A stretch of DNA of 52,363 nucleotides from contig DAINQB010000010.1 in the NCBI GenBank assembly GCA_036743175.1, positions 1 through 52,363 on the forward strand. Direction: 5' to 3'. The notes under the pieces were generated by a model. That model was not told the origin of the DNA. It was given only the letters and a program-made list of their open reading frames with translations, and did no database searches. The stretch is from Bacillota bacterium (GTDB lineage Bacteria; Bacillota; Clostridia; DUPQ01). The position numbers and the translations under genes are program-made. Below, piece by piece: positions 1-52,363 of this stretch; position 1 is the first letter of the stretch; each line of letters opens with the position of its first letter.

Positions 1-70
1 GGGCAAACCCTCCGTAAGGCGGGGACGCAAAGCCAGGAGTCCCAAGTCGGATCGTTCGGTTGCATAATTT
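1..70 (+). promoter_or_regulatory. c-di-GMP-I (GEMM-I) riboswitch aptamer, 5' end cut by window edge, upstream of the adhesin gene
   Basis: GGGCAAACCC-TCC-GTAA-GGC-GGGGACGCAAAGCC...GGTTGC: P2 with GNRA loop, conserved GGACGCAAAGCC junction, P3 closing GGTTGC. Equivalents of Vc2 G20/A47/C92 are present. P3 is somewhat degenerate. Confidence 0.85.
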
Positions 71-110
71 AGGGATGTTAGAATGTTACACAAGTATTAG
101 GAGGGTAAAC

Positions 111-2762
111 ATGAGAAAGAGAAGGAAAGGAATACTGGGATTGGCTATTGCTTTAGTCTTTATTATATCCCAGTTGACAGGAGTGGTCAGTGTATATGCT
201 GATCCCCCTGAAGAAAAGGTGACAGGTACTATAAGATATACATCAGGTACAAGCAGTTATCTTACAGCTACCTACAGTGGACTCAGTCCGCTTCCAAATG
301 AATTCGGTATTGGAAACAGTGCGTATAATGCCTGGTGTGTGGATAATACCAGAACAATCAGTACCGGAACGAACTATGCAGTAACTGTTTACAGCCCATA
401 TGATGGTACATGGGTAGATGATGCATCCATAGATGCTCACAGCAATTGGGTAGATATTCCCTGGGATGATATCACATGGATTGTAAACAACAGAAGCGGA
501 TATACAAAGGACGAGGTACAGAATGCCATATGGCATCTGACAGATGGAATCAGTGTTTCAGGTAATGCGCTTGCACTGATAAACAGCATACCATCAACAG
601 TTGCACCTGGTGAAACATATCCAAAACAGATTCTTGTAAACTGGATGGGCAACGACAGGCAGCTTTTGGTAACCGAATATACACCCCCAAGTTTCACAGT
701 AACCTACAACTCAAATGGAGGCAGCACCCCGGCTCCTGTTGACAGTGCAAGTCCATACTACCCGGGTGAAGAAGTAACAGTCCTTGGTCAGGGTGAAATA
801 TCATGGGCACATCATACTTTTGAAGGCTGGAACACAACATCCGGAGGATCAGGAACGGATTATGATCCGGCAGATACTTTTGATATGGGTTATGCAAATG
901 TGGAACTGTTTGCACAGTGGGAACCCATAGACTATACAGTAACCTATGATCCAGGTGATCATGGTACCTTTGATGCAGATGTTACTGAAGGACTCCACTT
1001 CGGAGATGATACTCCTGTCGCACCGGAAACCCCCGGAGAAACCGGATGGGAATTTAACGGATGGAGCCCCAAACCAACTGAAACAGTGGAAGGAAATGCT
1101 ACATATACAGCACAATGGATACAGGTATTCACCGTAACCTACGACCCCGGAGATCATGGTGATTTCACTGCAGTAGTACACGAAAACCTGCATAATGGTG
1201 ACGATACACCTGCCGCACCCTCAACCCCGGGACAGCCCGGATGGTCATTCAGCAGCTGGAGCCCCACACCAACCACTTTGGTGTCAGGTAGTGCGGTTTA
1301 TGTTGCCCAATGGACGCAGGATGAATATACAGTAACCTTCGAACCCGGCAGCCAGGGAACCTTTGAAACCCAGACTACTACGGGACTTCATTATGGCGAT
1401 GACACGCCAACTGCACCTGAGACTACAGGCAATGCAGGATTTACATTTACAGGATGGAATCCTTTGGTGAACCTTGTTGTTACAGGAAGTGCAATTTATG
1501 TTGCACAGTGGGATCAGGACATTTACACAGTAACATATGATCCGGGTCTTTACGGTACTTTTGATGCTCAGGTAACCGGTGAATTGCTTTATGGCGATGA
1601 TACGCCGGCACCACCGGAAGAAACTCCTTCAGAACCCGGATGGTTATTTGACGGATGGAGTCCGGTACCTTCTGAAATTGTTACCGGGAACGCCACATAC
1701 ATTGCCCAGTGGGTACAGATTGAGTATACTGTGACCTATGAACCAGGCGACCATGGTACTTTTGAAACTCAGATTACAGAAGGACTCCACTATAATGATG
1801 ATACGCCTGATGCTCCGATTACGACCGGAGATGAAGGTTGGGCATTCAATGGATGGACACCTTCAGTTGAGTCACTTGTCACAGGAAATGCTACTTATAC
1901 TGCTCTTTGGACATTGATACCGGTTGATGGACTGGATATTACCAAATCCGTCAATTTTGATGATGTTTTTGTAGGTACAGAAATTCAGTTTACAATAACA
2001 GTTACTAACACTGGCAATACAGTACTTTATTCGGTAAATGTTGTTGATGAGATGCTCGGTGTTTCACAGTCATTTGAACTCCTGGATCCCCAGCAAAGCG
2101 AGGAAATAATTGTTTCCTATACAACTACTTCGGAAGATGTTCCCGGATTCACAAATACAGCTGTAAGCACAGCCTTAGGCCAGACGCAGGAAGTACTCAG
2201 GGATGAAGCAAGCGTTAGTGTAACAGTAAGTCTGTTGCCTCCTCCGCCTCCGCCACCGGTTCTGGTACCCGGAATATCAGTTAGCATAACTCCGGATGCT
2301 GCCTTGGTTGAGTCAGGGACACCTGTAACTTTCACAATGAATGTGACCAATACAGGACTGCTTGTTCTCTACAATGTAGAAGTGGTCAATACTGACCTTG
2401 ATTTCAGTACAACCATACCAATACTTTATGTTCTGGAAACGCAAACCTTTACTGTAACCAAGACTCTGACAGAAGCAGGTGATTTCAGTTACACTGTAAC
2501 TGCTACAGGAACAGCACCTAGTGTTTCCGCGGTAAGCGATACAGATGTAACAACTGTTGGGGTATTCACTACAGAGATACCAGAGAATCCACCGGAAGAA
2601 CCGGTTATACCTCCGGATGAACCGGTACCCGGTGACACTGTGGAAAATCCACAGACCGGTGTTCTTCCGGCATCTGCTCTTGCCTTCTCAGGAATATTCA
2701 CTTTGGGAGCAGGAATCATAGCACTCATCAAGAGAAAAAAAGAAGATGATGGGGAAGAATGA
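111..2762 (+). CDS. Sortase-anchored surface adhesin (~883 aa): signal peptide, putative thioester (TED/TQXA-like) domain, InlB-B/Listeria-Bacteroides-type repeats, two DUF11/DUF7507-like Ig domains, Pro-rich linker, NPQTG sorting signal
   Basis: AGGAGG at 99-104 before ATG 111 (the ORF-track TTG at 60 lies inside the riboswitch). N-terminus MRKRRKGILGLAIALVFII..VYA; AWCVD...VQNAIW...RQLLV motifs; repeated YTVTYDPG..GW....A.Y.AQW; ITKSV..GTEIQFTITVTNTGN; C-terminal NPQTG + hydrophobic helix + KRKK. Confidence 0.85.
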   Translation: MRKRRKGILGLAIALVFIISQLTGVVSVYADPPEEKVTGTIRYTSGTSSYLTATYSGLSPLPNEFGIGNSAYNAWCVDNTRTISTGTNYAVTVYSPYDGTWVDDASIDAHSNWVDIPWDDITWIVNNRSGYTKDEVQNAIWHLTDGISVSGNALALINSIPSTVAPGETYPKQILVNWMGNDRQLLVTEYTPPSFTVTYNSNGGSTPAPVDSASPYYPGEEVTVLGQGEISWAHHTFEGWNTTSGGSGTDYDPADTFDMGYANVELFAQWEPIDYTVTYDPGDHGTFDADVTEGLHFGDDTPVAPETPGETGWEFNGWSPKPTETVEGNATYTAQWIQVFTVTYDPGDHGDFTAVVHENLHNGDDTPAAPSTPGQPGWSFSSWSPTPTTLVSGSAVYVAQWTQDEYTVTFEPGSQGTFETQTTTGLHYGDDTPTAPETTGNAGFTFTGWNPLVNLVVTGSAIYVAQWDQDIYTVTYDPGLYGTFDAQVTGELLYGDDTPAPPEETPSEPGWLFDGWSPVPSEIVTGNATYIAQWVQIEYTVTYEPGDHGTFETQITEGLHYNDDTPDAPITTGDEGWAFNGWTPSVESLVTGNATYTALWTLIPVDGLDITKSVNFDDVFVGTEIQFTITVTNTGNTVLYSVNVVDEMLGVSQSFELLDPQQSEEIIVSYTTTSEDVPGFTNTAVSTALGQTQEVLRDEASVSVTVSLLPPPPPPPVLVPGISVSITPDAALVESGTPVTFTMNVTNTGLLVLYNVEVVNTDLDFSTTIPILYVLETQTFTVTKTLTEAGDFSYTVTATGTAPSVSAVSDTDVTTVGVFTTEIPENPPEEPVIPPDEPVPGDTVENPQTGVLPASALAFSGIFTLGAGIIALIKRKKEDDGEE
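930..1915 (+). repeat. Five tandem ~65-aa (~195-201 bp) intragenic repeats in the adhesin, preceded by one longer InlB-B-like unit (~691-925)
   Basis: Units start near 933, 1128, 1326, 1524 and 1725 with (Y/F)TVT(Y/F)(D/E)PG and end in A(Q/L)W. The DNA copies are diverged at synonymous sites. Confidence 0.85.
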
Positions 2763-2793
2763 ATTTAGTCAGCTTTAGATCCACGAATTGATA

Positions 2794-2823
2794 GCAGGGA
2801 GCTCATATGAGCTCCCTGTTTTA
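2794..2823 (+). terminator. Intrinsic terminator between adhesin and sortase
   Basis: Perfect 24-bp palindrome CAGGGAGCTCATATGAGCTCCCTG (2795-2818) followed by TTTT. Confidence 0.75.
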
Positions 2824-2876
2824 CAGTTGTTTTTTGAAGGCAAGACAGGGTAAAATAGACATAATGGAGAAATGAC

Positions 2877-3839
2877 ATGAATGAGCAAAGCAGGAAAAAG
2901 GGAAAAATCAAACGTCGGTTGCTTAATATATTTATTTTAATATGTTTCATTGCTTCAGGATTGTTGCTGTATCAGGCAATCATTACTAAGATTGATGAGA
3001 ATAACAGCATTGAAACTTACTCGGAAATTGAAGCGATTTACGAAAATAGCATAAGGGAAAATCCACCCGAAGTCGTATCACAGGAACCTGTCCCTACTGA
3101 CGATCCAACTGCTTCTGAAAATCCTTCTGAGACATCATCTCCTGAACCAACGATTATACCAACCCCTTCGCCTCGACCCACTCCGTCACCGGAGATTACT
3201 CCAGCACCATCATTAAGTCCCGAGGATAAGGGTATACCTCAGCTTGATTTAATAGACAGAAATGAAATCGTACCGTATTTCAATGATTTACTGGACGTGA
3301 ATGAAGATATACGGGGATATATCAAGATTCCGGGCACAAACATAAGCTATCCCGTTGTACAGGGGCTTGACAATGAATTTTATCTTGAAAGAAACATCTA
3401 TGGGGAAAAAACCATTTCAGCATCAATATTCATGGATTACAGAAACAATCCAAGGGATCTTGATGACAATACAATTATTTATGGACATAATCTAAATACT
3501 ACAATGTTCAATGACCTTGACTATTTCGTGGATGAAAAAACACGGGATGAATATCTTGCTATAGGCGGAACCTTCAGGATGGATACTGCCTTCAGGGTAA
3601 TGGAGTGGGAGATTTTTGCTGCTTATGTAATAGACAAGGATGATTTCAATTATCTTGTAACCAATTTCTATACGGAACAAAGCCACCAGGATTTCATAGA
3701 TAAAATTTACGAACTGTCATGGATAGATACAGGAGTTTTGATTGCTACAGATGATAAAATACTTACTCTTTCCACATGCAACCATTGGTTCAATGATTCA
3801 AGGACAGTTATCCATGCAAGGTTGATTACAAATAACTGA
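2877..3839 (+). CDS. srtB: Class B sortase with long Pro/Ser/Thr-rich linker
   Basis: N-terminal basic patch and TM helix; IKIPGTNISYPVVQGLDNEFYL, SIFMDYRN, IIYGHN, ILTLSTC and downstream R (SRTVIHA) give the His-Cys-Arg triad of SrtB-type enzymes. Confidence 0.9.
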   Translation: MNEQSRKKGKIKRRLLNIFILICFIASGLLLYQAIITKIDENNSIETYSEIEAIYENSIRENPPEVVSQEPVPTDDPTASENPSETSSPEPTIIPTPSPRPTPSPEITPAPSLSPEDKGIPQLDLIDRNEIVPYFNDLLDVNEDIRGYIKIPGTNISYPVVQGLDNEFYLERNIYGEKTISASIFMDYRNNPRDLDDNTIIYGHNLNTTMFNDLDYFVDEKTRDEYLAIGGTFRMDTAFRVMEWEIFAAYVIDKDDFNYLVTNFYTEQSHQDFIDKIYELSWIDTGVLIATDDKILTLSTCNHWFNDSRTVIHARLITNN

Positions 3840-3873
3840 AAACCTATGATTATTACAGTTTTGTAACAAACAC

Positions 3874-3902
3874 TTGCAAAAGAATTAAGTGTGGTGTATA
3901 CT
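3874..3902 (+). promoter_or_regulatory. Sigma-A-type promoter for the tandem-riboswitch RNA
   Basis: TTGCAA (3874-3879), 17-nt spacer, TATACT (3897-3902). Confidence 0.75.
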
Positions 3903-3913
3903 TCTTTTACAGA

Positions 3914-4010
3914 ATCTATATACGAAAAGGCAAACCTGTCGAAAGGCAGCGACGCAAAACTATAGGGCCTGAACCGAAAGGGATGGCAGCCAGGATACCG
4001 AAATTTAGAT
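3914..4010 (+). promoter_or_regulatory. c-di-GMP-I riboswitch aptamer (tandem copy 1)
   Basis: GAAAAGGCAAACCTGTC-GAAA-GGCAGCGACGCAAAACTATAGGGCCT...GGCAGCCAGGATACCGAA. G20/A47/C92 equivalents intact; ATCTA (3914-3918) can pair with TAGAT (4006-4010) to extend P1. Confidence 0.92.
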
Positions 4011-4035
4011 TTTTTATTTGGACTTTGAAACATGA

Positions 4036-4135
4036 ATAACAATGACGAAAAGGCAAATCCACCGAAAGGTGGGGACGCAAAGCCAAAGGGCATAAACAAT
4101 TTTGTACGGCAGCCGGTTACCGAATTTTATGTTAT
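4036..4135 (+). promoter_or_regulatory. c-di-GMP-I riboswitch aptamer (tandem copy 2)
   Basis: GAAAAGGCAAATCCACC-GAAA-GGTGGGGACGCAAAGCC...GGCAGCCGGTTACCGAA, near-consensus. ATAACA (4036-4041) can pair with TGTTAT (4130-4135). Confidence 0.95.
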
Positions 4136-4325
4136 CATCAGCAGTCTTATCATCCAGCCGGATGAGTACAGGATTACAAGTTAACTGAATACCTTTGACA
4201 AAGCGTCTGATTATGGTTTTGGAGCCAGGATGTAAATTTTTTCATGCATCCAACGGCTTTGAAATAGTTGACTAACATTCCCTTAACACATGATGAAAAT
4301 CACGTGGATCTGATTTAATCTTGAT

Positions 4326-4361
4326 ACCGGCCGGCTTTTGAAGTTGACCGGTTATTTTCTT
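4326..4361 (+). terminator. Probable intrinsic terminator ending the tandem-aptamer transcript
   Basis: ACCGGCCGGCTT-TTG-AAGTTGACCGGT stem (one mismatch, two GU pairs) followed by TATTTTCTT. Confidence 0.6.
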
Positions 4362-4414
4362 GTATAGGGGGATTTACATCACGAAAAGCCTTATTTACAT
4401 TGATAATTTTTTGT

Positions 4415-4443
4415 TTGACAGTAAAATACTAATCTGTTAATAT
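4415..4443 (+). promoter_or_regulatory. Sigma-A promoter of tRNA-Gln
   Basis: TTGACA (4415-4420), 17-nt spacer, TGn-TAATAT (4438-4443). Confidence 0.75.
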
Positions 4444-4454
4444 TCTTAATGCAG

Positions 4455-4528
4455 TGCCGAATTGTGTAATGGTAGCACAACTGACTCTGGATCAGTCTGT
4501 GAGGGTTCAAATCCTTCTTCGGCAGCCA
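4455..4528 (+). tRNA. tRNA-Gln (anticodon CTG)
   Basis: Acceptor TGCCGAA/TTCGGCA, anticodon arm ACTGA-CTCTGGA-TCAGT, T-loop TTCAAAT, encoded CCA. Confidence 0.97.
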
Positions 4529-4557
4529 GGCCCTCCCTTTACGGAGGGTCTTTTTTT
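4529..4557 (+). terminator. Intrinsic terminator after tRNA-Gln
   Basis: GGCCCTCC-CTTTAC-GGAGGGTC followed by T7. Confidence 0.85.
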
Positions 4558-4594
4558 ATGTATTATTTGTGTAAATTGACTGATAGGAAGTATT

Positions 4595-5284
4595 ATGAAA
4601 AAGCATTTGAAAACCCTGCTGTTTACAATCCTGGCACTGTCCGTGACAGTTGTTTTGATGATAGTTGCAATTAACATCCATATTGTTTCATATTCAGGCA
4701 AATATATTGTTGATTCTGTCGAAGAGATAGCTGAAATAGTACCTGTTCCTGTACAGGCGGTGGTTGTACTTGGTGCCAGGGTTTATCCGGACGGCAGACC
4801 CTGTGCGATGCTCCAGGACAGGCTGGATGCCGGGATATCCGTCTATGAAAATGATTTGTCGCTGAAATTGCTGCTGACCGGTGACCATGGTACCATTGGA
4901 TATGATGAAGTCAATTCAATGAAGGAATATACATTGGGACAAGGTATTCCAAAGGAGGATGTTTTCCTTGATCATGCCGGCTTTTCAACCTATGACAGCA
5001 TGGTCAGGGCTGCCAGGATTTTCAAAGTCGAAAGTGCAGTTGTTTCAACACAGGAATTTCATTTGTACCGGGCCATATACATCGCACGAAGGAATGGAAT
5101 TGAGGCATGGGGTATAAAAGCCGACCTCAGGAAATATCCACAAAGCGAAATCTTACGCTATACAGTCAGGGAGTGGCTTGCAAGGACCAAGGATTTCTTC
5201 TATGTGAACATTCTAAGGAAGGACCCGGTATACCTTGGCCAAGCAATTCCAATAACAGGTGACAGTTCACCTTCATATGATTGA
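4595..5284 (+). CDS. SanA/YdcF/ElyC (DUF218) family membrane-anchored protein
   Basis: N-terminal TM helix; VVLGARVYPDG, LQDRLDAG, LLLTGD, YDEVNSMK, LDHAGFSTYDS, QEFHLYRAIYIA motifs typical of SanA-like proteins. Confidence 0.85.
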   Translation: MKKHLKTLLFTILALSVTVVLMIVAINIHIVSYSGKYIVDSVEEIAEIVPVPVQAVVVLGARVYPDGRPCAMLQDRLDAGISVYENDLSLKLLLTGDHGTIGYDEVNSMKEYTLGQGIPKEDVFLDHAGFSTYDSMVRAARIFKVESAVVSTQEFHLYRAIYIARRNGIEAWGIKADLRKYPQSEILRYTVREWLARTKDFFYVNILRKDPVYLGQAIPITGDSSPSYD

Positions 5285-5294
5285 CCATGCATGC

Positions 5295-5323
5295 TTGACA
5301 CTAATATTTGGCATATATATAAT
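5295..5323 (+). promoter_or_regulatory. Consensus sigma-A promoter of the ileS T-box leader
   Basis: TTGACA (5295-5300), 17-nt spacer, TATAAT (5318-5323). Confidence 0.9.
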
Positions 5324-5334
5324 ATCAATAATCA

Positions 5335-5590
5335 GTTAAAAGCTGTGAACGGAACAAGTAAGTATCCTGAGGTAGCTAAGAGAACAGCCGGTTGGTGGAA
5401 GGCTGTGTACCGGGATTTCTGAATATCATCCGTGAGCTTTTCCCCGGAATCGAGTATGGGGAAACGGGGGCAACCGTTATCAATGCAGGATATAGAATGT
5501 ATCCGATGAGTGGCTTGCAAAAGCAAACAGGGTGGTACCGCGTGAGAAAATGCTCTTTCGTCCCAGTGTGGATGAGAGGGCTTTATTTAT
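5335..5590 (+). promoter_or_regulatory. T-box riboswitch, Ile specifier
   Basis: Stem I with AGAGA and GGTGGAA elements, specifier ATC at 5425-5427, T-box AACAGGGTGGTACCGCG at 5526-5542, terminator hairpin 5552-5581 + TTTATTT, directly upstream of ileS. Confidence 0.93.
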
Positions 5591-5608
5591 ATACAATTGG
5601 AGGAAGAA

Positions 5609-8600
5609 ATGTACAAAAAAGTTTCAACCAAGCTGGATTTCGCCGAAAGGGAAAAGGAAATCAGGAAATTCTGGAAAGATAATGATATCTTTCGGAAAAG
5701 CATTGAAAACAGGGAGTGTGCTCCGGTATTCACATTTTATGACGGACCCCCGACTGCCAACGGAATGCCTCACATAGGCCATATTCTTACAAGGGTCATC
5801 AAGGACCTTATCCCAAGATACAGGACCATGAAAGGCTACAAGGTGCTCAGAAAGGCCGGTTGGGATACACATGGACTGCCCGTTGAGCTTGAAGTCGAGA
5901 AACTCCTGGGCATAGACGGCAAACCGGAAATCGAAAAGTACGGTGTTGAGCCATTCATCAAGAAGTGCAAGGAAAGTGTTTGGAAGTATAAAGGCAACTG
6001 GGAGATAATGAGTGAAAAAGTAGGTTTCTGGGCGGATATGGACAATCCGTATATAACCTATGACAATAATTACATTGAGTCTGTCTGGTGGGCATTGAAG
6101 ACCATCTGGGACAAGGGCCTTCTTTATAAAGGCCATAAGATTATACCTTATTGTCCAAGATGCGGAACAAGCCTCTCAAGCCATGAGGTTGCACAGGGGT
6201 ACAAGGATGTCCATGATGAATCAATTTATGTAAAGTTCAAGGTCAGGGGTGAAGAGAATACATTCTTCATGGCATGGACGACGACACCTTGGACACTGCC
6301 ATCAAACCTGGCACTTACCGTGGGCCCCGGCATCGAATATGTCAAGGCTTTGCATAATGGAGAAAATATTATAATTGCCAAGGCGCGTATGTCCGAGGTG
6401 CTTGGTGACGGGTCTGAAATAATTGAAGAATACAAGGGAACACAGCTTGAGGGAATGGAATATGAACCTCTGTTTGACTTTGTTTCACCTGATAAAAAGG
6501 CATTCTATGTTTGTCTTGGAGACTTTGTAACCCTGACCGAAGGTACAGGTATAGTTCATACAGCCCCCGCATTCGGTGAAGATGATGCAGTGATAGGAAG
6601 AAAATACGGACTTCCCTTCGTACAGCTGGTGGATGAGCAGGGACACATGACAGAGGAGACGGATTTCGTAGCCGGTATGTTCGTAAAGGATGCTGATCCG
6701 GTTATAATAGAGCATCTCAGGGAGAAGGGACTGCTTCACAGAATAGATGAATATGAGCATTCCTATCCTTTCTGCTGGCGCTGCGACACCCATTTGATTT
6801 ATTATGCCAGGAACACATGGTTCATAGAGATGACTAAACTGAAGGATAATCTCCTTGCAAACAACGATAAAATCAACTGGTATCCGCCTTCAATAGGAGA
6901 AGCCAGGTTCGGTAACTTCTTGAGGAACGTGGTTGACTGGGGTATATCAAGGGAAAGGTACTGGGGAACTCCTCTGCCTATCTGGGAATGCTCATGCGGT
7001 CACAGGGATGCCATAGGAAGTATTGCTGAACTGAAGGATAAGGGAATTAATGTGCCTAAAGACATAGAACTTCATAAACCATATATAGATGAGGTTCATT
7101 TGAGATGTCCTGAATGCCAGGGGGAAATGACAAGGGTCAGTGAAGTCATTGACTGTTGGTTTGACTCAGGGGCTATGCCGTTTGCACAGTGGCACTATCC
7201 CTTTGAGAACAAGGAACTGTTCGAAGAGAATTTCCCGGCGGATTTCATAAGCGAGGCACTTGACCAGACAAGAGGATGGTTCTATACTCTGCTTGCAATT
7301 TCAACCCTGCTCTTCGATGAGCCTGCTTACAAGAACTGTGTGGTCCTTGGACTTGTTCAGAACAAGGACGGACAGAAAATGAGCAAAAGCAAAGGGGATT
7401 ATGTTGATCCGGATGTTGTCCTTGACAACCAGGGAGCAGATGCAGTCAGATGGTATTTCTATACAGCAAGTGCGCCATGGCTTCCAAGCAAATTCTATGA
7501 AGAGGCTGTCAGCGAGGGACAGAGAAAATTCATGGGTACATTCTGGAATACTTATGCATTCTATGTACTGTATGCTGAGATAGACAAGTTCAATCCACTG
7601 CAATACAGCCTTGAATATGACAAGCTTGGTCTGATGGACAGATGGATTCTCTCAAAGCTGAATTCACTTGTTAAATATACCGATGAAAGCCTGGATTCCT
7701 ACAGGATAACCGAACCGGCAAGAGCCATGCAGAAATTCGTTGATGAACTCAGCAACTGGTATGTAAGAAGGGGCAGGGAAAGGTTCTGGCAGAAGGAAAA
7801 CAATCAGGACAAGATAAATGCCTATATGACTTTGTATACGGTCCTTGTTACACTGGCCAAGATATCAGCGCCCTTTGTACCTTTCATGACAGATGAGATA
7901 TACAGGAATCTGGTAGCCGGAATAGATGCAGATGCACCTGAAAGTATCCATCTTTGTGATTTTCCGTCATATGATGAGTCGGTAATCGACGAAGACCTGG
8001 AGAAATACATGGATGAAGTACTTTCAGTTGTAGTCCTTGGAAGAAGCCTCAGGAATACAGCGAACATCAAGAACAGACAGCCTGTTTCCGAACTGCTTCT
8101 GAACAGTGAAACAAGGCTGCCTTCCGATTACCTTGATCTGATACGGGATGAACTTAATGTCAAGAAAGTCAGCTATACGGAAGATGCCACGGCATTCATT
8201 GACTATAATCTCAAACCTCAGCTGAAGACCCTTGGCCCGAAGTACGGAAAGCTTGTTCCAATGATTTACAAGGCACTGGCTGAAGCTGACGGAGCTTATG
8301 TTATGTCGGAATTTGAAAAGGGGAATTCAGTAACATTCAGAATAGAGGATACAGACGTAGTACTCGAAAAAGATGATGTTCTTTCGGAAACAACGCAAAA
8401 AAGCGGATATGTATCCGAAGGCAACGGAAGTCTGACAGCTGTACTTGATACAAATATGACAGAGGAGTTGATCGAGGAAGGTTATGTCAGGGAGATTGTT
8501 AGTAAGATCCAGACCATGCGAAAAGAGGCAGGATACGAAGTACAGGACCACATCCTGCTCAATGTCAGTGGAAGTGACATAATAATGAAGGTTGTTGAAA

Positions 8601-8728
8601 AAAACAGTGATACAATATGCAGTGAAATACTTGCAGACTCATTGTTTGACGGCGAGGGAACCGATGTCTATAAAAAGGATTGGAACATAAACGGGGAAGA
8701 CGCGGTATTCAGCATAGTCAGGAGCTGA
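5609..8728 (+). CDS. ileS: Isoleucine--tRNA ligase, type 2 (eukaryote/archaea-like)
   Basis: FYDGPPTANGMPHIGH, GWDTHGLPVE, WGISRERYWGTPLPIW, KMSKS. ~1040 aa with the type-2 C-terminus. ATG 5609 follows GGAGG. Confidence 0.97.
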   Translation: MYKKVSTKLDFAEREKEIRKFWKDNDIFRKSIENRECAPVFTFYDGPPTANGMPHIGHILTRVIKDLIPRYRTMKGYKVLRKAGWDTHGLPVELEVEKLLGIDGKPEIEKYGVEPFIKKCKESVWKYKGNWEIMSEKVGFWADMDNPYITYDNNYIESVWWALKTIWDKGLLYKGHKIIPYCPRCGTSLSSHEVAQGYKDVHDESIYVKFKVRGEENTFFMAWTTTPWTLPSNLALTVGPGIEYVKALHNGENIIIAKARMSEVLGDGSEIIEEYKGTQLEGMEYEPLFDFVSPDKKAFYVCLGDFVTLTEGTGIVHTAPAFGEDDAVIGRKYGLPFVQLVDEQGHMTEETDFVAGMFVKDADPVIIEHLREKGLLHRIDEYEHSYPFCWRCDTHLIYYARNTWFIEMTKLKDNLLANNDKINWYPPSIGEARFGNFLRNVVDWGISRERYWGTPLPIWECSCGHRDAIGSIAELKDKGINVPKDIELHKPYIDEVHLRCPECQGEMTRVSEVIDCWFDSGAMPFAQWHYPFENKELFEENFPADFISEALDQTRGWFYTLLAISTLLFDEPAYKNCVVLGLVQNKDGQKMSKSKGDYVDPDVVLDNQGADAVRWYFYTASAPWLPSKFYEEAVSEGQRKFMGTFWNTYAFYVLYAEIDKFNPLQYSLEYDKLGLMDRWILSKLNSLVKYTDESLDSYRITEPARAMQKFVDELSNWYVRRGRERFWQKENNQDKINAYMTLYTVLVTLAKISAPFVPFMTDEIYRNLVAGIDADAPESIHLCDFPSYDESVIDEDLEKYMDEVLSVVVLGRSLRNTANIKNRQPVSELLLNSETRLPSDYLDLIRDELNVKKVSYTEDATAFIDYNLKPQLKTLGPKYGKLVPMIYKALAEADGAYVMSEFEKGNSVTFRIEDTDVVLEKDDVLSETTQKSGYVSEGNGSLTAVLDTNMTEELIEEGYVREIVSKIQTMRKEAGYEVQDHILLNVSGSDIIMKVVEKNSDTICSEILADSLFDGEGTDVYKKDWNINGEDAVFSIVRS

Positions 8729-8746
8729 TAGGTTGGATTTAAAATC

Positions 8747-8783
8747 AACGGTCACGTTATCCGTCGGATGACGTGACCGTTTT
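8747..8783 (+). terminator. Terminator after ileS
   Basis: 16-bp stem AACGGTCACGTTATCC-GTC-GGATGACGTGACCGTT followed by TT. Confidence 0.8.
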
Positions 8784-8872
8784 CCATGTCAATCTGAATA
8801 TGGGCAGGGTAAAGGGTGAAGCGCTGTTTTGGTTGAAATGGTATAATGTAGAAAACCACACCTGGAGGAATT

Positions 8873-10423
8873 ATGAAAAGGATTCTTGCCGCTCTTATAT
8901 TGATTTCATTCATTCTTTCTTTTGCCGGTTGTTCCGGTTTAAAGGAAACTGATGAAGGGATTGATGAAGCGGATACTTTTGAAATATATCTGGCGGGGAC
9001 GGAAAGTGTCAGACAATACGGATATTATGATTATGAAAATCTTACATTGGAAGGAACCCCCGTTCTTACGGGAAATGATGTAAGGAAATATTACTGGGAC
9101 AGCCATATCATGGAGCTAAATGGTACATTTGTTGAAAAGGTATACGGTTCAGGTTCCGGTGATTATGATGAATATGTCATAGACAGTGAAGGCTTCAGGA
9201 GCTATTCAAAGGGAGGCAGCAGGCTGCTTGGTTCTTTCCAATACATGGCTTTTGTTATAGTTGTCAATGGAGAAAAGGTATTCTCAGGCACATTTCCGGG
9301 AAGTCCTGTTATGCCCGTGGAAGGAGAAATGCTTGTTCTGGGTGATATTGCTGAGGACAGGATACAGTTTAAATTCAACGGTGAAGGGTTTGACATAAGA
9401 AACAATGATGCGGTATATGATTACTTTGATGGTGTGCAGAAAATTTCAGAACTGCCTGCCATTGATTCGGATTCAGTGACTGACGAACTTAAAGCCCAGC
9501 TTGATGCAAGCAATGAAAGGTACATTGAGCTCGAAGAAAGATACAATGCCCTTTTATCAGGACTGTCTGATGTTCCTTCAAATGAACAAAGGCTGCAGGC
9601 CCTGGCTGATTGGCAGGAAGCCAGGCTCAATATGTATATGATTGAAACGCAGGAGGGAAGTCAGTTTGAGTTGTTCTGCAGCAGACTCAGTGAACTTGAT
9701 CTTTCTGAAATTTCCAGTCTTGGCACAGCGACGGAGTATTACAGACAGATGGCCGGTGCTGACTTCTATGTGAACGACAGAATGTTCAACGTACTTGAGG
9801 AATGTTACAACACTGTCATTGCAGGTATTCCATATAAATACAGCATGGGTGACATTGATGACGATTTCATAAGGCAGGCAAGGGCTTTCGGTGTCAATAT
9901 CAGCATCGGAAACGGCTACATAGAAGCAACTTTGCAGCCAAGTTATCTTAAGGCAAACTTTGAGTTGTTTGTTTCTGAAATACTGAATGAATACCTTTTA
10001 CTCAAGGACCGGGAGCTTTCATTGATACTTGACACTGAAATGATGACGGCGGCTGATGATGAAAACCTTTATCTTGACATTGAACAGGTTGCGGATCTGG
10101 TCTATGAGTGGAAGAAATTCTCCGATACGTATACAAATGCCTACCCGTTCAATATAAAGGCCAGACTGAAAGCTGAGGAATATCTCGCCATTTATATAGG
10201 TAAGAGGGATTTTGCAACTTCTCCTGTCTATGAACAGGCTACCCAGATACTTACCTCCGAAGCAAAGGCAAGCTATATAAGGTTTCTTGGGGAATACAGG
10301 GACTCTGCTTATTACAGCCTTATTGCTGATTTGTTCATTGTACTTGAGGGAAGCGGGTTCAGACGTGACACGGATGTAACCAATTTCATAGAAAGCACTG
10401 ATTTCAGTGAATATGGTTACTAA
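8873..10423 (+). CDS. Uncharacterised lipoprotein (516 aa) with central coiled coil
   Basis: GGAGG RBS; MKRILAALILISFILSFAG-C lipobox (Cys20); heptad-like ELKAQLDASNERYIELEERYNALL. No recognisable catalytic motif. Confidence 0.75.
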   Translation: MKRILAALILISFILSFAGCSGLKETDEGIDEADTFEIYLAGTESVRQYGYYDYENLTLEGTPVLTGNDVRKYYWDSHIMELNGTFVEKVYGSGSGDYDEYVIDSEGFRSYSKGGSRLLGSFQYMAFVIVVNGEKVFSGTFPGSPVMPVEGEMLVLGDIAEDRIQFKFNGEGFDIRNNDAVYDYFDGVQKISELPAIDSDSVTDELKAQLDASNERYIELEERYNALLSGLSDVPSNEQRLQALADWQEARLNMYMIETQEGSQFELFCSRLSELDLSEISSLGTATEYYRQMAGADFYVNDRMFNVLEECYNTVIAGIPYKYSMGDIDDDFIRQARAFGVNISIGNGYIEATLQPSYLKANFELFVSEILNEYLLLKDRELSLILDTEMMTAADDENLYLDIEQVADLVYEWKKFSDTYTNAYPFNIKARLKAEEYLAIYIGKRDFATSPVYEQATQILTSEAKASYIRFLGEYRDSAYYSLIADLFIVLEGSGFRRDTDVTNFIESTDFSEYGY

Positions 10424-10432
10424 CATGAAACC

Positions 10433-10462
10433 TTGACAAGGGCCTTTTGGCTGATGTAATAT
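10433..10462 (+). promoter_or_regulatory. Sigma-A promoter of the aro operon leader
   Basis: TTGACA (10433-10438), 18-nt spacer, TAATAT (10457-10462). Confidence 0.65.
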
Positions 10463-10479
10463 CTATCCAAGGTATGAAA

Positions 10480-10536
10480 ATGAACATAAGGAATGCAGGA
10501 CAGTTTTATTTTTTCTTTTTTACGGACTTGATCTAG
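10480..10536 (+). CDS. Phe/Tyr-rich attenuator leader peptide MNIRNAGQFYFFFFTDLI (alternative start 10474 adds MK)
   Basis: AAGGT at 10469-10473, ATG 10480, codons TTT TAT TTT TTC TTT TTT at 10504-10521, stop TAG 10534-10536. It lies in the leader of an aromatic amino acid operon and is below the ORF-track size cutoff. Confidence 0.8.
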   Translation: MNIRNAGQFYFFFFTDLI

Positions 10537-10601
10537 TGAGCCCGGTACTGTTTTGTACACATGATGATGACAGAGGCTCACAGGGTCTCTGTTTTTAATT
10601 T
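10536..10601 (+). promoter_or_regulatory. Transcription attenuator (mutually exclusive antiterminator/terminator)
   Basis: GTGAGCC (10536-10542) pairs with GGCTCAC (10575-10581), competing with terminator ACAGAGGCTC-ACA-GGGTCTCTGT (10570-10592) + TTTTAATTT. Confidence 0.8.
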
Positions 10602-10622
10602 CAGCCTTGCAGGAGGAATGAT

Positions 10623-11636
10623 ATGGTAATAGTTTTGAAGCCCCACGCTTCAGCACAAAGAATAGAGGAACTGATTTATCAGATTGAGAAAAAAGGACTT
10701 ACGGTTGAGAAAGTCGTGGGAAGCGATTATACAATCCTGGGCCTGGTAGGAGATACGAGTTCAATTGATATCGACAGCCTTAGGATAAATGAAATAGTTC
10801 ATAAGGCAATGAGGATTCAGGAGCCTTTCAAACGTGCAAACCGCCTTTTTCATCCTAAAAGTTCCATTGTAAAGGTAGGCGGCAGGGAAATAGGAGGAGG
10901 AAAGATTGCAGTCATAGCAGGCCCGTGTTCCGTTGAAACAGAGGACCAGATCGTGGATATTGCACGAAGGGTAAAGGCTGCAGGGGCGGATTTCCTCAGA
11001 GGCGGAGCATTCAAACCAAGAACATCACCATATAGTTTCCAGGGACTTGGATATGAAGGCATTGAACTTCTTGTAATTGCAAAGAAGGAAACGGGACTTC
11101 CCATAGTATCTGAAATACTGTCTGAGAGCATGGTGGACAGGTTTGCAAGGGATGTTGACCTGATACAGGTTGGAGCAAGGAACATGTCCAACTTCATGCT
11201 TTTGAAGGAGCTGGGTAAAATAAGGAAACCCATACTTCTTAAAAGAGGTCTTTCAGCAACAATAGAAGAGTGGCTTATGTCCGCGGAATATATTATGTCA
11301 GAAGGCAATACCCAGGTAATACTTTGTGAAAGGGGAATAAGAACCTTTGAAAAATATACCAGGAATACATTGGATGTCAGTGCAGTTCCGGCAATCAAAA
11401 GGCTCTCTCACCTTCCGATAATAGTTGACCCCAGTCATGCCACCGGGATGGGATGGATGGTCATGCCCATGGCAAGGGCGGCAGTTGCAGCAGGAACAGA
11501 CGGTATCATGATAGAAGTCCATAATGATCCTGAAAATGCCCTCAGTGACGGTAATCAATCAATTACTCCTGAGGATTTCAGCGAGATGATGAATAGTCTT
11601 AGAATTATATCAGGTGCAATAGGCAGGAGGATTTAA
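10623..11636 (+). CDS. aroF: DAHP synthase, class I-beta with N-terminal regulatory domain
   Basis: IAGPCSVE, LRGGAFKPRTSPYSFQG, QVGARNM, LLKRG, CERGIRTF, VDPSHATG, EVH. Confidence 0.95.
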   Translation: MVIVLKPHASAQRIEELIYQIEKKGLTVEKVVGSDYTILGLVGDTSSIDIDSLRINEIVHKAMRIQEPFKRANRLFHPKSSIVKVGGREIGGGKIAVIAGPCSVETEDQIVDIARRVKAAGADFLRGGAFKPRTSPYSFQGLGYEGIELLVIAKKETGLPIVSEILSESMVDRFARDVDLIQVGARNMSNFMLLKELGKIRKPILLKRGLSATIEEWLMSAEYIMSEGNTQVILCERGIRTFEKYTRNTLDVSAVPAIKRLSHLPIIVDPSHATGMGWMVMPMARAAVAAGTDGIMIEVHNDPENALSDGNQSITPEDFSEMMNSLRIISGAIGRRI

Positions 11637-12668
11637 ATGATCATTCCCATTGACCTTGAAAATGGAAGCTACAAAGTATATATATCAAAAGATTCATTTG
11701 ATATTCTTGGAAGTGACATTGAAGAAAGAAAAAGCAGGATATTCATTGTTGCTGACAAACTTGCATATGAATTCCATGGGAAACGCTTCCTTGATTCAAT
11801 CGGTATAAAGCCATCCGGATTATTCATGGTTCACGGTGAGAAAATGAAGAACATGGCTGTTGTTTCAGATATCCTTGAAGCAGCTGCCAATGCAGGAATC
11901 ACAAGGGGTGACTGCATGATTGCCTTCGGCGGAGGTGTCTGCGGTGATATAACAGGATTCTCAGCAGCGATATTCATGAGGGGAATTGATTTTTATCAAG
12001 TCCCCACAACACTACTTTCCCAGGTGGACAGTTCAGTGGGAGGAAAGACAGGGGTTGACCTTAAAGCCGGTAAGAATCTTGCCGGTTGTTTCAAACAGCC
12101 AAAGGGCGTATATATAGACACAGGGGTTCTTGAAACACTGGGGGAATCTGAAATACGACAGGGCAAGGCTGAGATGATCAAGGCTGCTGCAATAAAGGAT
12201 GAAGAACTTTTCCGGTCCTTTGAAGAGGATATGCATATCAATGAGGCTGCCATCGGGGAATGCATCAGAATAAAACTGTCATACGTTGAAAATGATGAAT
12301 ATGATACAGGTAAAAGGATGATACTGAACTTCGGGCATACCATCGCCCATGCACTTGAAAATACCATGGGCTATGGGAATATATCCCACGGAGAGGCAGT
12401 TGCCATCGGGATGGCCCTTTCTGCAGACATGTCTGAAAAAGCAGGTATATCCGAGTTGGGAACTGCAGAGCGGATTAAAAATCTGATTCAATCGCAGGGT
12501 CTTCCTGTTTCCACCGGGTACTCAATTGCAGAGCTTAACCGCTCAATTCTGATTGATAAGAAAGTAAACAGGGGCATGCTAAGGGAAGTATTCCTTGAAA
12601 AGGTAGGGAAGGCAATACTGAAGGAAATGTCACTGGAACAGTTCATGGACATGGGAGAAATCGTATGA
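11637..12668 (+). CDS. aroB: 3-dehydroquinate synthase
   Basis: FGGGVCGDITGF, QVPTTLLSQVDSSVGGKTG, LNFGHTIAHALE, HGEAVAIGM. Confidence 0.95.
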   Translation: MIIPIDLENGSYKVYISKDSFDILGSDIEERKSRIFIVADKLAYEFHGKRFLDSIGIKPSGLFMVHGEKMKNMAVVSDILEAAANAGITRGDCMIAFGGGVCGDITGFSAAIFMRGIDFYQVPTTLLSQVDSSVGGKTGVDLKAGKNLAGCFKQPKGVYIDTGVLETLGESEIRQGKAEMIKAAAIKDEELFRSFEEDMHINEAAIGECIRIKLSYVENDEYDTGKRMILNFGHTIAHALENTMGYGNISHGEAVAIGMALSADMSEKAGISELGTAERIKNLIQSQGLPVSTGYSIAELNRSILIDKKVNRGMLREVFLEKVGKAILKEMSLEQFMDMGEIV

Positions 12669-13897
12669 ATGTCATTGTAAGACCATTCAGACCTCATGGT
12701 AATATCCTGGCCCAGCCTTCAAAGAGTGACAGCCACAGGAAGATAATCTGCGGGGCTTTGTCAGGTCTGCCGTGCACAATAGATAACATCGTATTGTCCG
12801 AGGACATCCAGGCAACCATCGAAGCTCTTGGAAGTGCAGGTTGCAAAATTAAAATCAGTGACAGTTCTGCTTATCCCGGGAGGAAGTTCATTCAAAATGA
12901 AGGCATCCGGCCGTATTCAAATGGAGTCAGGTTCATTGACTGCAGGGAATCCGGATCGACCCTCAGGTTCATGTCCATGATTTTCGCCGTAATTGGGGGC
13001 AGGACGGTTCTGACCGGCAGAGGGAGACTGCCTGAACGCCCCATGGAGCATGCACTGGAATTTTTCAGGAGATACGGCATATCATATACAATACCGGGGA
13101 ATGGAATATATCTGCCCCTCGAAATATCAGGAAGTCTTTCGGGAAAGGAATATGAAGTAGAATCCTCTGTGTCGAGTCAGTTCATATCCGGATTGATGAT
13201 GGGAGTGGCCGCTGCTTCCAGGAAAGCGGTTATAAAGGCTGACGGTGCATTTGAATCAAAGGGGTATGTTGATCTAACGGCCGGAGTCCTTGAAGAGTAC
13301 GGAGTTGAAGTAACAGGTGACAATCCATATTCAATGGATGCTACCGGAGGAATACAGCAAAGGGATACCATAGTCGAAGGGGACTGGTCAAATGCTTCCT
13401 ATTTCATAGCAATGGGCAGGATGGGAGGAAGCCTTACAGTAAGGGGTCTTCAGGACTACTCAAGGCAACCTGACAGGGTGATTGTTGGGTTGCTGGATGA
13501 AATGTCGGATGGGACTGACAATGATATAAATGTATCGGAGTTCCCTGACCTTATGCCGACTCTGGCTGTCTATGCGGCGACATTGCCTGTAAATACAACC
13601 ATTACAGGAAAGAGGTTAAGATACAAGGAGAGCGATAGGATAGGAGCTGTATGCAGGGGTCTCAGGGCGATTGGTATCGATACAGCTGAGCTGGAGGATG
13701 GTATAAGAATCAAGGGAGGAAGTACCATAGACGGCGGAGTTGTTGATTCATGCAATGACCACAGGATAGCCATGGCATTTGCAATCCTTGGGTGTGTATC
13801 AAGAAAAGATATTGTCATAGAAGGTGCCGGATGTGTTGAGAAGTCATATCCGGACTTTTTCAGGGATTTGGTGGAAGCGGGAGGAATTATATCATGA
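12665..13897 (+). CDS. aroA: EPSP synthase
   Basis: PSKSDSHR, ESGSTLRF, RLPERP, SSQFISGL, KESDRI, NDHRIAMAF. Confidence 0.93.
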   Translation: MNVIVRPFRPHGNILAQPSKSDSHRKIICGALSGLPCTIDNIVLSEDIQATIEALGSAGCKIKISDSSAYPGRKFIQNEGIRPYSNGVRFIDCRESGSTLRFMSMIFAVIGGRTVLTGRGRLPERPMEHALEFFRRYGISYTIPGNGIYLPLEISGSLSGKEYEVESSVSSQFISGLMMGVAAASRKAVIKADGAFESKGYVDLTAGVLEEYGVEVTGDNPYSMDATGGIQQRDTIVEGDWSNASYFIAMGRMGGSLTVRGLQDYSRQPDRVIVGLLDEMSDGTDNDINVSEFPDLMPTLAVYAATLPVNTTITGKRLRYKESDRIGAVCRGLRAIGIDTAELEDGIRIKGGSTIDGGVVDSCNDHRIAMAFAILGCVSRKDIVIEGAGCVEKSYPDFFRDLVEAGGIIS

Positions 13898-14970
13898 GTT
13901 TGTTTGGAAGAAACCTAAGAATAAATATATTCGGGGAATCCCACGGACCTGCAATAGGTGTTGTCATTGAAGGAATCCCTGCAGGGATTCTGATTGACAT
14001 GGAACTTGTTAATGAAATGCTTGAAAGAAGGCGGCCGGGAACCGGCAGACATGTCACAAGAAGGACGGAGGGCGATGTTCCCGAAATCATCAGCGGAGTT
14101 CTTGATGGAAAAGCAACAGGAATGCCTATTGCATGTATCATAAGAAACAACGATACAAGGTCCTCGGATTATAAAAATCTTTCGAGTATTCCAAGGCCCG
14201 GACATGCTGATTATACTGCTTATGTCAAATACAATGGATTCAATGACATAAGGGGAGGCGGAGCTTTTTCCGGAAGACTTACAGCTCCTCTTGTATTTGC
14301 AGGAGCCCTGGCCATTTCATATCTAAAGGAGAGGAACATAACCATAGTGTCACATCTCAAATCAATCGGCGGAATAAAGGATTCCGTTCTGGACCCAATG
14401 GAATACATTGCAGCCCAGGAAGCGGCAATCAGACAAAACAGACTTCCCATGATTGACAGCAGTGCCTCTGATCTTGCTGAGGAAAGGCTGACTGAAGCAC
14501 GGATGAACCTTGACTCCCTTGGCAGTGAAATCGAAACAGCAGTGTATGGACTGGAAGCCGGTATCGGAGAACCCGGTTTCAATTCCCTTGAGAGCATGAT
14601 TGCTTCCATTTGCTTCGGGGTTCCCGGTGTGAAGGGCATAGAATTCGGAAAAGGATTTGAACTCGCTTCCATGAAGGGAAGCAGGTCAAATGATGAGTTC
14701 CATTATGTTGATTCCACGGTAAGGACATATAAGAACGATATGGGTGGGATTTTGGGCGGAATTTCAAACGGAATGCCCCTTGTTTTCAATGTATGCATGA
14801 AACCTACTTCATCCATTTCAAGGAAACAGCGAAGCGTTGATCTTTCAAAAGGTGTTGATGCTGAACTTGAGATAAAGGGCAGACATGACCCGTGCATTGG
14901 AATCAGGGCAGTTCCTGTCATTGAGTCCTGTGCAGCAATAGCCCTCATGGATAGTATACTGGAGGCATAG
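13894..14970 (+). CDS. aroC: Chorismate synthase
   Basis: FGESHGPAIG, PRPGHADY, GGGAFSGRLTA, GGILGGISNG, GRHDPCI. Confidence 0.96.
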   Translation: MSLFGRNLRINIFGESHGPAIGVVIEGIPAGILIDMELVNEMLERRRPGTGRHVTRRTEGDVPEIISGVLDGKATGMPIACIIRNNDTRSSDYKNLSSIPRPGHADYTAYVKYNGFNDIRGGGAFSGRLTAPLVFAGALAISYLKERNITIVSHLKSIGGIKDSVLDPMEYIAAQEAAIRQNRLPMIDSSASDLAEERLTEARMNLDSLGSEIETAVYGLEAGIGEPGFNSLESMIASICFGVPGVKGIEFGKGFELASMKGSRSNDEFHYVDSTVRTYKNDMGGILGGISNGMPLVFNVCMKPTSSISRKQRSVDLSKGVDAELEIKGRHDPCIGIRAVPVIESCAAIALMDSILEA

Positions 14971-16089
14971 ATGAAAGAACTTGATGAAAAAAGAAGTATG
15001 ATAAATTCACTGGATAGTGAACTGGCGGTATTGTTTGAAAAAAGGATGAATCTGGTCAGGGAAATAGGGATGCTGAAAGGTGATACCGGAACTGCAGTAT
15101 ATAATCCTGAGAGGGAACTGGCGGTAATAGACAATATCCTTGGGTCCATCAAAGATAATGGGCTATATCCGTATGCATCGGAATTTGCCAGGGATATGAT
15201 GGAGGTTTCGAAGAAATATCAGAAGGATCTTATCAAATCCAGGACAAAGGTCAGACACCTGAAGCTGGAAGAAGGGGGAGAGGCAGGTTATCAGGGAGCA
15301 GAGGGTTCCTATACCGAACAGGCCTTTGCCTGGATTTACGGAGAAGGTACCAAGGCCAGGGCCTATGGCCGGCTGGCTGATTTATTTGAAGCAATATCAT
15401 GCGGAGAATTGTCTGCAGGGGTGGTTCCCTTTGAGAATTCCTCGACCGGCGGTGTCAATGCAGTAACGGATATGATGAGGGATTACGACCTTTACATAAA
15501 GGCAGAAACCGAACTTCGCATTGAGCATTGTCTCCTGGGACAGAAAGGGAGCATGCTCAGGGATATAAAATATGTATATTCGCATCCACAGGCACTTGGA
15601 CAGTGTGCAGGTTTCTTCAGCGAAAATCCCGGACTTACAGAGTGTTCATATCAGAATACTGCATTCGCCGCAAGGGATGTAGCGGCATGGGGGAAAATTG
15701 AAAATGGTGCCATTGCGTCCAAAAGATGCGCCAGACTTTACGGCCTTGATATTGTAAGGGAAGGTATCCAGGACAATACGAAGAACAAGACCAGGTTCAT
15801 CGTAATCAGTGCCGATCCCACACCTGAGGATGATGCATCAAAGACCAGTATACTGTTTACTTCCAATCATACGCCGGGAGCACTGTATAAAATGCTGGAA
15901 CCATTCTATGAAAACAGTATAAACATCACAAGGATTGAATCAAGGCCAAATCCAAGAAGAAGCTTTGAGTATTATTTCTATCTTGATTTCAACGGCAGTG
16001 CCTATGATCAGAATATTGTGAAAGCATTGGAAAAAGCAAAGGAATCCTGCGGGTATTTCAGGATTCTCGGTTCCTACAGAATTATATGA
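14971..16089 (+). CDS. pheA: Chorismate mutase / prephenate dehydratase (P-protein, with ACT domain)
   Basis: N-terminal CM (RSMINSLDSEL..YNPERE); YQGAEGSYTE, PFENSSTG, SHPQALGQC, NKTRF; ACT domain with TRIESRP. Confidence 0.93.
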   Translation: MKELDEKRSMINSLDSELAVLFEKRMNLVREIGMLKGDTGTAVYNPERELAVIDNILGSIKDNGLYPYASEFARDMMEVSKKYQKDLIKSRTKVRHLKLEEGGEAGYQGAEGSYTEQAFAWIYGEGTKARAYGRLADLFEAISCGELSAGVVPFENSSTGGVNAVTDMMRDYDLYIKAETELRIEHCLLGQKGSMLRDIKYVYSHPQALGQCAGFFSENPGLTECSYQNTAFAARDVAAWGKIENGAIASKRCARLYGLDIVREGIQDNTKNKTRFIVISADPTPEDDASKTSILFTSNHTPGALYKMLEPFYENSINITRIESRPNPRRSFEYYFYLDFNGSAYDQNIVKALEKAKESCGYFRILGSYRII

Positions 16090-16096
16090 GGTTTAT

Positions 16097-16879
16097 ATGA
16101 AGCTGGGATTGATAGGTGCAAGACTGGGACACAGCTATTCACGAATAATACATGATATTTTTCATCAGCTTACAGGTCTTGAAAGTTCATATGATTTGAT
16201 TGAAATTCCTGAATCCAGGAATCTTGAACGAAGGGTCAGGGAACTCATGGAAGAAGGGTACGACGGACTCAATGTCACAATACCATATAAAGTCGATATA
16301 CTTCAAATGGCCGGATTTGTTTCTGAGGAGGCAGCTGGAATAGGTGCAGCAAACACAATTCTATATGAAAATGGCGTCATCAGGGCTTTCAACACCGATT
16401 ACTTTGGATTTGCCAAAACACTTGAAATAAGCGGGATTGACGTAAAAGGGAACAACTTCACCATACTTGGTTCAGGAGGGTCGTCAAGGAGTGTTTCCGC
16501 CGTACTTGAGGACATGGGTGCGGATGAGATAAAGATTGCAAGCAGAAGCCGTACAGGAAATGGATTTGTTGACTACAATCACATTGGAGAGGGCTACGGA
16601 CTTGTAAATACAACACCCGTCGGCATGTTCCCGGAAACAGACGGGTGTCCACTTGATGACAGGGCGATTGCCGGTTTTAAAGTTGTCATTGATATAATTT
16701 ATAATCCTTCAAGGACCCTGCTTCTTGAAAAAGCTGAGAGAAACGGAAGTATAACGGCAAACGGGATGATGATGCTTGTGGCACAGGCAGTCAAGGCACA
16801 GGAAATCTGGCGCAGTAGAACCTTCTCAAACGAATTGATAACAGAGATATACAAGCGTATGGAGGGTTATAATGTGTAG
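16097..16879 (+). CDS. aroE: Shikimate dehydrogenase
   Basis: LGHSYS, GLNVTIPYK, GAANT, NTDYFG, GSGGSS, NTTPVGM, DIIYNP, QAVKAQEIW. Confidence 0.94.
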   Translation: MKLGLIGARLGHSYSRIIHDIFHQLTGLESSYDLIEIPESRNLERRVRELMEEGYDGLNVTIPYKVDILQMAGFVSEEAAGIGAANTILYENGVIRAFNTDYFGFAKTLEISGIDVKGNNFTILGSGGSSRSVSAVLEDMGADEIKIASRSRTGNGFVDYNHIGEGYGLVNTTPVGMFPETDGCPLDDRAIAGFKVVIDIIYNPSRTLLLEKAERNGSITANGMMMLVAQAVKAQEIWRSRTFSNELITEIYKRMEGYNV

Positions 16880-17372
16880 GTTCATACTGATAGGAATGTC
16901 CGGATGCGGAAAAAGTACCATAGGCAGGGCTGTTGCAAGGAAAATGGGACTTCAATTCATTGACATTGATGAAGAGATTGAATCAAGGCATGGTAACATC
17001 ACAGATATATTCAAAACCCAGGGTGAACCTCGTTTCAGGGAAATTGAAAGCGCGGAATTTAAAAGAGCCCTGGAAAAGGATAATTCAATGATAGCAACAG
17101 GCGGTGGAATTCTTGGAAGCGAATATAACAGAAGACTTGCATCAAAGGGTACTGTGATATTCATTGACAGGAACATCGAAGGAATCAGGTCATCAATGGA
17201 TGAATCCAACAGGCCTATGCTGAACGGTAAGCCGGGAATGCTGGAAAAATTGTTCAATGACAGATATATGACTTACAAGGAAGCAATGGATTTCACTGTT
17301 GAAAACAATGGTACCGAAAAGGAATGCATAGAAGCCGTATGCGTGTTGGTTGACAAGGTGAGAAGGGGTTGA
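16872..17372 (+). CDS. aroK: Shikimate kinase
   Basis: GMSGCGKST P-loop, DIDEEIE, GEPRFREIE, ATGGG, RPML. Confidence 0.93.
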   Translation: MCRFILIGMSGCGKSTIGRAVARKMGLQFIDIDEEIESRHGNITDIFKTQGEPRFREIESAEFKRALEKDNSMIATGGGILGSEYNRRLASKGTVIFIDRNIEGIRSSMDESNRPMLNGKPGMLEKLFNDRYMTYKEAMDFTVENNGTEKECIEAVCVLVDKVRRG

Positions 17373-17376
17373 AGCA

Positions 17377-18507
17377 ATGGAAATACTTTTGATAGGAAGC
17401 GGCAACAGAGCGACGGCTTATGCCGTATATTTCAGAGAAAACATCAAATGGGTCTGCGACAAGGATGTCAAAAAACCACCTTTGCTGATTGAAGAATATA
17501 ATCTTTCAAATGCAACCGCCATAACTGACTTCAGGGATGCTGACGGTTATGATGCCATAATAATAGCAACTCCTGACCACACGCATCTTGAGATTATGGA
17601 GTGGGCTGTTGGAACGGGGAAACCTATTATGCTGGAAAAACCCGTTGAAGTGAGTACGGATGCCCTTGCAAGGCTTCACACAATAGCAGATGGGTATGAA
17701 CCCGGAATAGTCCTTGGTTTTGGTCTAAGATATACATTCATGTATGACAAGATCATGGAACTGCTTGGTAATGAAGCAATAGGCCCTGTTGTATCCATTG
17801 AAGCCGCTGAAACCCTTGGAGAGCTGCATGCCGCAAGATTTTTCAGAAGATGGCATCGTGACAGCAGACTGAGCGGTGGTATGCTGAATACAAAGTGCAG
17901 TCATGACATGGATATACTTAATATTGCAGTTGCCTCTCTTCCCGTAAAGATTTCTTCCTTTGGATCAAATATGCTTTTCAGGAGGGAAAGGGGACTGGAA
18001 AAATGCAGCAAAAAGTGCCCTGAATATGATACTTGCATATATGTTGATGAAACCGAGTATGTATTTTCATCAGTCGACACGTCAATATGCCCATATAACA
18101 TAGAGTCTGACCTGGTTGACCATCAGACTGTGAACATCTTGTATGAGAATGGTGTGACTGCTGTATTTACCTTATCCATGCATTCTTCAAAAGGCAACAG
18201 GACAATCAGGATACATGGTGAAAAGGGCTGTATAGAAGCAAGTTTCGAAAATCAGGAAGTTTATATGTCAATTAAAAACAGTGAACCGCAGGTATTTCGA
18301 CCGTTGGAAACCGGCGGTAGCCATGGAGGCGGTGACCAGGGTTTATGCAGCTTCTTCACTGATTGTTACAAATGTGGAAAATTTCCAAATCAGATTGGGG
18401 CAGGAATTCTTGCAAGTGCGGTTGCCTTTGCTGCTGATTTATCAAGACTGTCTGGTGAAACGGTTGATTTCACTGAAATTCTCAATTACATATATGGCAA
18501 AAAATGA
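17377..18507 (+). CDS. Gfo/Idh/MocA family NAD(P)-dependent oxidoreductase
   Basis: IGSGNRA dinucleotide-binding motif, IATPDHTH, MLEKP, KCSHDMD, HGGGD. Confidence 0.85.
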   Translation: MEILLIGSGNRATAYAVYFRENIKWVCDKDVKKPPLLIEEYNLSNATAITDFRDADGYDAIIIATPDHTHLEIMEWAVGTGKPIMLEKPVEVSTDALARLHTIADGYEPGIVLGFGLRYTFMYDKIMELLGNEAIGPVVSIEAAETLGELHAARFFRRWHRDSRLSGGMLNTKCSHDMDILNIAVASLPVKISSFGSNMLFRRERGLEKCSKKCPEYDTCIYVDETEYVFSSVDTSICPYNIESDLVDHQTVNILYENGVTAVFTLSMHSSKGNRTIRIHGEKGCIEASFENQEVYMSIKNSEPQVFRPLETGGSHGGGDQGLCSFFTDCYKCGKFPNQIGAGILASAVAFAADLSRLSGETVDFTEILNYIYGKK

Positions 18508-18548
18508 TATAATATCCGGGAATGCTGGATGTAATCGGGAGTCTTTAT

Positions 18549-19604
18549 ATGAAGAAAACAAGAATAGCGATAATAGGGACCGGTAATATTAGTCTATACC
18601 ATCTGAAGACATATAAAAAACTTGGTGATGTTGAAGTAGTCGGGGTATGCGACATAAATTATGAAAGAGCCCTTGAATTCTGCAGGGTAAATGACATACC
18701 CATGGCTTTTGACAATCATATTGACATGCTTGAAAGCATCAAACCCGATGCTGTCAGTGTCTGCACATGGAATGACAGCCACGCAAGGATTTCAATTGAT
18801 GCCATGAATGCCGGAGCCCATGTTCTTTGTGAAAAACCTCTTGCCATGAATGCTATGGAAGCAATGGAGATGAAGAAGGTATCTGAAGAAACCGGCAGAT
18901 TACTGATGGTGGGTTTTGTGAGAAGATTTGCCCAGGGAACCGAAATAATAAAAGACTTCATAGACAATGGCAGACTTGGTGAAATTTATTACGCGAAGAC
19001 AGGATGCATTAGAAGATGCGGAAATCCTACGGGTTGGTTTGCGGATAAAAGCAAATCAGGAGGTGGTCCGCTCATTGACCTCGGAGTACACATGATTGAC
19101 CTTTGCAGATACCTGATGGGGAAACCGAAGACCGCAGGTGTTTACGGTGTTACCTTTGATAAACTCGGTCCCCGGAATGATGTAAAAATGCTAAACCGTT
19201 ACAGGGCTGCGGATCCCGGTACTGTCTGTGATGTAGAGGATTCTGCGGCTGCATTGATAAAATTCAGTAATGGTTCCGCACTTTCAGTGGATGTCAGCTT
19301 CACACTGCATACCGCTGAGGAAAAGATACATTGCGAATTGTTCGGAACAAAAGCCGGTGCCACTGTAATACCCGAAATAAAGATAGCGGGTTCTGATGAA
19401 GGATATAATACTGATATGACTCCTGTTTATTCAAAGGAGTCAAACGAGTTTGAATCCATGTTTGCAAGGGAAATCAGCCATTTCATTGACTGTATCAACG
19501 GACGGAGCCAATGTATAAGTCCTGTTGAAGACGGAGTGGAACTCATGAGGATTCTGGATGCTGTCTATGAAAGTGCTTCAACCGGCAGGGAAGTAAGACT
19601 TTGA
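18549..19604 (+). CDS. Gfo/Idh/MocA family oxidoreductase
   Basis: IIGTGNIS, VCTWNDSH, LCEKPLA, GGGPLIDLGVHMID. ATG 18549 follows GGGAG; the ORF track extends it to 18522. Confidence 0.88.
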   Translation: MKKTRIAIIGTGNISLYHLKTYKKLGDVEVVGVCDINYERALEFCRVNDIPMAFDNHIDMLESIKPDAVSVCTWNDSHARISIDAMNAGAHVLCEKPLAMNAMEAMEMKKVSEETGRLLMVGFVRRFAQGTEIIKDFIDNGRLGEIYYAKTGCIRRCGNPTGWFADKSKSGGGPLIDLGVHMIDLCRYLMGKPKTAGVYGVTFDKLGPRNDVKMLNRYRAADPGTVCDVEDSAAALIKFSNGSALSVDVSFTLHTAEEKIHCELFGTKAGATVIPEIKIAGSDEGYNTDMTPVYSKESNEFESMFAREISHFIDCINGRSQCISPVEDGVELMRILDAVYESASTGREVRL

Positions 19605-19645
19605 AACCGTATTATGCGGTTAACATAAATTAAGAGGAGACAAGA

Positions 19646-20917
19646 ATGAAGAAAACCATTTTATCACTGAACTGCGGAAGTTCATCGCTTAAGTACAATC
19701 TGTTTGAAGTCAGGGAAAACAATACGGTTGAGCCTATAATCGGCGGTATTGCGGAGGAAATCGGAAACATCGAACGCAGCACAATGAAGTTCGAAATGAA
19801 CGGCAGCAAAACCAAATATGAAATAAAGCTGCCCGATCATGAGGATGCGCTTGTTGAGATGTTCAGTATATTTGAGAAACAGAATGTTCCAAAGGAAACC
19901 ATCATAGCGATCGGCCACAGGGTTGTCCATGGAGGAGCCAGCTATAATTCCAGTGTTCTGCTCACAGACGAAGTCATTGCTGAAATCAAAAGGCTTTCAC
20001 CAATAGCACCTCTTCATAATCCACAGAATGTCAAGGGAATACTCGTGGCAGAAAAACTTCTTCCGGGAGTTCCCAATGTAGCTGTATTTGATACGGCCTT
20101 CCATGCCACTATTCCCGAATATGCATATAAATATGCTCTTCCTGATGAGTGGTTCACTGAATATATGGTGAGGCGCTATGGATTCCATGGGACAAGCCAT
20201 CTGTATGTTTCCAGAAGGGCTGCTGCCATACTTGGCATGAAACATGATGAAATCAACTGCGTTACAGCACATATGGGCAATGGTTCCAGCCTTACAAAGG
20301 TGGTTGGCGGAAAAAGCATGGATACCAGTATGGGATTCACCCCGCTTGAAGGCGTCATCATGGGAACCAGGAGCGGGGACATAGACCCTGCGATCATAGG
20401 ACATGTTGCACACCTGAAGGCGGATGAAAAGAATATGGACCTTGGAGCTGCATATGATGAAGTGATGCGGATGCTCAACAAAGAAAGCGGCCTCAAGGGT
20501 ATAAGCGGTACAAACCTCATGCAGGATATAAGGGCAAAAGCACTTGAAGGAGATGCTGAAAGTGATCGTATTGTAGACATCTATGCTTACAGACTTGCAA
20601 AATATATTGGAAGTTATATGGGTACAACAGAATACTGTGATGCCATTATTTTCACTGCAGGAGTGGGTGAAAATGAATGGTATGTAAGGGAAAAAGTCCT
20701 TGGTATGCTGAAAAGCTGCGATTTCAAGATTGACAAGGAAGCAAACAGGGTTCGCGGTGAGGAAATTGTGATTGCAGAAGGAACCTTCAGCGGCCGTAAG
20801 GTGAAGGCAATGGTGATACCCACGGACGAAGAAATTGTAATTGCATACGATACCCTTTTCATCGGAGCACTGGGACTTGAAGCTCCCGAGAATTATCCCT
20901 TTGAAGAGGTAGACTGA
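19646..20917 (+). CDS. ackA: Acetate kinase
   Basis: LNCGSSSLKY, GHRVVHGG, APLHNP, FDTAFH, RRYGFHGTSH, MDTSMGFTPLEG, FTAGVGEN, PTDEE. Confidence 0.95.
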   Translation: MKKTILSLNCGSSSLKYNLFEVRENNTVEPIIGGIAEEIGNIERSTMKFEMNGSKTKYEIKLPDHEDALVEMFSIFEKQNVPKETIIAIGHRVVHGGASYNSSVLLTDEVIAEIKRLSPIAPLHNPQNVKGILVAEKLLPGVPNVAVFDTAFHATIPEYAYKYALPDEWFTEYMVRRYGFHGTSHLYVSRRAAAILGMKHDEINCVTAHMGNGSSLTKVVGGKSMDTSMGFTPLEGVIMGTRSGDIDPAIIGHVAHLKADEKNMDLGAAYDEVMRMLNKESGLKGISGTNLMQDIRAKALEGDAESDRIVDIYAYRLAKYIGSYMGTTEYCDAIIFTAGVGENEWYVREKVLGMLKSCDFKIDKEANRVRGEEIVIAEGTFSGRKVKAMVIPTDEEIVIAYDTLFIGALGLEAPENYPFEEVD

Positions 20918-20919
20918 CA

Positions 20920-22107
20920 ATGGCATATGGCCTGGCCCTGGTCATTATAACCGGTCTGACAGCCAACTGGCTTTTTGAAAAGATGAAGCTCCCGGGTCTT
21001 CTTGGGATGCTTCTGACAGGCATCATCCTTGGTCCATGGTGCCTGGACCTTCTGTCCGATGAGTTTCTTGTGATTTCAGATGATTTCAGGAAAATCGCCC
21101 TGATCATCATTCTCCTGAGGGCGGGTCTTGGGCTTAGGAAGGATGTTCTTAAAAAAGTCGGGGGCGCTGCACTCAGGCTCAGTATGATACCATGTCTGCT
21201 TGAGGGTGGAATGATAATGGTCATGTCCATTATATTGCTCGATTTCAGTATTGCAGAGGCGGGGATGCTTGGATTTATGATTGCAGCTGTTTCGCCTGCT
21301 GTCGTTGTACCTGCCATGCTGGAGTATCAGTCAAAGGGAATAGGTGGAGAAAAAGGCATACCTACCATGATCCTGGCCGGAGCCTCCGTTGACGATATAT
21401 TTGCAATTACGATTTTCTCTGCTTTCCTTGGAATATATGCAGGAAATAAAATAAACATATTTTCAATGATAGGTTCCACCGGTTTGTCAATTGTACTTGG
21501 TATAATTCTGGGAGCAGCGACAGGATTCATTCTTACCGTCATATTCCGTAAGATGGAAATCAGGGATACAAAGAAGGTACTGCTTATCCTGGGAGTTGCC
21601 ATAGCAATGACTGCAGCTGAGGACATGCTTTCATCAATGGTGAGGATATCATCTCTCCTTGGTATCATGACCGTAGGTTTCATTCTGCTTGAAAAACTTC
21701 CTGCTGTGTCTGAAAGGCTGGCCTTGAAATTCGGAAAGATATGGATATTTGCGGAAATACTGCTGTTTGTCTTGATTGGAGCTAAGGTTGACATCGGTGT
21801 TTTGTTCAAATCAGGAATCAAAGGGCTTCTGATCATTGCCATCGGTTTGTTGCTTCGCGCAGCAGGTGTGCTGATATCACTTGCCGGGACAAATCTGTTA
21901 ATGAGGGAGAGATTGTTCTGTATCATAGCCTATATACCGAAGGCCACTGTCCAGGCAGCTATAGGTGCTGTACCCCTGGCACTTGGAGTTAAAGGAGGGG
22001 AAATCATCCTTGCAATTGCGGTTTTGTCCATAGCAATTACTGCTCCTCTGGGAGCCATTGGCATTAGAACAGGAGCGCGGAGGCTGCCGGAACCGGGAAA
22101 AGTATGA
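20920..22107 (+). CDS. Cation:proton antiporter (CPA1/NhaA-like, NHA/SLC9B type)
   Basis: Many TM helices; ALIIILLRAGL, AVSPAVVVP, ASVDDI, PKATVQAAIG. Confidence 0.85.
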   Translation: MAYGLALVIITGLTANWLFEKMKLPGLLGMLLTGIILGPWCLDLLSDEFLVISDDFRKIALIIILLRAGLGLRKDVLKKVGGAALRLSMIPCLLEGGMIMVMSIILLDFSIAEAGMLGFMIAAVSPAVVVPAMLEYQSKGIGGEKGIPTMILAGASVDDIFAITIFSAFLGIYAGNKINIFSMIGSTGLSIVLGIILGAATGFILTVIFRKMEIRDTKKVLLILGVAIAMTAAEDMLSSMVRISSLLGIMTVGFILLEKLPAVSERLALKFGKIWIFAEILLFVLIGAKVDIGVLFKSGIKGLLIIAIGLLLRAAGVLISLAGTNLLMRERLFCIIAYIPKATVQAAIGAVPLALGVKGGEIILAIAVLSIAITAPLGAIGIRTGARRLPEPGKV

Positions 22108-22123
22108 AATATTCGTCAGCTAC

Positions 22124-22152
22124 TTGCAAACATGCCTTGCATTTGCTATAAT
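22124..22152 (+). promoter_or_regulatory. Sigma-A promoter of the rimP-nusA-infB operon
   Basis: TTGCAA (22124-22129), 17-nt spacer, TGn-TATAAT (22147-22152). Confidence 0.85.
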
Positions 22153-22179
22153 TCAATGGCTAGATTATTGAAGTTACTG

Positions 22180-22206
22180 AGAGTGGGTTGTCCCACTCTT
22201 TGTTAC
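22180..22206 (+). promoter_or_regulatory. rimP leader hairpin (weak terminator/attenuator-like)
   Basis: AGAGTGGG-TTGT-CCCACTCT followed by TTGTT, between promoter and RBS. Confidence 0.6.
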
Positions 22207-22222
22207 TGTAAGAGGAGGATAT

Positions 22223-22681
22223 ATGGCTCAGAAGATAGACAGGGCTGTCAGTGAGCTCATAAAAGGCCCGGTAATGGAGAAGGGTTATGAACTTGCTGAT
22301 GTGGAGTTCAGGAAGGAACCTGACGGAATGTACCTCAGGATTTACATCTATTCCAGACAGGGTATCGGAATAGATGATTGTGTGGCCGTCCACAGGATAA
22401 TAGAACCCCTGATTGATGATAACATTGATATCCAGGGCTCATACACCCTTGAGGTCTCTTCACCGGGATATGACAGGAAATTCAAGAATGAAGAGGATTT
22501 CAAAAGGTACATGGGAGAGACAGTGGAAGTAAGACTTTATAAGTCCAATGAAAAAGGAAAGATCTTCAGCGGTATTCTTTCAGGATACGGCGAAGGAAAT
22601 ATTGAAATTGTAGTTGATGATGAAACGTTGCGGTTTTTGGAAAAGGATGTTGCATCGGTCAAGAGAAAGTTTGTAGATTAA
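22223..22681 (+). CDS. rimP: Ribosome maturation factor RimP
   Basis: GYELADVEF, GIGIDDC, YTLEVSSPGYDR; first gene of the nusA operon. Confidence 0.95.
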   Translation: MAQKIDRAVSELIKGPVMEKGYELADVEFRKEPDGMYLRIYIYSRQGIGIDDCVAVHRIIEPLIDDNIDIQGSYTLEVSSPGYDRKFKNEEDFKRYMGETVEVRLYKSNEKGKIFSGILSGYGEGNIEIVVDDETLRFLEKDVASVKRKFVD

Positions 22682-22696
22682 AAAAGGAGGAGCAAT

Positions 22697-23917
22697 ATGG
22701 CTTCAGAGTTGATGGATGCCATCAGGCAGATTGAAAGAGAAAGAGGAATAGACTCGGAACTTCTTGTGGAAGCCCTTGAGAAAGCCCTTGAATCAGCATA
22801 TAAGAAAAACAGTGGTGTAGCTTTCGATGTTAATGTTGAACTCAACAGGGAAACCGGTGAAATAAATGTAATGCGTATAAAGACCGTGGTTGAGGAAGTG
22901 ATGGATGAGGACACTGAAATCTCCCTCAAGGATGCGCTGGAGTATGCGGATGTGGAAGTAGGAGATGAACTTCAGTTTGAGGAGTTCATGGATCCCCATT
23001 CTTTTGGAAGGATTGCCGCCCAGACTGCAAAACAGGTCATCATGCAAAAGATAAGGGAAGCTGAAAGAGAGAAGTTATATGACATATATGACAACAAACT
23101 CAAGGATATCGTCGCAGGTGTCATAAGGAGAATTGAGAAGGATACGGTTTACCTTGACCTTGGCAATACTGAAGCCCTCATGCCTCACAGGGAACAGGTT
23201 GGCAGCGAGCATTACTCAGTGGGTTCCAGGTTAAAGGTTTACGTAACTGAAGTGAAGAAAACAAACAAAGGTCCAAGAATATTCGTTTCAAGAACACATC
23301 CCGACCTTGTTAAGAGGCTTTTTGAACTTGAAGTACCTGAAATCCAGAATGGTATTGTCGAGATAAAATCAATCGCCAGGGAACCGGGCTCAAGGACAAA
23401 GATAGGTGTATTCTCCAATGATCCCAACGTTGATGCTTCCGGAGCTTGTATCGGCCACAGAGGAATCAGGGTAACTGCTGTTGTTGATGAGCTCAGGGGA
23501 GAAAAGATTGATATTGTAGAATGGAGCCAGAATCCTGCAACATTCATATCCAACAGTCTCAGCCCTGCTGATGTTATCAGGGTTGATATATTTGAACCCC
23601 TTGATGAAAACAGCGAAGAGGAAAACAAAGCAAGGGTAACGGTCCCGGACAACCAGTTGTCACTGGCCATCGGAAAGAACGGACAGAATGCAAGGCTTGG
23701 AGCAAGGCTCACAGGCTGGAAGATAGATATTATACCTGAATCCCAGCTCAGGGGTATAATAGAGGATGAGTTGCTGCATGTAAACGAAGAGAGTGAACCT
23801 GAAGCAGCAAATCCACTGGACGCCCTTTTTATGGAAGAAAGTGAATCTGCGGGGAACACGGAAATTGATGATGTTTCCACTGAACCGGCTGAAGATGAAG
23901 AGCCGGCTGAGGAATAG
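22697..23917 (+). CDS. nusA: Transcription termination/antitermination factor NusA
   Basis: FGRIAAQTAKQVIMQ, S1 domain, AREPGSRTKI, AIGKNGQNARL, acidic tail. Confidence 0.97.
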   Translation: MASELMDAIRQIERERGIDSELLVEALEKALESAYKKNSGVAFDVNVELNRETGEINVMRIKTVVEEVMDEDTEISLKDALEYADVEVGDELQFEEFMDPHSFGRIAAQTAKQVIMQKIREAEREKLYDIYDNKLKDIVAGVIRRIEKDTVYLDLGNTEALMPHREQVGSEHYSVGSRLKVYVTEVKKTNKGPRIFVSRTHPDLVKRLFELEVPEIQNGIVEIKSIAREPGSRTKIGVFSNDPNVDASGACIGHRGIRVTAVVDELRGEKIDIVEWSQNPATFISNSLSPADVIRVDIFEPLDENSEEENKARVTVPDNQLSLAIGKNGQNARLGARLTGWKIDIIPESQLRGIIEDELLHVNEESEPEAANPLDALFMEESESAGNTEIDDVSTEPAEDEEPAEE

Positions 23918-23946
23918 GATAAAATAATATAGTTGAAGGTGTTGGC

Positions 23947-24204
23947 TTGAAGAAAAAAGAACCCATGAGAATGTGCATAGTCTGCCGTCAGATGAACCCA
24001 AAGAAATCTCTTGTCAGGGTAGTGAGGTCGGCAGATGGAGTTGTAAGTGTGGATCCAACGGGAAAACTGTCGGGAAAAGGAGCATATCTGTGCAGGAACG
24101 CAGAGTGCATTGAAAAGGCAGTAAAAACGGGGGCAATCCGCAGGGCATTGGATGCCGAAGCATCAGCATCTGTATATGAGGAACTTCAGGGTTATGCAAA
24201 ATGA
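23947..24204 (+). CDS. ylxR: YlxR/RnpM (DUF448) RNA-binding protein
   Basis: PMRMCIVCR, VDPTGKLSGKGAYLC; TTG start; conserved position after nusA. Confidence 0.9.
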   Translation: MKKKEPMRMCIVCRQMNPKKSLVRVVRSADGVVSVDPTGKLSGKGAYLCRNAECIEKAVKTGAIRRALDAEASASVYEELQGYAK

Positions 24205-24514
24205 TGACAGGGGTTTTTATTCAGCAATAGGATTGGCAAGAAAAGCAGGAAAGATAGTTGCCGGTACCGTTGCTGTGACACAGGCTGTTGGGAGACGGAA
24301 GGTAAGACTTGTTATTGTAACTGAAGACTTAGGAACCAACACCCTGAATAAAATAAAGGCTGCATGCAATGAAACCGGTGCTGAACTGATATCATATGGC
24401 AGCAGTGAGATGCTTGGAAATGCAATCGGAAGAGAGAGTATTAAGATTATCGGAATTATTGACAGAAACTTTATTAAACTGATTCTGTCAAAGATGCAGA
24501 TTGAATGGAGATAA
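24194..24514 (+). CDS. ylxQ: L7Ae/YlxQ family RNA-binding protein
   Basis: IGLARKAGKIVAG, LGNAIG; conserved position between ylxR and infB. ATG 24194 chosen instead of 24152. Confidence 0.88.
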   Translation: MQNDDRGFYSAIGLARKAGKIVAGTVAVTQAVGRRKVRLVIVTEDLGTNTLNKIKAACNETGAELISYGSSEMLGNAIGRESIKIIGIIDRNFIKLILSKMQIEWR

Positions 24515-24517
24515 TAG

Positions 24518-27493
24518 ATGAACAAAAAAATCAGTGAAATTGCCAGGGAACTTGATGTCAAGCCGGGAATCATATTGAAGAAGGTGAGGGACCTCGGTAT
24601 TTCCGCCGAAGGAGTGGCATCTGAAATTTCTGAAACAGAACAAAACAAACTTTATGAGCAGATGGGTCTTAGAAAAAGGGCCGGTTCCAAGAGTGCAAGG
24701 GCAATTAAAGTTGATGAATCTGATTCCGGCAAAAAGAAGGTTGTCATTAAGGCGCAACCCGTAAAACCGGTAAAACAAGCCCATTCAATGGAAAAGCCTG
24801 CCACGGACAAATCATCCGATGAAACATCTGCCGATGAAGCTCCTGTCCCAAAGCCAAAGAGGATGAAGGTAACTGTAATCAGAAAGCATAAGACAGATGA
24901 GGAAGAAGAAAGTACTTCAGCTGACGAAACCGGGAACGATGAAATCGAGGGAAATGCAGCTTCAGAGGAAATCTCCGCATCAGTTTCAGACAGCAGTGAA
25001 ACAATTCATGAAGAAACTTCCGAGGCAAATAAATCAGATATAGAACTTGAAAAGACGGAAGAAATAGAAGCAGGTTCAGAAGTGACTGCATCTGAGGAAG
25101 TTGATGCTGTGGAGGAAAAAACAGAGGAAGCCACGGTTACGGCCAAGGAAGAATCACCAAAACCAAGGACTGACAAACCGCATGTGAACGCAAAACCACA
25201 GACTGGTCAAAAGGACCACAGGAAACCACATAATAAGCCTCAGCCGCAAAAGGAATCAAAGCCGCTTGGACTTACAGGAAGGAAAATTGACCTTACTCCC
25301 AAAAAGCCAGTGCCCAGGCAGACCAGAGGTAACAGGGATAACAGGGATAACAGGGATAACAGAGATAACAGGGATACGCAGGATACCCGTACTGCCAGAC
25401 CCCAGAGACCGCAGAATGCCGGTGTTCCAAGACCAAGGCCTGCAGCAAAGGCGGATACGGATGTTGATGAAGAAAAACCTATATCCAAGACAACCCGGAA
25501 ACCGGAAAAGAGAAATAACACAAAGGAAAAAGGACGCTATGTACAGCAGGAGTTCAAACCTGTTGCAAAAAAATCCAAATCAAAATCCGGAAAGTACAGG
25601 AATGATGATTTTGTCGGAGGTGGAATAAGAAAAGTTAACGAAGTCCTTTCCGAGGATTACGTGCTCAATGAATACTACAGTGATGATAATCTGAGGCAGA
25701 GGCGCAGCAAAAGAAAGGCAGACAATGCACCAAGACGTGAAGTACTCACACGTGTCAAGCTGCCCGCAACCATGACCGTAAAAGCATTTGCAGAAACAAT
25801 AAAGAAACAGGCAACTGAGGTAATAGGCAAACTGATGTCCCTGGACATAATGGCAGCCTTGAATGATGACATTGATTTCGATACAGCCTTCCTTGTTGCA
25901 GCTGAATATGGAATAACGGCTGAACTGATGGAATCAATATCAATGGAAGACATACTCTTCGATGATGATAAGGTTGATTCTCCTGACAGCCTTGTTGAAA
26001 GAGCGCCTGTTGTCGTTGTCATGGGTCATGTTGACCATGGAAAGACAAGCCTGCTTGATACAATCAAGAATACTGATGTAGTTGCAACAGAAGCCGGTGC
26101 AATCACCCAGCATGTGGGTGCCTACAATGTCCGTGTCAACGGAAGGTTGATCACTTTCCTTGATACCCCGGGTCATGCAGCCTTTACTTCCATGAGAAGA
26201 AGGGGAGCACAGGTTACTGACATAGCAATAATCGTAGTTGCCGCTGATGATGGAATAATGCCGCAGACAGTTGAGGCAATAAACCATGCCAAGGATGCCG
26301 GAGTATCAATTATAGTTGCAATAAACAAGATAGATTTGCCGGCTGCAAATCCTGACAAAGTCAAACAGGAACTCACTGAATACGGAATAGTTCCGGAGGA
26401 GTGGGGAGGCGATGTAATATGTGTTCCTGTATCTGCCAAAAGCGGGGAAAACATTGATACACTGCTTGATATGATTCTTCTGACAGCTGATGTCCTTGAA
26501 CTGAGGGCAAATCCTGACAGACAGGCAAAAGGTACCGTAATCGAATCAAAGAAGGATGAACACAGGGGTGTTGTTGCTACATTGCTGGTGCAGAACGGAA
26601 CCCTCAGGGTAGGAGACTGCGTAATCAGCGGTACATCAGTAGGACGTGTAAGGGCAATGACAAATGACAAGGGAGATGAAATCAATGAAGCCGGTCCATC
26701 GATGCCTGTTGTTATCCTGGGTCTGGATGAAGTGCCGGATTCCGGTGAAGTCTTCTATTCCGTAGAGGATGAAAAGGTGGCAAAGAGCCTTGCCGAAGAA
26801 AGAAGATACCAGCAGCAGCAGCAGAAGACCAGCAAAAAGCCCACAAGCCTTGATGAACTTTTCAGTCAGATACAGGAAGGAAATGTAAAGGAACTCAAGA
26901 TCATTGTAAAGGCAGATGTCAAGGGCTCGGTTGAGGCAGTCACTGAATCACTGGAAAAATTGTCCAATGACGAGGTTACAGTCAAGGTAATCCATGGAGC
27001 AACGGGAACAATAAATGAGAGTGACATAAATCTTGCTGAAGTTTCAAACGCAATAATCGTAGGTTTCAATATAAGGCCGAGTGGATTTATCTCTAAGGCT
27101 GCGGAAGATGCCGGTGTAGATATAAGGCTTTACAGAATAATCTATAATGCAGTTGAAGAAGTTGCAGCGGCAATGAAGGGATTGCTTGATCCAAAATACA
27201 AGGAAGTCGTGACGGGTCATGCAGAAATCAGGCAGATATTCAAGGTGTCAGGAATAGGCACCATAGGCGGATGCATGGTCACGGACGGACGTATAAAGAG
27301 GAGTTCGGATGTAAGGGTTGTCAGGGAAGGCATTGTTGTCTATGAAGGCAAGCTGGCTTCACTCAAGCGATTCACGGATGATGTAAAGGAAGTACAGTCA
27401 GGTTATGAGTGCGGTATTTCCGTAGAAAAATACAACGATATCAAGGAATCAGATGTCATCGAGGCATTTGAGATGGTGGAAATAGAGGTATAG
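24518..27493 (+). CDS. infB: Translation initiation factor IF-2 with long charged N-terminal region
   Basis: [43 protein letters not shown]. Confidence 0.97.
25331..25375 (+). repeat. In-frame 9-bp tandem repeat x5 in infB (Asn-Arg-Asp)
   Basis: AACAGGGAT x3, AACAGAGAT, AACAGGGAT. Confidence 0.9.
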
Positions 27494-27494
27494 T

Positions 27495-27857
27495 ATGGCC
27501 AGGAGAACCGAAAGGATTAGTCAGGAAATAAAAAAGGAAATAAGTCTGATCCTGCAAAATGAAGTAAAGGACCCAAGGCTTACGGCAATGCCGGGAGTCA
27601 TTGGGGTCAGGGTCACCAATGACCTGAGCTATGCTGATATTTATGTGAGTCTCTTCGGAGACAAGGAATCCATCAGGGAATCCCTTGAGGCCATAAGAAG
27701 TGCATCAGGATATATACGTCACTTACTGTCAAAAAGGATAAAGCTCTGGCATGTACCTGAACTCAGATTCAAATGTGATGATTTCATAGAGGAAGGCTTC
27801 AGGATTAACAGCATTCTGGACTCACTGAACAAGGATAAGAATGATGGAAATCAATGA
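27495..27857 (+). CDS. rbfA: Ribosome-binding factor A
   Basis: RRTERISQEIKKEIS, VKDPRL, VTNDLSYA, VPELRF. Confidence 0.95.
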   Translation: MARRTERISQEIKKEISLILQNEVKDPRLTAMPGVIGVRVTNDLSYADIYVSLFGDKESIRESLEAIRSASGYIRHLLSKRIKLWHVPELRFKCDDFIEEGFRINSILDSLNKDKNDGNQ

Positions 27858-28815
27858 GATGGTTGTCCGGTTCACTGAGTATGCAAGGGACATGACCGAT
27901 TGTGTGATCATGCCCCATGTGAATGCAGACGGCGACTGTCTGGGCAGTTCCATAGCTTTGAAGGACTTCATGGAATCCATTGGGGTTAGGACAAGGATTC
28001 TTCTTGAGGAGAAAATTCCTGAAAAATATGATTACCTGGATCCGGATAAGACATTAAGTGTCTATGAGGGTGGCGAGATTGAGGAGAGTTTCATTATCAC
28101 TCTTGATACAGGTGATACAAAGAGATTGGGTAAAAGATTCGAAGCATTGAAACACGAGGTTTCCTGGAACATAGACCATCATAAGACAAACACACTGTTC
28201 GGGAAATACAATTATGTTGACATAAATGCATCTTCCACGGGTGAAATCATCTACAATATTCTGGCCGGAAACAATTATGATTTCAGCAGACGGACTGCTG
28301 AGGCTCTTTTTACTGCAATCAGCACAGATACTGGTGGGCTCAGATATTCAAATACCACTCCAAATAGCATGAGGATATGTGCAGGTTTACTTGAAACAGG
28401 AATAGACATTTCAGAAATATCCCATAGGGCATTTGATATGATGCCTTACCCCAAGCTCAGGCTGAAGTGCCTGGCCATTGAGAATATGAGATTTTTCTGC
28501 GATATGAGGATTGCTGTTATATCAATGAAGGCATCTGAGTATGATTTTCTCGGGGGAAGGGATGAGTACTTTGATGGAATAGTAAACATAACGGTAAATA
28601 CCGAAGGAGTAATTGCGGGTGCCTTAATAAGGGAAGCCGGTTCAGGATATAAGGTCAACATGAGGTCAAATACTGATGCAATTGATGTGTCTTCGATTGC
28701 AGGCGACTTCGGCGGCGGAGGACACCAAAGGGCAGCCGGGTGCACCATTGAATCGGAAAACCTTGAACAGGCCTCTGAGCTTATCATCAAAAGACTATGC
28801 GGAGCCGTAAGATGA
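27841..28815 (+). CDS. nrnA: DHH/DHHA1 phosphoesterase (NrnA-like oligoribonuclease/pAp phosphatase)
   Basis: HVNADGDCLGS, IDHHKTN, TDTGGLRY, GGGGHQRAAG. Confidence 0.9.
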   Translation: MMEINEMVVRFTEYARDMTDCVIMPHVNADGDCLGSSIALKDFMESIGVRTRILLEEKIPEKYDYLDPDKTLSVYEGGEIEESFIITLDTGDTKRLGKRFEALKHEVSWNIDHHKTNTLFGKYNYVDINASSTGEIIYNILAGNNYDFSRRTAEALFTAISTDTGGLRYSNTTPNSMRICAGLLETGIDISEISHRAFDMMPYPKLRLKCLAIENMRFFCDMRIAVISMKASEYDFLGGRDEYFDGIVNITVNTEGVIAGALIREAGSGYKVNMRSNTDAIDVSSIAGDFGGGGHQRAAGCTIESENLEQASELIIKRLCGAVR

Positions 28816-28816
28816 T

Positions 28817-29713
28817 ATGGGAATGAACGGAGCCATCATCTTGTACAAGGAAAGAGGCATATCATCTTTTTCGGCCGTTTCAAAGGTCAGGAGAATAACA
28901 GGAGCAGACAAGGCAGGACACACCGGCACCCTGGATCCCATGGCTGAGGGTGTACTGGTTGTTTGTCTGGGAAAGCATACAAGACTTGCGGAGTACCTTA
29001 TGAAGGACGAAAAGGCATACAGGGTAACCATGCTTCTGGGGATAGCGACTGATACCTATGACCTTGAAGGAAGCATAACTGATAAATCCGACATATCTGA
29101 TTTACAGGATGACATTATTGCTAAAACCATTTTAGGATTTGTTGGAACCATTGAACAAAAACCCCCTGTATATTCAGCAGTAAAGGTCAAAGGCAGAAAA
29201 CTTTATGAATATGCCAGAAAGGGAGTTGATGTCACAATTCCTGAACGAAGAGTGGAAATAAAATCAATCAACAACTTACAGATATTTGATGATTCATATG
29301 ACGGGCATCATGTAAAACGCACGGAATTTGATGTTTCATGTTCAAAAGGTACATATATTAGAAGTATTTGCAATGACATCGGTAAGGCTCTTGGCAGCTA
29401 TGGGACGATGAGTGCTTTAGTCAGGACAAAGAATGGTTGCTTTAAGCTGAGTGATGCCCATGGATTGGATGAGATTGAAAAAGCAGCTGAAGAAGACAGA
29501 CTTGACAGTATAATCATTGATCCAACTGTATATTTGGATATTGACAGTATTTTACTTGATGAGAATGATTCAGAGCGGTTCATGAAGGGTATTGTCTTTG
29601 AAACAGGAAAACCGGCAGGAGATTATCTGGCAGTACTTTCAGATGGCAGGGCGGCAGGTATAGCATCAGTTGATGAATACGGGAAGATTAAGAGCAGGAA
29701 AAGACTTATATGA
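28817..29713 (+). CDS. truB: tRNA pseudouridine(55) synthase
   Basis: KAGHTGTLDPMAEGVL, KPPVYSAVKVKGRKLYEYAR, CSKGTYIRS. Confidence 0.96.
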   Translation: MGMNGAIILYKERGISSFSAVSKVRRITGADKAGHTGTLDPMAEGVLVVCLGKHTRLAEYLMKDEKAYRVTMLLGIATDTYDLEGSITDKSDISDLQDDIIAKTILGFVGTIEQKPPVYSAVKVKGRKLYEYARKGVDVTIPERRVEIKSINNLQIFDDSYDGHHVKRTEFDVSCSKGTYIRSICNDIGKALGSYGTMSALVRTKNGCFKLSDAHGLDEIEKAAEEDRLDSIIIDPTVYLDIDSILLDENDSERFMKGIVFETGKPAGDYLAVLSDGRAAGIASVDEYGKIKSRKRLI

Positions 29714-30645
29714 TTACTCTAACGGGAAACCAGGGAATCGAAGATCTCAAAGCTTCCGGGATAGGCCTCGGAAATTTCGACGGTGTTCACATAGCACATG
29801 AAAAACTGATCAGTGAACTGGTCAGGGAATGCAAGAAGCGTGGAATTCCATCAATTGTATATACCTTCAGGGACCATCCGGACAATATTCTGCAGAAAAG
29901 AAACATAAAATTGATTTCACCCCTTGAAAAAAGAATGGAGAAATTTGAGGAACTGGGTGTCGACTATCTGGTCCTTGAGGATTTCACAGATGAATTTGCT
30001 TCAATGGAAGCTACGGATTTCATAGAAGATATACTCGTCAGGAAGTACAGGATTTCACTTGTAGTTACAGGTTTCAATTATCATTTCGGTAAAATGGGCA
30101 GGGGTGACATACAGCTTTTGGAAGACCTTGGGAAGAAAAATGGATTTGACATTGTGACCATTGCACCGGTAAAGGCCGGGGATAAGGTAGTAAGCTCAAC
30201 TGCAATCAGGGAATATATTGAAAAAGGGGACATGGAAGAAGTCAGGGTCATGATGGGAAGATACTATTCAATCAAAGGAAAGGTTGAATATGGTAACAGG
30301 ATAGGAACCTTGATCGGATTTCCTACTGCGAATATAATTCCAATCAGAGATTTTGTACTTCCGGATAAAGGGGTATATTTTACAAAGACAATTGTAGATG
30401 GCAGGTCCTACAACAGCATCACAAACATCGGAGTAAGACCTACGGTCTCATCAAATGCTGAAAAAATAATAGAAACCCATATATTCAATTTCACCGGATG
30501 GCTTTACGGCAAGGAAATCGAAGTGCTTTTCATAACAAAGCACAGGGATGAGATCAAACATAATGATATAAATGAGTTGAAAAACAAGATTGAAACAGAC
30601 ATAGCAGAGGCGGTTCTTTTCTTTGGAAATCATCCGTACTTGTAG
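29710..30645 (+). CDS. ribF: Bifunctional riboflavin kinase/FAD synthetase
   Basis: GNFDGVHIAH, VSSTAIR, GFPTAN, NIGVRPT, IETHIF. Confidence 0.96.
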   Translation: MITLTGNQGIEDLKASGIGLGNFDGVHIAHEKLISELVRECKKRGIPSIVYTFRDHPDNILQKRNIKLISPLEKRMEKFEELGVDYLVLEDFTDEFASMEATDFIEDILVRKYRISLVVTGFNYHFGKMGRGDIQLLEDLGKKNGFDIVTIAPVKAGDKVVSSTAIREYIEKGDMEEVRVMMGRYYSIKGKVEYGNRIGTLIGFPTANIIPIRDFVLPDKGVYFTKTIVDGRSYNSITNIGVRPTVSSNAEKIIETHIFNFTGWLYGKEIEVLFITKHRDEIKHNDINELKNKIETDIAEAVLFFGNHPYL

Positions 30646-30693
30646 GGTGTAGTTTACCATGGTAAAATATTTGCAGCGCTAGGAGGTTATTAT

Positions 30694-31671
30694 ATGACTG
30701 AAGTTTCTTTTCCCAATTTGTTCGGAGGATTTGTAATCCGTGTCTCGAGGGTCGCATTTACATTGTTCGGAGTTGATATTTACTGGTATGGACTGATCAT
30801 AGGTGTCGGATTTGCCCTTGCTGTATTCCTGGCACTGAGAAATGCTAAGAAACATGGCCTCGTCGAGGATGATATCATCAATATCCTTTTGATTGCAGTT
30901 CCTGTTGCTATAATTTTTGCAAGGTTGTTTTATGTGGTCTTTTACACAAAGAACTGGACCTTTGCCGAAATCATAAATATCAGGGACGGAGGTCTTGCAA
31001 TCTATGGAGCAATAATCGGAGGTATGGGAGCCGCCGCTGTATACAGCTGGGTGAAGAAAATTAATTTTCTTGCCCTCGGCGACCTGGCTGGCCCATATTT
31101 CGCACTGGCACAGGCCATAGGCAGATGGGGTAATTTCGTAAACCAGGAAGCCTTTGGATATAATACAAATCTTCCATGGGGCATGACGAGTCAGCCCATA
31201 CAAAATGAACTGAGTCTTATGGCAGCAAGGGGAGTTGATGTAAATCCATATCTTCCCGTCCATCCGACTTTCCTGTATGAATCAATATGGAACCTGCTTA
31301 CTTTTGTATTATTGGTTGTCCTTTCAAGGAAAAAGAAATTCAATGGACAGATTTTCTGCCTTTATATGGCACTCTATGGTTTTGGAAGGATGTTCATCGA
31401 AGGTCTGAGGACTGACAGTCTGATGCTTGGAAACATCAGGGTAAGCCAGCTTATTGGTCTTGTGTTCTTCCTTGTTTTCACTGCTATTCTGCTTCTTATA
31501 TATATGAAGGACAGGAAAGAAAAGAAGGAAGCAAGGGACAATGAAGAAATGGCAACTGGTACTTCGGAATATGCTTCAATCCTTAAGGAAAACATCAAGC
31601 TGTCTGAGGATGAAGACAGGGGAGAAGACACTGAAGAACCCGGGGAAAGTGAAACAGAAGCAGATAAGTAA
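30694..31671 (+). CDS. lgt: Prolipoprotein diacylglyceryl transferase
   Basis: IYWYGLII, RDGGLAIYGA, AQAIGRWGNFVNQE, HPTFLYES, EGLRTD. Confidence 0.96.
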   Translation: MTEVSFPNLFGGFVIRVSRVAFTLFGVDIYWYGLIIGVGFALAVFLALRNAKKHGLVEDDIINILLIAVPVAIIFARLFYVVFYTKNWTFAEIINIRDGGLAIYGAIIGGMGAAAVYSWVKKINFLALGDLAGPYFALAQAIGRWGNFVNQEAFGYNTNLPWGMTSQPIQNELSLMAARGVDVNPYLPVHPTFLYESIWNLLTFVLLVVLSRKKKFNGQIFCLYMALYGFGRMFIEGLRTDSLMLGNIRVSQLIGLVFFLVFTAILLLIYMKDRKEKKEARDNEEMATGTSEYASILKENIKLSEDEDRGEDTEEPGESETEADK

Positions 31672-31688
31672 AGAATATTCAATGGCAA

Positions 31689-31718
31689 TAAAAAAAGGAA
31701 CCTTTTGGTTCCTTTTTT
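31689..31718. terminator. Bidirectional terminator between lgt and tRNA-Pro
   Basis: AAAAAAAGGAACC-TTTT-GGTTCCTTTTTT. Confidence 0.85.
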
Positions 31719-31794
31719 GGTCGGAGCGACAGGATTTGAACCTGCGACCCCTTGACCCCCAGTCAAGTGCTCTACCGAGCTGAGCCACGCCCCG
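31718..31794 (-). tRNA. tRNA-Pro (anticodon GGG)
   Basis: Reverse complement CGGGGCG...CTTGA-CTGGGGG-TCAAG...GGTTCAAATCC...CGCTCCG-ACCA, 77 nt. Confidence 0.97.
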
Positions 31795-31819
31795 GCATAT
31801 GTGCTCAAGTGCCTATGGA

Positions 31820-31848
31820 ATTATAGCACAGGGCAAAAGTTATGTAAA
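31820..31848 (-). promoter_or_regulatory. Sigma-A promoter of tRNA-Pro
   Basis: Minus strand TTTACA, 17-nt spacer, TGn-TATAAT. Confidence 0.75.
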
Positions 31849-31989
31849 GGTATATGGATGTAAAAACAAGTTCGTAATATCTTTATTTTTTGAAAAATCT
31901 GTTATATAATTGAACAAAATATTGAACTTACGATAAATTGGCAATATACTCATGACTTCAGGATACCAATGACCCGGGGGGGCGGGATA

Positions 31990-32646
31990 ATGACAAATGA
32001 AAACGCACTATTTGAAAACAATGTGGTTTATGTTGCCGGTATAGCTGCCGGGGAACCTTCCTTCAGTCACGAAATATATGGCGAGAAGTTCTATGTATTC
32101 AACCTGAATGTCGAAAGACTCAGCAAGTCATATGACACACTTCCGGTATTGATTTCCGAGAGGCTGGTCAATATTGAAAAGCTTAACAAAGGTAGTTTCG
32201 TTGAGGTGGAAGGACAGTTCAGGTCCTACAACAGTTCAAACAACGGAAGAAGCAAACTGGTCCTCAACATATTTGCCCGTGAAGCAAGGATAATTGATTC
32301 CCTGGATAACATACACAATAGAAATACCATTTTCCTGGATGGATTCATATGCAAGAAACCAAATTACAGGACCACGCCTTTCGGACGGGAAATCACGGAT
32401 ATACTTATAGCTGTCAACAGGGCATATAACAAGTCAGACTATATACCCTGTATATGCTGGGGAAGAAATGCCAGATTCTGTGAAAAGCTTGATGTTGGTG
32501 CAAACCTGAAGGTCTGGGGCAGATTGCAGAGCCGTACATATGAAAAGAAACTTGATGACAGAATAATCAAAAAAATAGCTTATGAGGTTTCGGTTACAAA
32601 ACTTGAATCTGACAGTGAAGTCGAAACAGAAAAAGCAGTAACCTGA
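31990..32646 (+). CDS. ssb: Single-stranded DNA-binding protein with two tandem OB folds
   Basis: OB1 NVVYVAG...VEGQFRSYN; OB2 NTIFLDGFI..YRTTPFGREI..SDYIPCICWGRNA..VWGRLQSRTYE. Second ATG (31990) preferred over 31969. Confidence 0.88.
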   Translation: MTNENALFENNVVYVAGIAAGEPSFSHEIYGEKFYVFNLNVERLSKSYDTLPVLISERLVNIEKLNKGSFVEVEGQFRSYNSSNNGRSKLVLNIFAREARIIDSLDNIHNRNTIFLDGFICKKPNYRTTPFGREITDILIAVNRAYNKSDYIPCICWGRNARFCEKLDVGANLKVWGRLQSRTYEKKLDDRIIKKIAYEVSVTKLESDSEVETEKAVT

Positions 32647-32659
32647 TCGGAGGACAGAA

Positions 32660-33934
32660 ATGAAGAAACTGGAAGTTGAACTAAAACCATGTGATGGTTT
32701 TTTTAATGTTAAGAAGTATGATGAAAAGCTTGAACAAGCATCGGAATGTGCAGATAAACTTTTCAATGGTACGGGAAGGGGCAGTGATTTCACCGGCTGG
32801 GTGAACCTGCCTCTCCGTGATGACGAAACCCAGATGAAGAAAATAATTGATACCGCAGACAGACTGAGGGATAAATCCGACTGCATGATAAACATTGGTA
32901 TAGGCGGGTCATATCTAGGGACAAAGGCGGTCTCTGACTTTGTATTCCCCCGGTCAGAAGGTCCTGAAATTCTATATGCCGGTAATTCAATAAGCGGAAC
33001 AGATATGCATGGACTCATTGAAAAAATAGAAAACAAGGATGTGTCTTTGTGTGTTGTTTCAAAATCCGGTACAACGACGGAACCTGCAATTGCATTTCGG
33101 ATCCTTGAAGGGTGGATGGAAAGAAAGTACGGCAGCAAGGCAAGGGAAAGGATAGTGGGGATTACCGATGCCCGAAAAGGAGCAGTAAAGAGTCTCTGTG
33201 ATGAAAAAGGATATGACAGTTTCGTGATACCCGATGACATCGGGGGCAGATATTCCGTCCTGACGCCTGTGGGGCTTGTTCCACTGGCAGCCTCAGGAAT
33301 AGATATAAGGGAATTGATGAAGGGTGCTGCCGACCAGGCAATTGTTTCAAGGGATCTTCCAAATGACGGGACTATGTATGCTGCAATGAGAAATGTCCTC
33401 CTTGATGAAGGCAGGACCACTGAAATACTTGCAGTTTATGAAGAAGCCCTTAGATTCATGGCTGAATGGTGGAAGCAGTTGTTCGGTGAAAGCGAAGGCA
33501 AGGAAGGCAGGGGAATCTTCCCTGCATCTGTTGTTTTCAGTGCAGACCTCCATTCCATGGGACAATATATCCAGGAGGGAATAAGAAATATTTTCGAAAC
33601 TGTGATTCATATCGAGAAGCCTCCCTTCGATATGCTGATACCTGATACCGGATCAAATGAAGATGGTCTTGCATATCTTGCAGGAAAAACCATGAACTAT
33701 GTCAATGAAACTGCCATGAGGGCAACAATGAATGCCCACAGGGCGGGCGGAGTTCCAAACATTTTGATAAATATTGAAGACCGGAGCAGCTACAGCCTTG
33801 GCAGGCTTATATACTTCTTCGAATTCTCATGTGCTGTAAGCGGGTATTTGCTTGGAGTAAATCCCTTTGACCAGCCGGGAGTTGAGGCCTATAAGAAAGA
33901 GATGTTCAGAATGCTGGGAAAACCCGGTTATTGA
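32660..33934 (+). CDS. pgi: Glucose-6-phosphate isomerase
   Basis: IGIGGSYLG, SKSGTTTE, IGGRYSVLT, QLFGESEGK, NPFDQPGVEAYK. Confidence 0.96.
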   Translation: MKKLEVELKPCDGFFNVKKYDEKLEQASECADKLFNGTGRGSDFTGWVNLPLRDDETQMKKIIDTADRLRDKSDCMINIGIGGSYLGTKAVSDFVFPRSEGPEILYAGNSISGTDMHGLIEKIENKDVSLCVVSKSGTTTEPAIAFRILEGWMERKYGSKARERIVGITDARKGAVKSLCDEKGYDSFVIPDDIGGRYSVLTPVGLVPLAASGIDIRELMKGAADQAIVSRDLPNDGTMYAAMRNVLLDEGRTTEILAVYEEALRFMAEWWKQLFGESEGKEGRGIFPASVVFSADLHSMGQYIQEGIRNIFETVIHIEKPPFDMLIPDTGSNEDGLAYLAGKTMNYVNETAMRATMNAHRAGGVPNILINIEDRSSYSLGRLIYFFEFSCAVSGYLLGVNPFDQPGVEAYKKEMFRMLGKPGY

Positions 33935-33984
33935 TGGGTCTGAACCCATGATTATTAAATCTTCTGTATAAATAAGGACTTGAT

Positions 33985-34452
33985 ATGAAAAAAATTCTTG
34001 AAGTATTTCTGTTATCCATGGTACCTCTGATAGAACAAAGGGGAGCGATTCCCCTAGGGATAATTGTCCATGACCTGAATCCATGGCTGGTCTTCATTGT
34101 TTCATTCCTTGGAAGCCTTGTTCCGGTCCCGTTCATTTTGTTTTTCTTTTCACATATCTTTGAATGGCTTGGAAAAACCAGGATCCTCAGATGGTTCTAT
34201 GAGTTCATTGACAGAAAAGTAAACAAAGGCAGGGACAAGGTGGAAAAGTACGAGCGCTGGGGTCTCATGATATTCGTTGCAATTCCTCTTCCGACAACAG
34301 GTCTTTGGACCGGAAGTGCAGTTGCTGCCTTTCTAAAGATGGACAGAAAAAAAGCGGCGGTATATATCATAGCAGGAGGTCTCATATCAGCTACTGTTAT
34401 AACGATTCTTTCACTGGTATTTCCCGCAATGCTGAACAATTGGATTAAGTAG
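33985..34452 (+). CDS. COG2426 / 'small multi-drug export' family membrane protein
   Basis: LSMVPLIEQRGAIPLG, FVAIPLPTTGLWTG; about four TM helices. Confidence 0.85.
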   Translation: MKKILEVFLLSMVPLIEQRGAIPLGIIVHDLNPWLVFIVSFLGSLVPVPFILFFFSHIFEWLGKTRILRWFYEFIDRKVNKGRDKVEKYERWGLMIFVAIPLPTTGLWTGSAVAAFLKMDRKKAAVYIIAGGLISATVITILSLVFPAMLNNWIK

Positions 34453-34456
34453 GTGG

Positions 34457-35704
34457 ATGATGGAATTTCTTGCCCAGGAACACATAAAGATCAATTATCA
34501 TGATGACGGCAGGCTATCAAGCTACAGTCCGGGCATCCTGGTAACCGGTAACGGAAGAATTGTCGTAACTGCAGAAACTTCCGGAAGCAATGAAGCGATG
34601 GAACAGTTTGCCGTAAAGGGGAAAAGATACGGAGGTTATACCCAGGGGAGAATATACATTTCCGATGACGGTGTTTCCTTTGAATTGAAACACAGGTACC
34701 CGTTCATGCATGCAAGACCCTTTGAATTCGAAGGAAGACTTTATGTTCTGGGACAATGCAACGACCTGATGATTATATCGTCAGATGACAATGGTGACAC
34801 CTGGAGTCCGCCGGTCAGACTTACTGAAGGCGAAGACTGGCATCAGGCTCCATGCAACGTTCTTCATCATAGAGGTAACATATATATCGTCATGGAAAAA
34901 AGGTCCACGCGTAAAATAACGGGATGGAAGGTGAACAACATAACCCCTGTTCTGATGAGAGGAAATGGGGGATGTGACCTGACTGACAGAAAGAGCTGGA
35001 CATTTGCATCTGAACTGTACTTTGATGAGGCTGTTGACAAGGAGCAGCTCCAGTATTTCGGAGTACCGTTCCATTGGACTACGCCTGACACATATGTTGA
35101 GATAGCTCCTGGAAGAGGATGTGCAGAAATAGGCTGGCTTGAAACAAATATAGTCAGGTTCAATGATGAAAACCATTACTTCCATGACAGAAATGCAATA
35201 CACCTTTTCATGAGGGCGCATACTGGGATGACCGGTTACGGCGCTATGGCAAAGGTTATTGAAAAAAATGACGGGACCATGGAAACCATGCTGGAAACAG
35301 TTCCATCGGGTAAGAAAATTGTTTATATACCCCTGCCCGGAGGACAGATGAAATTCCATATACTGTATGATGAGAAGACCGGGTTATACTGGCTTCTTTC
35401 AACACAGTCCACTGACAGCATGACCAGGGCTGAGATGCTTCCAAAGGAAAGGTACAACCTGCCTGACAATGAAAGAAGACGTTTGGTGCTTCATTTTTCC
35501 AGAAACTGCTTTGACTGGTGTTTTGCAGGAATTGTCACAGCGGGGGAGAAGGAGAACATGGCAAGGCACTATGCATCCATGGCTATATATGGAGATGATC
35601 TGCTGATTGCCTCAAGGTCCGGAGATGAAAAGGCAATCAGCGCACATGATACGAATTTCATATCTTTGCACAGGGTCAGGAATTTCAGAAAGTTGGTATA
35701 TTGA
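34457..35704 (+). CDS. Cytoplasmic Asp-box (BNR) beta-propeller, sialidase/GH33-like
   Basis: Asp-boxes ISDDGVSF, SSDDNGDTW and degenerate FSRNCFDW; ERRRL and HYAS segments at sialidase Arg/Tyr-like positions; no signal peptide. Confidence 0.65.
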   Translation: MMEFLAQEHIKINYHDDGRLSSYSPGILVTGNGRIVVTAETSGSNEAMEQFAVKGKRYGGYTQGRIYISDDGVSFELKHRYPFMHARPFEFEGRLYVLGQCNDLMIISSDDNGDTWSPPVRLTEGEDWHQAPCNVLHHRGNIYIVMEKRSTRKITGWKVNNITPVLMRGNGGCDLTDRKSWTFASELYFDEAVDKEQLQYFGVPFHWTTPDTYVEIAPGRGCAEIGWLETNIVRFNDENHYFHDRNAIHLFMRAHTGMTGYGAMAKVIEKNDGTMETMLETVPSGKKIVYIPLPGGQMKFHILYDEKTGLYWLLSTQSTDSMTRAEMLPKERYNLPDNERRRLVLHFSRNCFDWCFAGIVTAGEKENMARHYASMAIYGDDLLIASRSGDEKAISAHDTNFISLHRVRNFRKLVY

Positions 35705-36618
35705 TGGACAGGGAAATCAAAAAAGGCATATATCCTACAATGGTTACTCCATTTGATGACAGCGGCAGTATTGATTATAAGTCACTGGAAGGATTCATAG
35801 AGAAACTCGAAAATGACGGTGCCGACGGATTGTTTGCAGTATGTCAGTCCAGTGAAATGTTCAATCTGGAACAGAAGGAAAAAACAGAACTTGCCCGCTT
35901 CGTCAAGAGGAAATCAACCCTTGATGTCGTAGCCTCCGGTCATACGCAGAAGTCCGTCGATGAACAGATTGAGGCAATGAAGGAAATGGAGCAGACCGGA
36001 GTGGATGCAGTTGTTCTTATAAGCAATGCATTTGCCGGACCTGATGAGGATGATGATGTATTCCTCAGGAATCTGGATCTATTTCTGAATGGATTCCGGA
36101 CGGATATACAACTGGGTATGTATGAGTGTCCATTTCCTTACAAACGGCTGTTGTCATCAAAGGTTCTTGGATATATCAAGGAAACGGGAAGATTTACTTT
36201 CATGAAGGATACTTCCTGTGATGCCGGTATCATTGGTGAAAGACTTTTACAGACAAAGGGCAGCAGATTTGGTCTTTACAATGCCAACGCACATACACTG
36301 GCTTTCAGCACAATGAACGGGGCGGCAGGTTATTCAGGTGTACATGCAAACATTTCAGTGAAGCTTGTAGCATTCATCATGAATAATCCGGTTCCAATGG
36401 ATATATTCCAGGCAGAGGCACACCGCCTCTTCTATGAATTTGCATACTTCATGAGTAATTCCAAATATCCGGTTTCTGCAAAGATAATGCTGCAAAGGGA
36501 TAATATTTTCAGAACAGTTGAAAGCAGGGTAATAAATCCGGCGACAGTGGGGCCGGACATATACCTGGATTCCATAAGGATGTATGAAAGAATCAAGGAG
36601 TTTGAAAATCAATTATGA
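35704..36618 (+). CDS. DHDPS/N-acetylneuraminate lyase family aldolase
   Basis: GIYPTMVTPFD, GADGLFAVCQSSEM, GMYECP, Schiff-base Lys in FMKDTS. TGATG overlap with the upstream gene. Confidence 0.85.
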   Translation: MDREIKKGIYPTMVTPFDDSGSIDYKSLEGFIEKLENDGADGLFAVCQSSEMFNLEQKEKTELARFVKRKSTLDVVASGHTQKSVDEQIEAMKEMEQTGVDAVVLISNAFAGPDEDDDVFLRNLDLFLNGFRTDIQLGMYECPFPYKRLLSSKVLGYIKETGRFTFMKDTSCDAGIIGERLLQTKGSRFGLYNANAHTLAFSTMNGAAGYSGVHANISVKLVAFIMNNPVPMDIFQAEAHRLFYEFAYFMSNSKYPVSAKIMLQRDNIFRTVESRVINPATVGPDIYLDSIRMYERIKEFENQL

Positions 36619-39146
36619 TAAAAGAGGCAATGTGCGAAAATACAATAAATCCAGTTGGTATCGATGTTCCAAGACCTGTCTTTTCATGGAAATACCAGCT
36701 GCCGGATGAATCATTCTTTCAGACAAACTACAGGATCGTAGTTTATGAAGGTGACATGGTCTGCTGGGATTCAGGGGAAGTTGAAAGCCGTGAAAATCTT
36801 GGAATTGAATATGACGGAATCAACCTTAGGTCCTTGACCAAATATTATTGGGACCTTGAAACAACTGATGACAAAGGAAACCTGTATGAGTCCCGGGAAA
36901 ACATCTTCGTTACAGCCTACCTTGAAAATGACATGGATATCATATGGATATGTCATCCCGGTGAATCTGATAATCCTGTTTTCTATGGGGATTTCTACGT
37001 GAAGGATGAACTCGATTACTGCCTTTGCGCGATATCAGGATTGGGTTACTATGATCTTGCTGTCAATGGTAAGAAAGCAACTCAATACCTCAATATGCCG
37101 GGTTGGACCGATTATGGCCCCAGGAATCTTGAAAATCTTCTTTATCCGTATATTGATCATTCCGGCAAAAGGGTGCTGTACAACCTTCATGATATAACGG
37201 CTCTGCTTGCCAGGGGGCTCAACAGATTCGAGGCAATGCTTGGGAACGGTTTCTTCAATCAGATTGAAAGAGCCATTGAAGGAGACATGTCATATGGGAA
37301 CCCACGGCTTTTCATGGAAATAACCATGATTTACAAGGATGGTTCAAGGGATGTATTCAAGGCTGACGAAAGTATTTTCTGTACCGAAGGTCCCCTTGAA
37401 TTCAACAACATTTATTTCGGGGAAATCCGAAATGACAATCTGGGATCCTCCTTTGACGGAAGCATGCATCCGGAAGTAATGGAATGGGAACACGGCACTA
37501 TGAATAGTCAGTTCAATTCCTTTGACTGCATTGCAGGGGAAGTGACACCAATTGAAATATCTGACGGCATATATGATACCGGCATGAACATGTCCGGAAG
37601 GGTAAGGGTAAGGGCACAGGGACCAAGGGGAGCTCAGTTTACACTCAGATATTTTGAGTCAATGGTTGATGGCAAGCCTGATTACGGACCATCCGGAGGT
37701 GAATGGCAGATACAGGAAAACAAATATATTTTTGGTGAAAACAAAGAGGTCAATTATCATGAGACCTTTGGCTTCAGGGGATTCAGATACTTCAGTCTGG
37801 AAAAGGATGATGACGTCGTTATACTGGATATCAAGGCTGAGGAAATTTACGGAGCCCATAAGGGAGAGAATTACTTTGAATGCGCCGATGAGACCGTCCA
37901 ATGGATTTATGATGCTTATGTAAGGACACAGCTTTCCAACATGCATGGCGGTGTCCCATCAGATTGTCCTCACAGGGAGAGACTCGGGTACACCGGTGAC
38001 GGACAGGTTACCTGTGACAGTGCACTTCTTTCAATTGATTCACAGGCTTTCTACAGGAAGTGGCTGGATGACATTTTGATTTCGCAGGATGCAGAATCAG
38101 GTTTTATCCCTCATACCGTTCCTTTCAGTGGTGGAGGAGGAGGTCCTGCCTGGGGAAGTGCCTGTGCAATTGTACCATGGGTACTTTACAATCATACCTT
38201 TGATCCAAGGATACTGAAGGAAGCTTATCCGGTCATATGCAAATGGATCGGGTACCTTGAAAACAAAAATCCTGACCTCATTGTAAGGAAGGAAGAGGAA
38301 GGCAGCTGGTGTCTTGGAGACTGGTGCCTTCCTGTCGGAGGTTATGAAGTAGAGGAGGTTGACCTCGACGGAATATTCGAAGCAATGGACCCGGCACTTG
38401 TAAATACATGCTATTTCTACAAGTGTATAACAATCTGTATCGACATAGGAAAGATCATAGGGAGAAGCACGGTTCATTTTGAGAGACTGGCCGGGAGGGT
38501 AAGGGAAAGATTCAATGAGGAATTCCTTGACAGGGAAAGAATGACCTATGGCAGCGGGGAGTATTGTTCAAATGTATACCCGCTGGGGTTCGGAATGGTA
38601 CCGGACCAATACAAGAAACAAGTGGCCGGCTCACTCAATGATTATATCGTGGAAAAGAACTATGCCATGATGCTTGGAATATTCGGAGTGTCCCTGATTT
38701 TTGGGGTTCTGTCAGAATATGGATATACGGATACAATAAAAAAAATGCTTGCAGGCACTGATTATCCATCCTTCAGTTATATGAAGAGCCGGGGGGCAAC
38801 CACCATATGGGAAACATGGGACGGCAGGGCTTCAGGAAATCATCCAATGTTCGGCAGTGTTACCGAATATCTGGTCAGGCATCTTGCGGGAATTAGATAT
38901 TTCAACAAAGAGGGTCAGTATCTGTTAGAGCCACAGCTTGATTCAGGTTATGGGCATATTGCTGCCGGAGTTGCCACAGTCCACGGTATGGTTGAGATAA
39001 GCTGGAAAAAGAACGGTGATGTTTATCCTATTACAATAAAACTACCTGGCAACACAAGGGGAGTACTCAAGGCCTTTGGTCAGACAATGGTAGTGCAAAA
39101 CGGTAAAACTAATCTGACTGTTGACCCGTCAGGGAAATTAGTGTAA
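36615..39146 (+). CDS. GH78 alpha-L-rhamnosidase family glycoside hydrolase, no signal peptide
   Basis: NPVGIDVPRPVFSW, ISGLGYY, FRGFRY, PSDCPHRERLGYTGD, WCLGDW, ATTIWETW, NHPMFGS. Confidence 0.88.
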   Translation: MIKEAMCENTINPVGIDVPRPVFSWKYQLPDESFFQTNYRIVVYEGDMVCWDSGEVESRENLGIEYDGINLRSLTKYYWDLETTDDKGNLYESRENIFVTAYLENDMDIIWICHPGESDNPVFYGDFYVKDELDYCLCAISGLGYYDLAVNGKKATQYLNMPGWTDYGPRNLENLLYPYIDHSGKRVLYNLHDITALLARGLNRFEAMLGNGFFNQIERAIEGDMSYGNPRLFMEITMIYKDGSRDVFKADESIFCTEGPLEFNNIYFGEIRNDNLGSSFDGSMHPEVMEWEHGTMNSQFNSFDCIAGEVTPIEISDGIYDTGMNMSGRVRVRAQGPRGAQFTLRYFESMVDGKPDYGPSGGEWQIQENKYIFGENKEVNYHETFGFRGFRYFSLEKDDDVVILDIKAEEIYGAHKGENYFECADETVQWIYDAYVRTQLSNMHGGVPSDCPHRERLGYTGDGQVTCDSALLSIDSQAFYRKWLDDILISQDAESGFIPHTVPFSGGGGGPAWGSACAIVPWVLYNHTFDPRILKEAYPVICKWIGYLENKNPDLIVRKEEEGSWCLGDWCLPVGGYEVEEVDLDGIFEAMDPALVNTCYFYKCITICIDIGKIIGRSTVHFERLAGRVRERFNEEFLDRERMTYGSGEYCSNVYPLGFGMVPDQYKKQVAGSLNDYIVEKNYAMMLGIFGVSLIFGVLSEYGYTDTIKKMLAGTDYPSFSYMKSRGATTIWETWDGRASGNHPMFGSVTEYLVRHLAGIRYFNKEGQYLLEPQLDSGYGHIAAGVATVHGMVEISWKKNGDVYPITIKLPGNTRGVLKAFGQTMVVQNGKTNLTVDPSGKLV

Positions 39147-40273
39147 TGAAAATAGTAGTCATCTGCATATTTGGAATAGAATCAGTTACTGCAAAGGAAC
39201 TTCGAGACCTTGGCTTCAGGGACCTGGATGTAAGCAATGGTAGAATTTCATTTGAGGGTGACTTCAAGGATATCGCAAAATGCAATCTGAATCTTCGTAC
39301 CGCCGAAAGAGTATATATTGAAGTCGCGGGATTCAAGGCCTTTGATTTTGATACCCTTTATGACGGGATCAGACAGATTTCCTGGAATGATATAATGCCA
39401 TCCAATGCAAGCATACCTGTAAGGGCTTCAAGCATAGATTCAAGGCTCTACAGCACAAGGGACTGTCAGAGCATATCAAAAAAGGCAATTGCAGACAGTC
39501 TCTGCAGTGCCTATGGTCTGCAAAGACTGGAAGAAGACGGAGCAATTTATCCCATTGAAGTATTCATACACAGGGATATTGCATCAATATGTCTTGACAC
39601 AACGGGGACAGGACTGCATAAAAGGGGATACAGGTTATTGAATGTAGAGGCCCCTCTGAAGGAAACCATAGCTGCAGCATTGATAGGAATATCATATTGG
39701 AAACCGGGAAGAGTATTGCTTGACCCCTTCTGCGGTTCGGGAACATTTGCAATTGAAGCAGCTCAGATGCAGCAGGGAATCCCTCCGGGCATCAACAGGA
39801 GCTTTGGCTTTGAAGGATGGAGCAATGTTTATGAAGTAACATTGAATGGGCTGAAAAATGAAGCCATGGGGGATATACGTCACGAAGGAGAATGTGTGAT
39901 ATTCGGCAGTGACATTTCAGCTCAAAACATTGAAATTGCACTTAAGCATGCTGAAATGGCCGGGGTTGGAAAATTCATAAGATTCTCTGTAAAAGATTTC
40001 AGGAAGATTGAAAAGGACCATGAGTACGGAATCATGATTGCAAATCCTCCATATGGACTGAGGCTTTCCGATAAGTCAGAAATAATCGGGATGTACGCTG
40101 ATCTTGGAAGAAAGATGAAGGAGTTCGATACATGGTCAAAATATATACTGACCGATGATGACAACTTCGAAAGGAACAGCGGATGCCGGGCAAGCAGGAA
40201 AAGGAAAATTTACAATGGTACCATAAGATGTACATTTTATCAGTACTTCGGACCCAGTCCGAACAACCGTTAG
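39146..40273 (+). CDS. THUMP-domain class I SAM RNA methyltransferase (RlmL/YpsC-like)
   Basis: NLNLRTAERV, LDTTGTGLHKRGYR, APLKETIAAA, DPFCGSGT, ANPPYG. Confidence 0.92.
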   Translation: MKIVVICIFGIESVTAKELRDLGFRDLDVSNGRISFEGDFKDIAKCNLNLRTAERVYIEVAGFKAFDFDTLYDGIRQISWNDIMPSNASIPVRASSIDSRLYSTRDCQSISKKAIADSLCSAYGLQRLEEDGAIYPIEVFIHRDIASICLDTTGTGLHKRGYRLLNVEAPLKETIAAALIGISYWKPGRVLLDPFCGSGTFAIEAAQMQQGIPPGINRSFGFEGWSNVYEVTLNGLKNEAMGDIRHEGECVIFGSDISAQNIEIALKHAEMAGVGKFIRFSVKDFRKIEKDHEYGIMIANPPYGLRLSDKSEIIGMYADLGRKMKEFDTWSKYILTDDDNFERNSGCRASRKRKIYNGTIRCTFYQYFGPSPNNR

Positions 40274-40333
40274 TTACTTGACTAAAAATCAACAAGGATA
40301 TAATATTAGACTATCAAAAATGGAGGTAGAATC

Positions 40334-40609
40334 ATGAACAAATCGGAATTAGTAGGAGCTGTTGCCGAAAAAACCGGACTTTCCCGCAAGGATGCTGAAA
40401 AGGCATGCAATGCATTTACAGATGTACTTACGGAAGCAATGGTTGCAGGCGATAAGGTTTCTTTGGTAGGTTTCGGTACATTCAGTGTTAAGGAAAGACC
40501 GGCTAGGGAAGGCATCAATCCATCCACCATGGAAAAAATTACTATTGCTGCTTCAAAGGCACCTGTTTTCAAAGCAGGAAAAGCCCTGAAGGATGTTGTA
40601 AACAAATAA
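40334..40609 (+). CDS. hup: DNA-binding protein HU
   Basis: MNKSELVGAVAEK, VGFGTFSVKERPAREGINP, PVFKAGKALKD. Confidence 0.96.
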   Translation: MNKSELVGAVAEKTGLSRKDAEKACNAFTDVLTEAMVAGDKVSLVGFGTFSVKERPAREGINPSTMEKITIAASKAPVFKAGKALKDVVNK

Positions 40610-40616
40610 TTTTTTC

Positions 40617-40645
40617 GGGGGCCTTGCAAAAGGCCCCTTGTTTAT
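40617..40645 (+). terminator. Hairpin after hup (probable terminator)
   Basis: GGGGCCTT-GCAA-AAGGCCCC followed by TTGTTT. Confidence 0.6.
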
Positions 40646-40649
40646 TGCC

Positions 40650-41492
40650 ATGAGAAAGATTGATACAAAAACCATAAGAAGTGCAATTGAAAGAATGTGC
40701 ATAGAGGCATCGTACAATATTCCGGAGGAAGTAGTACGATGTTATTATAATGCGGCTGAAATAGAAGAAAGCCCGCTTGCCAGGGGCATTCTCGGCCAGA
40801 TAATTGAAAACGCAGAATACTCAAAAATGAACAATCTGCCATCCTGCCAGGATACAGGTATGGTTGTTGTATTTTTGAATATTGGCAGAGAGGTTCATTT
40901 CACAGGGAGTCCCCTTGAGGATATGGTCAACGAGGGAGTGGCTTCTGGCTATGAGAAGGGATACCTTAGAAAATCAGTCGTTGCCCATCCAATTGACAGG
41001 GTAAACACAGGCAGCAATACACCGGCTGTGATCCATTACGACTTCACAGACGGGGACAAGGTCCATATAAGCCTTATGCCGAAGGGTTTTGGAAGTGAGA
41101 ATATGAGCGCACTTGCCATGCTGAAGCCATCAGACGGTATTGAAGGCGTCAGAAGATTTGTATTGAATACAGTCGACGCCGCAGGTGCCAATGCCTGTCC
41201 GCCGCTTTTCATTGGAATAGGTATTGGAGGTACCGCTGAAAAAGCAATGCTTCTGTCAAAAAAGGCTCTTATGAGATCACCCGGAACAAGGAGTGAAAAT
41301 AAAACTGATGCAGGACTTGAAGCGGATTTGATTGATCTATTGAACAAAACCGGTATTGGAGCAGCCGGAACAGGAGGAACTATAACTGTTTTTGATGTTT
41401 TCGTTGAATCCTTTCCGACACATATTGCAGGTCTCCCCGTAGCCGTCAACATATGCTGTCATGCAATGAGACACAAGGAGGCGGTAATCTGA
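40650..41492 (+). CDS. Fe-S hydro-lyase (fumarate hydratase/tartrate dehydratase type) alpha subunit
   Basis: PSCQDTG, YLRKSVV, PKGFGSEN, ACPP, HIAGLPVAVNICCHA. Confidence 0.92.
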   Translation: MRKIDTKTIRSAIERMCIEASYNIPEEVVRCYYNAAEIEESPLARGILGQIIENAEYSKMNNLPSCQDTGMVVVFLNIGREVHFTGSPLEDMVNEGVASGYEKGYLRKSVVAHPIDRVNTGSNTPAVIHYDFTDGDKVHISLMPKGFGSENMSALAMLKPSDGIEGVRRFVLNTVDAAGANACPPLFIGIGIGGTAEKAMLLSKKALMRSPGTRSENKTDAGLEADLIDLLNKTGIGAAGTGGTITVFDVFVESFPTHIAGLPVAVNICCHAMRHKEAVI

Positions 41493-42046
41493 TGGAGAAG
41501 AAACTAATATACCCATGGTCCAGGGAAGTCATACGGGCTCTTCGGTCCGGAGATTCCGTTCTGATAACAGGTACAATATATATGGCCAGGGACGCTGCCC
41601 ATGCAAAGATGACAGAGGATTACAGGCTGACTGGAAAATTTCCCTTTGACATCAAAGGACAGGCTATTTATTATGCCGGACCTGCCCCTGCTGCACCCGG
41701 AAAAGTCATTGGACCGGCAGGACCGACGACCAGCGGAAGAATGGATAAGTTTACTCCGCTTCTTCTAGATAACGGACTTTACATGATGATAGGAAAAGGC
41801 GGCAGAAGCATGGAAGTGGTGGATTCCATGAAAAAGAACGGTTGTGCCTATCTTGCGGCCACCGGAGGAGTTGCAGCACTGTTGTCAGAGTGCATTAAGA
41901 AACAGGAGATAATATCATATCCTGAACTCGGTCCTGAAGCGCTTCGCAAATTGTATGTTGAAGATTTTCCGGCAATTGTTATAATAGACTGCGACGGAAA
42001 CAACCTGTATGAAACCGGAAAACAAAAGTACAGGAAAAACATATAA
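41492..42046 (+). CDS. Fe-S hydro-lyase beta subunit
   Basis: ARDAAH, YYAGP, GPTTSGRMD, MIGKG, LGPEAL; TGATG coupling to the alpha subunit. Confidence 0.92.
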   Translation: MEKKLIYPWSREVIRALRSGDSVLITGTIYMARDAAHAKMTEDYRLTGKFPFDIKGQAIYYAGPAPAAPGKVIGPAGPTTSGRMDKFTPLLLDNGLYMMIGKGGRSMEVVDSMKKNGCAYLAATGGVAALLSECIKKQEIISYPELGPEALRKLYVEDFPAIVIIDCDGNNLYETGKQKYRKNI

Positions 42047-42064
42047 CAGCGAGGGTAAGAATTG

Positions 42065-43279
42065 ATGCAGTCAAAAATCAGGATGAAAACTCCACTGGTT
42101 GAAATGGACGGGGATGAAATGACCCGTGTGCTCTGGGCAATGATCAAGGAAAAGCTCATTGAACCATATGTAGAACTCAGGACTGAGTATTATGATCTGG
42201 GTCTCACAAACAGGGATGATACAAACGATGGAGTAACCGTTGAGGCTGCCAACGCTATAAAGAAATATGGTGTAGGCGTCAAATGCGCAACCATAACACC
42301 TAATGCACAGAGAGTGTCAGAATATAATCTGAAGGAAATGTGGAAAAGTCCCAACGGTACAATCCGTTCCATACTTGATGGTACTGTTTTCAGGGAACCC
42401 ATAATGGTTGATAACATCAAACCTTATGTAAGGACATGGGAAGAGTCAATCATCATTGCCAGACATGCATATGGCGATGTCTATTCTGCGGTAGAAATGC
42501 AGATTGACGGTCCGGGAACTGCAGAGCTTGTTTTCACTTCAGAAACCGGTGAAAGAAAATCCAGGGTTATAAAAGGATTCAACGGCAAAGGTATAATACA
42601 GGGAATGCACAACACGGAAGAATCCATCAGCCATTTCGCACATTCATGTTTCAGATATGCCCTTGATAGAAAAAGGGATCTGTGGTTTGCAACAAAGGAC
42701 ACCATATCAAAGACCTATGACCACAGGTTCAAGGATATATTCGAGGAAATATATGAATCCGAATACAGGGAGCTTTTTGAAGCAGCCGGAATAGAGTATT
42801 TCTATACCCTCATAGATGACATCGTGGCAAGGATAATCAGCGGACGGGGTGGAATGGTATGGGCCTGCAAGAATTATGACGGGGATGTTATGTCTGATCT
42901 TGTTGCAAGGGCCTTTGGAAGCCTTTCAATGATGACCAGTGTACTTGTTTCACCGGAGGGCTGCTATGAATATGAAGCGGCTCATGGAACTGTCACAAGG
43001 CATTATTACAAGTACCTCAAGGGCGAGAAGACATCAACCAACAGCATGGCTACTATATTTGCATGGAGCGGGGCATTGCATAAGCGCGGGGAACTCGATG
43101 GAAATGACGCTTTGATTGCCTTCGCAGAGAGGCTTGAGGAAGCCAGCAGGGAAACAATTGAGTCAGGAATTATGACAGGTGACATGGCGATTCTTTGTGA
43201 CAGCCCTGATGTCAGGGTTGCGGATGCAGAGGAACTGCTTGACGAGATTGCAAAAAGACTTGAAATCAAAATGATGTGA
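42065..43279 (+). CDS. icd: NADP-dependent isocitrate dehydrogenase (eukaryote-like subfamily)
   Basis: VEMDGDEMTR, KCATITP, SPNGTIR, ARHAYGD, CKNYDGDVMSD, EAAHGTVTRHY. Confidence 0.95.
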   Translation: MQSKIRMKTPLVEMDGDEMTRVLWAMIKEKLIEPYVELRTEYYDLGLTNRDDTNDGVTVEAANAIKKYGVGVKCATITPNAQRVSEYNLKEMWKSPNGTIRSILDGTVFREPIMVDNIKPYVRTWEESIIIARHAYGDVYSAVEMQIDGPGTAELVFTSETGERKSRVIKGFNGKGIIQGMHNTEESISHFAHSCFRYALDRKRDLWFATKDTISKTYDHRFKDIFEEIYESEYRELFEAAGIEYFYTLIDDIVARIISGRGGMVWACKNYDGDVMSDLVARAFGSLSMMTSVLVSPEGCYEYEAAHGTVTRHYYKYLKGEKTSTNSMATIFAWSGALHKRGELDGNDALIAFAERLEEASRETIESGIMTGDMAILCDSPDVRVADAEELLDEIAKRLEIKMM

Positions 43280-43328
43280 AAATAAAATTTCACTGGGTAT
43301 AAGTAAACATTGATATTTGGAGGTATTT

Positions 43329-43529
43329 ATGGCAAAGGTAACAAAAGACATGATTATACTGGATGTATTGAAGATGGACCCTGATTGTGCACAGATATTT
43401 TTCAGGAACGGTCTTCATTGTGTGGGATGTCCTTCGGCATCCGGTGAGTCAATAGAGGATGCATCAGCCGTACATGGACTTGATGCAAACAAACTCATAA
43501 AGGAACTCAACGAGTATTTTGAAGCCTGA
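43329..43529 (+). CDS. DUF1858 domain protein
   Basis: VTKDMII..V, GLHCVGCPSASGESIEDA..VHG. Confidence 0.88.
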   Translation: MAKVTKDMIILDVLKMDPDCAQIFFRNGLHCVGCPSASGESIEDASAVHGLDANKLIKELNEYFEA

Positions 43530-43533
43530 TCTG

Positions 43534-44679
43534 ATGAACAAGAAATCTCAGGTCGGTATCTTTGCATGCAGCACCTATGACGAGAACGAGGTCTATGGTG
43601 CTGTTTGCAATGTATTGGAGTCCCTAGGAGGGGTCGGGGCATTCATAAGGGAGGGAATGGTTGTAGCTTTGAAACCAAATCTTCTGCTGCCCATGTCCCC
43701 ATCGGTCAATGCAACGACAAATCCTGCAATAGTAGGTGCTGTCGGACGCATAGTAAAAGAAGCAGGTGCATTTCCGGTTGTCGTGGAAAGTCCCGGCGGA
43801 CCATATTCAAAGACAACATTGAAGACCACATACAGGGTTTGTGGTATAACGGATGTATGCAGCAGATACGGCATTGAATTGAATTATGATACAACAACTG
43901 TAAAGGCCGTTGCAGATGCCTACGGCAGGACAAGAAGCTTCAATATTCTGAAACCTCTTGCAGAGGCTGATCTTGTAATAAACCTTCCGAAACTAAAAAC
44001 GCATGGTATGATGGCATATACCGGAGCCGTCAAGAATATGTTCGGCGCAATAGCCGGAACAGAAAAAGCAACCCACCACATGAATGTTCCTGATTATGAT
44101 GCCTTTGCATCCAATATGATTGACATCTGTATTGCATCCAACCCGGGCCTTACAATCATGGACGGAGTAGAAGCGATGGAGGGCAACGGACCATCTGCAG
44201 GAACAACGAGAAAACTCGGGGTAATACTTGGTTCTTCCAATCCTTTTGCCCTTGATATGGCTTGCCATGACATCATAGGACTTGCTGCAGAAGAATCATA
44301 TATCATGAGTACAGCCATCAGCCGGGGTATTTCTGTAGAATATGAGGGTGTCGGTGATGACATAAAAGAGTTCATGGTAACGGACTTCAATATACCTTAT
44401 AGGAAAGGCGGCGGTAATCTTAGAAGGACCCTTCTTAACAATAAGCTGCTTACTTCATTCAAGGCAAAACCGGTGGTTGACAAAGAGATGTGCGTAGGCT
44501 GTGGAATATGCAAAAGGAATTGTCCGGCAGAAGTGATTTCAATGGTAAACAAAAAACCCGACTTTGATTACAAAGGTTGCATCAGGTGTTTCTGCTGCCA
44601 GGAATTGTGTCCGGAGCATGCTATTTCAATAAAGGAACCTTTCATTATAAAGATTTTGAAAGCCGGAAGGAAAAGATAA
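43534..44679 (+). CDS. DUF362 domain protein with C-terminal 2x[4Fe-4S] ferredoxin domain
   Basis: LKPNLL, INLPKLKTH, GAVKNMFG, MEGNGP; CVGCGICKRNCP and CIRCFCCQELCP. Confidence 0.9.
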   Translation: MNKKSQVGIFACSTYDENEVYGAVCNVLESLGGVGAFIREGMVVALKPNLLLPMSPSVNATTNPAIVGAVGRIVKEAGAFPVVVESPGGPYSKTTLKTTYRVCGITDVCSRYGIELNYDTTTVKAVADAYGRTRSFNILKPLAEADLVINLPKLKTHGMMAYTGAVKNMFGAIAGTEKATHHMNVPDYDAFASNMIDICIASNPGLTIMDGVEAMEGNGPSAGTTRKLGVILGSSNPFALDMACHDIIGLAAEESYIMSTAISRGISVEYEGVGDDIKEFMVTDFNIPYRKGGGNLRRTLLNNKLLTSFKAKPVVDKEMCVGCGICKRNCPAEVISMVNKKPDFDYKGCIRCFCCQELCPEHAISIKEPFIIKILKAGRKR

Positions 44680-45155
44680 TGAATGTCGTTCTGGTTGAAC
44701 CGGAAATACCACAGAATACGGGTAATATTGCCAGGACCTGTGCCGGTCTTGGAGCAACCCTCCATCTTGTCAGACCCCTGGGGTTTTCTACTTCAGACAG
44801 ATATTTGAAGAGAGCCGGACTTGATTACTGGAAGTTCGTGGATATCATATATTATGATTCACTTGATGAATTTTTATTGATGAACAAGCAAGGTAATCTT
44901 TATTTCTGCACAACAAAGGCTAAGAGGACATATACTGAAATTATATATGAACCCGGTTCATTCTTTGTATTTGGAAAAGAAACCAAGGGCCTTGATGAAA
45001 AGCTGCTTGAAGCCAATTACGAAAGATGCATAAGAATACCGATGAATAACAATATCAGGTCACTGAATCTGTCAAACTCAGTGGCAGTGGTTCTATATGA
45101 AGCATACAGACAGAATGGATTCACCGGTCTGGAAACCAAAGGAGCATTGAAATGA
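44679..45155 (+). CDS. trmL: tRNA (cytidine/uridine-34 2'-O)-methyltransferase, SpoU family
   Basis: VLVEPEIPQNTGNIARTC, LKRAGLDYW, FGKETKGL, RSLNLSNS. Confidence 0.95.
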   Translation: MNVVLVEPEIPQNTGNIARTCAGLGATLHLVRPLGFSTSDRYLKRAGLDYWKFVDIIYYDSLDEFLLMNKQGNLYFCTTKAKRTYTEIIYEPGSFFVFGKETKGLDEKLLEANYERCIRIPMNNNIRSLNLSNSVAVVLYEAYRQNGFTGLETKGALK

Positions 45156-46255
45156 AAAAATCTATCGTTGAAGAGTTCATGGACCTTGTCAGAATCGACA
45201 ATGAAAGCCTTGATGAACGCCTTATGGCGGATTTCATAATGGATAGGCTGCGTGGGATCGGCTATGAGCCATATGAAGATGATGCCGGCGAAAAAGCTGG
45301 CGGAACGGCAGGAAATGTTATCTGTCTGCTTGAAGGTGAACCGGAACTGGATTCTGTCATGTTCCTGGCACATATGGATTCCGTTTATCCATGCAAAGGA
45401 AAGGTACCCATTATAAAGGATGGATATATCGTAAGTGAAGGGGATACTGTACTGGGCTCCGATGACCTTTCGGGTGTTGCGGCAATGCTTAATCTTGCAC
45501 AGAACATAAAGGAAGGTGGGAACAGGCACGGAGATATCTGGCTTGTATTTACAATTGCGGAGGAAATTGGCCTCGTCGGAGCAAGGCATCTGGATACTGA
45601 AGGAATCAAGGCTGATTATGCATATGTATTGGATTCAGGGGGGGACATAGGAAAGGGTACGGTCAGTGCACCTTCACATAACACATTTTCAGCGGTTATT
45701 ACAGGCAGGGCCGCCCATGCGGGAATGGAGCCGGAAAAGGGAATCAATGCAATAAATGTCGCAGCCGATGCAATCACAAATATGACTCTCGGAAGAATTG
45801 ACCATGAAACCACCGCGAACATCGGATCCATTGAAGGTGGAAGATCACTTAATATTGTATGTGAAAAAGTTACAGTAAAGGGTGAGGTAAGAAGCCGCGA
45901 CCTTGGAAAGCTTGAAAAGTATTCGGGAATAATAATCGACTCCTTCAACACAGCTGCAAAAAAGGCAGGTGCAACGGTGGAAATCAACATGGAAAGGGAA
46001 TACAATTCGTTCAGGGTTTCGGAAGACCAGCCGGTACTTTCAAGATATAAAAGTGTCCTGAGGGCAATGGATGTTGAGTTTATTCCGGAACACAGCGGAG
46101 GCGGCAGTGATACAAACATAATATTCAACAAGGGTATCCAGGCACTGACAATAAGCTGCGGAATGGAGCAGGTTCATCAGACAACCGAAAGAATTTCAAT
46201 CAGCGTCCTTGAGAAATTACCTGAACTTATGATGAAGCTGGCGTGCAGCAGATAA
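45152..46255 (+). CDS. M20/M28 peptidase (peptidase T-like, YqjE type)
   Basis: AHMDSV, LGSDDLSG, TIAEEIGL, AHAGMEPEKGINAI, GGGSDTN, HQTTE. Confidence 0.9.
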   Translation: MKKSIVEEFMDLVRIDNESLDERLMADFIMDRLRGIGYEPYEDDAGEKAGGTAGNVICLLEGEPELDSVMFLAHMDSVYPCKGKVPIIKDGYIVSEGDTVLGSDDLSGVAAMLNLAQNIKEGGNRHGDIWLVFTIAEEIGLVGARHLDTEGIKADYAYVLDSGGDIGKGTVSAPSHNTFSAVITGRAAHAGMEPEKGINAINVAADAITNMTLGRIDHETTANIGSIEGGRSLNIVCEKVTVKGEVRSRDLGKLEKYSGIIIDSFNTAAKKAGATVEINMEREYNSFRVSEDQPVLSRYKSVLRAMDVEFIPEHSGGGSDTNIIFNKGIQALTISCGMEQVHQTTERISISVLEKLPELMMKLACSR

Positions 46256-46319
46256 ACATTGACAAAAATTTAACGAAAAAATGATATAATCTGTTGATTA
46301 TAAATGCAATCTAATGTAA

Positions 46320-47381
<1,062 letters not shown>

Positions 47382-47387
47382 TCAATC

Positions 47388-47412
47388 AAAGGCCCGGAAA
47401 CGGGCCTTTTGT
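47388..47412 (+). terminator. Terminator after gap
   Basis: AAAGGCCCG-GAAA-CGGGCCTTT followed by T-rich tract. Confidence 0.85.
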
Positions 47413-47493
47413 TTGGACAGGCTTTGATTTGGATAAAATAAAGGTGGATTATCAAACAAGGGTTATATAAGTTAATTAAGGGGTGCATGAGTT

Positions 47494-49440
47494 ATGTCGA
47501 TGTTGAATAAAAGAACCATAGAGGATATAGAAGTTGAAGGCAAAAGGGTCATTGTCAGGGTGGATTTCAATGTGCCATTGGATGATGAAGGTAAAATAAC
47601 TGATGACAAGCGAATCAGAGGTGCACTTCCTACCATAAAATACCTGATTGACCATGGGGCAAGGACAATCCTTGTTTCACATCTTGGAAGACCGAAGGAA
47701 GGTTTTGAACCGGAATTCAGCCTGAAGCCAACGGCAGAGAGACTTTCAAAGCTTCTAGGCCAGGAAGTCATAATGTCAAAGGATGTCATTGGTGAGGATT
47801 CCTTTGAAAAGGCCGGAAAACTTAAGAACGGCCAGGTCATGCTCCTTGAGAATGTCAGATATCACAAGGAAGAAACAAAGAATGACCCTGAATTTGCAAA
47901 AAAACTTGCTTCCATGGCGGACATTTTCGTCAATGATGCCTTCGGTACTGCGCACAGGGCACATGCTTCCACTGCGGGACTGGCAGATTATCTGCCCGCA
48001 GTATGCGGATTCCTTATTCAAAAGGAAATTGAAGTAATGGGTAAGGCTCTTAAAAAACCAGACAGGCCTTTTGTTGCCATATTGGGCGGAGCAAAGGTAT
48101 CCGACAAGATTGCCGTAATAGAGAATCTCATAGACAAGGTTGATACCCTTATTATAGGCGGAGGAATGGCCTATACATTCCTCAAGGCCAAGGGATATAA
48201 AATAGGAAGTTCCCTGTGTGAGGAAGACAAGATCCAGCTTGCAAAAGACCTGATGAAGAAAGCTGAAAAAGCAGGCGTTGAAATAATGCTTCCCATCGGC
48301 AGCATAGTAATCAAGGAATTCAAGAATGACACTGAGTTCAAATATGTACCTTCGGATGCAATGCCTGACGGATGGATGGGAGTGGACATTGGTTCCCAGA
48401 CAATTGAATGGTATTCAAAGGCAATAATGAAGGCAAGGACAATCATCTGGAACGGACCAATGGGTGTATTTGAGTTCCCGAACTTTGCAAAAGGTACAGA
48501 AGAAATTGCGAAGGCTGTATCAAAGGCTGATGCAGTATCAATAATCGGTGGAGGTGACAGTGCGGCTGCAATTGAGTTGCTTGGATATGCAGACAAGGTT
48601 ACACATATATCAACCGGAGGCGGTGCAGCCCTTGAGTTCCTCGAAGGAAAGATTCTGCCCGGTATAGATGTTCTTATGGACAAGATACCAAAGAGAAAAG
48701 TCATTGCAGGAAACTGGAAAATGAACAAAACTCCGTCGGAAACGGGAGATTTCATAAAGGAACTTGCCAAAAAGGTTTCAGATGTCAAGGATATAGTCAT
48801 ATGTGCAGTTCCTCATGTAGCCATACCTGAAGCCCTTAAGGCTGCAGCAGGCACAAACTTAGAGATAGCTGCGCAGAACATGCACTGGATGGAAGCTGGC
48901 GCATATACCGGAGAGGTATCGCCTGTAATGCTTGTTGACATGGGAGTCCGTTACGTAATTATTGGGCATTCCGAAAGAAGGGAATACTTCGGTGAGAGCA
49001 GTCATACAGTAAACAAGAAGGTTCATGCCGCGCTTAAGTATGGCATGGTGCCTATAGTATGCGTAGGGGAATCCCTTGACCAGAGGGAACTCGGAGTTAC
49101 TGAAGAAAGAATCAAATTCCAGATCAAGGTTGCCCTGAATGGTCTTACGGAAGAACAGGTCAAGAAAATAATAATTGCCTATGAACCAATATGGGCAATC
49201 GGCACCGGAAGAACTGCGACAAGTGAACAGGCTGATGAAGTCTGCGGAATAATCAGGAATATGGTGGAGAAACTCTTCTCCAGGGAAGCCGCAAGGGAAA
49301 TTGTCATACAGTACGGAGGAAGTGTCAAACCTACCAATGCTGAAGAACTTTTCAATATGCCCAACATTGACGGTGGTCTCGTAGGAGGAGCCAGTCTCAG
49401 TATAAAGGACTTTGAACAGATAATCCGTTACGATGGATAG
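47494..49440 (+). CDS. pgk-tpiA: Fused phosphoglycerate kinase / triosephosphate isomerase
   Basis: PGK: [28 protein letters not shown]. Continues in frame into TPI: [35 protein letters not shown]. Confidence 0.95.
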
Positions 49441-49452
49441 ACGGGAACAGAT

Positions 49453-50988
49453 ATGAATAAAAAAACACTGGCATTGATAATCCTTGATGGCTATGGATTG
49501 AATCCAAAATCCCTGGGAAATGCCGTATATATGGCTGATACTCCAAACCTTGACAGGTATTATTCAGAGTATCCGAATGCGAGGCTTTCTGCCTCCGGAA
49601 TGGATGTGGGGCTTCCTGAAGGACAGATGGGCAACTCGGAGGTCGGACACACCAACATCGGAGCCGGAAGAGTTGTTTACCAGGACCTGACAAGAATAAC
49701 AAAATCCATAATGGATGGTGATTTCTTTGAAAACAAGGCGTTCCTTGATGCCATTGATAACTGCATTGAAAACAAAACAGCTCTGCATCTGATGGGATTG
49801 CTTTCCGACGGAGGAGTACACAGCCATAATACACATCTCTATGCTTTGCTTGACCTTGCAAAATCAAAGGGGCTGAAGGAAGTTTATATCCACTGTTTCT
49901 TTGACGGCAGGGACGTACCGCCTGACAGCTCAATAGACTATATAAGGCAGCTTGAAGCAAAGATCAGGGAAAAGGGCATAGGAAAAATTGCCACCATAAT
50001 GGGCAGGTTCTATGCCATGGACAGGGACACCATGTGGGAGCGTGTTGAACTGGCTTACAATGCAATGGTGCTGGGAACAGGTAACACTGCGGATTCTGCA
50101 GAAGAAGGTGTCCTTGCTTCCTATGAAAAGAAGGTTTTCGATGAATTTGTAAGACCATGTGTGATTCTTGAAAACGGAAAACCAACTGCAGTGATTAAGG
50201 AAAATGATTCAATTATCTTCTATAACTTCAGACCGGACAGGGCAAGGGAAATCACCCGGGCATTCATCAAGAAGGACTTCAGGGAATTCGAAAGGAAAAA
50301 TGGTTTCTTCCCGGTCCATTATGTCTGTATGTCTCAGTATGATGAGACATTCCATGAGGCTCCTGTAGCATATGACTCGGAGGAACTTGTAAATACATTC
50401 GGTGAATATATTTCAGACAAGGGGCTCACACAGCTCAGGATTGCAGAAACCACAAAATATGCACATGTAACATTTTTCTTCAACGGCGGAGTTGAGAACG
50501 TATTTGCAAATGAAGACCGGGTTCTTATAAAGACGCCGGAAGTTGAAACCTTTGACCTAAAACCAGAAATGAGTGCCTATGAAGTAGCCGATGAAGCTGT
50601 CAGAAGAGTAAAGTCAGGGAAATATGATGTAATGATCCTGAATTTTGCAAACTGTGACATGGTAGGTCACACTGGTGTAATACCGGCGGCTGTGAAAGCC
50701 GTCGAGGCAGTGGATGAATGTCTTGGCAGGGTAATAGACGCTGTTATTGAAATGGGCGGCAAGGCGTTGGTAACAGCCGACCACGGCAACGCAGAGGAAA
50801 TGCTTACTGAAGATGGCAAGGTCATAACAGCCCATTCAACCAACCCTGTTCCCATCATAGCAATCGGCCTTGGGAACATCAGGGTCAGGGAGGGGATACT
50901 TGCGGACCTGGCGCCTACTATGCTGGACATATTGGAATTGGAAAAACCCGAAAGCATGACAGGAAACAGCCTGATTGTAAAAGGGTAG
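49453..50988 (+). CDS. gpmI: 2,3-bisphosphoglycerate-independent phosphoglycerate mutase
   Basis: LIILDGYG, GQMGNSEVGH, GRFYAMDRD, NFRPDRAR, NCDMVGHTG, TADHGNAE. Confidence 0.97.
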   Translation: MNKKTLALIILDGYGLNPKSLGNAVYMADTPNLDRYYSEYPNARLSASGMDVGLPEGQMGNSEVGHTNIGAGRVVYQDLTRITKSIMDGDFFENKAFLDAIDNCIENKTALHLMGLLSDGGVHSHNTHLYALLDLAKSKGLKEVYIHCFFDGRDVPPDSSIDYIRQLEAKIREKGIGKIATIMGRFYAMDRDTMWERVELAYNAMVLGTGNTADSAEEGVLASYEKKVFDEFVRPCVILENGKPTAVIKENDSIIFYNFRPDRAREITRAFIKKDFREFERKNGFFPVHYVCMSQYDETFHEAPVAYDSEELVNTFGEYISDKGLTQLRIAETTKYAHVTFFFNGGVENVFANEDRVLIKTPEVETFDLKPEMSAYEVADEAVRRVKSGKYDVMILNFANCDMVGHTGVIPAAVKAVEAVDECLGRVIDAVIEMGGKALVTADHGNAEEMLTEDGKVITAHSTNPVPIIAIGLGNIRVREGILADLAPTMLDILELEKPESMTGNSLIVKG

Positions 50989-51015
50989 TATAAAAAAATA
51001 AATCCGGAGGATTAA

Positions 51016-52332
<1,317 letters not shown>

Positions 52333-52339
52333 GTATATT

Positions 52340-52362
52340 CCCGTTGCCCCCATGGGCAACGG
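52340..52362 (+). terminator. Hairpin after eno (U-tract would fall beyond the window)
   Basis: CCCGTTGCCC-CAT-GGGCAACGGG perfect 10-bp stem. Confidence 0.65.
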
Positions 52363-52363
52363 G

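Follow-up and report, generated by a model that had tools for sequence, protein, structure and literature searches.

The window analyzed here, the whole 52,363-nt stretch of clostridial DNA, begins within the 5′ leader of a sortase-anchored adhesin gene (start ATG at 111, stop codon at 2760 to 2762). Downstream of it lie the adhesin terminator, a sortase gene (stop at 3839) preceded by a conserved −10-like element of its own (GGGUAAAAU), a putative RNA unit (3874 to 4361) and a tRNA-Gln gene. The visible part of the adhesin leader starts with a c-di-GMP-I aptamer cut by the window's 5′ end. The complete adhesin leader of locus L002 contains three aptamers (5275 to 5636), and the adhesin leaders in these loci generally carry three to four tandem c-di-GMP aptamers, each with its own terminator. 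The presence of a c-di-GMP-I aptamer in this leader would place the adhesin mRNA under cis control by c-di-GMP. The features of the locus are:

1 to 67, + strand: third leader aptamer, a 5′-truncated c-di-GMP-I element (RF01051, 46.1 bits), cut by the window's 5′ end
68 to 81, + strand: predicted target site 1, UUUAGGGAUGUUAG, located after the last aptamer (1 to 67) and before the SD (99 to 105) of the adhesin 5′ leader
2765 to 2785, + strand: predicted target site 2, the 'box' UUAGUCAGCUUUAGAUCCACG, 3 nt past the adhesin stop codon and before the adhesin terminator
3874 to 3902, + strand: predicted RNA promoter (−35 TTGCAA, 17-nt spacer, −10 TATACT; 9/12 in a consensus scan)
3911 to 4013, + strand: aptamer 1 with extended P1 helix (RF01051 match at 3919 to 4002, 63.6 bits, E 3e-10, Rfam cmscan)
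3911 to 3918 and 4006 to 4013, + strand: P1 extension of aptamer 1, AGAAUCUA pairing with UAGAUUUU
4010 to 4020, + strand: U-run UUUUUUAUUUG, contiguous with the P1 extension of aptamer 1
4032 to 4138, + strand: aptamer 2 with outer helix (RF01051 match at 4042 to 4124, 69.3 bits, E 1e-11, Rfam cmscan)
4032 to 4041 and 4130 to 4138, + strand: outer helix of aptamer 2, AUGAAUAACA with UGUUAUCAU
4139 to 4214, + strand: variable linker, poorly aligned between the two clades
4151 to 4164 (4150 to 4165), + strand: linker hairpin CAUCC/GGAUG, only in the window's own clade
4170 to 4186, + strand: weak candidate internal anti-seed, within the linker
4215 to 4265, + strand: conserved long hairpin, outer stem GGUUUUGGAGCC/GGCUUUGAAAU, inner stem GGAUGU/AUGCAUCC
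4269 to 4284, + strand: seed 1, UGACUAACAUUCCCUU, predicted single-stranded, invariant in 10/10 sequences
4287 to 4306, + strand: small hairpin CACAUGAUG-AAAA-UCACGUG, its 3′ arm overlapping seed 2
4301 to 4325, + strand: seed 2, CACGUGGAUCUGAUUUAAUCUUGAU, whose core (4303 to 4312) is predicted to pair with the box in the adhesin 3′ UTR
4326 to 4361, + strand: intrinsic terminator hairpin ACCGG-C-CGGCUU/AAGUUG-A-CCGGU followed by UAUUUUCUU (predicted fold)
4455 to 4528: tRNA-Gln(CUG), with its own TTGACA-17-TAATAT promoter and a strong terminator

Architecture and conservation of the unit

The sequence evidence supports the reading of positions 3874 to 4361 as a stand-alone, gene-less RNA of ∼450 nt with its own promoter and terminator, whose transcription is predicted to start at ∼3909. 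The first-pass annotation had proposed such an RNA beside a c-di-GMP-controlled adhesin locus, with a sigma-A promoter, two near-consensus c-di-GMP-I aptamers with intact pockets, an extra P1 helix on each, a terminator-like hairpin, an independently transcribed tRNA-Gln and no convincing ORF, and all of these points stand. The comparison with related genomes that it had suggested also bears out the gene-less layout. The whole unit (promoter, both aptamers, 3′ domain and terminator) is kept in 10 distinct sequences from related uncultured Clostridia, all of them represented by metagenome contigs and MAGs, and the sortases of these loci share only 55 to 79% identity with that of the window. In every homologue the gene immediately 5′ of the RNA encodes a class B sortase, and no ORF occupies the position of the RNA in any relative. 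A metagenome scan with the pattern ACATTCCCTT...TAATCTTGAT returned 74 loci, among which only L091, L094 and L138 are true homologues; the rest are chance matches. The alignments hold indels of non-multiples of three, and no conserved ORF is present in the unit. A 50-aa ORF at 4032 to 4184, annotated as a gene in public pipelines, has no ATG in the second clade, and a small-ORF reading was rejected.

The 5′ half is strongly conserved. The TTG of the −35 element and the T.T..A.T of the −10 element are invariant in the 10 aligned homologues, with the spacing kept. Both window aptamers span model positions 1 to 87 of 87 and exceed the RF01051 gathering score of 35, and the strongly conserved c-di-GMP-I blocks (GGCAAA, GACGCAAA, CAGCC and CCGAA) are all present in both. 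The ligand-pocket blocks, equivalents of G20, A47 and C92 (GGCAAA, GACGCAAA and (A/G)CCGAA), are invariant in the 10 homologues, where every aptamer scores 50 to 78 bits in an Rfam scan. For aptamer 2 of some homologues the sister model RF03167 slightly outscores RF01051, indicating that the two models separate these sequences poorly. Both window elements are confirmed as Rfam members and correspond to full-length c-di-GMP-I aptamers, with c-di-GMP as the predicted ligand. The extra helices are present on both; GGCAGCCGGUUACCGAA, the 3′ strand of the aptamer 2 outer helix, is invariant across all homologues in the alignment.

Aptamer 2 is followed by ∼230 nt of structured RNA and the terminator hairpin. 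Comparing 4100 to 4460 with Rfam under permissive settings assigned no family to this 3′ domain and returned only chance snoRNA-like matches (E at least 2.5). The two mid-unit hairpins of the first-pass annotation fared unequally: that at 4215 to 4265 is conserved with covariation, whereas that at 4150 to 4165 is confined to the window's clade. In the long hairpin (RNAalifold pairs 392 to 443), one pair is changed on both sides (GC:4, AU:4, GU:2) and several further pairs show one-sided G-U changes; the small hairpin (RNAalifold pairs 468 to 490) shows CG/UG and UA/UG/CG variation. The end of seed 2, UAAUCUUGAU (4316 to 4325), is invariant. The terminator hairpin and its T-rich tail are conserved, with a variable upper stem and runs of T7-8 in the second clade; because of its bulges, a simple terminator scanner missed it.

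Three further structural candidates were discarded. The two clades fail to align in the linker that separates aptamer 2 from the long hairpin, and no consensus structure was obtained for it. Pairing of seed 1 with GGAAUGGCAG of aptamer 1, predicted by RNAalifold, shows no covariation and is broken in L158 and L165. An alternative pairing of CCGGUU in aptamer 2 with a downstream AGCCGG is possible in most sequences, but is short and palindromic.

Complementarity between the 3′ domain and the adhesin mRNA

The first-pass annotation named no target for the RNA; the present analysis points to the adhesin 5′ leader and 3′ UTR. In both clades the leader offers seed 1 two complementary sites at matching positions, one immediately upstream of the first riboswitch and the other in the stretch that separates the last riboswitch from the ribosome-binding site. 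The best duplexes between seed 1 and the leader reach −21.4 (L002), −20.3 (L091), −21.8 (L164) and −24.2 kcal/mol (L167). The homologous site of L167 is the best seed 1 match of its 21-kb locus, and those of L164 and L091 are also strong. Unrelated loci yield duplexes of −20 kcal/mol or better at a rate of 0.011 per kb, and 370 kb of such sequence contained none at −20.9 kcal/mol or better. A control with 300 shuffled seeds gave a summed energy of −53.5 ± 5.5 against −87.7 for the observed seed, and none of the 300 was as good. Next to the seed, the flank CCCUUAACA stands opposite UGUUAAGGG in L091, of the window's clade, and CCCUUGACA opposite GUUCAAGGG in L167, of the other clade. The window's organism has a first adhesin gene whose leader (L002, 1556 to 1670) yielded no seed 1 site. 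A 9-nt seed 1 match at L002 1487 lies inside a coding gene and was taken as chance.

The box follows an adhesin stop codon in every RNA-bearing lineage and is degenerate in L161, the one relative without the RNA. Seed 2 and the box form 9 to 11 uninterrupted pairs in 12/12 instances (109 Watson-Crick, 18 G-U). Their 8-bp core is paired in 87 of 88 cells, and one of its pairs is A-U in 6 lineages and G-C in 5, a compensatory change between clades; the other changes are mostly G-U. Slid registers retain 17 to 46% pairing, compared with 87% in the proposed register. Ranked among sense-strand matches for seed 2, the box comes first or second in 9 of the 11 loci, but in the 52-kb window it falls outside the top five. 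Energies for seed 2 range from −18 to −23 kcal/mol, which is within the background of long loci. The target search covered 12 to 52 kb per genome, so better targets could lie elsewhere. Seed 2 is partly held in the 3′ arm of the small hairpin.

Where the scored helices depart from Watson-Crick pairing, they almost always do so by a G-U on the + strand, which argues for RNA pairing rather than a DNA inverted repeat. Since the lineages are related, the conserved complementarity is partly inherited, and the trans covariation amounts to essentially one compensatory event per seed together with wobble-compatible single changes. Taken in silico and at the level of the local sequence, sequence hallmarks of trans base-pairing are found: a conserved seed predicted to be accessible, conserved complementarity and a compensatory change.

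Proposed mechanism and competing readings

We estimate a probability of roughly 60% that 3874 to 4361 encodes a c-di-GMP-gated, trans-acting base-pairing sRNA with the neighbouring adhesin mRNA as its target. The 5′ half, with its two c-di-GMP-I aptamers, would be the sensor, and the 3′ half the effector, laid out like that of a trans-encoded sRNA: a single-stranded seed is followed by a small hairpin, then an A/U-rich stretch, and finally an intrinsic terminator. Once made, the RNA would bind c-di-GMP and pair in vivo with the adhesin mRNA, seed 1 at two places in the 5′ leader and seed 2 (CACGUGGAUCUG...UAAUC) at the box right after the stop codon, ahead of the terminator; the effect on the mRNA could be on translation, decay or termination. 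The adhesin mRNA would itself carry three to four c-di-GMP riboswitches of the ON type in cis. With cis riboswitches and a trans RNA responding to the same messenger, c-di-GMP would act twice on adhesin expression, in a feed-forward arrangement. A bolder version, in which one RNA with two aptamers serves as a ligand-dependent clamp that holds the adhesin mRNA at its two ends (the leader through seed 1, the region after the stop codon through seed 2) and creates an all-RNA feed-forward circuit, an ultrasensitive switch for surface adhesion, is tentative, and we would sooner bet against it than for it.

Ligand transduction is the weakest step of this explanation. The P1 extension of aptamer 1 closes the MFE fold in 10/10 homologues and covaries (AAUCUA/UAGAUU versus AAAUCUUUU/GGGGAGAUUU, an A-U to U-A or U-G change). 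Directly after aptamer 1, GAUUUUUUA(U/A)UUG is invariant in 10/10, with variable flanks. The earlier claim that no terminator follows either aptamer is therefore unsafe, the P1 extension of aptamer 1 meeting this invariant U-run. Neither the scan nor the alignment revealed aptamer-overlapping terminator hairpins after either aptamer. The U-run is a candidate ligand-dependent intrinsic terminator, or a candidate protein or RNase site, and together with the P1 extension it is the only candidate coupling feature common to all homologues. Because the stem before it is A/U- and G-U-rich, it would be a poor terminator unless stabilized by the bound aptamer. As the extension runs into the invariant U6, bound ligand could terminate transcription there, leaving the effector unmade and less sRNA at high c-di-GMP (an OFF switch). 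Alternatively, with the P1 helix 2 to 3 nt from the predicted 5′ end, bound ligand could stabilize the RNA. We lean slightly toward termination before the effector. With one or both aptamers masked in folding, the computed accessibility of the seeds shifted one way in some homologues and the other way in others. A convincing internal anti-seed is confined to the other clade, where CAAGGGACAGUCA directly follows aptamer 2; as a general target mimic it was set aside, being weak or absent in 3 of 5 sequences of the window's clade, and it is retained as a clade-specific lead.

Among the competing readings, a sponge or buffer that mainly binds two c-di-GMP per molecule, and so lowers or stores the free messenger, is unlikely. 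The RNA does have two intact aptamers of the high-affinity type and no gene to regulate, any expressed copy would bind some ligand, and this role has been proposed for merRNA, a 445-nt gene-less c-di-GMP riboswitch RNA (PMC3627812). However, aptamers alone would suffice for a sponge, yet conservation is highest in the 3′ domain, where an invariant segment of 16 nt and another co-varying with the adhesin 3′ UTR would be left unexplained. A sponge would also have to be very abundant relative to the ligand pool. Some buffering may nevertheless arise as a side effect. The first-pass annotation had offered the sponge and a ligand-gated sRNA side by side, and the complementarity to the adhesin mRNA favours the latter.

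A cis element is about as improbable as the sponge. On this view, the mRNA of the sortase gene, or of adhesin and sortase together, would have the unit as its 3′ UTR, and the contacts of the complementary segments would be intramolecular and long-range. A scan found no terminator between the sortase stop codon and the aptamers, so read-through from the sortase gene could also make the RNA; the leader, the box and the RNA share one strand within ∼4.3 kb in the window's clade, and the box overlaps the sortase start codon in L159. This reading must nevertheless contend with the unit's own conserved promoter, with the terminator after the adhesin gene and with the sortase's −10-like element. In L167, moreover, the box-bearing adhesin gene is ∼5.4 kb from the RNA, with another riboswitch-controlled operon between them.

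Slightly less probable still is sequestration of a protein in the manner of EutX and Rli55, with the 3′ segments binding an RNA-binding regulator and c-di-GMP deciding whether they are transcribed. The strict invariance of the 16-mer is typical of protein sites, and the order riboswitch, effector domain, terminator, with no ORF, is shared with those RNAs (PMC13501541). Yet the segments have specific partners in the adhesin mRNA that change compensatorily, no candidate RNA-binding protein is encoded among the neighbours adjoining the unit, and no known protein-binding RNA family matched 4100 to 4460 at E up to 10.

An ordinary cis riboswitch with a long platform, reading through into tRNA-Gln(CUG) or into DUF218 and IleRS, is very unlikely and largely refuted by the comparison of loci. 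A tRNA-Gln gene does lie 60 to 250 nt beyond the RNA in most lineages, and the window's clade has a weak terminator (UAUUUUCUU), but the second clade has a T7-8 terminator, the tRNA has a strong conserved promoter and a terminator of its own, and the spacer between RNA and tRNA is unconserved and variable in length. The RNA is present without a tRNA gene in the downstream 480 nt of L138 and ∼200 nt of L091, and L161 has a tRNA 97 nt after the sortase gene and no RNA; the RNA thus does not depend on tRNA-Gln. A downstream gene in the same unit, the defining feature of a cis riboswitch, is not found: no ORF is conserved, the terminator is, and the tRNA is independent.

Equally remote is the view that the box and seed 2 are recombination sites around an invertible sortase segment. 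They are indeed DNA inverted repeats flanking the sortase gene in the window's clade, but the 18 G-U positions on the + strand would be mismatches in DNA, the repeat is only ∼10 bp with a spacing of 1.5 to 5.4 kb, no contig among the homologues has the inverted orientation, and no recombinase gene adjoins the unit. Least credible, and refuted by the conservation of the unit, is a decaying leader left from a deleted gene, the main alternative of the first-pass annotation: it would explain why no ORF follows the aptamers, but the whole unit, including its non-aptamer parts, is conserved with covariation in 10 lineages, none of which has an ORF there.

Relation to known RNA regulators

Proteins and cis riboswitches are the known outputs of c-di-GMP. 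Our literature search turned up no dedicated trans-acting sRNA with direct c-di-GMP sensing, and a 2026 review of signal-responsive sRNAs describes SAM- and B12-linked cases only, leaving c-di-GMP unmentioned (PMC13501541). If the reading as a c-di-GMP-gated sRNA is true, the unit would represent a new output layer for c-di-GMP signalling and a natural modular device of aptamer plus seed, and a purely RNA feed-forward loop, with cis riboswitches and a trans sRNA acting on one mRNA, would govern a sortase-anchored adhesin. Were the clamp to hold as well, the RNA would be the first base-pairing sRNA gated by a second messenger, and no sRNA before it would have been shown to link a target's 5′ UTR to its 3′ UTR. 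For the idea of orphan riboswitches as regulators in their own right, the locus offers a concrete test case with targets already defined.

Serial c-di-GMP-I aptamers at the locus of a cell-wall-anchored adhesin are described for Bc3-5 and Bc2 before cap in Bacillus thuringiensis (PMC4933901; PMC4759541 via PMC12452182). The adhesin leader of the window's locus is of the Bc3-5 type, with three to four aptamers and a terminator for each. Unlike Bc3-5, the orphan pair has no aptamer-overlapping terminators and no downstream ORF. In lacking a gene it resembles merRNA of Bdellovibrio bacteriovorus, an RNA of ∼445 nt with a c-di-GMP-I riboswitch and no conserved downstream ORF, proposed to be a store (PMC3627812). 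However, merRNA has one aptamer, was defined by its massive expression and has no reported target complementarity.

Base-pairing of a riboswitch RNA with the 5′ UTR of an mRNA from a distant locus has precedents in SreA/SreB of Listeria (PMC13501541) and in a SAM-I riboswitch/sRNA of Desulfovibrio vulgaris (bioRxiv 10.1101/803072). These are ordinary cis riboswitches before genes, whose prematurely terminated leaders moonlight in trans, whereas the window RNA has no cis gene. It would instead possess a separate, dedicated pairing domain, with two seeds for the two ends of one mRNA.

Trans-encoded sRNAs of Firmicutes with C-rich seeds, such as RsaE/RoxS, combine a seed, a hairpin, an A/U-rich stretch and a terminator, and have targets in UTRs. 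The predicted effector of the window RNA shares all four elements; its seed is C-rich (UUCCCUU) and single-stranded, and its terminator is of the intrinsic type. To our knowledge, no sRNA of the RsaE/RoxS type carries ligand-binding aptamers.

The nearest counterparts in layout are the riboswitch-containing sRNAs EutX of Enterococcus faecalis and Rli55 of Listeria monocytogenes (PMC13501541). Like them, the window RNA would be stand-alone, with its own promoter and terminator, aptamers at the 5′ end, an effector domain at the 3′ end and no ORF. In EutX and Rli55 the ligand reportedly decides whether the effector is made (the 2014 work of DebRoy and of Mellin). The gap between sensor and effector differs, since the window RNA has no dedicated terminator hairpin there, only the P1 extension and the U-run. 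Furthermore, EutX and Rli55 rely on one aptamer for adenosylcobalamin and an effector that sequesters the ANTAR regulator EutV, whereas the window RNA combines two c-di-GMP aptamers with an effector complementary to an mRNA.

Organization of the tandem-aptamer locus

The tandem-aptamer unit (3874-4361) extends from a promoter to a terminator hairpin (4326-4361) and lies among the following features of the window, which was scanned in full with Rfam cmscan (c-di-GMP-I gathering score, 35); promoters and the tRNA terminator come from a consensus scan.

1-67: third c-di-GMP-I aptamer, cut by the window start, which falls 9 nt inside it (Rfam cmscan)
111-2762: adhesin with Flg_new/CLIPPER repeats and an NPQTG sorting signal
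2877-3839: class B sortase
3874-3902: promoter of the unit, TTGCAA-17-TATACT
3919-4002, + strand: c-di-GMP-I aptamer 1, complete, 63.6 bits (Rfam cmscan)
4042-4124, + strand: c-di-GMP-I aptamer 2, complete, 69.3 bits (Rfam cmscan)
4415-4443: separate, strong tRNA promoter, TTGACA-17-TAATAT
4455-4525: tRNA (Rfam cmscan); tRNA-Gln(CUG) at 4455-4528 by ARAGORN
4528-4551: strong tRNA terminator
4595-5284: DUF218 protein
5336-5568: T-box leader, 123 bits (Rfam cmscan), preceding IleRS (5597-8728)

The ORF list and Pfam tags of public contigs bearing the same sortase give the gene order adhesin, class B sortase, tandem-aptamer unit, tRNA-Gln, DUF218, T-box and IleRS. The first-pass description of a gene-less unit is borne out: two full aptamers follow the promoter, the ORF list holds no credible ORF of any length within the unit, and the tRNA-Gln has its own promoter. 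Both aptamers belong to RF01051 by score and by their conserved blocks, and the unit lacks what defines a cis riboswitch, a downstream gene under its control. Its region is modestly more stably folded than shuffled sequences (z about -2.2). The T-box upstream of IleRS, kept in relatives, is an ordinary arrangement. In all lineages, a conserved GGGUAAAAU(A/U) motif lies past the adhesin terminator and 25-35 nt 5' of the sortase start (window 2830-2876 and homologues); it probably serves the sortase as a -10 region of its own.

Relatives and conservation of the unit

The analysis was conducted entirely in silico on uncultured organisms, and the compared lineages are related to one another. Genomes scanned with the DUF218 protein yielded two close loci, L005, with the complete layout (sortase, two aptamers, 3' domain, tRNA-Gln, DUF218, T-box-IleRS), and L004, whose sequence begins within the 3' domain. 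A metagenome pattern scan with the most conserved 3' segments added L091, L094 and L138 among 74 loci, mostly chance matches. Sortase homologues with 55-93% identity form a distinct group (the next are at ≤44%), whose contigs carry the unit in L158, L159, L160, L164 and L165 and lack it in L161 and the outgroup L166. Ten distinct full-length copies could be aligned from promoter to terminator (alignment A3), five in clade A (window, L158, L159, L160, L091) and five in clade B (L165, L164, L094, L005, L138). The sole sizeable ORF in the unit (4032-4184, 50 aa), which public gene callers annotate on three contigs of the window organism (L001-L003), is a false call: it lies across part of aptamer 2, matches no Pfam family and is not conserved in the other clade.

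Across the ten copies, the promoter hexamers, both aptamers, a hairpin at 4215-4265, a 16-nt invariant segment, a second near-invariant segment and the terminator are all conserved. One pair of the hairpin is G-C in four sequences, A-U in four and G-U in two; the upper stem of the terminator varies in sequence while keeping its pairing, and clade B terminators end in runs of T7-8. Such promoter-to-terminator conservation with pair-preserving changes rules out the relic leader of a deleted gene, which the first-pass annotation had offered as its main alternative. A leader of tRNA-Gln is largely ruled out as well: the spacer between unit and tRNA promoter varies in length and shows no conservation, the L138 unit has no tRNA within 480 nt downstream, L091 has a different gene ~190 nt downstream, and L161 (sortase 63% identical; 2060-2185 and 3155-3252) places tRNA-Gln 97 nt past the sortase gene with no tandem-aptamer RNA. 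Because the unit is conserved, lies directly 3' of the sortase gene in every copy and varies separately from the tRNA, its sequence record is that of an independent gene under purifying selection.

Two conserved segments facing the adhesin mRNA

The adhesin is itself preceded by tandem c-di-GMP-I-type aptamers, three in the window organism and four in L091 and L167, the latter an extension of the L005 locus; four in series exceed the described triple-tandem Bc3-5. On L002, a contig of the window organism (window coordinate = L002 - 5569), leader aptamers 1 and 2 each carry a terminator whose 5' arm overlaps the aptamer 3' end, an arrangement of predicted ON-type logic. Within window 1-113, the first hairpin of the last leader aptamer includes CCCUCC, a complement of the adhesin SD GGAGGG (99-105), and the aptamer looks like a translational ON switch. 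The adhesin start codon is ATG 111; the mechanical ORF list instead gives TTG at 60. Adhesin leaders have in common a 5' hairpin (UUCC...GGAA) and, following it, AGUUUUGCG, both placed 5' of the first aptamer; the one leader without a seed-1 site (L005/L094 second operon) has them too.

Aptamer arrays of adhesin leaders: L002 5275-5636; L091 4494-4993 (- strand); L167 2056-2602
UUCC...GGAA leader hairpins: L002 5215-5275; L091 1500-1560 (- strand, reverse-complement coordinates); L164 70-125; L167 1995-2050; L005 340-400

Several aptamers were assigned by Rfam to the sister model c-di-GMP-I-GGC (RF03167) at 59-65 bits (threshold 59): L094 2510-2590, L163 3169-3249, L160 2487-2567, L164 5226-5307, L165 1448-1528 and most adhesin-leader aptamers. 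Aptamer 2 copies so assigned are nearly identical to the window copy placed in RF01051. The 3' strand reads GUUCGGUUGCUAC in leader aptamers versus GGCAGCCGGUUACCGAA in the orphan pair, and their ligand specificities may differ.

Seed 1 is the invariant UGACUAACAUUCCCUU (4269-4284). When every locus was scanned for duplexes with it, targets being sought in the sequence around the unit, the best sense-strand sites in L002, L091 and L164 fell within the adhesin leader, at two positions: UUUUGCGGAAUGUUAGUAC, just 5' of the first leader aptamer, and a site lying 3' of the last aptamer and 5' of the SD (window copy UUUAGGGAUGUUAG, 68-81). Leader sites were not evident at first in L005 and L094; extension of L005 into L167 revealed the relevant adhesin farther upstream, with both sites, the downstream one (GUUCAAGGGAAUUGUUAGUUAG, -24.2 kcal/mol) being the top match in the 21-kb locus. 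Unrelated loci totalling 370 kb give 0.011 duplexes per kb per strand at or below -20 and none at -20.9 or below. The summed best energy over four leaders was -87.7, against -53.5 ± 5.5 for shuffled seeds (0/300 as good). The 3' flank of seed 1 differs by clade (CCCUUAACA versus CCCUUGACA), and the leader site changes to match (UGUUAAGGG in L091, clade A, versus GUUCAAGGG in L167, clade B).

Seed 2 (4301-4325), the second conserved segment, contains CACGUGG(A/G)UCU, complementary to a box located directly after the adhesin stop codon and 5' of the adhesin terminator. The box reads UUAGUCA(A/G)CUUUAGAUCCACG(U) in clade A (window copy 2765-2785), where it follows both adhesin paralogues on L002, and UUAUUAGCUUGACC(U/C)(A/G)CGUGA in clade B. 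Nine to 11 uninterrupted pairs form in all 12 instances (109 Watson-Crick and 18 G-U in total), and a nested second short helix, UUAG with CUAA, lengthens the duplex. Of the 88 cells that the 8-bp core spans in a concatenated alignment, 87 are paired; at one position six lineages have A-U where five have G-C, and three pairs vary via G-U alone. Pairing, 87% in register, falls to 17-46% when the partner is slid by 1-3 columns. Among sense-strand matches to seed 2, the box ranks first or second in 9 of 11 loci and lies outside the top five in L002 and the 52-kb window. For each seed, about one compensatory event accounts for the trans covariation. Since departures from Watson-Crick pairing in the scored helices are nearly all G-U on the + strand, the pattern argues for RNA-RNA pairing over a DNA inverted repeat. 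L161, the sole relative without the RNA, has a degenerate box of which only half is kept (UUGACCCAUCAG), a single case consistent with co-loss. The box-bearing adhesin of L167 is split between two gene calls (2658-5072 and 5458-6114); the intervening stretch (5072-5458) resembles adhesin repeats, and a frameshift, misassembly or pseudogenization may explain the split.

Proposed mechanism and comparison with known systems

We favor, at a probability of roughly 60%, a base-pairing sRNA that is gated by c-di-GMP and targets the adhesin mRNA; we infer its transcription, ligand binding, in vivo pairing and regulatory outcome from these patterns. Its effector half (4266-4361) is predicted to be built like a trans-encoded sRNA, with an open seed followed by a small hairpin, an A/U-rich stretch and the terminator. 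The two seeds would aim at the 5' leader and 3' end of a single mRNA, one that is already controlled by c-di-GMP riboswitches. The conserved aptamers imply control of the sRNA by c-di-GMP. The sole universal feature for ligand coupling is the P1 of aptamer 1, lengthened by 6-10 covarying pairs and abutting the invariant GAUUUUUUA(U/A)UUG. Stabilized by ligand, this P1 could act as a terminator stem, such that high c-di-GMP would yield a ~105-nt RNA with no effector; alternatively, the extension, 2-3 nt from the predicted 5' end, could shield the RNA once ligand is bound. In clade B, CAAGGGACAGUCA, which comes straight after aptamer 2, is a target mimic that could mask seed 1 once that aptamer has folded; in most of clade A this mimic is weak or missing. 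Ensemble calculations on ligand gating were inconsistent in direction, and we lean slightly toward an sRNA less active at high c-di-GMP, which would silence leaky adhesin transcripts at low levels of the messenger.

Among c-di-GMP riboswitch RNAs, the one gene-less example described is merRNA of Bdellovibrio, a proposed sponge (PMC3627812). Work in Clostridioides difficile found that c-di-GMP riboswitch RNAs ending prematurely co-purify with Hfq, and trans roles were put forward there as a possibility (PMC8583004). The literature searched yielded no report of a c-di-GMP-sensing base-pairing sRNA. The unit resembles the trans-acting riboswitches SreA/B, yet no cis gene accompanies it and its seeds form a domain of their own (PMC13501541; 10.1101/803072). 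In its proposed mode of working, it is most like the riboswitch-containing sRNAs EutX and Rli55, but differs from them in its ligand, in having two aptamers and in addressing a partner RNA where theirs is a protein.

Follow-up and report, generated by a model that had tools for sequence, protein, structure and literature searches.

The window considered here, by which we mean the whole stretch of 52,363 nucleotides analysed, comes from an uncultured bacterium of the class Clostridia (Bacillota) known from metagenomes. It carries an operon with the gene order aroF-aroB-aroA-aroC-pheA-aroE-aroK (NCBIfam assignments), whose seven products serve the synthesis of chorismate and phenylalanine, in agreement with an earlier description of the locus made from its sequence alone (hereafter the sequence-only reading), which had placed seven genes including pheA downstream of a regulatory leader. 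The same strand continues after aroK with two GFO/IDH/MocA oxidoreductase genes and then an acetate kinase gene, at gaps of 4, 14 and 41 nt, and no terminator was predicted between aroK and these genes. The transcription unit may therefore extend beyond these seven genes. On its upstream side, aroF is preceded by an intergenic region that is bounded at its other end by a 516-aa ORF (8873-10423) without a Pfam match. The features discussed in this study are the following:

10433..10462, + strand: sigma-70-type promoter, with -35 box TTGACA (10433-38), an 18-nt spacer and -10 box TAATAT (10457-62)
10469..10473, + strand: Shine-Dalgarno-like (SD) sequence AAGGT, with a 6-nt spacer to the conserved leader ATG at 10480
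10480..10536, + strand: predicted leader ORF of 18 codons plus TAG, MNIRNAGQFYFFFFTDLI, with the stop TAG at 10534-36
10494..10557, + strand: helix P1, a possible anti-antiterminator or pause element, in which 10494-10504 pairs with 10547-10557
10504..10521, + strand: candidate regulatory codons TTT TAT TTT TTC TTT TTT (FYFFFF; five Phe and one Tyr)
10523..10544, + strand: weak local hairpin, in which the tail codons CGG-A-CUU (10523-29) pair with GAG-C-CCG (10538-44)
10536..10542, + strand: putative antiterminator 5' strand GUGAGCC, overlapping the leader stops TAG (10534-36) and TGA (10537-39)
10569..10601, + strand: intrinsic terminator, stem 10569-79 / 10583-93 with loop ACA, followed by UUUUUAAUUU
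10575..10581, + strand: putative antiterminator 3' strand GGCUCAC, formed by the five 3'-most bases of the terminator 5' arm together with two bases of the loop
10612-16, + strand: SD sequence GGAGG of aroF
10623..11636, + strand: aroF, type I-beta DAHP synthase, the first regulated gene (NF006421, E = 7.6e-150)
11637-12668, + strand: aroB (NCBIfam)
12665-13897, + strand: aroA (NCBIfam)
13894-14970, + strand: aroC (NCBIfam)
14971-16089, + strand: pheA, chorismate mutase/prephenate dehydratase (NCBIfam)
16097-16879, + strand: aroE (NCBIfam)
16872-17372, + strand: aroK (NCBIfam)

The promoter that the sequence-only reading had postulated ahead of the leader ORF could be located precisely, and both its TTGACA and its -10 region are kept in the related loci described below (alignment A1). 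Transcription would start a few bases 3' of the -10 box, and the predicted 5' untranslated region ahead of the SD sequence is very short, because the latter begins only about 7 nt past that box. The leader measures approximately 130 nt, counted from where the transcript is predicted to begin up to the last base of the terminator U-run, and the stability of its full-length fold is not unusual (z = -1.5).

Two in-frame ATG codons, at 10474 and 10480, could open the leader ORF, for which a length of 18 to 20 codons had been put forward. Only the ATG at 10480 is both conserved in relatives and provided with a usable SD sequence, while the position of the window's ATG 10474 is occupied by GTG, AGG or GCG in the other members; we therefore take ATG 10480 as the start and 18 codons as the length of the leader, so that the shorter form of the earlier proposal was retained and the longer one abandoned. 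The SD site is found as AAGGT or AAGGTG at the same place in 11 core sequences and as GGGAG or AAGGA in three divergent ones. At the other end of the ORF, the TAG stop is directly followed by a second in-frame stop, TGA. The six consecutive aromatic codons noticed in the sequence-only reading are indeed present, and in a scan of all six frames of the 52-kb window theirs is the sole six-residue window with six aromatic residues out of six, those with at least five out of six occurring at four other places. The other two frames of this U-rich run likewise encode Phe-rich peptides, and for this reason the assignment of the leader frame rests on the start and stop codons.

Downstream of the leader ORF, the terminator stem comprises 11 pairs, with a T-run at 10592-96 and the sequence TTTTTAATTT 3' of the stem, all within a few bases of where a terminator with a U-tract had been placed. 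The end of the T-run lies 26 nt before the aroF ATG (10623), a distance that had been underestimated at about 20 nt. The fold energy of the terminator is clearly below that of shuffled sequences (z = -3.3; 0/200 shuffles fold as well), and the RNA from 10560 onward folds into it. The proposed overlap of the leader stop with GTGAGCC was also recovered, as was its pairing with the 5' arm of the terminator. GTGAGCC (10536-42) and GGCTCAC (10575-81) are perfectly complementary over 7 bp, the last two bases of the latter lying in the terminator loop. When the RNA from 10522 to 10582 is folded, which is the part exposed before the terminator 3' arm has been synthesised, the minimum free energy (MFE) structure is the antiterminator, at -15.4 kcal/mol, whereas in most full-length leaders the terminator is the thermodynamically preferred structure.

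Related loci were gathered by means of the AroF protein alone, from GTDB species genomes (L001-L009) and JGI metagenomes (L081-L084), so that their choice was blind to the leader. The leader ORF was present in all 13 relatives, which belong to uncultured Clostridia or Clostridiaceae and have AroF proteins 76-92% identical to that of the window, and in an ORF scan of 160 aroF loci its motif was limited to those with an AroF identity of at least 76%. The genomes compared are not close, as their AroB and AroA proteins are 43-67% identical and the protein encoded upstream is 39-64% identical or absent; the gene order aroF-aroB-aroA-aroC is maintained in every relative as far as the locus extends. 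Against this background, the aromatic run and the terminator region hardly vary, while the stretch leading from the terminator to the SD sequence of aroF is variable and rich in indels (alignments A1-A3).

The conservation of the run follows its reading frame. An ATG lies 24 nt upstream of the run start, in the F/Y frame, in 13/14 sequences (the window included) and 27 nt upstream in L008, whereas in the other two frames an upstream ATG was encountered in only 2 of the 28 combinations of frame and sequence, without conservation. Length differences are multiples of three both before the run (24 versus 27 nt) and in the tail that follows it (15, 12 or 9 nt), and the eight N-terminal codons of the leader diverge freely. 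The run itself begins with F-Y in all 14 leaders and follows in the relatives the pattern F-Y-[F/A/S]-[F/Y]-F-[F/Y/I], written with the codons TTT/TTC/TAT/TAC; codon 3 is TTT, GCA, TCA or TCT, codon 4 is TTC or TAT, and codon 6 is TTT, TAC or ATA. Peptides such as MNIRNTKQ-FYAFFF-TDLTK, MNYLTTRK-FYFFFY-RDNSK, MRTNYNGQ-FYFFFF-RNCEK, MNRTNTAW-FYFYFI-KGCVK, MKLMNSNS-FYFFFF-RDH, MANTKMNS-FYFYFF-RDH and MNTLTITTS-FYFYFI-NYM (run set off by hyphens) illustrate this variation. Because an exchange between Phe and Tyr takes two base changes and breaks up the U-tract, selection would appear to act on the aromatic codons and not on a U-rich RNA, and the pattern of substitutions fits a run kept for its coding content. 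The sequence-only reading had proposed to look upstream of aroF in relatives for F/Y runs conserved in frame and with synonymous variation, and such a run was found in 13/13 of them.

The position of the stop codon relative to the putative antiterminator is equally regular. Ten relatives terminate the leader with a TGA inside GUGAG(C/U)C; in the window, a change from AAG to TAG has placed a stop one codon earlier, and TAG and TGA both overlap the antiterminator strand. The three most divergent leaders use TAA, located 1-2 nt before (U)UGAGC. Between the last codon of the run and the 5' strand of the antiterminator there are 12-14 nt in 14/14 sequences. These elements, their geometry and their conservation in the 13 relatives were observed directly.

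Pair counts were obtained from alignment A3 and are confined to 11 core sequences, because the MAFFT alignment was wrong around the terminator of L008, L009 and L084, whose leaders were examined by folding instead. Among the core sequences, 99.2% of the terminator cells are paired, and one compensatory change from A-U to G-C (L003, L005) accompanies several wobble changes. The antiterminator is paired in 77/77 cells. It shows three independent single changes, two of them C to U (one in L003/L004/L005, the other in L082) and one A to G (L002), and pairing is preserved with each, in the terminator too where relevant. No double compensatory change was detected in the antiterminator of these 11 core sequences, and a shuffle control gave the observed value; the sequences are too similar for covariation to prove the helix, which is weak, and the comparative pairing, made of conservation and wobble changes, is read as consistency and not as proof. 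In the three divergent leaders the complementary segments persist on folding, in a shifted or extended register, and the antiterminator helix of L084 reaches 10 bp and dominates the MFE structure.

Two further helices were considered for the part of a 1:2 element. P1 appears in the MFE structure of the full leader of the window, where it encloses the run and GUGAGCC, and its 5' strand consists of the codons that immediately precede the run and lead into it. In about 9/14 sequences (the window, L001, L007, L081 and the L006 group) its duplex is much stronger than that of shuffled sequences, and it is missing in L002, L005, L008, L009 and L084; P1 is a lineage-specific element with a presumed role in pausing or as an anti-antiterminator. 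A hairpin comparable to the weak one formed by the tail codons is predicted in 13/14 sequences, at -3.4 to -6.4 kcal/mol, none of them clearly better than shuffles, and according to these models it would keep some of the antiterminator 5' strand paired in a ribosome-free leader. Neither helix is conserved across the clade, and both were rejected as a universal 1:2 element.

Taken as a whole, the arrangement is likely to represent a classical ribosome-mediated (leader-peptide) transcription attenuator tying the operon to the level of charged tRNA-Phe and, secondarily, of charged tRNA-Tyr. The conservation of frame, codons, stop and spacing among relatives argues for this reading, which had already been advanced from the window by itself. 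From it we infer the translation of the leader, the stalling of ribosomes within it, the distances covered by their footprints and the regulatory outcome. A ribosome would load at AAGGU/AUG (10480) and read the 18-codon leader. With phenylalanine and tyrosine plentiful, it would reach the stop (10534-39), where its footprint would hide GUGAGCC (10536-42); the terminator hairpin (10569-93) with its U-run could then form, and RNA polymerase would halt before aroF. If charged tRNA-Phe (or tRNA-Tyr) runs short, the ribosome would instead stall within 10504-10521 with its leading edge short of 10536, leaving GUGAGCC to pair with GGCUCAC (10575-81) once the latter is transcribed, and the resulting sequestration of the terminator 5' arm would lead to read-through. 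The footprint of a bacterial ribosome extends about 12-15 nt downstream of the P/A site, so that a ribosome on the last codons of the run would just clear the antiterminator strand and a terminating one would cover it. P1 (10494-504 with 10547-57) and the weak hairpin in which the tail codons pair with GAGCCCG are the candidates for a 1:2 element, which would favour termination when the leader is untranslated, or pause the polymerase. The signal sensed is probably phenylalanine in the main, given five Phe codons versus one Tyr codon and the precedent of Corynebacterium glutamicum discussed below. Since Bacillota are classed at the phylum level as runaway transcribers, whose polymerases outpace ribosomes (PMC13323073), ribosome-coupled attenuation is less expected in this organism and would need polymerase pausing.

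Different scenarios might otherwise explain the conservation of this leader. The short ORF could be translated and yet act on mRNA stability, on protection from Rho or on ribosome delivery, upstream of a terminator that is constitutive and partial. The thermodynamic preference for the terminator in most full-length leaders, the weak covariation of the antiterminator and the runaway transcription predicted for Bacillota (PMC13323073) are all compatible with such a terminator, but it would leave unexplained the in-frame retention of six aromatic codons through exchanges of Phe and Tyr, the seat of the stop codon on the complement of the terminator 5' arm and the fixed gap of 12-14 nt between run and segment, and we regard it as improbable. 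Somewhat less probable still is an untranslated RNA whose U-rich tract and hairpins bind a protein or ligand, in the manner of a riboswitch or of a NusG/pause element, with the ORF being incidental. Such an RNA could explain why conservation is highest in the U-rich run and around the terminator (A1-A3) and why all three frames of the run are rich in Phe, and the translation of the leader is itself a prediction from sequence; it is opposed, however, by an SD sequence and ATG conserved in the F/Y frame only, by indels in multiples of three before the run and in the tail, by TTC/TAT and TTT/TAC interchanges that break the U-tract while the aromatic residues stay, and by the free drift of the N-terminal codons. 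Nor does the leader adopt a structured, aptamer-like fold (z = -1.5) or match a family in Rfam: a permissive scan of 10350-10700 with Rfam 15 (E <= 10) returned only chance-level hits to mir-194, L10_leader and psbJ, and a scan of the whole window at gathering thresholds gave nothing relevant at the leader.

A degenerate T-box or TRAP-type attenuator would be the usual solution for an aromatic operon in a Firmicute, and the window does contain a genuine T-box elsewhere, at 5336-5568 (123 bits), preceding the ORF of a class I tRNA synthetase (5597-8728), as the sequence-only reading had reported. At the leader, where that reading had noted the lack of a T-box motif, there is no T-box match at E <= 10 and no GGUGGNACC core, and a length of about 130 nt is too short for a T-box. 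TRAP-regulated leaders carry nine to eleven (G/U)AG triplets spaced 2-3 nt apart; the region 10463-10622 has four such triplets, none of them chained at 2-3-nt spacing, and the T-box or TRAP reading is effectively refuted. A chance assembly, in which an AT-rich intergenic region happens to hold a U-run, an ORF and a terminator, has a similarly negligible probability: U-runs are common in AT-rich intergenic DNA, but the leader run is the only fully aromatic six-residue window in any frame of the 52 kb, and the refutation comes from the conservation of the whole arrangement, kept in 13/13 relatives whose neighbouring proteins are just 43-67% identical.

Other aroF genes also carry candidate leaders, clearly different from this one. 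Among the 160 aroF loci, those of Acetobacterium and other Eubacteriaceae have a conserved aromatic leader (MEELRRNLNEYYYVNTQSYWFFSFGYF...), about 40 codons long, with a strong terminator behind it. A leader of the form ...YNYSFYYYYYVS... is present in two metagenomic aroF loci, followed by a terminator whose 5' arm is complementary to a segment within the ORF, and in the aroF leader of Armatimonadota, ...FYFAFYFWRR, the last codons and the stop lie in a GC-rich hairpin with no U-run. A short ORF with a 'WWW' motif located about 270 nt upstream of aroF (L023, L024, L029, L064) was evaluated as a Trp leader and rejected, since it is an out-of-frame reading of a GGG motif inside the preceding shikimate kinase gene. 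In 20 related loci, a gathering-threshold Rfam scan identified no family anywhere near aroF, and T-boxes therefore do not explain the leaderless aroF loci of Erysipelotrichaceae. Aromatic leader candidates are thus found in several lineages of anaerobic Bacillota (this Clostridia clade, Acetobacterium/Eubacteriaceae and a metagenomic lineage with a Tyr run) and in Armatimonadota, a distribution which, as far as sequences can tell, suggests that the same solution for aroF was invented repeatedly. That aromatic leader-peptide attenuators constitute a recurrent, independently evolved solution before type I-beta aroF operons is a possibility that we advance tentatively and consider rather doubtful at present.

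Should these leaders attenuate transcription, ribosomes would have to keep pace with RNA polymerase, or polymerase pausing would have to be programmed, in lineages supposed to be runaway transcribers, and the U-rich Phe run might itself serve as a pause signal as well. A single 130-nt leader would then control the whole common shikimate pathway together with pheA, and a well-conserved example from Clostridia would join the short list of amino-acid leader-peptide attenuators of Firmicutes. Because automated annotation misses such leaders, current descriptions of the aromatic regulons in uncultured Clostridia are incorrect. The leaders of cultured Acetobacterium species, related to this one but different, provide a tractable system for the study of ribosome-coupled attenuation and pausing in Bacillota.

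T-boxes, TRAP and riboswitches are considered the norm in Firmicutes. T-box and TRAP control share with the leader described here the choice between a terminator and an antiterminator ahead of aromatic genes, whereas the proposed sensor in our case would be the translating ribosome and not an uncharged tRNA binding the RNA or the TRAP protein. Leader-peptide attenuators are considered unusual in Bacillota on account of the classification of the phylum as runaway transcribers (PMC13323073). Classical attenuators nevertheless exist in Firmicutes and can replace T-boxes, as exemplified by a His leader that precedes hisZ/hisS paralogues of bacilli (PMC2965389) and by the Leu-rich attenuator peptide of the ilv-leu operon of Staphylococcus aureus (PMC5794164); these respond to other amino acids, control other operons and belong to the class Bacilli, none being aromatic or from Clostridia. 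Bacillus subtilis, in turn, has leader peptides that sense drugs and whose action depends on pausing by NusG (PMC4191407, PMC6851288). A literature search combining leader peptide, attenuator, Clostridia and phenylalanine found no paper.

The logic proposed here is that of E. coli pheL. The enterobacterial pheL/pheA system (and pheM/pheST) offers a parallel in architecture, with a short ORF carrying a run of Phe codons, a terminator and an overlapping antiterminator; in both cases a stalled ribosome permits, or would permit, read-through into a gene of phenylalanine synthesis, pheA being part of the operon here as well. The two differ in several respects. Although Rfam would include the enterobacterial amino-acid leader models, the leader of the window has no Rfam match even at E <= 10 and is hence without sequence or structure homology to pheL; it also has an invariant Tyr codon, would control the whole common shikimate pathway from aroF instead of pheA alone, and comes from a Clostridia-class Firmicute. 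The run of pheL has itself been noted as U-rich and slippery (PMC3082878).

Another system located before aroF is the uORFC-13-1 motif (Brewer et al. 2021; PMC8632094), in which a promoter, a ribosome binding site and a start codon are followed by a U-run coding for Phe, with an intrinsic terminator next to it. Its 24 representatives, from Acholeplasma and unassigned environmental sequences, were all found before aroF, and the motif was proposed as a Phe-dependent uORF with 'at least one' Phe codon. As far as this prose description allows a comparison, it resembles our leader in lying upstream of aroF in Bacillota in the broad sense, and differs from it in being described for Acholeplasma and environmental sequences while ours is from Clostridia.

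The closest functional analogue, by analogy of description, is the experimentally studied aroR leader of C. glutamicum, which lies immediately before aroF, the gene of DAHP synthase, and contains the motif Phe-Tyr-Phe (PMC11802643, citing Neshat et al. 2014; PMC7356990). Ribosome stalling in this leader is reported to raise transcription of the aroF operon upon limitation of Phe and not of Tyr. All 14 leaders of our dataset likewise start their run with F-Y, and this invariant beginning, parallel to the motif of aroR, hints at a convergent design. The comparison, made by description only, also reveals differences: aroR belongs to Actinobacteria and has three aromatic residues versus six here, and the two leaders are likely of independent origin. 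The novelty attributed to the element in the sequence-only reading was accordingly overstated, aromatic leaders of aroF being known in C. glutamicum (PMC11802643) and proposed in Acholeplasma (PMC8632094). The Clostridia leader would be a new, lineage-specific addition to these systems, and its proposed mechanism is not new in kind.

Distinct leader ORFs rich in aromatic codons lie 5' of aroF in several other groups of aroF loci. In Acetobacterium and other Eubacteriaceae (aroF loci L010-L022 and L086-L094), the leader ORF is conserved, has about 40 codons and encodes a peptide with many Tyr, Trp and Phe residues, exemplified by MEELRRNLNEYYYVNTQSYWFFSFGYFACNKLSSFENPNP; an internal hairpin spans its SYWFFSFG codons. 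Downstream of the ORF lies a strong terminator (AGGAGGCUUC..GAAGCCUCC and a U-run; in locus L013, ORF at 2653-2776 and terminator at about 2810-2845), which precedes aroF by about 150 nt. This arrangement looks like an attenuator sensing all three aromatic amino acids, and its hosts are cultured species.

In two loci from metagenome Ga0123353 (L100, positions 1257-1358, and L105; AroF identity 59-60%), the leader ORF, MRNSVYCKTVYNYSFYYYYYVSAQNTESAIKYS, contains a run of Tyr codons and is likewise followed by a terminator, GGGAGACUCUGU..AGAGUCUCCC plus a U-run. As the 5' arm of this terminator is complementary to a segment within the ORF, ACAGAGUCU, the latter constitutes a candidate antiterminator.

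An ORF ending in F(Y/F)FAFYFWRR and a stop codon is conserved 5' of aroF in a further set of loci (L069, L073, L080, L131, L135, L139, L142, L143, L146, L147, L150, L151 and L153), which belong to Armatimonadota where titled, several being untitled metagenome contigs. Its final codons and stop are contained in a GC-rich hairpin, GGCGCCGG-UAAGG-CGCCGGCGCC, and no U-run was found 3' of this hairpin in these loci; if the ORF is regulatory, its output is probably other than an intrinsic terminator.

An apparent Trp leader (M-Y-Y-L-L-W-W-W) located about 270 nt 5' of aroF in L023, L024, L029 and L064 was rejected as an artefact, because the W-W-W run is an out-of-frame reading of a GGG motif within the preceding shikimate kinase gene, a warning for automated scans for leader peptides.

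In the window itself, the reading frame offset by +2 bases from that of the Phe/Tyr leader is open from the U-rich run, which contains slippery U-stretches, across the antiterminator and terminator (10506-10598), being closed by the TAA at 10596-10598. In L001 this frame is still open beyond the terminator, but in the other relatives it ends 17-59 nt from where the run begins, and it is therefore probably incidental.

The genes flanking the operon in the window are the following:

8873-10423, 5' of the leader: 516-aa ORF with a lipoprotein-like signal, MKRILAALILISFILSFAGCSG, at its start
17377-18507, same strand as aroK: GFO/IDH/MocA-family oxidoreductase
18522-19604, same strand as aroK: GFO/IDH/MocA-family oxidoreductase
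19646-20917, same strand as aroK: acetate kinase

Successive genes from aroK to acetate kinase are separated by 4, 14 and 41 nt, and terminator prediction gave no hit from aroK through acetate kinase (17377-20917); the transcript under attenuator control may reach past the seven aro/phe genes. The 516-aa ORF had no match in a Pfam search, and its homologues are located 5' of the aroF leader in most relatives, being absent from L008, L009 and L084. When proteins encoded in window 8873-14970 were compared with those of 13 relatives (L001-L009 and L081-L084), AroF identity (76-92%) far exceeded that of AroB, AroA and AroC (43-78%) and of the 516-aa protein (39-64%).

Other RNA elements were identified in the window, including three c-di-GMP-I riboswitch aptamers, of which the tandem pair lies closely 5' of tRNA-Gln (4455-4528):

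1-67: c-di-GMP-I aptamer, truncated by the window start
3919-4002 and 4042-4124: tandem c-di-GMP-I aptamers (63.6 and 69.3 bits)
5336-5568: full-length T-box leader (123 bits)
5597-8728, 3' of the T-box: class I tRNA synthetase of 1043 aa, presumably IleRS, whose C-terminal domain is DUF5915

Two devices are therefore used in one genome, a T-box before the tRNA synthetase gene and a leader peptide before aroF.
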